DNA of 32,000 nt from Candidatus Thorarchaeota archaeon (GTDB lineage: Archaea; Asgardarchaeota; Thorarchaeia; Thorarchaeales; Thorarchaeaceae), in assembly GCA_003345555.1 (NCBI GenBank), contig PRDJ01000018.1, positions 4,429 to 36,428 on the forward strand, in the 5' to 3' direction. Positions 1 through 32,000 of the stretch are shown here, piece after piece (positions within the stretch are counted from its first letter, which is position 1; each line of letters begins with the position of its first letter). Below the pieces are notes generated by a model. The model was given only the letters and a program-made list of their open reading frames with translations, did not search any database and had not been told where the DNA came from. The position numbers and the translations under genes were made by a program.

Positions 1-2
1 AA

Positions 3-278
3 CCGGGCTGGAGTTGGATACCCTTCGGTCCAATGTTTGCTTTCCATTCGCAGCAGATTCTACTCTGGTCATTCGTTATTCTCTTCTCCGTAGCTCTATT
101 CAATCTGCTTCCTATCCCTGCACTAGACGGAGACAAGCTCCTTTCGAACGCGCTTAGCCTGAAGATAAAGAGCAAGAGGACGCTTATGGCAATCATGTGG
201 CCCATGAGAATTGCCGCCGTATCAGTCATCGTCCTCAGCATAGTTCTCTCCTTATGGTTCGGCAAAGGTCTGTTCTAG
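3..278 (+). CDS. Site-2 (M50 family) intramembrane metalloprotease, C-terminal fragment (5' partial)
   Basis: Frame is open to the window edge. NLLPIPALDGDK matches the M50 NxxPxxxLDG motif and is flanked by hydrophobic helices. Confidence 0.8.
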   Translation, partial: PGWSWIPFGPMFAFHSQQILLWSFVILFSVALFNLLPIPALDGDKLLSNALSLKIKSKRTLMAIMWPMRIAAVSVIVLSIVLSLWFGKGLF

Positions 279-401
279 TCGGAGCAGGTTCGATTTGCCG
301 GTGACGTGATTCAACAGGCAATGAGCTCAGCTCGCGGGAAATCGCCCGATGACTAATCTTAACTGCTGATGCTGCCTAGCCCCTCCGCCAGAGTGGTCCA
401 G

Positions 402-1331
402 ATGCAGTCCATATGTTCGAAGTGCAACCAGCCCGCCGTGTACCTCAGGCAATACACTTCAGAATCCCTCTGCAAATCCTGCTTGGTAAAGACCACTGTG
501 GAACGAGTGAGGCGGAACATAAACAAGAGCCAAATGCTGAAAGAAGACGACCGAATTGTTGTTGGTGTATCCGGGGGCAAGGACAGTGCCACACTTCTAG
601 ATACACTCTTCAGAATTGAAAAGGACTTCCCGCAGGCCGAACTGATTCCTGTGCTAATCGATGAGGGCATAGAAGGTTATAGAGACAAGGGACTCGAAAC
701 CGCCCGCCAATTGACATCATCCTTGGGCCTCGAGCTCGAGATTCGTACGTTCAAGGATCTTTATGGTCACACGCTGGATGACATCATCCGCCTGCGACCT
801 GCGGATTCTAATGGGGCATGCACATACTGCGGTGTGCTCAGGCGGCGTGCTCTGAACACTGCGGCACTGGAGCTCGAAGCTGACGTTGTTGCCACGGGCC
901 ACAACATGGATGACGAGGCTCAGACAATACTGATGAATGTCATAAGGGGTGACAGTCAGAGGATTGTTCGGACAAACAGACCACGCGATCATTCCATCAA
1001 AGGATTCGTGCCGAGGGTAAAGCCCCTCAGTGAGCTGTCGACCAGAGACACAGTTGTTTATGCCTATCATGTTGGACTGCCATACCACGACATTCCTTGT
1101 CCGTACGCCAGCGAAGCACTTCGCAACGACCTGAGATTGTTTCTGAACGAGATGGAGCACAAGCGGCCGGGCACTCTACTTGCCATTCTGCATTCGGGTG
1201 AGACGATGTCAGAAGCAATGGAGCACCAAGAGGGCGTCTCGGACGCCACAGTGTGTGAGAGTTGTGGTGAGCCTGCTTCTTCCAGATTGTGTAAAGTGTG
1301 CGCCATACTTCAGGAAATAGAAGGGTGGTAA
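402..1331 (+). CDS. ncsA: tRNA 2-thiolation protein NcsA/TtuA/Ctu1 family (PP-loop ATPase)
   Basis: SGGKDS PP-loop, CTYC, GHNMDDEAQT, CPY, and N- and C-terminal CxxC Zn fingers. ATG at 402 preferred over track start 369. Confidence 0.9.
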   Translation: MQSICSKCNQPAVYLRQYTSESLCKSCLVKTTVERVRRNINKSQMLKEDDRIVVGVSGGKDSATLLDTLFRIEKDFPQAELIPVLIDEGIEGYRDKGLETARQLTSSLGLELEIRTFKDLYGHTLDDIIRLRPADSNGACTYCGVLRRRALNTAALELEADVVATGHNMDDEAQTILMNVIRGDSQRIVRTNRPRDHSIKGFVPRVKPLSELSTRDTVVYAYHVGLPYHDIPCPYASEALRNDLRLFLNEMEHKRPGTLLAILHSGETMSEAMEHQEGVSDATVCESCGEPASSRLCKVCAILQEIEGW

Positions 1332-1334
1332 GGA

Positions 1335-2036
1335 GTGGCCAAGAAACCCGAAATCCTTCATGAGCCAAGGATTATCGAGTACGGGACGAATCGCTGGGAA
1401 CTGCTTGCTGCTTTAAGGTCTAGAGCTCTTGAAACCATGGAAGCGCTTGAGTCTGTGTCTTTGAAGCCCTTTGCCTACGGATCGATTGCGCGCGGGGATG
1501 TGAGTCCCTCATCTGATATTGACGTGGTGATACCATACCCGATATCCAGCTATAAACTTGAAACAGTTCTTCCGTCACCCATCAGAAGGGAGCTTGCCCA
1601 AGCTACTCCGTCAATGGTTCTGAAGGGACATATCTATATTCAAGATGGTGTGTGCGTGAGTTTTCCGATCTTCAAGATGCGTCAGAGGGAATTTGAGTTC
1701 TACAAGTGGGGTGGCCAGGTTGACAGCCAGCAGATACAGAACGAGATTCGGGTCTCGGGTGTTGACAAGAGGCTGCTCTTGATTGAGCCGACTCCCACTG
1801 GTCATAGGGAGAGTGGCGTTGTCGGCCACGAGAGCGAAGTTGCGAAGAAACTGTCCGTAAGTCTAGGCATAGCACAGGAGAGAGTTCGAGTCCTCACGAG
1901 AAGAGACGCTATTGGCAGAACGGGTATCTACAGGACCCACGTCCTTGCCGATACAGAAGGCTTCGAGGAGACTGCGAAAACACTGATGGACACAGACCCG
2001 GCATTGCGCAGGACAGTCGGAAGACGAGAGAGGTAG
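1335..2036 (+). CDS. Pol-beta superfamily nucleotidyltransferase (archaeal uncharacterised family)
   Basis: YGSIARGDVSPSSDIDV is a GS...DxD nucleotidyltransferase motif. GTG start 3 nt after the ncsA stop. Confidence 0.8.
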   Translation: MAKKPEILHEPRIIEYGTNRWELLAALRSRALETMEALESVSLKPFAYGSIARGDVSPSSDIDVVIPYPISSYKLETVLPSPIRRELAQATPSMVLKGHIYIQDGVCVSFPIFKMRQREFEFYKWGGQVDSQQIQNEIRVSGVDKRLLLIEPTPTGHRESGVVGHESEVAKKLSVSLGIAQERVRVLTRRDAIGRTGIYRTHVLADTEGFEETAKTLMDTDPALRRTVGRRER

Positions 2037-3161
2037 GTGCAGCCAATGGCCCGTGCTATCAAGCAGATTGCTGGGGATTCGCTTCTTGTCGGAAAGCTTC
2101 CTATGGGCTGCAGGCTGTGCGCCAAGGGATCAAAGATGGTACTCTTTGTGACTGGCCTGTGTGACAGCACGTGCTATTACTGTCCTCTATCCATAGAGAA
2201 GGCTGGTAAGGATGTCACGTTCGCCGATGAGATCCCTGTTCTCTCTGATAGCGACGTAGTCTCCGAATTAGATGCTATTGGCGCTAAAGGATCGGGGTTC
2301 AGTGGCGGCGATCCACTCTGTAGAGTTGAACGGACTCTGCATTACCTCAAGCTGCTCAAGTCCGTCCCTACGCCTGCTTTCCACATTCATTTGTATACCA
2401 GCAAATGCAATGTTGACAAAGCAACGCTGAAGAAACTTAGGAACGCCGGCCTAGACGAAATCAGGTTTCACCCACAAACAGATGACTGGACTGGCGTCGA
2501 GAATGCAGTGGCCACTGGAATCAACGTAGGCTTGGAGGTCCCGGCTATCCCTGGCACCGCTGATTGGCTTCAAGCTCTGGCAATGAGAGCCGAGGAGATT
2601 GGCGTATCCTTCATGAATATCAATGAGCTCGAAGCAAGTGAATCCAACTTCCAGCGCATAGCAGCTCTTGGAATGAGGCTTGGGAGCATGGACGCATCTA
2701 GCGTGGCAGGAAGCAGAGAAACCGCAAAGGAAGTCATGGAGTGGGGAACGCAAAACCTGTCCAAGCTCTCCCTCCATTACTGTTCCGCCCGGTTTAAAGA
2801 TGCCATACAAATGCGCAATCGGCTGGAACGGCGATTGAAAAGAACTCGTCGACCTTTCGAGGAACGTGACGATTCAGATCCACTGTTGATTCTGGGTGTC
2901 GTAAGAGCGCCGCATGGCCAGCGCCTAGACATGCCCGCACTTTCCTCTATACAGGATGCTTTGAGGTCATACTTCGACGTTCCGTCCCGTCTCATGAACG
3001 TAGACACCAAAAGGATGCGAATTGAGATTGCGCCATGGGTCTTGACAGAAATAGCCGGCGAACTTAGAAGGACCGTGAAGCAAGGTTTCGAGATTGAGGT
3101 GGGCATCGTGCATGAGTACCCCACGTGGGATAGGCTCCAGACGCTTTTCAGCCCTCTCTGA
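2037..3161 (+). CDS. Uncharacterised archaeal radical SAM protein
   Basis: CDSTCYYC CxxxCxxC motif, SGGDP motif, and an extra N-terminal CRLC. Abuts the upstream gene. Confidence 0.85.
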   Translation: MQPMARAIKQIAGDSLLVGKLPMGCRLCAKGSKMVLFVTGLCDSTCYYCPLSIEKAGKDVTFADEIPVLSDSDVVSELDAIGAKGSGFSGGDPLCRVERTLHYLKLLKSVPTPAFHIHLYTSKCNVDKATLKKLRNAGLDEIRFHPQTDDWTGVENAVATGINVGLEVPAIPGTADWLQALAMRAEEIGVSFMNINELEASESNFQRIAALGMRLGSMDASSVAGSRETAKEVMEWGTQNLSKLSLHYCSARFKDAIQMRNRLERRLKRTRRPFEERDDSDPLLILGVVRAPHGQRLDMPALSSIQDALRSYFDVPSRLMNVDTKRMRIEIAPWVLTEIAGELRRTVKQGFEIEVGIVHEYPTWDRLQTLFSPL

Positions 3162-4250
3162 TCAATCGCCTATTCTGAATCTGAGGATCGCCGCGATTCC
3201 TCCGAGGCGCTGCAGCTGATCTCCCGCCGGATGATCTGTCGATACCACATTAAACACGGCGCGAGTTTTCTCACTGTCGTGAATCAGCTGGTCGAGCCAT
3301 CTGCGTTGTTCTTCTGTTCCCTCTCTGAGTCTCTTATCCGTTATGAGCAAGTTCTGAATGGCACCGTACTGGGCTGCCTTCTCGACTTCCTTTTCTCCGT
3401 ACGCTGCAAGCCCGTCTCCTTTTGCCACGTGGGCGATGAAATCTTCCACCAGTTTCGTCTCGGTTTCAATCTTCAATTCGGACAATGCATTTGAAATGAC
3501 GCCCTTGTAGAGTATCTCCTTTGCACCGGGGATCCCAATGGAATTCGCACTCTCGACCACGATTGGAGGCATTCCCTTGAAACCCATGGCAGATAGATAC
3601 TCACTGAAATGCTCTTTGACAAAGCCCGGTCCTGCTATGACTATCAGACCGATTTTGTTCTGTTCGAGCTGGGAGCGAAGAGCAGTTGCAACTTCGGAGA
3701 AGAACTCAGACATTGTGGTGTCGTAGGCCTTTTGGTCTCCTCGCTTACGAGATATGCTCGTGTATATGCTTACAGCCTCTCGTATTCCATAATCGGCGAC
3801 GAGAATTATGTCTGAAGCACCATCTTCTATTGTAACAACAGCACAGATTGGATGGGCTTGAGCACGTTCTGCTTCCTCGATTCGCTTAAGCAGGAAGTCT
3901 GGCCAATGTGTTTTAACGATGGTCAGTATATCCCCCATCTCGATGTTGAAAGTATGATAGGAACCGATACTTACGAGGTCGGCGGGACCTTCGAGAATCT
4001 TGCCCTTTATCCTAACTCTGTTTGAAAAAGTATGGAATGCGACGTCCTCGACCGACAGCACAAGGGTCATTGGCTTGCGAATGCTGTCCTGTTTCCGGTC
4101 ATCCTCATCGCCGACCTTGACTCGTCGAATGGTCCGTGCGATGACGACATCCCCTGCGGCTACGATATTGTACAGATGCCATAGGTCATCCAAGGTTTCG
4201 ACCTTGAGTTCGATTTTGCCCTCCTTCAAGATCCTCTTGATAACCTTCAA
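3162..4250 (-). CDS. pelA: Pelota / Dom34 ribosome rescue factor
   Basis: ETLDDLWHLYNIV, eRF1-like domains, AGPGFVKE, GDQLQRLGGIAAILRF. TTG start. Confidence 0.95.
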   Translation of the reverse strand: MKVIKRILKEGKIELKVETLDDLWHLYNIVAAGDVVIARTIRRVKVGDEDDRKQDSIRKPMTLVLSVEDVAFHTFSNRVRIKGKILEGPADLVSIGSYHTFNIEMGDILTIVKTHWPDFLLKRIEEAERAQAHPICAVVTIEDGASDIILVADYGIREAVSIYTSISRKRGDQKAYDTTMSEFFSEVATALRSQLEQNKIGLIVIAGPGFVKEHFSEYLSAMGFKGMPPIVVESANSIGIPGAKEILYKGVISNALSELKIETETKLVEDFIAHVAKGDGLAAYGEKEVEKAAQYGAIQNLLITDKRLREGTEEQRRWLDQLIHDSEKTRAVFNVVSTDHPAGDQLQRLGGIAAILRFRIGD

Positions 4251-4277
4251 CTTGACATCTAGCGCCTATCATTTCTA

Positions 4278-5771
4278 TCACAAGAAATAGCTTCCGAACT
4301 CGTCAGCATACCTAGCGCTGTTTGGATGGGCCGTCTGAGTATCGAGCCCTCCAATCCCATCGAAGAGAGATTCTGCCTGCTTGACGTGTTCGGGCAAGAC
4401 AAACTCCTCCTGATCACGTACTGCAAGGTCTCCCGCAATTCTGACTAGTCCACCGAGTTCGCGAAGCCTGAGCGTAAGTGCTCCCCTCTGCCCATCTAAC
4501 CTGTACGCGAAATCCTCGGAAATTCTGAGGATCGACTCAACCGAGCTGGCTGTCAGATGGGGTATTCTACCATCTTGTTCGACGGTTTGTGCGATGAACT
4601 GCACTGTTTTACTAACATTCTCTGTTGTCTTAGGCATGAATGTAGAGAGCATGATTTCATACCCGTAGCCTCTGATTCGTGAGCGCAGCGGCGGGAGTAT
4701 GCTGGGCAAGTCTTCAGGATTGCAGGATGCAAACAGTAGAAAGTCACAGGGGACATCATCCACCCGTACAGCTGCGCCAGAACTCTGAGGATTATGTCCT
4801 GTTATCGGATATTTGCGGTCTTGCATCGCGGTTAGCAAGTGCTTCTGATGAGACCCCAGCGCAGCAATCTCGTCTACATACAATAAGCCCTCGTGTGCTT
4901 CGTGGATGGCCCCTGGAACCACTCTCCTGTAAGCAGGCACACCTAGGGCGTCTGCGCTGCCATAGGGGTCATGTTTCACGTCTCCTAATAGCTCGACTTC
5001 ATTTGCGCCCGTCACCCTAATGAATCGGGGACTGCCGAGCGAAACAAGGACATGTTCCTCGTTTTCGATGAGGGCTGCGGCTAAAGGGCTGTTCTTCTCA
5101 AGGCCTCTGAATACCTGTATCAAATCATGTCCAGCCCTTCTGTATTCTACCTGATGCATAATGTTGTCGACGTTCTCGCGGCATGTCACAGACATAAGAG
5201 CGCGTTCGCCTACGACGTCGAGAGCACGGAATAGGCCATGATACGAACCATCACCAAGCCAGTCACATCTCTTGGGACTGCCGCAGTCCACACAGGTACT
5301 CTGGCTCGGCGAAGAGAAGCTACCACATTTCGGGCACCTATAGCCCATCTTTGATGCGACTTCGAATGGCATCTCCTCGGGCCGGATGTAGGTAGAATCA
5401 GGAGGGGCGCTCGCGTTTTCTCGTTGCCCCTGGTCGTCGTCAAGTCTTATGACCACAACACGAGGTCTGTCTGGACGGGATGGGTCGTGTCGGAGCCTTA
5501 TCTCCTCTCTGGGTTTGGGAAGAAGAGTATAGGCCGCTTCTGCAAGCAGGGACTTCCCGATTCCGGGTGCTCCGCATAGAAGAACGTGCCTCCGTTGCAT
5601 CACAGCTGAACGGACCACGGAAACTGCATGGTCTTGACCGATTATCCGCTCAAATGGATCTTTAGGGACGGTCACTTCTGCAGTGGTTTCCATTACACCC
5701 AAGACAGAAGCCAAGTTCGACGTCCTCGCACCTTTCGGTGCGCTAGTTTCCTTGGAGCAAAGTGATAACAC
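4278..5771 (-). CDS. Lon(B)-type AAA+ ATPase with Zn ribbon, lacking protease domain
   Basis: LonB-like N-terminus ETTAEVTVPKDPFERIIGQ, Walker A GAPGIGKS, Walker B LYVDE, Arg finger LRSRI, sensor LRLRELGGL, and CPKC..CVDC insertion. Ends after the AAA lid. True start is probably nearer 5693-5714. Confidence 0.85.
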   Translation of the reverse strand: MLSLCSKETSAPKGARTSNLASVLGVMETTAEVTVPKDPFERIIGQDHAVSVVRSAVMQRRHVLLCGAPGIGKSLLAEAAYTLLPKPREEIRLRHDPSRPDRPRVVVIRLDDDQGQRENASAPPDSTYIRPEEMPFEVASKMGYRCPKCGSFSSPSQSTCVDCGSPKRCDWLGDGSYHGLFRALDVVGERALMSVTCRENVDNIMHQVEYRRAGHDLIQVFRGLEKNSPLAAALIENEEHVLVSLGSPRFIRVTGANEVELLGDVKHDPYGSADALGVPAYRRVVPGAIHEAHEGLLYVDEIAALGSHQKHLLTAMQDRKYPITGHNPQSSGAAVRVDDVPCDFLLFASCNPEDLPSILPPLRSRIRGYGYEIMLSTFMPKTTENVSKTVQFIAQTVEQDGRIPHLTASSVESILRISEDFAYRLDGQRGALTLRLRELGGLVRIAGDLAVRDQEEFVLPEHVKQAESLFDGIGGLDTQTAHPNSARYADEFGSYFL

Positions 5772-5882
5772 TGTGTAATACGGGCGGCGAAACTTGGGGC
5801 GGACCAGTCTCGGGTCTGTTCGAACTAGTCTGATTCTAGACTGTGAATCCCTAGTGACGCACTCAATGTAGAGTCCGTGCGC

Positions 5883-5966
5883 GAGAGACGCGAAATATGA
5901 AACCGGAGAGACGTCGCTCTCGTGTTTTTCCTGAGAGACGAAATTCGGTCTTCTCTCCGGTCTTCA
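5883..5966. repeat. Three GAGAGACG direct repeats inside a nested inverted-repeat structure
   Basis: GAGAGACG at 5883, 5906 and 5933. ACCGGAGAGA (5902-5911) is the perfect reverse complement of TCTCTCCGGT (5952-5961). Confidence 0.7.
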
Positions 5967-6003
5967 CTAGCAATGTCGGAGTTGACATGAGCGGCTCCGG
6001 CAA

Positions 6004-7305
6004 CTAATGTTCGAAGTCACCAAAGGTAGCAATCTGAAGGCTGGCTGGTTTGCTCTCGATGTCTGCGACGGCTGCGCCGATAATGAGCCGCATCTGCTTT
6101 GTGGCGGCCATATCGACCAATCGCTGTGTCACGACACCATCAAACACAACAGCATCGACGCTGCTTTGCGATTCTAGCGTTTTCGCGAGGTCTGCAACCC
6201 CACATTCCACCAGAACCTCCCTATTCTTGTTGAATAACACAGCTTTGAAAGACTCCTTGATTTGAGGTATCTTGGCGAGGAAAACTTGGTCGACTTGTGG
6301 TACGGCCCGCTGATGTCCTCTGTTTGGCCTCGGAGGCGCTTTCGGCGGTTCTACTTTCTTCTCCTCAGTTCGATGCACTTCCTCTTTTCGGCTCTCCTCT
6401 TTTCTGGGTGGCCTTGGTGACCTCCTGAAAAATGACCTCTTCTTGGGCGGAGCGGCCGCTTTCGAGTCACTGACAAGAGCTAATGCCTGTTCAGCCGGTA
6501 TCTTAGTCTGCAGAGCCTTCAGGAGTTCTGGGCGCGCGAGTTCCTCCACTTCCTTGCCTTCCGGAGCTCGTGCGATATAATCCACTTTTGCGACCTGCAT
6601 TAGTTCTCTGAGTATGAGGTCTCCTCCCCGGTCCCCATCAAGAAAAGCAACAATGGTCTTCCCGGACTTTCTGGTAAGTTCTGATACGGACTTAGGAACA
6701 TGAGTTCCCTCAACAGCTACAGTGTTTTCGATACCGCTCTTCATGAGGTTAATGACATCTGCTCTACCCTCGACGATGATTATCTCGTCGCTTTCAGTAA
6801 GCTCAGGTCCTGCAGGAAGGTTCTCAGGGCCGAACTTGGCTACGGTTTTCTTCTTGCCGGCGGTGACTGCACTTGTAATCTCTTCTGTGCCAGGAGCGAT
6901 TTCTTCTTCCCAACCCTTGAGGATGCTTATTGCTCTGCTAACGACCCTTCTGCGCTTTGCCCCTCTTATGTCCTCAAGCTTCTCAAGAGTGACTTTCGCA
7001 GTGCATGGACCGACTCTGTCTACAGTCTCAAGTGAGGCTGCTAACATCGCAGTAGCTGTCTTGTTCAATGAGACCGGTATTACTATCTCTCCTTTGCTCA
7101 TTCCACCCTCGGACTTGACAGCAATCTGAATTCTTCCTACTCGTCCTGTACGCTGAAGCTCACGAAGGTCGAGATCCTCGCCCAGAAGCCCCTCTGTCTG
7201 ACCGAATATCGCTCCTACCACATCCGGCTTGTCAACGACTCCTTCAATCTCTATCTTTGCCCTTATCACGTACTTAGCAGTACTTTGGTCAAAATCTGTC
7301 CCTAT
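6004..7305 (-). CDS. dnaG: Archaeal DnaG-type primase / exosome-associated DnaG
   Basis: KPDVVGAIFGQTEGLLG, TOPRIM IIVEGRADV and FLDGDRGG. First canonical start is GTG at 7269; an in-frame ATA at 7305 gives a more complete N-terminus. Confidence 0.95.
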   Translation of the reverse strand: MGTDFDQSTAKYVIRAKIEIEGVVDKPDVVGAIFGQTEGLLGEDLDLRELQRTGRVGRIQIAVKSEGGMSKGEIVIPVSLNKTATAMLAASLETVDRVGPCTAKVTLEKLEDIRGAKRRRVVSRAISILKGWEEEIAPGTEEITSAVTAGKKKTVAKFGPENLPAGPELTESDEIIIVEGRADVINLMKSGIENTVAVEGTHVPKSVSELTRKSGKTIVAFLDGDRGGDLILRELMQVAKVDYIARAPEGKEVEELARPELLKALQTKIPAEQALALVSDSKAAAPPKKRSFFRRSPRPPRKEESRKEEVHRTEEKKVEPPKAPPRPNRGHQRAVPQVDQVFLAKIPQIKESFKAVLFNKNREVLVECGVADLAKTLESQSSVDAVVFDGVVTQRLVDMAATKQMRLIIGAAVADIESKPASLQIATFGDFEH

Positions 7306-8070
7306 TTCGATACACTTCTCCTATTCTCTACTGCCTAGTCCCCTCCTCTGATGAGTCTGGCAGTTCCGGCCAGCCGATGCCTCATTGACCTGAGATTCTC
7401 ATTCAAGGTCTGCAGCGTATTGATACTTCAGCAGAGACTCTGAGTCCTGCCTTTACTTCCGTAAAGATGATTGAGACACAGATTGTGATTGGATGAGTGA
7501 TAACGGTCGTAAGGCCCATTTGGCGAATTGTTGCCGGCTCAGGCTCCTATCAGAGCCAAGGGCCCACGGCGCATATGATGTGATGATTTGATGATATGGA
7601 AAGCTGAAGCTAGTTCAGCACTACTTGAAGCAAGTTCCGAATGCATCGTATATGAACGTGTCGCTGGTGGACATGAGAACAGGCGACAAGCCTAATAGCC
7701 TTCTAGGCTATTATCTCAATGTTCAGCAGAAGCAACACCGTGGATTCTGTACAGAACCTCGGTTAGCGACTGTTTGAACAATGACCTGCCAAACACCATA
7801 TGGACGAGCCACAACGGACCCGTATGATGTGGATGTTCATCCCAAGATGAATTCGGGTCACCTTGGTATCGTATATTGGCAGGCGGGTCGATGCCACTCA
7901 AGGTCCTTGCACGAGGCAGCTCAGCTGAGCCGGACACACGGTCCGATGCCGTGAGGTTGGGTGTTTGTGTAATCAGGGCACAGGCATCGGCCACCTTCTT
8001 CCATCTTCAAGTGCAACTCCTGAAACCACAGAACTGTTTAAGACACAGGATTTCGCCGCTACTTTAGTCC

Positions 8071-8988
8071 ATGACAAGTGTCGATCCACATCCTGACTTC
8101 GTTAGGGCCGGTCGCATTGCAGCTAGAGTGCTGTCAGAGGTAGTCGAGAAGGTCAAGCCGGGAGAGAAGATTCTAACTATATGTAATCTTGCTGAGAAGA
8201 AGATACTTGATTACGGCGGCGGGTCGGCAGGCATTGCTTTTCCATGCAACGTTTCACTGAATCAGCAAGCTGCACACTATACCAGTCCGTACGGAGACAC
8301 GTCGGTGCTGCCTGAGAAAGGTCTTGTGAAAGTAGACCTAGGTGCTCAAGTCAATGGCCACATCTCAGACACGGCAGTCACAGTCGACCTTGACGGTTCT
8401 TTCCAGCGGTTTGTGAGCGCGACAGAGGAAGCACTGGATGCTGCTATCGCCGCGATAAGACCTGGAATCAGCTTGGGTGATGTGGGGGCAATCATAGAGC
8501 GAGCGATAAGAAAGCACGGCCTAAGGCCAGTGCATCAGTTGTCAGGTCATCAGCTGAAACCATGGATCCTTCATGCTGGCAAGAGCGTACCCAATGTCGG
8601 TGTAAGACACAGCGAACGAATCGAGGTGGGCGAGACATACGCTGTAGAGCCATTCTCAACAGATGGTGACGGCACCGTAAGGAATACCGAAGCTGCTTTC
8701 ATCTTCTCTAATGTAATGAGCGAGAACCCGAAGGTTGATGGAAAGGCTCGAGAAGTGCTGAACAAGGCTCGTCAGAGATTCGGCACTCTTCCTTGGGCCT
8801 CCCGGTGGCTTCACGAGAGTTCCTTTGACGTTGTTCCAATCATTCGGGCGCTTGTCCGTATTGGAGCCGTTAGACAGTACCTTGTCCTTGTTGAAGGCAA
8901 GAACGGGATGGTTGCACAATCCGAGCACAGTCTATTCGTGAGTGATTATGGCGCCGTAGTAACGACTGCACGCAACAAACAGGATTGA
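8071..8988 (+). CDS. map: Methionine aminopeptidase type II, copy 1
   Basis: AAHYT, KVDLG...ISD, GHQL, HAG, AVEPF, QSEHS: all metal ligands present, plus the type II helical insertion. Confidence 0.92.
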   Translation: MTSVDPHPDFVRAGRIAARVLSEVVEKVKPGEKILTICNLAEKKILDYGGGSAGIAFPCNVSLNQQAAHYTSPYGDTSVLPEKGLVKVDLGAQVNGHISDTAVTVDLDGSFQRFVSATEEALDAAIAAIRPGISLGDVGAIIERAIRKHGLRPVHQLSGHQLKPWILHAGKSVPNVGVRHSERIEVGETYAVEPFSTDGDGTVRNTEAAFIFSNVMSENPKVDGKAREVLNKARQRFGTLPWASRWLHESSFDVVPIIRALVRIGAVRQYLVLVEGKNGMVAQSEHSLFVSDYGAVVTTARNKQD

Positions 8989-9092
8989 TGTCGTTTCCTC
9001 TTGTATCTTCAGGAATATCATAATGAGCCACCGAAGTTCGCTAATGAAACATCTTAAGAACTGGCGTCGAGGACTGGAACGAGGTTATCCCT

Positions 9093-9989
9093 ATGGGTTT
9101 GGCTCCTCTGCCGGCTCAGCTTCAGGCGGGAAAGATTGCTTCTCGCGTCCTGAAGGAGACTGTAGATCAAGTCAAGCCGAGGGCAGGGATACTCAATCTC
9201 TGCAGACTTGCTGAAAAGAAGATCATAGAATATGGCGGCAGACCTGCTTTTCCATGCAATATATGTGTCGACAATATCGCGGCGCATTACACGTCGCCTC
9301 GAGACGATCACTCCGTCATACCAGATTGCGGACTGGTGAAAGTTGACATCGGCGTTCATGTTGACGGGTATATCATTGATACTGCAAGAACTATCGATAT
9401 TGATGGCACTCTTGAGGGATTTGTGTCGGCCACTGATGATGCTCTTGGCGAGGCGATTAGCATGATTGCGCCCGGAACCCCCCTAAGTGAAGTGGGCGAT
9501 AGGATTGAGAGGGTAATCAAGACCTATGGCTTAAGACCGGTTAAGGAACTCACGGGGCACAGCATATCGAGATACACACTACACGCAGGAAAGACTGTGC
9601 CCAATCATAGGACTCACGGAAGCACGCAAGCAGAAGCTGGCGATTGCTATGCAATCGAACCATATGCAACAAGTGGGTCTGGCATATCAGAAACTAAGAA
9701 TGCTTTCATCTTCTCAAACACAGGTCTTGACAAGACCCTTGAAGGCATGGCCGAGAAACTCAGACTGCATTTGAGAGAGAAATACGGGTCTCTTCCCTTT
9801 GCTTCCAGATGGGTACAAACCGGGACAAAGGAAATAGATGTATCGGGACTGCTTAGGGTTCTGTTGAGAAATAGGGTCATCAGGGCCTACCCTGTCCTAG
9901 CAGAGAAGAAGGGACGACCCGTAGCTCAAAGCGAGCATACAATCTTCGTGTCGGAAAAGGGCGCCGTTGTACTCAGTCAATCAAACTAG
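9093..9989 (+). CDS. map: Methionine aminopeptidase type II, copy 2
   Basis: AAHYT, KVDIG...IID, GHSI, HAG, AIEPY, QSEHT: all metal ligands present. Confidence 0.92.
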   Translation: MGLAPLPAQLQAGKIASRVLKETVDQVKPRAGILNLCRLAEKKIIEYGGRPAFPCNICVDNIAAHYTSPRDDHSVIPDCGLVKVDIGVHVDGYIIDTARTIDIDGTLEGFVSATDDALGEAISMIAPGTPLSEVGDRIERVIKTYGLRPVKELTGHSISRYTLHAGKTVPNHRTHGSTQAEAGDCYAIEPYATSGSGISETKNAFIFSNTGLDKTLEGMAEKLRLHLREKYGSLPFASRWVQTGTKEIDVSGLLRVLLRNRVIRAYPVLAEKKGRPVAQSEHTIFVSEKGAVVLSQSN

Positions 9990-10360
9990 AAGTTGGACTT
10001 GGCTTTCGGTTCTTCCTCTTTGACAATGTAGACGCCCTCTATGGCTGTCAGAGAGCCGCACTTCGGGCACTTTGTTTCCAGAGGCTTCAGCACGAAATCC
10101 CCTTTCTTGAAGTCCCTGATTTCCTTGAAGTCACAAGCCGTGTTGCTGCATCTTATTTCCGTGATCGTGGGCGGAGGTGGTTTGTGTCCCTTTGGCTGTC
10201 CTCTTGCCGTGAGGAGATTGAAGCCGATTGAGATGATGAGAAGTCCGACGAACAACCAAATGAACGACTGAGGGTCGTTCATTGTCATGAATATGAGTGT
10301 TGCTCCCACTACTGAGATGAACAACCCAATTAGCCTAGAGAGTACGCTCATCGTTGACAC
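9986..10360 (-). CDS. Small membrane protein: two TM helices, proline linker, C-terminal Zn ribbon
   Basis: Two hydrophobic segments, KPPPPT, CSNTAC and CPKC. Starts 1 nt after the DUF1512 stop. Confidence 0.75.
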   Translation of the reverse strand: MSTMSVLSRLIGLFISVVGATLIFMTMNDPQSFIWLFVGLLIISIGFNLLTARGQPKGHKPPPPTITEIRCSNTACDFKEIRDFKKGDFVLKPLETKCPKCGSLTAIEGVYIVKEEEPKAKSNF

Positions 10361-10361
10361 C

Positions 10362-11486
10362 TCAGAGACCGATTCCCATTGTATTCCCGATTCCCGCGAG
10401 CACGATTTTGTCTCCGGGCTTGGTGCGTTTGAGTATAGCCTCCCTGATGCGGTCGATTACATCAGGGATAGCCTCGAGGACTTTCTTCTGCATTACTCCG
10501 ACCGCCGCGGCTTCATCCTCCTTGACGACAAAGGCTTCGAGGGCAATGCCATTCTGGGTGGCCGTTTCTTCTATCGCGTGTTTCTCTGGACCCGGATCTC
10601 CTATCGCCGCTCCAGTGCCCTCCGAGACTCGTCCGAGATCCTCGCCCTCAAGTTTCAAAGCCGCATCTACTGTGATTATGCGCGTGATTCCCCCGCTATT
10701 CTGCTCTACGAGCGTCTTCACGGCGAAACCCGGCTTGCCCACTGTGCCTCCGGGGCCGGTAGCACGCAGAGCATACACAGTTCTTCCCTCTACTTGTACG
10801 GGGTAGTAGCCGACTTCGCGCCCAATCTCGTTCACGTAGGCGTCAGGGCCCGCTCCGTATTTCCTAGCAAACTTGGTTACCACAAGTGGCCCAATGCCGT
10901 CACCGATGGGCTTTCCATCGGAGAATGCTTCGACAGAGTCGTAATATGCCTTGGCCATCCTCAATAGATCTGGCATCTGCATCTGTATCTGCATTATCAT
11001 AATCTGGCTCCCTGTCTTCTTGCCGAGAAGATAGAAGTGCCTAACAACCCTGAATATCAGTGACAGAACCTGAGTTACTTCCATGGTGTTCTCCAGGTTC
11101 TGGTACGTACTCGTGGTTGCATTGGGGGCCAGCTCTCTCACGAATTCCTGAAACCTGTCTCTTCTATCATCTAGCAGGTGGTCAAGACGCTTGAGGACTC
11201 CTGCTGGATCCAAGTCAACCGGCATGATTGTGAAGAAGTCAAGCCAGCGGTCAATACCTTTGGTGACATCTGCTTCACTCTTGCCGTATTGCTTGAACGT
11301 AGCAATGGCGGAATCTCTGGAATCAATGGACATCTCCTTGAGCTCGATCAGTCCCGACTCAATCTGTTTCAGCCACTGCCACATTTGGAATTTTGCACCG
11401 TAGAGGCTGAATATCAAGATGAAAGCATAGAATGCTATGTTTAGTAGCCAGCTGAACTGGCTAAGATCCACGCCACCTAGCTGCAT
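10362..11486 (-). CDS. DUF1512 family protein
   Basis: N-terminal TM helix, PVDLDPAGV, PIGDGIGPLV, GPGGTVGKPG, DAALKLEGE, GIGNTMGIG (recognised family motifs). Confidence 0.8.
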   Translation of the reverse strand: MQLGGVDLSQFSWLLNIAFYAFILIFSLYGAKFQMWQWLKQIESGLIELKEMSIDSRDSAIATFKQYGKSEADVTKGIDRWLDFFTIMPVDLDPAGVLKRLDHLLDDRRDRFQEFVRELAPNATTSTYQNLENTMEVTQVLSLIFRVVRHFYLLGKKTGSQIMIMQIQMQMPDLLRMAKAYYDSVEAFSDGKPIGDGIGPLVVTKFARKYGAGPDAYVNEIGREVGYYPVQVEGRTVYALRATGPGGTVGKPGFAVKTLVEQNSGGITRIITVDAALKLEGEDLGRVSEGTGAAIGDPGPEKHAIEETATQNGIALEAFVVKEDEAAAVGVMQKKVLEAIPDVIDRIREAILKRTKPGDKIVLAGIGNTMGIGL

Positions 11487-11595
11487 TTACATCACCGGCA
11501 AGACCCATGGTAGCTCTTTAATAGTTTCTATCTGTGAAATAATGAAAACATCACCATACGCAACGAGTCGAGGCACCAAGTCTGTGAAGAGAGAA

Positions 11596-11712
11596 TGTGG
11601 CAGCTGATAGGCCTGTCACGGGCTCGCGCACCGCACATGTCCTATCACGATAGTTGGCTTAACTTCGGAGATCGGAACGGGATCCGGTGAACCCAGCTAT
11701 CTGTGGCCGCCA
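11596..11712 (-). rRNA. rrf: 5S rRNA (stand-alone)
   Basis: Minus strand folds as 5S. Helix I UGGCGGC/GCUGCCA, helix II GAUAG..UGG/CCA..CUAUC, conserved GAAGUUAAGCC, UGAUAGG/CCUAUCA helix, GCGA tetraloop. About 117 nt; ends uncertain by a few nt. Confidence 0.9.
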
Positions 11713-11737
11713 TCGAGCCGTTTCTCGTTGGTTCTTG

Positions 11738-11744
11738 TTTTAAA
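11738..11744 (-). promoter_or_regulatory. TATA box of 5S rRNA gene
   Basis: TTTAAAA on the minus strand, centred about 29 nt upstream of the predicted 5S 5' end. Confidence 0.7.
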
Positions 11745-11944
11745 CGTTGCTCTCCGACTGTATGCAAGTCTATTAGGCAATAGCAGTAAGCACCAAGAAC
11801 ACAGCACAGAGTCCAGCCGTTGGCCGCCTCACTTCTTGTATCAGCTGACAGGCGACGGCTACTGTTGCTTGGGATTATGAAAAGGCTCTTCCTATGTGAG
11901 CAGTCTCCTTCTCGCTATTGAAGAAGGACCAGAAGTGGTGGAAC

Positions 11945-12084
11945 TGGTGGGGACGCAGGGATTCTCCCGCAGCCGCGCAATGCGACTACGCTTTGAACCC
12001 TGGATCGACGAGTTTCACTTCTTTATGACCCCTTGGTTCATAAGATCTGGAGCCCGTTGCCTTTCCGGTCTGGGCCACGTCCCC
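11945..12084 (-). tRNA. trnW: tRNA-Trp(CCA) with two introns (37/38: 12014-12046; T-loop: 11962-11991), CCA encoded
   Basis: Acceptor GGGGACG/CGUCCCC plus ACCA, anticodon stem ACGGG/CUCGU around CU-CCA-G..A, T stem CAGGG/CCCUG. Removing 33 + 30 nt gives a 77-nt cloverleaf with T-loop UUCAAAU. Confidence 0.9.
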
Positions 12085-12127
12085 GGGTTTGTTCCATCGT
12101 ACGGCTCGGAGATTCGTTATTGATTTA

Positions 12128-12143
12128 ATTCTTGCGCAAGAAT
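12128..12143. promoter_or_regulatory. 16-bp perfect palindrome between divergent tRNA-Trp and rnhB
   Basis: ATTCTTGCGCAAGAAT is self-complementary and overlaps or abuts the AT-rich TTTAAT element. The regulatory role is inferred. Confidence 0.45.
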
Positions 12144-12218
12144 CATCGCTTTCTGTTGGTATATCGTGAATGAAGGATAGCACGACAGTAATAAGTGCCG
12201 CAGCCTCAGGATAGAGTC

Positions 12219-12905
12219 ATGAGAGAAACGGGACCAGGTCTCCGGGGCACCGCAGGTATCGATGAGGCAGGCCGGGGGCCAATGATTGGTCCCCTTGTTG
12301 TCTGTGGTGTGCTCGTACAGCCAGAGTCTATAACTGAACTCCAGCGAATTGGCGTTCGAGATTCAAAGACCCTGACTCCCAAGCGTCGTGTCGAACTTGC
12401 AAAGAAGATTCGAGGTATTGCAGACAGAATCAGTCTCAGACGGATCTCCGCAGCCAGAATTGATGATTTGAGAGCCAAAGGGGTGACGATGAATGAGATC
12501 GAGGTTCGGGCATTTGCATCGATTCTTCGTTCTCTTCGACCAGACAAGGCATTCATCGACGCAGCAGACATCAACGCCCAGAGGTTTGGCGTCCTGATTG
12601 GTGAAAAAAGCGGTCTGGTGTCGCTTGGCTGCAGCATAGTTTCAGAGCACTTTGCAGATTCTACTTATCCAGCTGTCTCTGCGGCATCCATAGTCGCAAA
12701 GGTAGATCGTGACAACCGCATCAGAGAGCTACAGAAGAACTATGGGGCATTCGGCTCTGGTTATCCGTCGGATTCCAGAACTGTTCAGTTTGTTCGTTCC
12801 TTTGTTGTCGACAAGACGCCACTACCTGCAATAGTGCGAAAAAGCTGGAAGTCCGTCGAGAGAATCCTGAGGGAGAGCAAAGGCGAGCAGATGCGGCTAG
12901 GCTAG
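12219..12905 (+). CDS. rnhB: Ribonuclease HII
   Basis: GIDEAGRGPMIGPLVV, GVRDSKTL, FIDAAD, VSAASIVAKV, GSGYPSD. ATG at 12219 (track start 12195). Confidence 0.95.
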   Translation: MRETGPGLRGTAGIDEAGRGPMIGPLVVCGVLVQPESITELQRIGVRDSKTLTPKRRVELAKKIRGIADRISLRRISAARIDDLRAKGVTMNEIEVRAFASILRSLRPDKAFIDAADINAQRFGVLIGEKSGLVSLGCSIVSEHFADSTYPAVSAASIVAKVDRDNRIRELQKNYGAFGSGYPSDSRTVQFVRSFVVDKTPLPAIVRKSWKSVERILRESKGEQMRLG

Positions 12906-12912
12906 GACTAGT

Positions 12913-13875
12913 CTATATTCCTGACCTTTCCTCGATAATCCTCTTTAGTTCACTTGGCTTATCAATCTCGTCGAGTTCTAGCTGCCTGATAACAGGGAGG
13001 TCGGAGACCTGCTCCTCCGCCTTTCCTTCTTCGACTACTATTATCGCGCTCGATTCCGCAACTTTGGAAACGCTCTTCAGTATCTCCACGCGTTTGTGCA
13101 AGTTCAAGCTCTTGAGAGAGCCAATACTGGTCAATAGCGGCGGTCCTTCTTCTTTTGCAGCCACATGGAAAGGCGCCCTGTCAGTCCAGAGCACTTTCAT
13201 TCCGAGCCTCTCAAAGAACTCATTCACACGTTTCTCAAGACCCGGGATATCCCTTGGAAGTCTTGACCGATCAAGATGCTTGCGTCCAACCGGCTTCCTG
13301 AGTATGTCTATTGGGATGATGAGGTCGGTCTCAAGCACTTCCTCTAGCCTTGCGGCTACTTCCGAACTAACATCCATCTCGTCCTTTTCGTAGGCAAGAA
13401 TCGCTCTTGTAGAAACCTCCACGCACTCCGCAAGCTGTTCCTTTGTCATTCTGCGTGAATTGCGCGCTTCTCTTAGTCTGACACCATCGATGGCAACAAA
13501 CCTTCCTCCTCTCTGAATGAACTCTCGGGGAGCTTGTCCGTCGGTCGTCACGCTATGAAAGCTTGGAGGCGTCACAGTGAACACGCCATATCTTTTGTAG
13601 GCCGTCCCGTCTTCCAGAACGCCCCTGCGCGCTCTCTCGCCCACTACTAAGGCAGTGGCATTGAAGAACAGCGCTACCTGTTGAAGAGCAACGGCGTCGT
13701 CTTTCGTCAGGGCATCGATGTTTGAAAGGACCTTTACAAGGATGAGTTGCTCTCCTTTACGTGCCACCAAATCGAAGCAGCTGGGTCTCACGTCACACTG
13801 TGATGAGAACTCAAACCCAGCCTCCTCTAGGTTCGCCATGACCTCACGCATCAGCTGGTTTCGAGTGACAGTCAT
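12913..13875 (-). CDS. Archaeal Cro/C1-type HTH transcriptional regulator with nuclease-like flanking domains
   Basis: FDLVARKG..ILVKVLSNID N-terminal domain and central HTH LREARNSRRMTKEQLAECVEVSTRAILAYE. ATG at 13875 (track start 13908). Confidence 0.8.
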   Translation of the reverse strand: MTVTRNQLMREVMANLEEAGFEFSSQCDVRPSCFDLVARKGEQLILVKVLSNIDALTKDDAVALQQVALFFNATALVVGERARRGVLEDGTAYKRYGVFTVTPPSFHSVTTDGQAPREFIQRGGRFVAIDGVRLREARNSRRMTKEQLAECVEVSTRAILAYEKDEMDVSSEVAARLEEVLETDLIIPIDILRKPVGRKHLDRSRLPRDIPGLEKRVNEFFERLGMKVLWTDRAPFHVAAKEEGPPLLTSIGSLKSLNLHKRVEILKSVSKVAESSAIIVVEEGKAEEQVSDLPVIRQLELDEIDKPSELKRIIEERSGI

Positions 13876-13957
13876 CGTCAGTGCCTTAGGTAAACTTGCT
13901 GCGAGCATATTTCAGGATTGCTAAATATGATACTTCAAGCAGTGAAGGACCGTGGTC

Positions 13958-14404
13958 TCACTCGGTGTCAGGAGCCAGTGCGAATCCGATGCATGTTGTC
14001 GAAGGCATCTTGCGCCGAAGCAATTGCACTTCTGGCCGGGCCAATGTATCGATAGGCTTCCAAGTCTTGATGGTCGTCCATGGTAGGTCGACATGTCCTA
14101 CGACCATCCTTCGTATCAGGAAAGACTCGACTCTTCCTCCAGCTATTGTGAATATACCCGGTCCTAGGTCAAGTCTTCTGAGAATAACTATTGGAAGCCT
14201 TAGTTCGCTTTGGTACTCGGCTGGGACTTCCTTTGAAAGCATTTCAATCTCCTCCTTTCGAAAGGAGGAGCTCTCCCCATTACGTGTGACAAAGGACGGC
14301 GAATGGCTTACAATGAGTTCAGAGAGTTTGATGGTTGAGCTTGGCAAATGGTTGTTAGCCTCGTCTATCTCTCGCTGGATTGTTCTCTCAAGCAGGCCCG
14401 TCAC
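13958..14404 (-). CDS. DUF61 family protein
   Basis: Size and motifs (NNHLP, LRLPIVILRR, RPEVQLLRRKMPSTT) resemble this archaeal family. Overlaps the fibrillarin stop by 4 nt. Confidence 0.65.
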   Translation of the reverse strand: MTGLLERTIQREIDEANNHLPSSTIKLSELIVSHSPSFVTRNGESSSFRKEEIEMLSKEVPAEYQSELRLPIVILRRLDLGPGIFTIAGGRVESFLIRRMVVGHVDLPWTTIKTWKPIDTLARPEVQLLRRKMPSTTCIGFALAPDTE

Positions 14405-15099
14405 TTTATGTCCTCCCTAACACGGCACACAGCAAATACATGGTCTCTATCAAAGGGCTCAAGGTCGATTTTCTCGATGACCTCAAGTCCGAGTCCGTCG
14501 AGCTTGGAGATTTCCCTGCTATAGATTTGGTTCACATCCGAAGTCGAATCTATACTGCGCGCTTTGATTGCTATCATTGCCCAAGCACCGTATGAGCAGA
14601 AGGTCGAAACATTGTCGTGTAAGATTCTGGCCTGATCCGGCTGTGCAATATCCTGGTATGTCACATCAATCTGGCTCGAGACAATTGGAGCATATCTAGC
14701 CGGATGTCTAGCATCGTCTATGATTGGCACAATATTGCTCCGGGAGGCGGCGAGACGAATCAATCCTCTTGCTATCGTAGGCGAGAACTCGACAGCATAG
14801 ACAACACCTTGGGGCCCCACAATATCAGACACATGACTGACTGTCGTACCTGAGGACGCTCCCAGATAGAGCACCTTAGAGCCGGGCTGAATCGGCATTT
14901 CGTTGAGACCGTTCTGCATGGCAGCTGCCAGTTTCGATCTATTCAGAGACCAGACCCTGAAATGGCCCTCTTCAGTCATGACGATCCTTTCACCGTATAC
15001 ACTCTGGCCCGGGACCAGACTGCGCGTGGCAAGGAGCGTTCGGCCATCCTCGGTGATAGTAAAGACACCTGGAAATCTGTGAGGTTCTATGCTCACCAA
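14401..15099 (-). CDS. flpA: Fibrillarin-like rRNA/tRNA 2'-O-methyltransferase
   Basis: RSKLAAA, VLYLGASSGTTVSHVSDIV, VEFSP, DIAQPDQA. Confidence 0.97.
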   Translation of the reverse strand: MVSIEPHRFPGVFTITEDGRTLLATRSLVPGQSVYGERIVMTEEGHFRVWSLNRSKLAAAMQNGLNEMPIQPGSKVLYLGASSGTTVSHVSDIVGPQGVVYAVEFSPTIARGLIRLAASRSNIVPIIDDARHPARYAPIVSSQIDVTYQDIAQPDQARILHDNVSTFCSYGAWAMIAIKARSIDSTSDVNQIYSREISKLDGLGLEVIEKIDLEPFDRDHVFAVCRVREDIK

Positions 15100-16352
15100 T
15101 TGCGTCCTCCGCGTCTCTTCTCCTTCTTGTACTGACCCTGCCCGGAAGGACGCGATCTGGGGGGTCTGCTTTTCCTCGTTTCCGGCGGTGGTCTTTCGGG
15201 CGGCTCGGGATTCTGCTTCCGTATTTCTTCGGTTCTCTTTTCGAATGCTTTTCTCAGTTCTTCTCCAACATCCCTGCGGGAATAAGCGTCGATCTTGGCT
15301 GCAATACTCAGCTTTCCTGCGAGTGCCCTGGCAATCTTACCTCTCTGCCAGTATGGGGCAGAGTAAATCTCGGGTACTTGGTATATGATGCCGTGTTTTG
15401 GCGGGTCGGTTCCGGTCTTCAGACTCCGGAACAAGGCTCTTTCTGCACCGTAGACTTGGACTGTACTAGAGGGTCTGGAAGCCAAGTCCTTCATTGAACC
15501 TGCTAGGCTAATCAGGCGGGCCCCTACCATCGGTCCTACAAGTGCGGTTATGTTGGGGGCCAGAGTGCGCATCATAGACCCGACATAGTCTTCAAGCTCT
15601 CTCCTTAGTTCGTAGAGGCCTTGGACCCTCTCAGCCAAGCGGCTGATTATTGCCAGGTCTGCTTCCTCAAAGTCTGCTCCCATATCCTCGTCGAGGTTGC
15701 CAATCACTGACTGAATCAAGGAATCCGATAATCCTGCTGACCTGAGCCGTTCTTCGTCAACTTGGTTGCGTCCCTTGCAGGCTATCACAACACGGATGAA
15801 TTGTTCTTGGTCTTCGACTAGCTTGCTGAGCGAGCTGTGATGCAAGGAATACCATTCTCTCAGCCGCATGGCCGCCACATTGATTGATTTGTCGATTTCA
15901 CCGATAGCATCAATCGCATGCTTGACCAGAAGGTCACGTGCTTCGCTTGCCGCACTTACACTGGATTTCGCAAGAATGAGTCCAACGGCGCGTTTGAATG
16001 CTCCCGCTTTCTCCTCAGACTCAATAGCACCTGAATCCTGAAGATGCTTCTCCATGCCCATTCTAAACCATTTTGCCGTGGGTGATGACTGTTCAACGCG
16101 CACAGGGATTTTGGTCAATGTCGAGACGGCTCGTGCTATTGACGGGCTCTCGACGACAATTTCGTCAGTGTCAGACCTATCCAGTCCTTTCACGGCTTGC
16201 GTGAGACCAGTGGTTGCCTTGCCCTCGTTTGCAGTCGAGACTTCCAAAGCGGAAGCATCCACATCCGGGTAAGTCATGTATTCAGCAATCACATTTGCGT
16301 TCTTGTCGAGCACGAATGTGCCAAAGGCAGTGAGGGCGAAGTAAACTGGCAA
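15093..16352 (-). CDS. nop5: Nop5 (Nop56/58) box C/D RNP protein
   Basis: RLREWYSLH, APNITALVG, STVQVYGAERALF, PPKHGIIY, RGKIARALAGK, and a basic/proline-rich tail. Confidence 0.95.
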   Translation of the reverse strand: MPVYFALTAFGTFVLDKNANVIAEYMTYPDVDASALEVSTANEGKATTGLTQAVKGLDRSDTDEIVVESPSIARAVSTLTKIPVRVEQSSPTAKWFRMGMEKHLQDSGAIESEEKAGAFKRAVGLILAKSSVSAASEARDLLVKHAIDAIGEIDKSINVAAMRLREWYSLHHSSLSKLVEDQEQFIRVVIACKGRNQVDEERLRSAGLSDSLIQSVIGNLDEDMGADFEEADLAIISRLAERVQGLYELRRELEDYVGSMMRTLAPNITALVGPMVGARLISLAGSMKDLASRPSSTVQVYGAERALFRSLKTGTDPPKHGIIYQVPEIYSAPYWQRGKIARALAGKLSIAAKIDAYSRRDVGEELRKAFEKRTEEIRKQNPEPPERPPPETRKSRPPRSRPSGQGQYKKEKRRGGRNW

Positions 16353-16436
16353 ATCACATCATCCGCTTGCCTTGGCGCATCGCATCATCATAAGGTTGAC
16401 TATCAGCCAAAGGTCCTGAAGACACCGCGTGCCATT

Positions 16437-17351
16437 GTGCTTATTACAGCCCCTCAGCTAGTCCCACAAGATGAGATTACATTGAAGATTGAAGGATATT
16501 GGCTGGCATCCGGAATCCTAGGCGTCACGGGTTCTAGCATGCGTCGAGTAATCAATGCTGGAGCGGACGCAGTAGTAACCAAGTCAATCGGTCCGCGTCC
16601 TAGGAAAGGAAACCCCGGCCCAATCTTGACCGCATCTCATGGTGGCCTATTGAACGCAGTTGGACTGACTAACCCGGGCATTGACCAATTCTCGGAAGAG
16701 ATGGAATTGATGAAGAGCTCTGGCATCCCGGTCGTTCTAAGTATTTTCGGATCCACGATTGATGAGCTGGTAGATGTGGCCAGAAAAGGCGTGAGTATGG
16801 CACCCGCTGCCATCGAGCTGAATCTTTCATGCCCTCACGCTGAGATTGGTCAGATATCGCTCGACCCCTGTCTAACTTACGATTTTGTTCACGCAGCAAG
16901 AGAGGTCGCTGATTGCCCCTTGCTAGCAAAAATCACGCCCAACGCATCAGATATCGTCGCAATAGGACAAGCTGCAGAACGTGCCGGGGCAGATGCTGTG
17001 GTCGCCATTAACACAGTGAGAGCGATGAAGATTGACATCTACCAAAGACGGCCTGTCCTTGCCAACAAGGTCGGAGGCCTATCAGGGCCGTCGATATTCC
17101 CCATAGCGGTCCGATGCATATACGACTTGTACAGCGCCCTGTCGATTCCCATCATTGGTGTCGGAGGAGTGTCCTCATGGGAGGACGCGATTGAGATGCA
17201 TATGGCCGGGGCAAGAGCGATTGAGGTGGGAACTGCTGTCCTACAGGGCATCGGCATTTTCAGACAGATTAAGGAAGGGGTGCAAGTCTATCTCAAAGAG
17301 CAAGGGTTCACTGACATTTCTGAAATCGTGGGCATTGCGGGGAGGACATGA
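16437..17351 (+). CDS. pyrD: Dihydroorotate dehydrogenase (family 1B) catalytic subunit
   Basis: LASGILG, LLNAVGLTNPG, ELNLSCPH, INTV, GGLSGP, IIGVGG. GTG at 16437 preferred because track start 16197 overlaps nop5. Confidence 0.92.
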   Translation: MLITAPQLVPQDEITLKIEGYWLASGILGVTGSSMRRVINAGADAVVTKSIGPRPRKGNPGPILTASHGGLLNAVGLTNPGIDQFSEEMELMKSSGIPVVLSIFGSTIDELVDVARKGVSMAPAAIELNLSCPHAEIGQISLDPCLTYDFVHAAREVADCPLLAKITPNASDIVAIGQAAERAGADAVVAINTVRAMKIDIYQRRPVLANKVGGLSGPSIFPIAVRCIYDLYSALSIPIIGVGGVSSWEDAIEMHMAGARAIEVGTAVLQGIGIFRQIKEGVQVYLKEQGFTDISEIVGIAGRT

Positions 17352-18178
17352 GAATGGACATGTCTCAGCTTGTTGGGAATCCGCAATCCGTTCGCGTGAG
17401 CAAGATCATCAGCGATAATGAACGAGTCCGAACACTAGTCTTTCCTATGCGACTGACAGACAAGGAAATCCAACCAGGTCAATTCCTTATGGTCTGGGTT
17501 CCCGGAGTGGATGATATCCCAATGAGCGTCTCCATGTGGAATCCTCCCAACGTTGGAATCACAGTCCTTCCGGTAGGAGAAGCAACCCAGTCGCTCACTG
17601 CAACGGCAGAGCGTCAATGGCTAGGAATCAGAGGTCCGTTTGGGAATCACTTTGATCCTCAGTCAGGAAGGGTGCTTGTTGTTGGCGGTGGAATTGGAAT
17701 TGCACCGCTTAGGTTTCTTGTTTATCGACTTCGTGAAGTGGGTGCAGATATCACTTTCCTGATGGCTGCACGAACCGCGAAAAATCTAGTCTTTGTCAAC
17801 GAATTCAGCAAGCAAGCTGGCAAGAAGATACGCGTGAAGATTGCGACAGATGATGGATCTGCAGGCTTCAAAGGACTCGCAACCGATGCCGCAGAGGATC
17901 TTCTCAGAGGTGCCGATTTTGACATCATGTATACGTGTGGACCTGAGAGGATGATGGCTGGACTCTACAGGATAGCCAGTCAACGGAGGATACAATTCCA
18001 AGCTTCTCTTGAGCGATTCATGAAGTGCGGGTGCGGGATTTGTGGATCATGCGCATTAGACCCAACTGGCGAGCTGGTGTGTCTGGATGGCCCCGTGTTC
18101 ACTGGAGAAAGACTTGCCCAACTCAACGAGTTCGGTAAGTACTGCAGAGATTCCACGGGAGCAAGAAAGGCTCTATAG
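17348..18178 (+). CDS. pyrK: Dihydroorotate dehydrogenase electron-transfer subunit
   Basis: PGQFLMVW, RGPFG, GGGIGIAP, and the [2Fe-2S] motif CGCGICGSC...CLDGPVF. Confidence 0.92.
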   Translation: MRMDMSQLVGNPQSVRVSKIISDNERVRTLVFPMRLTDKEIQPGQFLMVWVPGVDDIPMSVSMWNPPNVGITVLPVGEATQSLTATAERQWLGIRGPFGNHFDPQSGRVLVVGGGIGIAPLRFLVYRLREVGADITFLMAARTAKNLVFVNEFSKQAGKKIRVKIATDDGSAGFKGLATDAAEDLLRGADFDIMYTCGPERMMAGLYRIASQRRIQFQASLERFMKCGCGICGSCALDPTGELVCLDGPVFTGERLAQLNEFGKYCRDSTGARKAL

Positions 18179-18194
18179 CCAATATGCTACTCAA

Positions 18195-18389
18195 TCATGC
18201 CATGCCGCGTCTTCTGGGCGGGTAACTCTGTGCTGTAACACCCACAGTTCGACCGCGAACGAATCGCTTGACGTAGTTGTTCTTATTTCTCACTCGCGGG
18301 ATGGGGGTATGCCGCTCTCGAGCCTGGACCTTTGGAGTCGCCTCTCGGACTTTTCCTGCCTTTGTTAGTGAACCATGTGAACCAGGCAT
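18195..18389 (-). CDS. rps30e: 30S ribosomal protein eS30
   Basis: HGSLTKAGKVREATPKV signature. TTTTTAT TATA-like element at 18437-18443. Confidence 0.95.
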   Translation of the reverse strand: MPGSHGSLTKAGKVREATPKVQARERHTPIPRVRNKNNYVKRFVRGRTVGVTAQSYPPRRRGMA

Positions 18390-18539
18390 TTGCAGCTTCC
18401 TCTATTCAAGTTTGCATCATAATCTTCGGGCTGCTCATAAAAAGCTATCCAATGAGCACGACCTATTTCGCTTCGCCCAAGGTCATGGAAAGAGCGTATC
18501 GCTTAGTATTAATGTCTACACGGGGCTAGACGTGGGACA

Positions 18540-20144
18540 ATGTCTGCCACAGATGAAGACCTCGGTCTCCGAAGAGAGATCATAGAAATACTGCTTAGCT
18601 CAGAAGGCTCTCTCGACAAACAGGCTGTCAATCGCATCAAGAACTCTGTCTGTGCAAAGTACAAGCGAGCTGAGATTCCCTCGAATGCAGACATACTTGA
18701 GGCTGCTCTGCCCGAAGAACTTGAGGTACTTACACATCTGCTGCAAAAGCGTCCTGTGCGGACAGTGTCAGGCGTTGCCGTTGTTGCCGTGATGACCAGC
18801 CCCTGCCGCTGTCCTCATGGGAAATGCGCGTATTGTCCTGGAGGCCCAGAGAATGGTGTGCCCCAAAGCTACACCGGCTTTGAACCGGCCACAATGAGGG
18901 GCTTACAGAATGAATTTGACCCATACAGGCAAGCGGAGAGCAGACTGAACCAACTGAGAGCGACCGGACATTCTGTCAATAAGACAGAGCTAATTGTCAT
19001 GGGTGGAGACTGGTGTTCAAAAGAGCAGAGCTATCGAGAGTGTTTCGTCAAGGGCTGCCTTGATGCGATGAACGGCGGGATTAGTAGTGACTTCGAAACC
19101 GCGAAGGCCCTCAACGAAGTCTCTCAAGTCAGAAACGTCGGCATGACGTTTGAGACACGACCAGACATGATAACTCCTCAAGCTGTGGATGACATGCTGA
19201 GGCTAGGTGCAACACGGGTTGAGATTGGCGTTCAGAGCCTTTCCGACTCAGTACTCAAACTGGTCGAACGTGGACATGATGTTGCGGCTACAGTTCGCGC
19301 CACAAAACTGCTCAGAGACTCTGGACTCAAGGTCTGTTACCATATCATGCCCGGCCTTCCCAATACCACGCCTGAAGATGACTTGGCCGGGTTTGAGCAG
19401 CTGTTCTCCGACTCCCGATTTCGTCCTGACATGCTGAAAATCTACCCTACACTGGTCATCAAAGGTACGAAGCTTCATGATTGGTGGGTGCGTGGCGACT
19501 ATATTCCCTACGAAACAGAATCGACAGTGGACTTGTTGGCCCGGGCCATCAGCAAGATGCCTGAGTATGTTCGGATTCAGCGTATGCAGAGAGACATACC
19601 CCTTCACAAGATTGAAGCGGGCCTGACCAAGGGCAACCTGCGGGAACTCGTACACGAGAGGATGGGGGCTCTGGGTCTCAGGGATCGTACGATAAGATAC
19701 AGGGAAATCGGTCATTACGAGATGAGGACGGGGCAGAAGGTCAGTATCAATCATCTACAATTCGTCTGCCGCGACTATGAAGCCTCAGATGGAACTGAAA
19801 CGTTTTTGTCATTCGAAGAGCCTGCCTCTGACGTAATTTGCAGCTTCCTTAGACTTCGCAAGCCAAGCAAAGATGCGCACCGACCTGAGCTTGCGGGAGG
19901 TCGAGCTGCGATTATCCGTGAGCTGCGGGTTTATGGCCCCGTTGTTGATATTGGAAAGAGGAAACCTGGGGCTTGGCAGCATTTAGGCCTGGGAGAGGAG
20001 CTTGTTTCTGCAGCCGAGAGAATAGCCAGAAAGGATTACCACGCAGAACAGCTTCTGGTCAACAGTGGACTTGGCGTCAAGCAATACTATAGAGACCTTG
20101 GTTTCAGAGACACAGGTCCATACTTGGTCAAGGCTCTGCGTTGA
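18540..20144 (+). CDS. elp3: Elp3 tRNA U34 acetyltransferase (radical SAM + GNAT)
   Basis: CPHGKCAYCPGG, PQSYTG, TFETRPD, RVEIGVQS, LKIYPTLV, RELRVYG, WQHLGLG. Confidence 0.97.
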   Translation: MSATDEDLGLRREIIEILLSSEGSLDKQAVNRIKNSVCAKYKRAEIPSNADILEAALPEELEVLTHLLQKRPVRTVSGVAVVAVMTSPCRCPHGKCAYCPGGPENGVPQSYTGFEPATMRGLQNEFDPYRQAESRLNQLRATGHSVNKTELIVMGGDWCSKEQSYRECFVKGCLDAMNGGISSDFETAKALNEVSQVRNVGMTFETRPDMITPQAVDDMLRLGATRVEIGVQSLSDSVLKLVERGHDVAATVRATKLLRDSGLKVCYHIMPGLPNTTPEDDLAGFEQLFSDSRFRPDMLKIYPTLVIKGTKLHDWWVRGDYIPYETESTVDLLARAISKMPEYVRIQRMQRDIPLHKIEAGLTKGNLRELVHERMGALGLRDRTIRYREIGHYEMRTGQKVSINHLQFVCRDYEASDGTETFLSFEEPASDVICSFLRLRKPSKDAHRPELAGGRAAIIRELRVYGPVVDIGKRKPGAWQHLGLGEELVSAAERIARKDYHAEQLLVNSGLGVKQYYRDLGFRDTGPYLVKALR

Positions 20145-20170
20145 GTCCGTGAACGTCCAAGGAGGAAGTA

Positions 20171-20288
20171 TGGCGCCGAGGAGGAGATTGATTCGGCCAT
20201 GACGGAGTGTCAGGACCTTTGAACTCCTGAGTGCAGAGCACACCGGTTTTCAAGACCGGCGCCTTAATCCGGGCTTGGCTACCTCGGC
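20171..20288 (-). tRNA. trnS: tRNA-Ser(UGA) with a 30-nt T-loop intron (20189-20218), CCA encoded
   Basis: GCCGAGG/CCUCGGC plus GCCA, CCGGU-CU-UGA-AA-ACCGG, long variable arm, AGGAG/CUCCU T stem. Removing 30 nt restores UUCAAAU and gives 88 nt. Confidence 0.92.
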
Positions 20289-20378
20289 CCACCTGCAGGT
20301 TTCTTCCTGTAGGACGCCCCCCGTTGGAAACTGCTTTTAAGCTTCTTGGACTGCCCGATAGGGAAGGAGCGATTCCGG

Positions 20379-20810
20379 TTGAAGCATGGCTTCAGATACC
20401 ATGGACATACATCTGATGTCACTATAGAATGCTGGGCTCCCACTCTCGAGAAGGCATTCGAGGAGGCCGCACTGGCAACCCTTGAGGTAATGGTCGACAC
20501 TTCTCATGTGAGAGCCCTCGAGTCAGTGGAGGTCAGCGTCAAAGGAGTCGATTTGAAAGAGCTTCTTCTATCTTGGATTGGGCGGCTCATCGCTCTTGTG
20601 GACATCAACCAGCAGTTCTATTCGAGATTCGAGGTGAAAGGAATCTCGGAAGCCTCTGATGGATTCTTGCTCAATGGCAATGCGTGGGGAGAGACAATAG
20701 ATTTCACAAGGCACAAGCCACGAACCGGGGTCAAAGCCATGACCTACGCTGACATGAGAATCGAGCAGTCAAGGGTAAAGACGGCGCTCTGGTTCACACT
20801 CGATTTGTAG
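20379..20810 (+). CDS. Archease (RtcB tRNA-ligase cofactor)
   Basis: FRYHGHTSDV, AFEEAALA, VKAMTY. TTG at 20379 follows a GGAAGGAG SD-like sequence (track start 20346). Confidence 0.9.
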   Translation: MKHGFRYHGHTSDVTIECWAPTLEKAFEEAALATLEVMVDTSHVRALESVEVSVKGVDLKELLLSWIGRLIALVDINQQFYSRFEVKGISEASDGFLLNGNAWGETIDFTRHKPRTGVKAMTYADMRIEQSRVKTALWFTLDL

Positions 20811-20830
20811 GATAGGAGGTTCTGAGACTG

Positions 20831-21685
20831 GTGCTTGTTGTAGCGATTCCGGACACATCACTCGCAGATTGCTCAGACTTGCGTGAAAAGACATTGAAAG
20901 CAGGCATCTTCGCACGCGCTCTTGCGGTCTTCAGAGTTGATAGAGTGATTATCTTCAGTTCTCCACAAGTCCGTGATAGTCAAAAACGGGATGCCGACCT
21001 CCTTCCTAGATTGCTAAAGTACATGGATACGCCCCAATATCTACGCAGGAAGCTGTTCCCGCAGACTCCTTGGCTGAGGTATGCTGGGCTTTTGCCTCCT
21101 CTTAGAACGCGCAGTCACCCGCTTAATGCAAAAATCTCTGGTCTTGTCAAGGGTGAGTTGAGATGGGGTGTCCCTGTGGGTGCTGGCAAGGTGGACATAG
21201 GTATTGAGAGGCCTCTCGAGTATCCTGCTCCTTTGGATGAAGGCAAGCCGGCTCTCTTTCGAATCGCAGAGTTGCAGCCCCATGTCCGGCTTGAGGTTGT
21301 TCAACGAAGTGATGCAGACCTGTACTGGGGTTTTGAGGTACAATCCATCGAGGATCTTGTCCAGTATCTGAAAGACTCCGCACATGCGACACGCATTGCC
21401 TTTTCACGGATGGGTGAGCCCTTTGAGACTCTTCAGGCGGAAATCCAGTCCAGTGTCAACAAGACCCGGAATGTTATTGCACTATTTGGCGGGCCCTATC
21501 AAGGATTGCGCGAGATTTTCGGTGATAGGCTCAAGTCGCTTGAGACGAATACCGAGTTCTGGGTCAACACCATTCCCGGCCAAGGCACTGAAACAGTCCG
21601 CTTAGAAGAGGCATTGTTTGCTAGCTTGGCCTTGATCAATAGCTGCGTAGGTTCTCTGATATCAAGACCGGGTTTTCATGTCTGA
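20831..21685 (+). CDS. SPOUT-family putative RNA methyltransferase (conserved upstream of rpl3)
   Basis: IFARALAVFRVD, YMDTPQYLRR, FGGP, NTIPGQGTETVRLEEAL. Confidence 0.88.
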   Translation: MLVVAIPDTSLADCSDLREKTLKAGIFARALAVFRVDRVIIFSSPQVRDSQKRDADLLPRLLKYMDTPQYLRRKLFPQTPWLRYAGLLPPLRTRSHPLNAKISGLVKGELRWGVPVGAGKVDIGIERPLEYPAPLDEGKPALFRIAELQPHVRLEVVQRSDADLYWGFEVQSIEDLVQYLKDSAHATRIAFSRMGEPFETLQAEIQSSVNKTRNVIALFGGPYQGLREIFGDRLKSLETNTEFWVNTIPGQGTETVRLEEALFASLALINSCVGSLISRPGFHV

Positions 21686-21827
21686 GTCATCGATAGGAGC
21701 ATGAAGTGGCGTGCGACCTTCAGCCGTCACAAGGGAAGGTTAAAAAGCGAACCTCAGGAAGGCGCCCGCCTGTAGTACGAATAGCCCAGTCAAAAGGCCG
21801 TTCGGCAAGGGACAAGTGGTGTTCTAG

Positions 21828-22835
21828 ATGGCTCACAGAAAGAAGCATCAGCCTAAGCGTGGCAGCCTTGCATACTTGCCACGAGGTCGGGCTTCCAAAT
21901 TCGTCCCTAGGATTCTGAACTGGCCTGAGTGGAAGAGCTCGGCTGCAAAACTACTTGGTTTCGCTGGTTACAAGGCTGGCATGACTCATGCAGTGGTCAC
22001 AATTGACAACGTGAACAGTCCACTGAAAGGACAAGAAACAGTGGTGCCGATCACAGTCATTGATACGCCACCTGTGCGCCCATTCTCAATAAGAGGCTAT
22101 GAAGCCTTGCCAACCGGTCTCAGACTAGTCACAGAGGTGCTCGCAGGGAACCTCTCCGAGGACCTTCGGAAAGTGATGCCTGTTCCCAAGGAGTATGACC
22201 AAGCTGCAAAGATGAAGGAGTTCGAGTCAAAGATTGACTCCCTCGCCGAGATCCGGATGTTAATCCACACTCAGCCAAGGCTTGCAGGAGTACCTAAGAA
22301 GAAGCCCGATGTGATGGAATACAAGGTGGGTGCCCCAAGTGTCAGTGAGGCGTTCAAGTATGCCCAGACTATCTTGGGAGCCGACTTGCGTATCGCAGAT
22401 ATCATAACCGAAGGTGCGATGGTGGATACAATCGCCGTAACAAAAGGGCACGGAAATCAGGGCCCGGTACGTCGATGGGGCGTTGGAATACTTCAGCACA
22501 AATCAAGGAAGACGAAGCGTGGAGTAGGAACTCTTGGTCCTTGGAACCCTAGCAGCATCCGATACACAGTTCCCCGAGCTGGGCAGACAGGCTTTCATTC
22601 GCGTACCAGCTTCAATAATCCTGTAATCAAAGTTGGTGAGCGTGGTGAGGAAATCACGCCCTCAGGCGGATTCGTGAACTATGGGGTCATTCGCGGCGAT
22701 TATGTCATGCTAATGGGACATGTGCCTGGGACAATCAAGAGACCCATTCGACTGAGGTTCGCTATCCGTCCTCGAAGGAACTACACTGGAGCACCGATAC
22801 GGCCCAGCTACATCAGCACATCATCAAAGCAGTAG
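21828..22835 (+). CDS. rpl3: 50S ribosomal protein uL3
   Basis: PKRGSLAYLPR, GFAGYKAGMTH, VTKGHGNQGPVRRWG, VPRAGQTGFHSRT. Confidence 0.98.
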   Translation: MAHRKKHQPKRGSLAYLPRGRASKFVPRILNWPEWKSSAAKLLGFAGYKAGMTHAVVTIDNVNSPLKGQETVVPITVIDTPPVRPFSIRGYEALPTGLRLVTEVLAGNLSEDLRKVMPVPKEYDQAAKMKEFESKIDSLAEIRMLIHTQPRLAGVPKKKPDVMEYKVGAPSVSEAFKYAQTILGADLRIADIITEGAMVDTIAVTKGHGNQGPVRRWGVGILQHKSRKTKRGVGTLGPWNPSSIRYTVPRAGQTGFHSRTSFNNPVIKVGERGEEITPSGGFVNYGVIRGDYVMLMGHVPGTIKRPIRLRFAIRPRRNYTGAPIRPSYISTSSKQ

Positions 22836-22851
22836 ACGGAGGGCGTTAACT

Positions 22852-23640
22852 GTGACAAGTGTCAAGACTTATTCATTGAAGGGAAAGGCAGGAGCTCCGA
22901 TCGAATTGCCAGCGCAATTCGCAACTCCATATCGCCCTGATATAATCAAGAGGGCCGTACTAGCCTTACAGTCGCTCAGATACCAACCGCACGGGGTGGA
23001 TGAGTTGGCTGGCAAGCGGACGAGCGCTCAGAGCTGGCAGACTGGCCGCGGTAAGGCCAGAATCCCCAGAGTGAAGGGTGCTGGTAGCCGTGCATCAAGC
23101 CAAGGTGCGTTTGCTCCCGGAACTGTGGGTGGTCGCCAAGCTCACCCGCCTGAGACCCGAAAGGTTACTGTAGAGAGAATCAACATCAGGGAGCGCAGGC
23201 TTGCGATTCGTTCAGCAATTGCAGCAACTGCCGACAGTTCGCTGGTGAAGGCTCGCGGACATAGGATTGAATCTGTACCACAGCTTCCTCTTGTTGTCAG
23301 TGACGAACTAGAGTCACTCAATACGACCAAAGACGTGGAGACGGCGGTGTCTGCCCTCGGTCTTGCAGATGATCTGAAGCGTGCGTCGGATGGTCGTTCT
23401 GTGAGAGCTGGCAAGGGAAAGATGCGAGGTCGTAAGATGAAGACACCAAAGTCTTTCCTTATTGTCGTCAGTTCTGACAAGGGTATACGAAAGGCTGCAC
23501 GTAACCTCCCTGGCGTAGATACAATCGAGGTTCATGGCTTGAATGCAGAACAACTGGCTCCCGGGACTCATGCTGGCCGTCTTGTAGTTTGGACCCAAGC
23601 GGCAATCTCCGAGTTGGAGAAAGGGAACCTGTTCATGTGA
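22852..23640 (+). CDS. rpl4: 50S ribosomal protein uL4
   Basis: TSAQSWQTGRG.ARIPR, GTVGGRQAHPP, RAGKGKMRGR, LAPGTHAGRL. Confidence 0.98.
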   Translation: MTSVKTYSLKGKAGAPIELPAQFATPYRPDIIKRAVLALQSLRYQPHGVDELAGKRTSAQSWQTGRGKARIPRVKGAGSRASSQGAFAPGTVGGRQAHPPETRKVTVERINIRERRLAIRSAIAATADSSLVKARGHRIESVPQLPLVVSDELESLNTTKDVETAVSALGLADDLKRASDGRSVRAGKGKMRGRKMKTPKSFLIVVSSDKGIRKAARNLPGVDTIEVHGLNAEQLAPGTHAGRLVVWTQAAISELEKGNLFM

Positions 23641-23652
23641 GGTGGCCGAACG

Positions 23653-23916
23653 ATGATAGATCCAAATGAAATCATTATCCGACCTGTCGTGACAGAAGCC
23701 AGCCTGGGCGCGGTGGACAGTCAGAACAAGCTGGTGTTCTATGTCGCTCGTTCCGCCAACAAGAATACGATCAAGTGGGCTGTGGAAACTCTTTACGATG
23801 TTGTCGTGGAGAAGGTGAACACGCTCATAATGCCCGACGGAAGGAAGAAGGCGATTCTACGTCTTTCGCCTGAGTACAGCGCCGCCGATGTTGCAACAAA
23901 GCTCGGGATATTCTAA
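23653..23916 (+). CDS. rpl23: 50S ribosomal protein uL23
   Basis: IIRPVVTE, NKLVFYV, KVNTLI...KKA. Confidence 0.97.
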   Translation: MIDPNEIIIRPVVTEASLGAVDSQNKLVFYVARSANKNTIKWAVETLYDVVVEKVNTLIMPDGRKKAILRLSPEYSAADVATKLGIF

Positions 23917-23928
23917 GGAGGTGCCTGA

Positions 23929-24648
23929 ATGGGAAAACGCATTCTAGTTCAGCGAAAAGGCAGAGGCGCACAACAGTTCACCTCACCTAGCCAGAAGAAG
24001 ATATCTCCTGCGAGACACCCGAAGTGGGCCCCGGGCAAGACGTACATCGGTGTCATAACTGACCTTCATCATGAAGCAGGTAGAGGCGCGCCTCTCGCAA
24101 AGGTGCGATTCAATGGCGAGTCTCAGCCTCTCTTCATGGTTGCTCCTGAAGGAGCGTACGTAGGCCAAGAGGTCGAGTGCGGCGATGACGCAGCTCTTGC
24201 AAATGGCAATACGTTGATGCTTGAACACATACCGGAAGGGATGCCCATCTACAACATCGAGGCAAGCCCCGGCGACGGAGGGAAGTTCGTAAGAGCATCC
24301 GGGCTTACAGCGAGCATAATCTCTTCCGACAAGACGCGGACCATAGTTAAGCTGCCGAGCGGGGCACAGAAGACTTTCAGTCCTCGCTGCAGAGCTACGA
24401 TAGGGATAGTAGGAGGAGGTGGGCGACTCGAGAAACCGCTCCTCAAGGCAGGTGCCGCATTTCATCTCGCTAGCGGAAAGGCACGCAAGTGGCCGACTGT
24501 CAGAGGAGATGCAATGAACCCAGTCGCTCATCCTCACGGCGGTGGTTCACACCAGTCACCAAGTCATCCTACGACCGTAAGCAGAAACGCACCGCCCGGT
24601 GCAAAGGTCGGTCATATCGCTGCACGTAGGACCGGTCGCAAGAGATAG
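23929..24648 (+). CDS. rpl2: 50S ribosomal protein uL2
   Basis: MGKRILVQRKG, GRGAPLA, GGKFVRASG, HPHGGG, KVGHIAARRTG. Confidence 0.98.
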   Translation: MGKRILVQRKGRGAQQFTSPSQKKISPARHPKWAPGKTYIGVITDLHHEAGRGAPLAKVRFNGESQPLFMVAPEGAYVGQEVECGDDAALANGNTLMLEHIPEGMPIYNIEASPGDGGKFVRASGLTASIISSDKTRTIVKLPSGAQKTFSPRCRATIGIVGGGGRLEKPLLKAGAAFHLASGKARKWPTVRGDAMNPVAHPHGGGSHQSPSHPTTVSRNAPPGAKVGHIAARRTGRKR

Positions 24649-24662
24649 AGACTGACTGCAAC

Positions 24663-24700
24663 GATGAAGAGAACTAGTTCTCTTCATCTGCTTCTTTTAC
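24663..24700 (+). terminator. 26-bp perfect palindrome plus pyrimidine run after rpl2
   Basis: GATGAAGAGAACTAGTTCTCTTCATC (24663-24688) is self-complementary and is followed by TGCTTCTTTT. Confidence 0.55.
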
Positions 24701-24777
24701 GCAATATCTACAAAATCGGAGACCAGTATTACACGAGTACATATCTTTCTAGTAGGTTGCGTCTTCGAGGACTAGGA

Positions 24778-24963
24778 ATGCGTCTCATTGCAGTGCATTT
24801 GCCAGAGAAACTGGTGGATGACATACAACGTCTGGTTGACAATGGTCTCTACCCGAACCGGTCGGAAACGATTCGAATAGCCATCAGAGACCTGCTCAAA
24901 AGAGAACTCTGGGTGCATGGCAATGAACTGCGCGAGCAGCCGGGCGAGGCTTCCGTACAATGA
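24778..24963 (+). CDS. cdrS: Ribbon-helix-helix (CopG-like) regulator, CdrS-like
   Basis: MRLIAVHLPEKLVDDIQRLVDNGLYPNRSETIRIAIRDLL is an RHH fold. Its stop overlaps the ftsZ start by 4 nt. ATG at 24778. Confidence 0.8.
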   Translation: MRLIAVHLPEKLVDDIQRLVDNGLYPNRSETIRIAIRDLLKRELWVHGNELREQPGEASVQ

Positions 24964-26231
24964 AGTCACTGGTCGACGATGCAAGGGAACACATCCGTGG
25001 GGAACTGAGCATGTCCACAGGCCGTGATATGGGCCAAGCTAGGATTGTTGTTGTGGGCTGTGGCGGAGCAGGCAACAACACCGTCAAACGGCTCATGACC
25101 ATTGGGGTGCAAGGCGCTGAGTGCATTGCCATAAACACCGACCGACAACACTTGGCTGTCACGACCGCTCATCGCAAGCTGCTGATCGGCGAAAGAATCA
25201 CACGAGGACTTGGCGCTGGCGGTAATCCACATGTGGGTCAAGCTGCGGCTGAGGACTCTATCCAGCAGATTACGGATCTGCTTCGGGACGCAGATTTGGT
25301 TTTCATCACAGCAGGCATGGGCGGGGGCACGGGTACCGGGAGCGCACCCGTTGTCGCTGAGATTGCTAAGAAAAACGATGCCATAGTTGTAGGCGTCGTG
25401 ACAATGCCCTTTGAACTGGAACGAACACGTATTGACAAGGCAAAGGTTGGGCTAGCCCGCCTGCAGGAAAATGCTGACACAGTTGTCGTGATCGACAATC
25501 AGAAACTTATGGAACTCGTACCCGACTTGCCTCTTGAGGAGGCCTTTGGGGTTGCAGATGAGGTACTTGCAGGCATGGTGAAAGGCATCACAGAGACCAT
25601 AACCATGCCCAGCCTAATCAACTTGGACTATGCAGACGTGCGGTCAATAATCTGCAATGGCGGAGTTGCTCTTGTTGGCTTAGGTGAAGCGACTGGTCAG
25701 AATCGCGCCGAGACCGCCATTCAGAATGCACTGAACAGCCCGTTGCTGGAAGTCGACTGGAATGGAGCCACGGGTGCGCTGATTCACATCACAGGGGGCC
25801 CGGATATGTCTCTGGCTGAGGCGAACAATGCTGGAGAGATGATCTCTCGAAAGATGAGTGGAGACGCCAATGTGATTTGGGGCGCTCGTGTTGACCCTCG
25901 GCTGACAGGAATGCTGCGCGTGATGCTGATACTCACTGGTGTCAAGAGTCCGCAGTTGCTTCCTCGTTCTAAAGAGGAAAAGCCGGTTGTCCCCGGCCGA
26001 AGAAAGCTTGTAGACCTAGGCGTACTTCCATCTCAAGCTGGTTCAATAGACCCGCGAAAAATCAAGGACGAGTTCAGGGCGCTCGGAAAGATTCCTGCAT
26101 ACCCGCGCCAAGGTTCATGGGAAGATCGTCTCAAACCAATTGACAGACTGCAGCACGACCACAGGTCGGAACGAGACTCCGCCGAGACAAAGAAGAATCT
26201 AGATGAACTCGGCCTGCGAAGACTCCTGTGA
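24960..26231 (+). CDS. ftsZ: Cell division GTPase FtsZ with long C-terminal tail
   Basis: GCGGAGNN, GLGAGG, tubulin signature TAGMGGGTGTG, T7 loop NLDYADV. Confidence 0.97.
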   Translation: MKSLVDDAREHIRGELSMSTGRDMGQARIVVVGCGGAGNNTVKRLMTIGVQGAECIAINTDRQHLAVTTAHRKLLIGERITRGLGAGGNPHVGQAAAEDSIQQITDLLRDADLVFITAGMGGGTGTGSAPVVAEIAKKNDAIVVGVVTMPFELERTRIDKAKVGLARLQENADTVVVIDNQKLMELVPDLPLEEAFGVADEVLAGMVKGITETITMPSLINLDYADVRSIICNGGVALVGLGEATGQNRAETAIQNALNSPLLEVDWNGATGALIHITGGPDMSLAEANNAGEMISRKMSGDANVIWGARVDPRLTGMLRVMLILTGVKSPQLLPRSKEEKPVVPGRRKLVDLGVLPSQAGSIDPRKIKDEFRALGKIPAYPRQGSWEDRLKPIDRLQHDHRSERDSAETKKNLDELGLRRLL

Positions 26232-26346
26232 ACGGTGTCCATTAGCGCAATACATAGTTCTTTTCAGGTGTCAGAAGCCACATCGTTTCACATTGTCGCG
26301 CCTATGCCCCACTAGAGCTACGAGAATGTCAGTCTCGGACTTACTG

Positions 26347-26802
26347 TCACTCCGTCTTGCTTGTCTTGCTCTCGAGACCGTGCTCTGTCATCCAGTCTTT
26401 GGCTATTGCAGCAACACGTTCGTAGAGTGGACCTGAACCATCCACGCCTTCAGGTGTAATGCGTATCTTGTTCATGACAACAATTACTTGGGTATCTGGA
26501 AAGTAGCGAACTCCTCCCGGTGGGAAGCTCGTCTCAAGCTTCTTAGCAAGTCCCTCCAGACTGATTTCCTTCTCAGCAACAGAAATCGACACAATGCTGC
26601 CGCCGTAAATGAAAACCTTGGGTATCCTTTGCTCCTCGCCCTGGACGGCCACGTCCGATAGGACTATGCTTAGAGTCGTCTGGTCGAATCCTTTCAGAGT
26701 GCCAGAATATGTCTTCCCTGCGGTCGTAGTCACATTAATAGTCGAGCCAACCACTGAGGCGATCTCACGGTTGAAGGCTCTCATTGCTGTGGCATCTGAC
26801 AT
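26347..26802 (-). CDS. Lsm/Sm-like protein with C-terminal domain (SmAP3-type)
   Basis: Sm fold (GKTYSGTLKGFD, KVFIYGGSIVSI) plus an approximately 65-aa C-terminal domain. Confidence 0.85.
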   Translation of the reverse strand: MSDATAMRAFNREIASVVGSTINVTTTAGKTYSGTLKGFDQTTLSIVLSDVAVQGEEQRIPKVFIYGGSIVSISVAEKEISLEGLAKKLETSFPPGGVRYFPDTQVIVVMNKIRITPEGVDGSGPLYERVAAIAKDWMTEHGLESKTSKTE

Positions 26803-26850
26803 CTTTAATCACCATTCAAGAACGTAATACTAGAACGAGCCTTCCCCACT

Positions 26851-27000
26851 CTGTTGTCTTAAAAGTGATGCCGTTGCCCGAAACTTACCCGCCTAGGACA
26901 ACTTCCCAGACCGTGTTCGGTTCCTGCTTCATCGTGGAGCACCTGCCTTTGTGGCATGCCCCTCCCCACTCTTACAGGCGTTTTGAGTCTCCGCCCAACT
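26851..27000 (-). ncRNA. Predicted TnpB omega-RNA (scaffold overlapping tnpB 3' end, guide about 26870-26851)
   Basis: TnpB omega-RNAs are established to derive from the right end plus flank. The boundary after AACGG is inferred and the 5' end is approximate. Confidence 0.55.
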
Positions 27001-28170
27001 GGCGGCGACTGAAGCCAGATTCATGGCCGCATTAAGGTCGCGGTCCGCCTCGAAACCGCAATTCACGCACTTGTACATTCTCTCAGAGAGCGACATTTCA
27101 TCCTTGACGGATCCACAGCTGGAGCATCGTCTCGTGGACGGGAAGAACGAGTCTGCCTCCACGACTGCACCCCCGTTCCACTTGGCCTTGTATTTCAGCT
27201 GCCGGAGAAACTCCCCCAAGCTCGCATCGGCGAGATGCTTTGCCAGATGATGATTCCTAAGGAGTCCGGTCACGTTCAGGCTCTCAACACCGATGACTGA
27301 CTTGGTTCTCGCCAGCATCGTTGTTGCCTTATGGATAGCATCCTTGCGGATGTTGGAAACCTTCAGCTCGTACCGGGCCAGTCGTATCACCGTACGGGCC
27401 CGGTTGTTGCTTCCTCTCGCCTTCCTCGCAAGAGACCTTTGGATTCGCTTCTTCCTACGTTCAAAACGTGAAAGAGGTTTTTGATTCGCAATTACGGTTC
27501 CGTCACTGATTGTGGCCAGTTTCGAAATGCCAACGTCAACTCCGGCCGTGGGTCCAGTGTTGTTCTGGGCCTCAATCTCCTCTTCCACCTGAAGACTCAC
27601 AAACCATTTTCCAGCTTTTTCTGAGACAGTCGCCGACGGAATGTGCACTCCCTGAGTTGGAAGATACTCCTTCTCCTTGAGTCGGATCATACCAATCTTG
27701 GGCAGCTGCACCGAGTCGTGGAAGACCTTGATTGACCCTCTCAGCTTGAAGCTGCCGGCACCGAGTCTTCTGCGCTTGAATCTGGGATGGCCCGCCCGCG
27801 TCTCGAAGAAGTTCTTGTACGCCCTATCGAGGTCTCGGAGGGCTTCTTGCGGGGCGCACTTGGAGACCTCATACATCCATGTGAATTCCGTCCTCTTCAA
27901 AGCAGTCAGTTGCTTGTGGAGCTCAATGGCATTAGACGATCTTCCCGTTTTCTCGTACTCTTCTTTCCGCCGCGCAAGCCCCCAGTTGTATACAAACCGA
28001 GCCGCGCCGCTGTGTTTGAGCAGGACTGTGTGCTGGACATTGTTGGGTTCGATTTCTGTCTTGTAGGCCCGCATGATTTTCATGTCTTCATGACCTCTGT
28101 CGTGTGTTCGGCATGGTCAGATAGTCTTACGCTGCCTGCTCCTACGTGGCGTGAGTCGACATTAAAAGTC
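26871..28170 (-). mobile_element. Non-autonomous tnpB-only element, IS607-like right end (left end not located; 28170 approximate)
   Basis: Solo tnpB. Downstream GAAGCAGGAACCGAAC...GTAAGTTTCGGGCAACGG resembles IS607-type right ends from recall. No tnpA in the 127 nt before the next ORF. Confidence 0.7.
26929..28083 (-). CDS. tnpB: TnpB RNA-guided endonuclease
   Basis: N-terminal HTH (RAYKTEIEPN, ARFVYNWGL), RuvC D (GVDVG), E (GVESLN), D (DRDLNAA), Zn finger CSSC..CVNC. Confidence 0.95.
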   Translation of the reverse strand: MKIMRAYKTEIEPNNVQHTVLLKHSGAARFVYNWGLARRKEEYEKTGRSSNAIELHKQLTALKRTEFTWMYEVSKCAPQEALRDLDRAYKNFFETRAGHPRFKRRRLGAGSFKLRGSIKVFHDSVQLPKIGMIRLKEKEYLPTQGVHIPSATVSEKAGKWFVSLQVEEEIEAQNNTGPTAGVDVGISKLATISDGTVIANQKPLSRFERRKKRIQRSLARKARGSNNRARTVIRLARYELKVSNIRKDAIHKATTMLARTKSVIGVESLNVTGLLRNHHLAKHLADASLGEFLRQLKYKAKWNGGAVVEADSFFPSTRRCSSCGSVKDEMSLSERMYKCVNCGFEADRDLNAAMNLASVAASWAETQNACKSGEGHATKAGAPR

Positions 28171-28321
28171 GCCAGCTTTCTCAGCCCTTTTAGCGGTTGA
28201 CTCCCGTTGATTGAAAGGAGCTTTCGTGAAGCACGCAGACTGGCTCATGAGGTTGCCGCGTAACAATAGGTTATTAGCCGACTACAGGGCCAATCCTTTC
28301 AGCCGAGGTGACGCATGCATC

Positions 28322-29161
28322 TTGACCACTTCTGCAAGGCACTTTTCTCTCCAGTACATCCGTGAGGAAGCACTCCCTACACCTTTCTGCCCTGGGTGCG
28401 GCAACGGTACCATCATGAACGTTTTCTTGAAGGCAGTAAAGGATCTCGGGCATGAGAACCTGAGAGGGTTTGCTTTTGTTTCAGGTATCGGCTGTGCCTC
28501 ATGGACAATATCTCCTCATTTTCTCGCAGATACCCTACACACGACACACGGCCGTGCCCTCGCTTTTGCCACCGGGCTGAAGCTCGCTCGTCCTGAGCTC
28601 AAAGTGGTCGTGATAAGCGGGGACGGCGACTTGGCTGCCATCGGAGGAAATCATCTCATCCATGCTGCACGCCGCAATATCGACATGACCGTGATATGCA
28701 GCAACAACTACAACTATGGAATGACCGGCGGGCAAGTTGGCCCAACCACTTTCACTGGCGACAGAACCACAACAAGCCCATACGGTAACCCCGAGCGACC
28801 TTTCGACCTGGCCCGGCTAGTTGCTGCGGCGGGTGCAAACTATGTTGCCAGATGGACCACAGCTCACCCGATTCAAGCCGTGCGATCCATCAAGAGGGCA
28901 CTCGAACGCAAAGGATTCTCTTTCATCGAGATACTCAGTCAATGTCCAACTTCCTATGGCCGTCGGGTCAAGATGCCAAGTCCGACTGACATGCTCCAGT
29001 GGTTCAAGACACTGCCTATGAAGAGACCCGACACTCCAATTGAGTACACAGTTCCTACAAAGGAAGGAATGGACTTGGGCGAATTCACAGACAGAGAAGA
29101 GATGGGCTATGCTGAAGCCCTGAAGCAAATGGCTGCGCGCATTGGAGGCAGGTCGGAATGA
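28322..29161 (+). CDS. korB: 2-oxoacid:ferredoxin oxidoreductase beta (TPP-binding) subunit
   Basis: FCPGCG, SGIGC, HGRA, SGDGD...NN, YGMTGGQ. TTG at 28322 follows GAGGTGA (track start 28211). Substrate specificity not determinable. Confidence 0.9.
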   Translation: MTTSARHFSLQYIREEALPTPFCPGCGNGTIMNVFLKAVKDLGHENLRGFAFVSGIGCASWTISPHFLADTLHTTHGRALAFATGLKLARPELKVVVISGDGDLAAIGGNHLIHAARRNIDMTVICSNNYNYGMTGGQVGPTTFTGDRTTTSPYGNPERPFDLARLVAAAGANYVARWTTAHPIQAVRSIKRALERKGFSFIEILSQCPTSYGRRVKMPSPTDMLQWFKTLPMKRPDTPIEYTVPTKEGMDLGEFTDREEMGYAEALKQMAARIGGRSE

Positions 29162-29685
29162 GGGTTGAAATACGTATTGCAGGCACCGGTGGAATGGGTG
29201 TCGTTCTTGCAGGTGTGTTGATGGGTCATGCAGCTGTTGTCCACGCTGGTCTTGATGCCATACAGACCCAAAGTTATGGATCGGAGGCACGGGGCACCGA
29301 TGCTAAGAGCGAGGTAATCATAAGCGACCAGCCCATACACTATCCAAAGGTACTGAAGGCTGACTATAGCGTACTGATGTCGCAGAAGGCGTTCGATGCA
29401 CATATTGACGGAGCAAAGAAGGGTAGCACTGTCATTATTGATCCGGACTTGGTGGATTACGGAGAGAACGCCGCGGACTACACCATTGTGCCGGTCAAGG
29501 CAATGAGCATTGCTGACGGTCTCGGCCAGCGCATGGTCTCAAACATGGTGATGTTGGGTGCCCTTGTAAAGATGTCCAGAGTCTTTCCGATTGAAGCCCT
29601 AGAGAAGGCTGTGGGCGATATGTTGCCTGCCAAGGTGCAATCACTTAATCTGCAAGCGGTGCATGCAGGGTCCGATCAGGTCTAG
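29158..29685 (+). CDS. korC: 2-oxoacid:ferredoxin oxidoreductase gamma subunit
   Basis: IAGTGGMGVVLAG, QSYGSEARG, NMVMLGA. Confidence 0.9.
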   Translation: MRVEIRIAGTGGMGVVLAGVLMGHAAVVHAGLDAIQTQSYGSEARGTDAKSEVIISDQPIHYPKVLKADYSVLMSQKAFDAHIDGAKKGSTVIIDPDLVDYGENAADYTIVPVKAMSIADGLGQRMVSNMVMLGALVKMSRVFPIEALEKAVGDMLPAKVQSLNLQAVHAGSDQV

Positions 29686-29960
29686 CCGCCATGCACCAGA
29701 GGAAGTATGACTACACTATCTCCGTTGCCGAGGCGGGTGTCAAGGCCACCGGTCAATTCTATGTCCACTCCGTTCCGAAGCAGTAGTGTGTTCTGATTGA
29801 GCTGTTCAGGGGTGGACCACACTCCCCTGACCTCGTCTCTTGCATCAATCAGTCTCCGCAACAGGTCACGGATACTGACAGTATCCTCAAAATCCAGACT
29901 GGTCTCAGGTGTGCCCATTCTTCCAGCAATTGGTCCCCGGAATCTGACAGTGATTCTCAT
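29682..29960 (-). CDS. Ubiquitin-like beta-grasp protein (MoaD/SAMP/Urm1 type)
   Basis: 92 aa from ATG 29960, LLRNGVDI..GGLDTRLGNGDSVVILP, C-terminal HGG. Confidence 0.88.
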   Translation of the reverse strand: MRITVRFRGPIAGRMGTPETSLDFEDTVSIRDLLRRLIDARDEVRGVWSTPEQLNQNTLLLRNGVDIELTGGLDTRLGNGDSVVILPLVHGG

Positions 29961-30028
29961 GACAATCAGCGTCACATATGGTTGTCTTGAAGATAAAAGA
30001 ATCAACATAGGTGACAGATTTGCGGTTC

Positions 30029-30988
30029 CTAGCCAATCGCCAGTGATTGTCTTAGGACCACGGGGTTCACGTGTCCAGCCTTGAGTGTTCTGCCGCTGGT
30101 TATGTCGTTGACCGTGATTTCGGCAGGGCCGAAGAGCGCTGGATCCAGTCTATGAGAGTCAAATCCAACCGACGCGAGAAGGCGATACAGGGGCTGCCCG
30201 TACTCTGAAGATGCAGATGATGAAGCTCTTTCGACCAATGCTTCCAGCTTATCACTTTCATCTGACTTCACAAAGAAGAAGGCTCTTCCGCCGTAGATAA
30301 CGCAATCATTTGTAATCCCTGCTGCCACTCTGCTATCTCTTGCTGCAAGAGCGATCGGGGCGACTCCGTGGCCTGTTCTGATTCCTGCGGGATTGAATCC
30401 GAGCGTCATGAGCCTATACACACCGGCCTCCACTACCCTTGCGGATGTCAGCACCGAACCGACAATGCTCGTTATGGGCGCCAGAATACAGTAAAGATCG
30501 GTTGTCGAGATGCCACACGTGTCTGCTATTGATTGTGTGACGCTATCGGGAGGTGTCTCCCCTGTTTCCAAGCAGATTATTCCAGCTTTTGAATCATCCC
30601 TGTAATTCAGCTTAACAAAGAGCTCTTTCTCGATACTTGCCAATGCCCTTGCAGGACCCGAGCATACGGCAGAGTAGTCGCCAATCCTCATCTCCCAGCC
30701 AGCATGCTGCGAGCCCAGTGCAGCAAGCATGGGTTGGTCGGTTCCGACGACCACTGAAGGCATAGTCATATCCCCTATGTGCACTCTAGAGACCCTGACT
30801 GCCCCAAGGCCTCCCAAGCAGGCCTCAGCACAGAGCCTGCCAGCTTCGATTCCGCCAGTCGCATCTATTCCTGCATCAATCAAAGTTGTCCCGTTGGCCT
30901 GTTGGACTACGACACATTCAAGCTCATCCTTTCTATCTATGATTTCCCGGACGATTTCCATAGCTTGCTCATTGACGCTCGTTCTCAC
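30029..30988 (-). CDS. mch: Methenyltetrahydromethanopterin cyclohydrolase
   Basis: LIDAGI..GGIEAG, CLGGLG, LGSQHAGW, SGPARALA, ARVVEAG, NDCVIYGG, FGPAEI. Confidence 0.92.
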   Translation of the reverse strand: MRTSVNEQAMEIVREIIDRKDELECVVVQQANGTTLIDAGIDATGGIEAGRLCAEACLGGLGAVRVSRVHIGDMTMPSVVVGTDQPMLAALGSQHAGWEMRIGDYSAVCSGPARALASIEKELFVKLNYRDDSKAGIICLETGETPPDSVTQSIADTCGISTTDLYCILAPITSIVGSVLTSARVVEAGVYRLMTLGFNPAGIRTGHGVAPIALAARDSRVAAGITNDCVIYGGRAFFFVKSDESDKLEALVERASSSASSEYGQPLYRLLASVGFDSHRLDPALFGPAEITVNDITSGRTLKAGHVNPVVLRQSLAIG

Positions 30989-31232
30989 TTAGATTGTCCC
31001 CTGTCACGGCCACTCTTTGGCCGAGTGCCATCTTCCCACTTTCCAGCAAGAATCTTATGAATATCGTCTACATTCACACAAGTTTGCACTTTCCTCTGTG
31101 CATCCAGTACGTAGTCGTGTGTGAACTCAGGTATAGAGGTTTGGCCTGCACAATTGACGAAACGTTTATCTCTCGTCAAAAGGCCAACAGCGCCGAAAAT
31201 GCGCCTGCCGGACGATAGACGCATTCAGGGGC

Positions 31233-31307
31233 GCCCGAGTAGCTCAGTGGAAGATCGCCTGCTTGGTAAGCAGGAAGTCGCGGGTCCGATCCCCGCCTCG
31301 GGCTCCA
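31233..31307 (+). tRNA. trnT: tRNA-Thr(GGU), CCA encoded, atypical T-loop
   Basis: GCCCGAG/CUCGGGC plus U-CCA, CCUGC-UU-GGU-AA-GCAGG, GCGGG/CCCGC. T-loop reads UCCGAUC and the D-stem has a C11-U24 mismatch. Confidence 0.88.
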
Positions 31308-31365
31308 CATTCTCATTCCAGATTTCTCGGCAGTGCTGCCGCTTCGGAGATTCCATTGACTCGAC

Positions 31366-31608
31366 CTAGTCATCTCGCAGTTGGTCTTTGTGTCTTGGGC
31401 GAGGCGTGGTTGTCCGACGTTTGGAAACCAGACGCTTAGCCTCTTCTGGCCCCACAATCTCTGATAGCCGCTTGATGGCATCGGGGTCCTCCGTTCTCTC
31501 CAACCAGAAATCAATCTCTCTCTGGAGCGCAGGCGACAGGTCTTTCGCTAACTTCTTGGTTCTGTTCTTCCGGTCCAGCCCGAAGTCGTCAGGTCCTAGT
31601 AGGCTCAT
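31366..31608 (-). CDS. Hypothetical small charged helical protein
   Basis: 80-aa ATG ORF with protein-like composition filling an otherwise empty gap. No recognisable family. Confidence 0.55.
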   Translation of the reverse strand: MSLLGPDDFGLDRKNRTKKLAKDLSPALQREIDFWLERTEDPDAIKRLSEIVGPEEAKRLVSKRRTTTPRPRHKDQLRDD

Positions 31609-32000
31609 CTGTAACCATCAAATGATATTGCCGCTAATAGTTATGGCTTTTCGCCCGAGTCGATTTGGCACTCGTTGCTGACAGATGCGGTTCTCGGCAC
31701 TGCCTATTCCCTGTGTAACAATCATATTGTCTGATCCTGACGGAACGACGAGCTCTTCTCGCAATCGACAAAAGGAGCTTTGTGAGGACAATCTCTGGAG
31801 TCTAGAGAGTTGCAGAAGAGCCTTGGCCGGGTCACTCAATCAGATCGTCACGACAACGTATTCGAGTTCCTTTGCGAAAATGGCAGAGTAAGAATAACGA
31901 TAATGGGGCCCAAGGTAGTAAGAGTACAGGCTACGAGAAACGGTGACTACAGACATCATGAATCGTTTGCGAGAGTACATTATGGAGGCCCCGTGTCTAT

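Follow-up and report, generated by a model that had tools for sequence, protein, structure and literature searches.

The window we investigated, a stretch of 32,000 nucleotides from the genome of a Thorarchaeota archaeon, contains a tRNA-Trp gene and a tRNA-Ser gene that are each interrupted in the T-loop by a 30-nt insert. This raises the question of whether the two inserts are introns and, if they are, what their common size and shape go back to. The tRNA-Trp(CCA) gene (11945..12084, minus strand) includes an encoded CCA and carries two introns; its match to the Rfam tRNA model (RF00005, 11948-12084) has two large inserts. A 33-nt intron at the canonical site 37/38 (12014..12046, minus strand) appears as an insert in the Rfam alignment, is reported by ARAGORN as i(37,33), and is kept in the orthologues of the family. 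The 30-nt T-loop insert (11962..11991, minus strand) is located at site 59/60. The tRNA-Ser(UGA) gene (20171..20288, minus strand), which also encodes its CCA, gives a weak Rfam match, and its T-loop insert (20189..20218, minus strand) is located at site 58/59. Given the unmodified DNA, ARAGORN calls neither gene. Deletion of positions 11962-11991 and 20189-20218 restores both cloverleaves, and ARAGORN then identifies Trp-CCA and Ser-UGA with the T-loop UUCAAAU. The first-pass annotation had placed two inserts of 30 nt in the AAA of this motif, as we find here.

Neither gene is picked up by standard tRNA finders, and one reading is that the inserts are no introns at all: each gene might be a pseudogene or an artefact of assembly, or the hairpin might be retained in the mature tRNA. 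However, tRNA-Trp and tRNA-Ser are the sole genes for their anticodons, with one BLAST match each in the genome, and as single copies they must be functional. Furthermore, two wetland studies, independent of each other, yielded contigs with the intron-bearing DNA, and comparison across genera shows conserved exons and a covarying splice motif. We regard a non-intron origin as extremely improbable. In two wetland metatranscriptome runs, contigs carry parts of the stretch, and neither tRNA is covered by them. We consider it very probable that both inserts are archaeal tRNA introns of the protein-spliced kind, that their positions in the T-loop are non-canonical, and that they belong, as distinct members, to a class of T-loop introns of 29-31 nt found across the lineage.

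The splice motif was assessed against the BHB structure, that is, two 3-nt bulges with a 4-bp helix between them and flanking helices. The Ser intron forms a strict BHB, in which GAAU of the intron is paired with G53U54U55C56; the full BHB formed by GUUC and GAAU in the first-pass annotation is thereby confirmed. The 59/60 register was ruled out for this intron, as zero central pairs form. All four central pairs are kept in each of the 16 sequences from 16 genomes. The inner hairpin has the form 9+5+9, with eight pairs, one C·U mismatch and a 5-nt loop. In eight of its nine pairs both partners have changed, 91.9% of the cells in the alignment are paired, a value that none of 500 shuffles matches, and RNAalifold recovers the hairpin independently. 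Thermodynamic folds alone do not favour the BHB conformer in either intron. For Ser, both thermodynamic and consensus folds prefer a normal T stem plus the hairpin; the BHB conformer requires that the T stem shifts by one register, and its outer helix is just 2-3 bp long. The Ser intron is present in at least seven genera, and a pattern scan of 185,579 species returned matches only in Thorarchaeota/Promethearchaeota or unnamed archaeal MAGs. We read the Ser intron as old and as maintained by selection on pairing.

The Trp T-loop intron also folds as a 9+5+9 hairpin, with nine pairs including two G·U. In this genome, its central helix has three of the four pairs and the splice motif is therefore relaxed, whereas the orthologues in the genus are strict. 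The 58/59 register is weaker than the 59/60 register. The minimum-energy fold favours an alternative UUC:GAA pairing, which gives an internal loop and no staggered bulges. Orthologues of 30-31 nt occur in all four genomes of the window's genus, and the intron is mainly limited to the window's own genus and is fast evolving. The identical architecture that had been proposed for the two introns thus holds for length and hairpin form, but not for the splice site (58/59 in Ser, 59/60 in Trp) or for the relaxed Trp motif; the 9-bp stem with a 5-nt loop is exact for Trp, while Ser strictly has the eight pairs and mismatch described above. The primary sequences of the two introns differ, as had been stated: their hairpin cores are 43% identical, which is within the range of structure-preserving shuffles, and we reject direct homology between them.

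The shared architecture of the Trp and Ser introns is not a matter of chance; T-loop introns of this genome and of related genomes follow it as a rule. Our own scanner found at least nine T-arm introns in the genome, eight of them 29-31 nt long, in an assembly that is 93% complete and with the caveat that T-arm introns of other sizes could be missed. At sites 58/59 or 59/60 we find the introns of Trp, Gln-CUG and Ser-UGA (30 nt each), Lys-UUU (29 nt) and Val-CAC (31 nt); at site 56/57 those of Arg-GCG, Tyr and Ala-GGC (30 nt each); and at site 53/54 that of Gly-CCC (23 nt). In related genomes all 40 parsed T-loop introns, from eight tRNA types, fall between 29 and 31 nt. Among the 36 T-loop introns located at 58/59 or 59/60, 31 have a central helix of four perfect pairs, and base 57 co-varies with its partner in the intron. 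About 30 of the 41 tRNA genes found in this genome are interrupted. Deleting BHB candidates and rerunning ARAGORN gave many ambiguous or false solutions, and served as a guide for parsing by eye only. About five to seven expected tRNAs were not found (Ala-CGC, Ser-GCU, two Met, Glu-UUC and Cys), and searches of the genome for them yielded nothing tRNA-like. The tRNA-Asn gene is cut by the end of a contig. The survey suggested in the first-pass annotation could have revealed T-loop introns of widely varying size; the genome and family counts instead agree with its view of a lineage-specific family under structural constraint, a view that is also supported by the covariation of the Ser intron and its limited taxonomic distribution.

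The genome encodes candidate proteins for the splicing of such introns: two paralogues of the EndA catalytic domain, at C57:106409-106663 and C63:16756-17016, which would fit alpha and beta subunits, and an RtcB ligase (E = 2.8e-178). The gene for archease, the cofactor of RtcB in tRNA splicing, is located in the window (20346..20810, plus strand; Pfam PF01951, E = 2.6e-34), where it is divergent from tRNA-Ser, with about 58 nt between it and that gene's 5' end. The EndA of Asgard archaea has been described as (alpha-beta)2, with an L1 loop that allows broad specificity (Kaneta 2018, PMC5829648). In the pre-tRNA, invariant T-arm bases would pair with four bases close to the 3' end of the intron, G53-U54-U55-C56 in the case of the 58/59 site and U54-U55-C56-R57 in the case of the 59/60 site. 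The resulting 4-bp pairing would form the central helix of the BHB, flanked by the 9-bp hairpin of the intron and by the T stem; cleavage by a two-subunit EndA would fall in both 3-nt bulges, and the exons would presumably be joined by RtcB together with archease. Since every tRNA has the bases on which the central helix draws, an intron of this kind should fit any T-loop, which may be why the T-loop is a hot spot for introns.

The uniform length could stem from shared descent or from shared constraint. Under the former, tRNA genes would have received copies of one ancestral cassette, about 30 nt long, whose length was kept while its sequence drifted through compensatory changes. The narrow size range of the 40 introns in related genomes points this way, since it is kept despite differences in how much of the intron is stem and how much is loop. 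The mean best identity between introns of different tRNA types is also higher than in structure-preserving shuffles (0.579 versus 0.505, p about 0.001), and the highest values are 0.68 for Ser/Lys and 0.65 for the Ser intron of this genome with the Trp intron of a relative (G011), the latter two having an identical loop. Within this genome, the 56/57 introns of Arg, Tyr and Ala are 57-61% identical in the core including the loop, and the absence of the Tyr 56/57 intron from a genome of the same genus (G025) makes it look recently gained. However, not a single pair of different tRNA types reaches 70% identity, the maximum being 68%, and Trp and Ser in this genome resemble each other no more than the null. 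The shuffles do not include position-specific preferences, such as that for the loop-closing pair, and convergence could yield an equal signal. The genome contains neither free nor second copies: with the nine T-arm introns as BLAST queries, each was recovered at its own locus, and all other hits were chance matches 11-16 nt long. A transposed family in the sense of Fujishima 2010 has about 70-80% identity or more across tRNA types in one genome, and the best identity within this genome is 57-61%; a 2026 census of Asgard archaea likewise found no general copying at ≥80% identity (bioRxiv 10.64898/2026.10.13.758758, section 2.5). The spread by transposition proposed in the first-pass annotation is weakly favoured by the cross-type identity above the null, and has against it the ceiling of 68%, the dissimilarity of Trp and Ser, and the lack of second copies. 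One family by descent is possible, though we would not call it probable.

An alternative explanation is that the introns originated independently and that the common size and 9+5+9 hairpin are convergent, set by what the endonuclease and the folding of the pre-tRNA tolerate at the T-loop. The invariant T-loop bases dictate the central helix, and the form of the Ser hairpin survives many compensatory changes. In addition, the same tRNA has unrelated introns of 29-30 nt at different T-loop sites across genera, as in the case of Tyr (56/57, 58/59 and 59/60). The BHB rule, however, leaves the length of the inner hairpin free. Away from the T-loop, introns of this genome measure between 23 and about 48 nt, with 23 nt for Gly-CCC at 53/54, and for Asgard introns elsewhere the median is 22-23 nt (bioRxiv 10.64898/2026.10.13.758758). 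Convergence, too, is a possibility that falls somewhat short of probable. [quoted passage not shown] The shielding idea of the first-pass annotation is the same as the published hypothesis of Randau and Soll (2008, via PMC4090602): a T-loop intron would break the sequence of the 3' half that integrases use, and attachment sites of SSV reach from the anticodon loop as far as the T arm (reviewed in PMC4090602). The Ser intron is more conserved in length and loop than the BHB requires. However, housekeeping genes surround both tRNAs, and we found no integrase or integrative element among the genes surrounding tRNA-Trp and tRNA-Ser. A precedent for a tRNA-Trp intron with a function of its own exists in Haloferax volcanii, where it is a box C/D guide (PMC4090602), but that intron is long and located at the canonical site, whereas the 30-nt T-loop hairpins described here lack room for box C/D elements and are too short for known guide RNAs. 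An added role is improbable.

Taken as protein-spliced introns, the Trp and Ser T-loop introns provide a well-documented case of an already known kind of tRNA intron. Non-canonical BHB introns in the tRNAs of Thermoproteales, and a model of intron transposition, have been published (Sugahara 2008; Fujishima 2010; reviewed in Yoshihisa 2014, PMC4090602). As in Thermoproteales, we find short hairpin introns at non-canonical sites including the T-loop, sometimes several per gene, with a BHB at the exon-intron borders; those hosts have a broad-specificity two-subunit EndA, which the two EndA paralogues found here may resemble. Unlike Thermoproteales, the host is an Asgard archaeon, mesophilic and from a wetland, its T-loop introns are nearly fixed at 29-31 nt, and cross-type similarity is at most 68% compared to families of 80-90%. 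Heavily interrupted Asgard tRNA genes have also been described (PMC11291895; bioRxiv 10.64898/2026.10.13.758758). Those studies concern the same phylum and, as here, report that most tRNA genes are interrupted and that inserts in the T arm have the strongest canonical motifs; their focus is on Atabeyarchaeia and Jordiarchaeia, and their median intron length is 22-23 nt, whereas we describe a T-loop class of about 30 nt in Thorarchaeota. The word Thorarchae is absent from the main text of bioRxiv 10.64898/2026.10.13.758758, and in those Asgard studies we found neither the uniform class near 30 nt nor the multi-genus Ser intron at 58/59 described.

The finding leaves the knowledge of how introns are removed unchanged. 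A bolder, and rather unlikely, proposal is that Thorarchaeota carry a portable T-loop cassette of about 30 nt, consisting of a 9+5+9 hairpin and a 3' GRRY/YGRA tail that pairs with the universal GUUCR, which has spread among at least eight tRNA types while its length was kept. If this were the case, the cassette would settle in any tRNA without adapting to that tRNA, and it would be the first positive sign that introns are copied in Asgard archaea, a group in which the 2026 census found no such copying. For Thorarchaeota, the introns described here mean that essential single-copy tRNA genes are missed by standard tRNA finders. The T-loop class, with its uniform size and the covarying multi-genus Ser hairpin, may also provide a test bed for how introns arrive in Asgard archaea, the question that the census left.

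The genes for tRNA-Trp(CCA) (11945-12084) and tRNA-Ser(UGA) (20171-20288) are both read from the minus strand, and both encode the CCA end. ARAGORN makes a single call in the window, a tRNA-Thr without an intron, and the Rfam tRNA model matches 137 nt of the minus strand (11948-12084) with two inserts, one spanning 37 positions and the other 31. The tRNA-Trp gene contains a canonical intron of 33 nt (12014-12046, minus strand) and a T-loop insert of 30 nt (11962-11991, minus strand); the tRNA-Ser gene contains a T-loop insert of 30 nt (20189-20218, minus strand). The Trp insert folds into a hairpin of nine pairs, the Ser insert into one of eight pairs and a C·U mismatch, each with a 5-nt loop, and once the T-loop inserts are deleted ARAGORN calls Trp-CCA and Ser-UGA. 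Because the inserts, the calls after removal and the folds all agree with it, the description of two T-loop introns in the first-pass annotation is correct. A 5S rRNA gene (11595-11714, minus strand; Rfam, 60 bits) lies on the same strand about 230 nt downstream of tRNA-Trp.

We scored every possible register for the bulge-helix-bulge (BHB) splice motif, asking for a central helix of 4 bp, bulges of 3 nt and helices on either side. For the Ser insert 58/59 is the sole register that fits: intron GAAU pairs with G53-U54-U55-C56, and the bulges are flanked by the inner hairpin and by the T stem shifted one register. For the Trp insert the best register is 59/60, where U54-U55-C56 are paired and A57 stands opposite G; the motif is relaxed in this genome, as three of the four central pairs form, and the minimum-energy fold favours an alternative UUC:GAA pairing. 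The same-genus Trp orthologues carry a perfect UGAA partner strand. Across the family, 36 T-loop introns lie at 58/59 or 59/60, and in 31 of them the central helix, built on invariant T-arm bases, is perfect; base 57 covaries with its intron partner.

The census of this genome (assembly of 2.28 Mb, 93% complete) used our own scanner, whose criteria are a T stem, an acceptor stem and a T-loop that matches the consensus when an insert of 8-150 nt is taken out; in a second round an encoded CCA was required as well, and all Rfam candidates were parsed by hand. Nine T-arm introns were found. Those of Trp, Gln-CUG (both 30 nt), Lys-UUU (29 nt) and Val-CAC (31 nt) are inserted at 59/60, that of Ser-UGA (30 nt) at 58/59, and those of Arg-GCG, Tyr and Ala-GGC (30 nt each) at 56/57. 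Wide variation in length, which would speak against the family proposed from the first two introns, is thus not seen, with eight of the nine at 29-31 nt, and the match in architecture between Trp and Ser is not a chance pair. At other sites in these tRNAs the non-canonical introns vary more in length (26 to about 48 nt), and the canonical ones measure 31-36 nt, plus one of 63 nt. The sole T-arm intron outside 29-31 nt, of 23 nt at 53/54, is in tRNA-Gly(CCC) (G000:C30:12529-12625, minus strand), which ARAGORN misreads as having a long variable arm.

Of the 41 tRNA genes found in this genome, about 30 carry an intron. tRNA-Asn(GUU) (G000:C21:20106-20174, plus strand) is cut by the contig end just past the anticodon arm, and it likely bears another intron, since the sequence there is unlike a T arm. 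There are two tRNA-Leu(CAA) genes (G000:C40:21321-21405 and G000:C45:3009-3126), one without an intron and one with a canonical intron of 33 nt; the pair may reflect genuine duplication or contamination (estimated at 3.4% of the assembly).

The Ser intron is far older than the Trp intron. It was parsed in 16 genomes from seven genera, without exception at 58/59 and 29-30 nt long, and BLAST coverage points to three additional genera; it is absent from the genomes of five searched genera and from single genomes of two others. In the 16-sequence alignment the specified structure is paired in 91.9% of cells, the central helix is paired in 16/16 sequences, and eight of the nine hairpin pairs have changed on both sides. 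None of 500 shuffles matches these pairing values, and the signal is lost when the partner strand is slid along the alignment. RNAalifold recovers the hairpin independently, favouring the normal T stem over the BHB conformer. Searched against 185,579 species, a strict pattern describing the Ser T arm and its intron matched ten records; those with names are all Candidatus Thorarchaeota or Promethearchaeota MAGs, in support of the Thorarchaeota lineage of this genome.

A BLAST search with the Trp gene against 60 genomes of the family found its T-loop intron in each of the four genomes belonging to the window's genus (30, 31, 30 and 30 nt); two of these share the loop of the window's genome and the other two differ in sequence. 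The intron also occurs, at 29 nt, in one genome each of two further genera, and it was not found in the remaining genera searched. Two same-genus Trp genes (L015 and L017, in genomes G010 and G034) have, beside the canonical and T-loop introns, a third one about 30 nt long within the anticodon stem/loop region; in four genomes of another genus, g4, Trp instead carries a D-loop intron, likewise about 30 nt long. Arg, Tyr, Gln, Lys and Val orthologues yielded further T-loop introns, every one 29-31 nt. Those of Tyr are unrelated and lie at 56/57, 58/59 or 59/60 depending on the genus; the 56/57 intron of the window's genome is not present in the same-genus genome G025. The 40 family T-loop introns, which include 15 distinct Ser sequences, comprise twenty of 30 nt, 17 of 29 nt and three of 31 nt.

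Are these introns copies of one another? Against shuffles in which each hairpin kept its pairs and the composition of its loop, the eight T-loop cores of this genome have a mean identity of 0.375 versus 0.336 (p ~0.01), a slight excess that stems from the 56/57 trio Arg/Tyr/Ala (0.57-0.61); Trp and Ser, at 0.43, are inside the null range. When the 40 family introns are compared between tRNA types, best identities average 0.579 versus 0.505 in shuffles (p ~0.001) and reach 0.68 at most. BLAST of the T-arm introns against this genome found no second copies. As judged from these sequences, the excess likeness between tRNA types would be equally consistent with old copying and with convergent position-specific preferences.

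The genome encodes two paralogues of the catalytic domain of the splicing endonuclease EndA, and the ligase RtcB. Archease, the RtcB splicing-ligase cofactor, is encoded at 20346-20810 (plus strand), in divergent orientation to tRNA-Ser, whose 5' end is about 58 nt away. The window also encodes RNase HII, an RNA methyltransferase, fibrillarin and Nop5 (box C/D methylation; 14401-16352, minus strand), and Elp3 (tRNA wobble modification; 18540-20144, plus strand); the last three stand between tRNA-Trp and tRNA-Ser, so that RNA-processing genes are abundant in the stretch. No integrase is encoded in the window. Both tRNA genes are unchanged in DNA contigs of two wetland studies; neither gene is covered by the RNA contigs. 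Inside the Elp3 gene (about 18730-19450) the wetland DNA contigs break, diverge or omit 190 bases, which hints at variation among strains or a variable insert; elsewhere the stretch is spanned by single long contigs.

The kind of intron is already known. From Thermoproteales, BHB introns at non-canonical positions have been described and their transposition has been proposed, and the idea that tRNA introns shield against integration has been published (PMC4090602). Asgard EndA belongs to the (alpha-beta)2 class and has the L1 loop (PMC5829648), and Atabeyarchaeia and Freyarchaeia are reported to have tracts of interrupted tRNA genes (PMC11291895). In a 2026 census introns had a median length of 22-23 nt, motifs were strongest in the T arm and no general copying among tRNA genes was found (bioRxiv 10.64898/2026.10.13.758758). 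What is added here is a uniform T-loop class of 29-31 nt spanning eight tRNA types, a Ser intron with covariation that is common to several genera, and a weak signal of similarity between tRNA types.

Follow-up and report, generated by a model that had tools for sequence, protein, structure and literature searches.

The window, a stretch of 32,000 nucleotides from a Candidatus Thorarchaeota archaeon (GCA_003345555.1, PRDJ01000018.1:4429-36428), carries between two divergent genes what is best explained as a non-autonomous IS607-family element: an intact tnpB and its guide RNA, with a predicted homing-type function, whose proximity to lsm would be a by-product of landing. We hold this reading as a whole to be about 85% probable. 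The element adds a member to a known IS607 TnpB family, insertion near the lsm promoter is an ordinary event for elements of this kind, and no long-standing question is opened by it. Its value lies in clean delimitation: both ends, empty sites, a scaffold backed by covariation and an inferred GGG TAM are in hand for one Asgard (Thorarchaeota) IS607 TnpB, and these defined parts make a compact nuclease directly testable. A probable way to avoid self-targeting also emerges, in a right end that reads CGG against a GGG TAM; the suggestions that lsm is regulated, or that Asgard archaea have a special link to Fanzor, are removed. Apart from those two suggestions, the observation and interpretation in the initial annotation stand, and the Asgard host it considered probable is Candidatus Thorarchaeota, of the same genus as another Thorarchaeota MAG (G003). 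The features concerned are these:

26347-26802, minus strand: lsm, for an Sm-like protein (domains LSM and Lsm_C), which follows tnpB on the same strand
26851-26870, minus strand: predicted guide, the first 20 nt of the flank past the right end, placed by inference from ISXfa1 (PMC10711439)
26859-26871, minus strand: lsm core promoter, a TATA box (TTTTAA, 26859-26864) after a conserved BRE-like heptamer
26871-27023, minus strand: guide-RNA (omega or reRNA) scaffold of ~153 nt, overlapping the last ~31 tnpB codons and running to the right end
26871-28184, minus strand: canonical IS607-type element body, 1,314 bp, with left start CTGAG... at 28184 and right terminus ...CAACGG at 26871
26929-28083, minus strand: tnpB coding sequence, stop included, 384 aa, with RuvC residues D183, E267 and D349 and zinc-finger cysteines C320, C323, C339 and C342
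28084-28184, minus strand: non-coding left end, with a TATA-like box (28160-28167) and a GGAGG-like ribosome-binding site, from family alignments
28185-28200, minus strand: 16 extra bases outside the canonical left end, ending in GGG (28185-28187)
28211-29161, plus strand: thiamine-diphosphate (TPP) enzyme gene (TPP_enzyme_C), possibly a 2-oxoacid oxidoreductase beta subunit, divergent from lsm and adjoining it in three empty-site genomes

The tnpB product has the architecture of its class: an HTH/WED-REC part, a split RuvC domain with a D-E-D triad and a CxxC...CxxC zinc finger. Pfam recognizes HTH_OrfB_IS605, OrfB_IS605 and Cas12f1-like_TNB domains in it, and its score with the NCBIfam guided_TnpB model is 303 bits (cut-off 100). 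Residues 5-369 align with ISDra2 TnpB (8H1J/8BF8) at an E-value of 3.6e-61; in the residue-level alignment the RuvC aspartate, glutamate and aspartate and both CxxC pairs have their counterparts at D183, E267, D349, C320/C323 and C339/C342, and D347 is a further aspartate near D349. These sources together uphold the earlier description of an intact TnpB with all three acidic residues and the zinc finger kept. As domain order and catalytic residues are those of ISDra2 TnpB (IS200/IS605; PDB 8H1J, 8BF8, 8EXA) over the full length, the window protein is a predicted RNA-guided, TAM-dependent nuclease, whose mechanism is presumably that of ISDra2 TnpB; its nuclease activity is a prediction by analogy. 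Two very divergent TnpB-like frames lie elsewhere in the same genome (G000 contig C19, 544-951, and contig C53, 3589-3999); these show 28-32% identity over the RuvC/zinc-finger part.

Placement among the insertion-sequence families deserves some care. The element might be read as a tnpB-only member of IS200/IS605 (IS1341 type), moved as single-stranded DNA by a Y1 transposase acting on hairpin ends: NCBIfam gives its top score to IS200_TnpB (335 bits, against 254 for IS607_TnpB, neither reaching its own cut-off), the closest solved structure is that of ISDra2 TnpB, an IS605-family protein, and relatives with 33-43% identity adjoin Y1 transposases. The model ranking was nevertheless dropped as a classifier, since trees, annotated neighbours and end motifs point to IS607. 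In a quick tree of 93 rows all 13 Y1-adjacent TnpBs split off at a branch supported at 95, and the window protein sits with IS607 TnpA-adjacent proteins in a clade supported at 98; in a careful tree of 36 rows the window clade has 97/94 and five of six Y1-adjacent rows split off (99/96), the sixth (L115) lying on a long branch outside the main Y1 group. Among annotated plasmid matches the best, at 44-45% identity, come from Thermus and Rhodothermus, where IS607-family TnpBs adjoin transposases of that family, and in a metagenomic relative (L082, 50% identity) a Resolvase-domain ORF abuts tnpB. Trees, neighbours and this relative agree that the TnpB belongs with serine-recombinase TnpA partners. 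ISDra2 is mobilised by its Y1 transposase with hairpin ends and has a TTGAT TAM; here there is neither a Y1 (HUH) partner nor a subterminal hairpin at the left end, which folded as DNA gave no stable structure (z 0.09), and neither terminal inverted repeats nor a target duplication were found for the element, as is usual at IS607 ends. A Y1 gene was found neither in the window genome nor in the two Asgard genomes with the closest copies. An IS200/IS605 origin is on these grounds scarcely credible, and the IS607-like character first proposed from the right end extends to the phylogeny, one long-branched Y1 row excepted.

The termini say the same. A start in which GGG precedes a TTG(A)CAAACAG-like sequence is found in the Thermus, Rhodothermus and Thorarchaeota copies and in a tnpA-bearing element of a sister Thorarchaeota species (G041); all of these, and ISXfa1, finish in ...AACGG. 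The family end motif is thus GGG, then the boundary and TTGnAAACAG, with AACGG as the last bases of the element; the termini match bona fide IS607 elements, with GG cores. The Thermus thermophilus and Rhodothermus marinus elements (tnpA-Ser plus tnpB), which share the clade supported at 98 in the 93-row tree, start with GGG then TTGACAAC... and have the same right finish as the window family; unlike the window element they have a tnpA of their own, an overlapping gene for a serine recombinase, and are autonomous. ISXfa1 of Xylella fastidiosa stands in a sister clade rather than the same one; its TnpB is 40% identical to the window's over 96% of the length, its right end also reads ...GAACGG, and its guide RNA of ~150 nt overlaps the 3' end of tnpB, as in the window. 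A GGG TAM and a GG crossover have been reported for it (Yoon et al. 2023, PMC10711439). The copy on a Xylella plasmid is without an adjacent tnpA, like the window copy; the differences are that ISXfa1 resides on a bacterial plasmid rather than an Asgard chromosome, and that its activity has been demonstrated whereas that of the window nuclease is predicted from sequence.

The right end can be fixed to the base. Ten family copies (those of the window and contig C74, the Thorarchaeota copy L005, the Hermodarchaeota copy L006 and six more, taken from other genomes or metagenomes) are alike up to ...AACGG and part ways at the next base; in three congeneric genomes (L019-L021) lsm adjoins the TPP-enzyme gene with no element in between, and the lsm-side homology ends at window position 26871. 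Because ten copies and three empty sites agree, the right end is 26871, exactly where the initial annotation had put it, and the flank 26870-26851 is the predicted guide. The left start was set by aligning the seven Thorarchaeota copies of G041, L006 and the bacterial IS607 elements, in which it is preceded by GGG, once by AGG. Left ends of distant relatives (~50% identity) yielded no boundary when aligned; the multiple G041 copies and the L006 empty sites gave one. In L006 the junction is a clean GG/GG one with GGT shared; one Hermodarchaeota genome (L144) shows the empty site, and four more genomes give an identical split match with a 3-nt overlap. Look-alike tnpB-only elements described in other genomes have GGG followed by TTGCAAACAG at the left end and ACAACGG at the right. 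Within the left end, the TATA-like box at 28160-28167 (minus strand) is kept across the family, ~80 nt before the tnpB ATG.

The left junction of the window copy is odd. The empty sites of the three congeners run from GAG directly into CATCAC, that is, into the guide sequence, and the same join or a one-base variant of it recurs in ~5 further family genomes; the window retains GGGAG at 28202-28206. What was inserted therefore comprises the canonical element and 16 bases to its left (28185-28200), with one G, base 28201, common to both junctions. Dinucleotides follow suit: GG at the right junction, a canonical left end after GGG, AG at the host junction 16 nt farther out, and GAG in the congeners' empty sites. 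A search of the genome and the fetched loci found the 16-mer only at this locus and in a near-identical strain (L048). The GGG at its end looks like a TAM carried from a former site; the 16 bases may be a piece of the old left flank that came along when excision took place farther out, and integration at a non-canonical AG would leave AG at the left junction and GG at the right, as expected of one of the two daughters when the core is mismatched. An indel in the relatives would be a less parsimonious account, and the origin of the extra bases is unexplained. Non-matching junction dinucleotides like these have been reported for CboIStron (bioRxiv 10.1101/2023.11.20.567912), from which the window element differs in having neither a group I intron nor tnpA, and in its 16 extra bases.

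The guide-RNA scaffold is a structured RNA that overlaps the 3' end of the gene and stops at the right end ...AACGG. Folded as a consensus, a 160-nt alignment of the ten copies forms six helices with 31 pairs, of which 22 show compensatory changes; 90.5% of the cells are paired, against 39-51% with slid partners, and none of 500 shuffles reaches the observed values. The window copy keeps all the helices (MFE -57.5 kcal/mol, z -2.0), and the extent of the scaffold agrees with that of the solo copy on contig C74; an Rfam search of the region returned no family for it. In ISXfa1 the scaffold ends with the GG (PMC10711439). No targets of the guides were found elsewhere in the genome, in which the predicted guide of the window element is unique; the TTTT within it might stop archaeal transcription early. 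The functional length of such guides is usually 16-20 nt.

Selection on this stretch of tnpB seems to be exercised through the RNA. Between the window (26929-27030) and L005 (4040-4278) a difference of one base shifts the frame of the last ~30 codons, and the two proteins are 384 and 425 aa long. The tail is read in differing frames while its DNA is conserved, and selection on the 3' stretch must consequently act on RNA; as judged from this comparison, it is the RNA that is maintained, and the protein can do without its tail.

A GG core raises a dilemma, pointed out from the sequence at the outset: the occupied junction itself presents GG before the target, so that either the TAM uses additional bases or the complex could bind its own locus. 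The family settles the matter in favor of additional bases. Of 11 family elements, 10 have GGG as left flank, with Thermus, Rhodothermus and the G041 tnpA element counted in; right ends read CGG in all intact full-length copies and in most solo units, four solo units and one full copy being degenerate there. GGG is the inferred TAM of the family on this pattern, and it is the TAM found experimentally for ISXfa1 (PMC10711439), with TGGG for CboIStron (bioRxiv 10.1101/2023.11.20.567912). The base that separates CGG from GGG is likely the discriminator of self from non-self; with GGG on family left flanks and CGG at intact right ends, self-targeting is unlikely, and so is regulation of lsm. Canonical GG-to-GG excision at the window locus would yield a perfect joint of GGG and target. 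The empty sites of the sister species may resist cleavage, because GAG rather than GGG precedes the target.

From characterised IS607 and IS605 TnpBs a working mechanism can be put together. That is, a tnpB-only IS607 element would have landed between the divergent lsm and TPP-enzyme genes in a Thorarchaeota lineage, directly upstream of the lsm BRE/TATA; the left end would supply a TATA-type promoter for tnpB; the transcript would fold in its 3' part into the scaffold of ~150 nt, up to ...AACGG, with the next 16-20 nt of flank as guide; the TnpB-RNA complex would cut DNA that bears the flank directly behind a GGG-type TAM, either the joint left on excision at the GG cores or an allele that lacks the element and has GGG there; the element would then be restored by recombination with an occupied copy. 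The occupied locus would be spared, as its right end offers CGG and not GGG; movement would require a serine-recombinase TnpA in trans; and the location beside the lsm promoter would follow simply from the landing site. The IS607 literature supplies the pieces, namely the GG crossover, a GGG or TGGG TAM, a reRNA of ~150 nt and a role in homing (PMC10711439; bioRxiv 10.1101/2023.11.20.567912). For CboIStron, scarless excision, GG-dependent integration and the TGGG TAM have been described, together with cutting of the donor joint by TnpB, so that the element is retained (Zedaveinyte et al., bioRxiv 10.1101/2023.11.20.567912).

The transposase is the missing part. No tnpA adjoins tnpB at the window locus, and a search of the whole genome, which is 93% complete, for the Y1_Tnp and Resolvase families found neither, in keeping with the initial description of a solo TnpB. 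As a serine-recombinase TnpA (MerR-type HTH plus Resolvase) does not accompany it, the window copy is a non-autonomous derivative, and the transposon life cycle cannot run in the window genome because TnpA was not found there. The genus has or had a trans-acting TnpA, since the sister species G041 (one assembly with G003) encodes a protein with MerR HTH and Resolvase domains. That IS607-type tnpA (208 aa; L178, G041 contig C3, 750-1376) sits behind a canonical left end, GGG followed by TTGACAACAG, and has no tnpB after it; seven tnpB-only copies reside in the same assembly. In the window genome, the search for further copies found only the full element and a remnant. The latter (L002, contig C74 of G000, 1035-1191, minus strand) is a gene-less copy of 157 nt, 85% identical to the scaffold and right end and with its own flank or guide. 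On its 5' side GGGGGG is followed by CTGA, as if a deletion at a TGA microhomology had joined the first four left-end bases to the scaffold; it lies 30 nt past the stop of a same-strand gene and supplies the last codons and the stop of a convergent 354-aa ORF.

Scaffolds also stand alone in Hermodarchaeota genomes (G042, G072-G074, G076, G078, G079; L157-L174): of 20 short matches fetched, 18 are solo scaffold units of ~140-150 nt without an upstream tnpB. In one type a TATAAAAG box stands ~25-30 nt before the scaffold, within a conserved upstream block; in the other the left-end promoter of the element is joined straight to the scaffold. From their sequences, both look like promoter-driven mini-elements that make guide RNA only and would need TnpB in trans. 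PATE-like guide-only elements have been published for IS605.

Is the window copy then dead, a stranded relic that has not yet accumulated mutations? The transposase not found in a 93%-complete genome, the presence of one full copy and one remnant only, and the odd left junction would all suit such a fate, and as to mobility that reading overlaps the one preferred here. It is nonetheless improbable. The dN/dS of 0.17 relative to L005 (78% identical), or 0.135 over residues 1-330, shows the sequence signature of purifying selection and speaks against it as a sign of long-term constraint. A metagenome contig (L048) with the identical insertion, 99.6% identical to window 24932-30083, differs by 19 SNPs in 3.8 kb of flank and two in the non-coding ends of the inserted DNA (28191, 26887), and by none in the 1,155-nt coding sequence, where ~6 would be expected from flank diversity; this uneven spread could reflect purifying selection, or else recent copying of the element between strains. 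A dead element would also not be expected to retain every helix of its scaffold. The non-autonomous element is probably immobile now and still kept intact by selection.

A different fate would be service to the host, in which the element has been co-opted to regulate lsm, the TnpB-guide complex binding the lsm promoter or read-through from tnpB driving or occluding the gene. The setting is suggestive. TTTTAA at 26859-26864 stands 6 nt from the right end, and the initial annotation gave the 20-nt flank (26870-26851) correctly. In most of 24 genomes of the same family the BRE-like heptamer and TTTTAA(G/A)AC are kept 55-60 nt before the lsm ATG while the remaining spacer varies, so that the motif is a real lsm core promoter; the predicted guide does span it, as had been proposed, and the element abuts its upstream edge exactly. 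Only ~125 nt separate tnpB from lsm, which has the same orientation, so that transcription of the guide must cross the lsm promoter. TnpB-derived transcription factors (TldR) are known (bioRxiv 10.1101/2023.11.30.569447). Against this, the guide of any TnpB element is its flank, and the match to the promoter needs no special explanation. The core promoter has been preserved, the terminal G of the element replacing the original G. Three species of the genus lack the insertion, which is thus recent and not part of a conserved arrangement; the occupied junction reads CGG where the family TAM is GGG. Domesticated TnpB regulators reportedly combine an inactivated nuclease with a conserved association with the regulated gene; the window element, with its triad intact and its absence from three congeners, shows neither trait. 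Modulation of lsm by the TnpB complex, raised as a possibility by the initial annotation, is unsupported on the same points (an insertion missing from congeners, a nuclease not inactivated, an intact promoter, a junction without a TAM). A regulatory role is not supported, and co-option is very unlikely.

There is a faint chance that the element is not neutral all the same: sense transcription of tnpB over the lsm BRE/TATA, or weak binding of TnpB at the CGG site, could tune the Sm-like protein, and, the lsm promoter motif being conserved across the family, the guide could serve as a cross-species homing address wherever GGG precedes it. In a family-level relative (G009, L027) the lsm promoter motif is preceded by GGG, beside a 15-nt match to the window guide; with the canonical TAM adjoining the match, this upstream region could serve the element as a homing site in a different species. 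The lsm leader (26840-26852) and the scaffold (26960-26972) share a direct repeat of 13 nt, which is at chance level and was set aside.

A link to the eukaryotic Fanzor nucleases had also been drawn initially. Its generic part stands, in that Fanzor2 and the cyanobacterial 'pro-Fanzor' TnpBs derive from IS607-associated TnpBs (PMC10711439). The specific part does not. Fanzor and pro-Fanzor proteins carry a fingerprint of DPG in RuvC-I and a catalytic glutamate six residues before the first CxxC (PMC10711439); when tested against the window TnpB, the published patterns gave no match, RuvC-I reading DVG and the glutamate standing 53 residues before the zinc finger, in the canonical position. Without DPG and the relocated glutamate, the protein tells nothing specific about a connection between Asgard archaea and eukaryotes.

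One minor observation concerns the neighborhood beyond lsm. An ORF for a CopG-type ribbon-helix-helix protein (24664-24963) ends 4 nt inside the start of ftsZ (24960-26231) on the same strand, an overlap that suggests a coupled pair.
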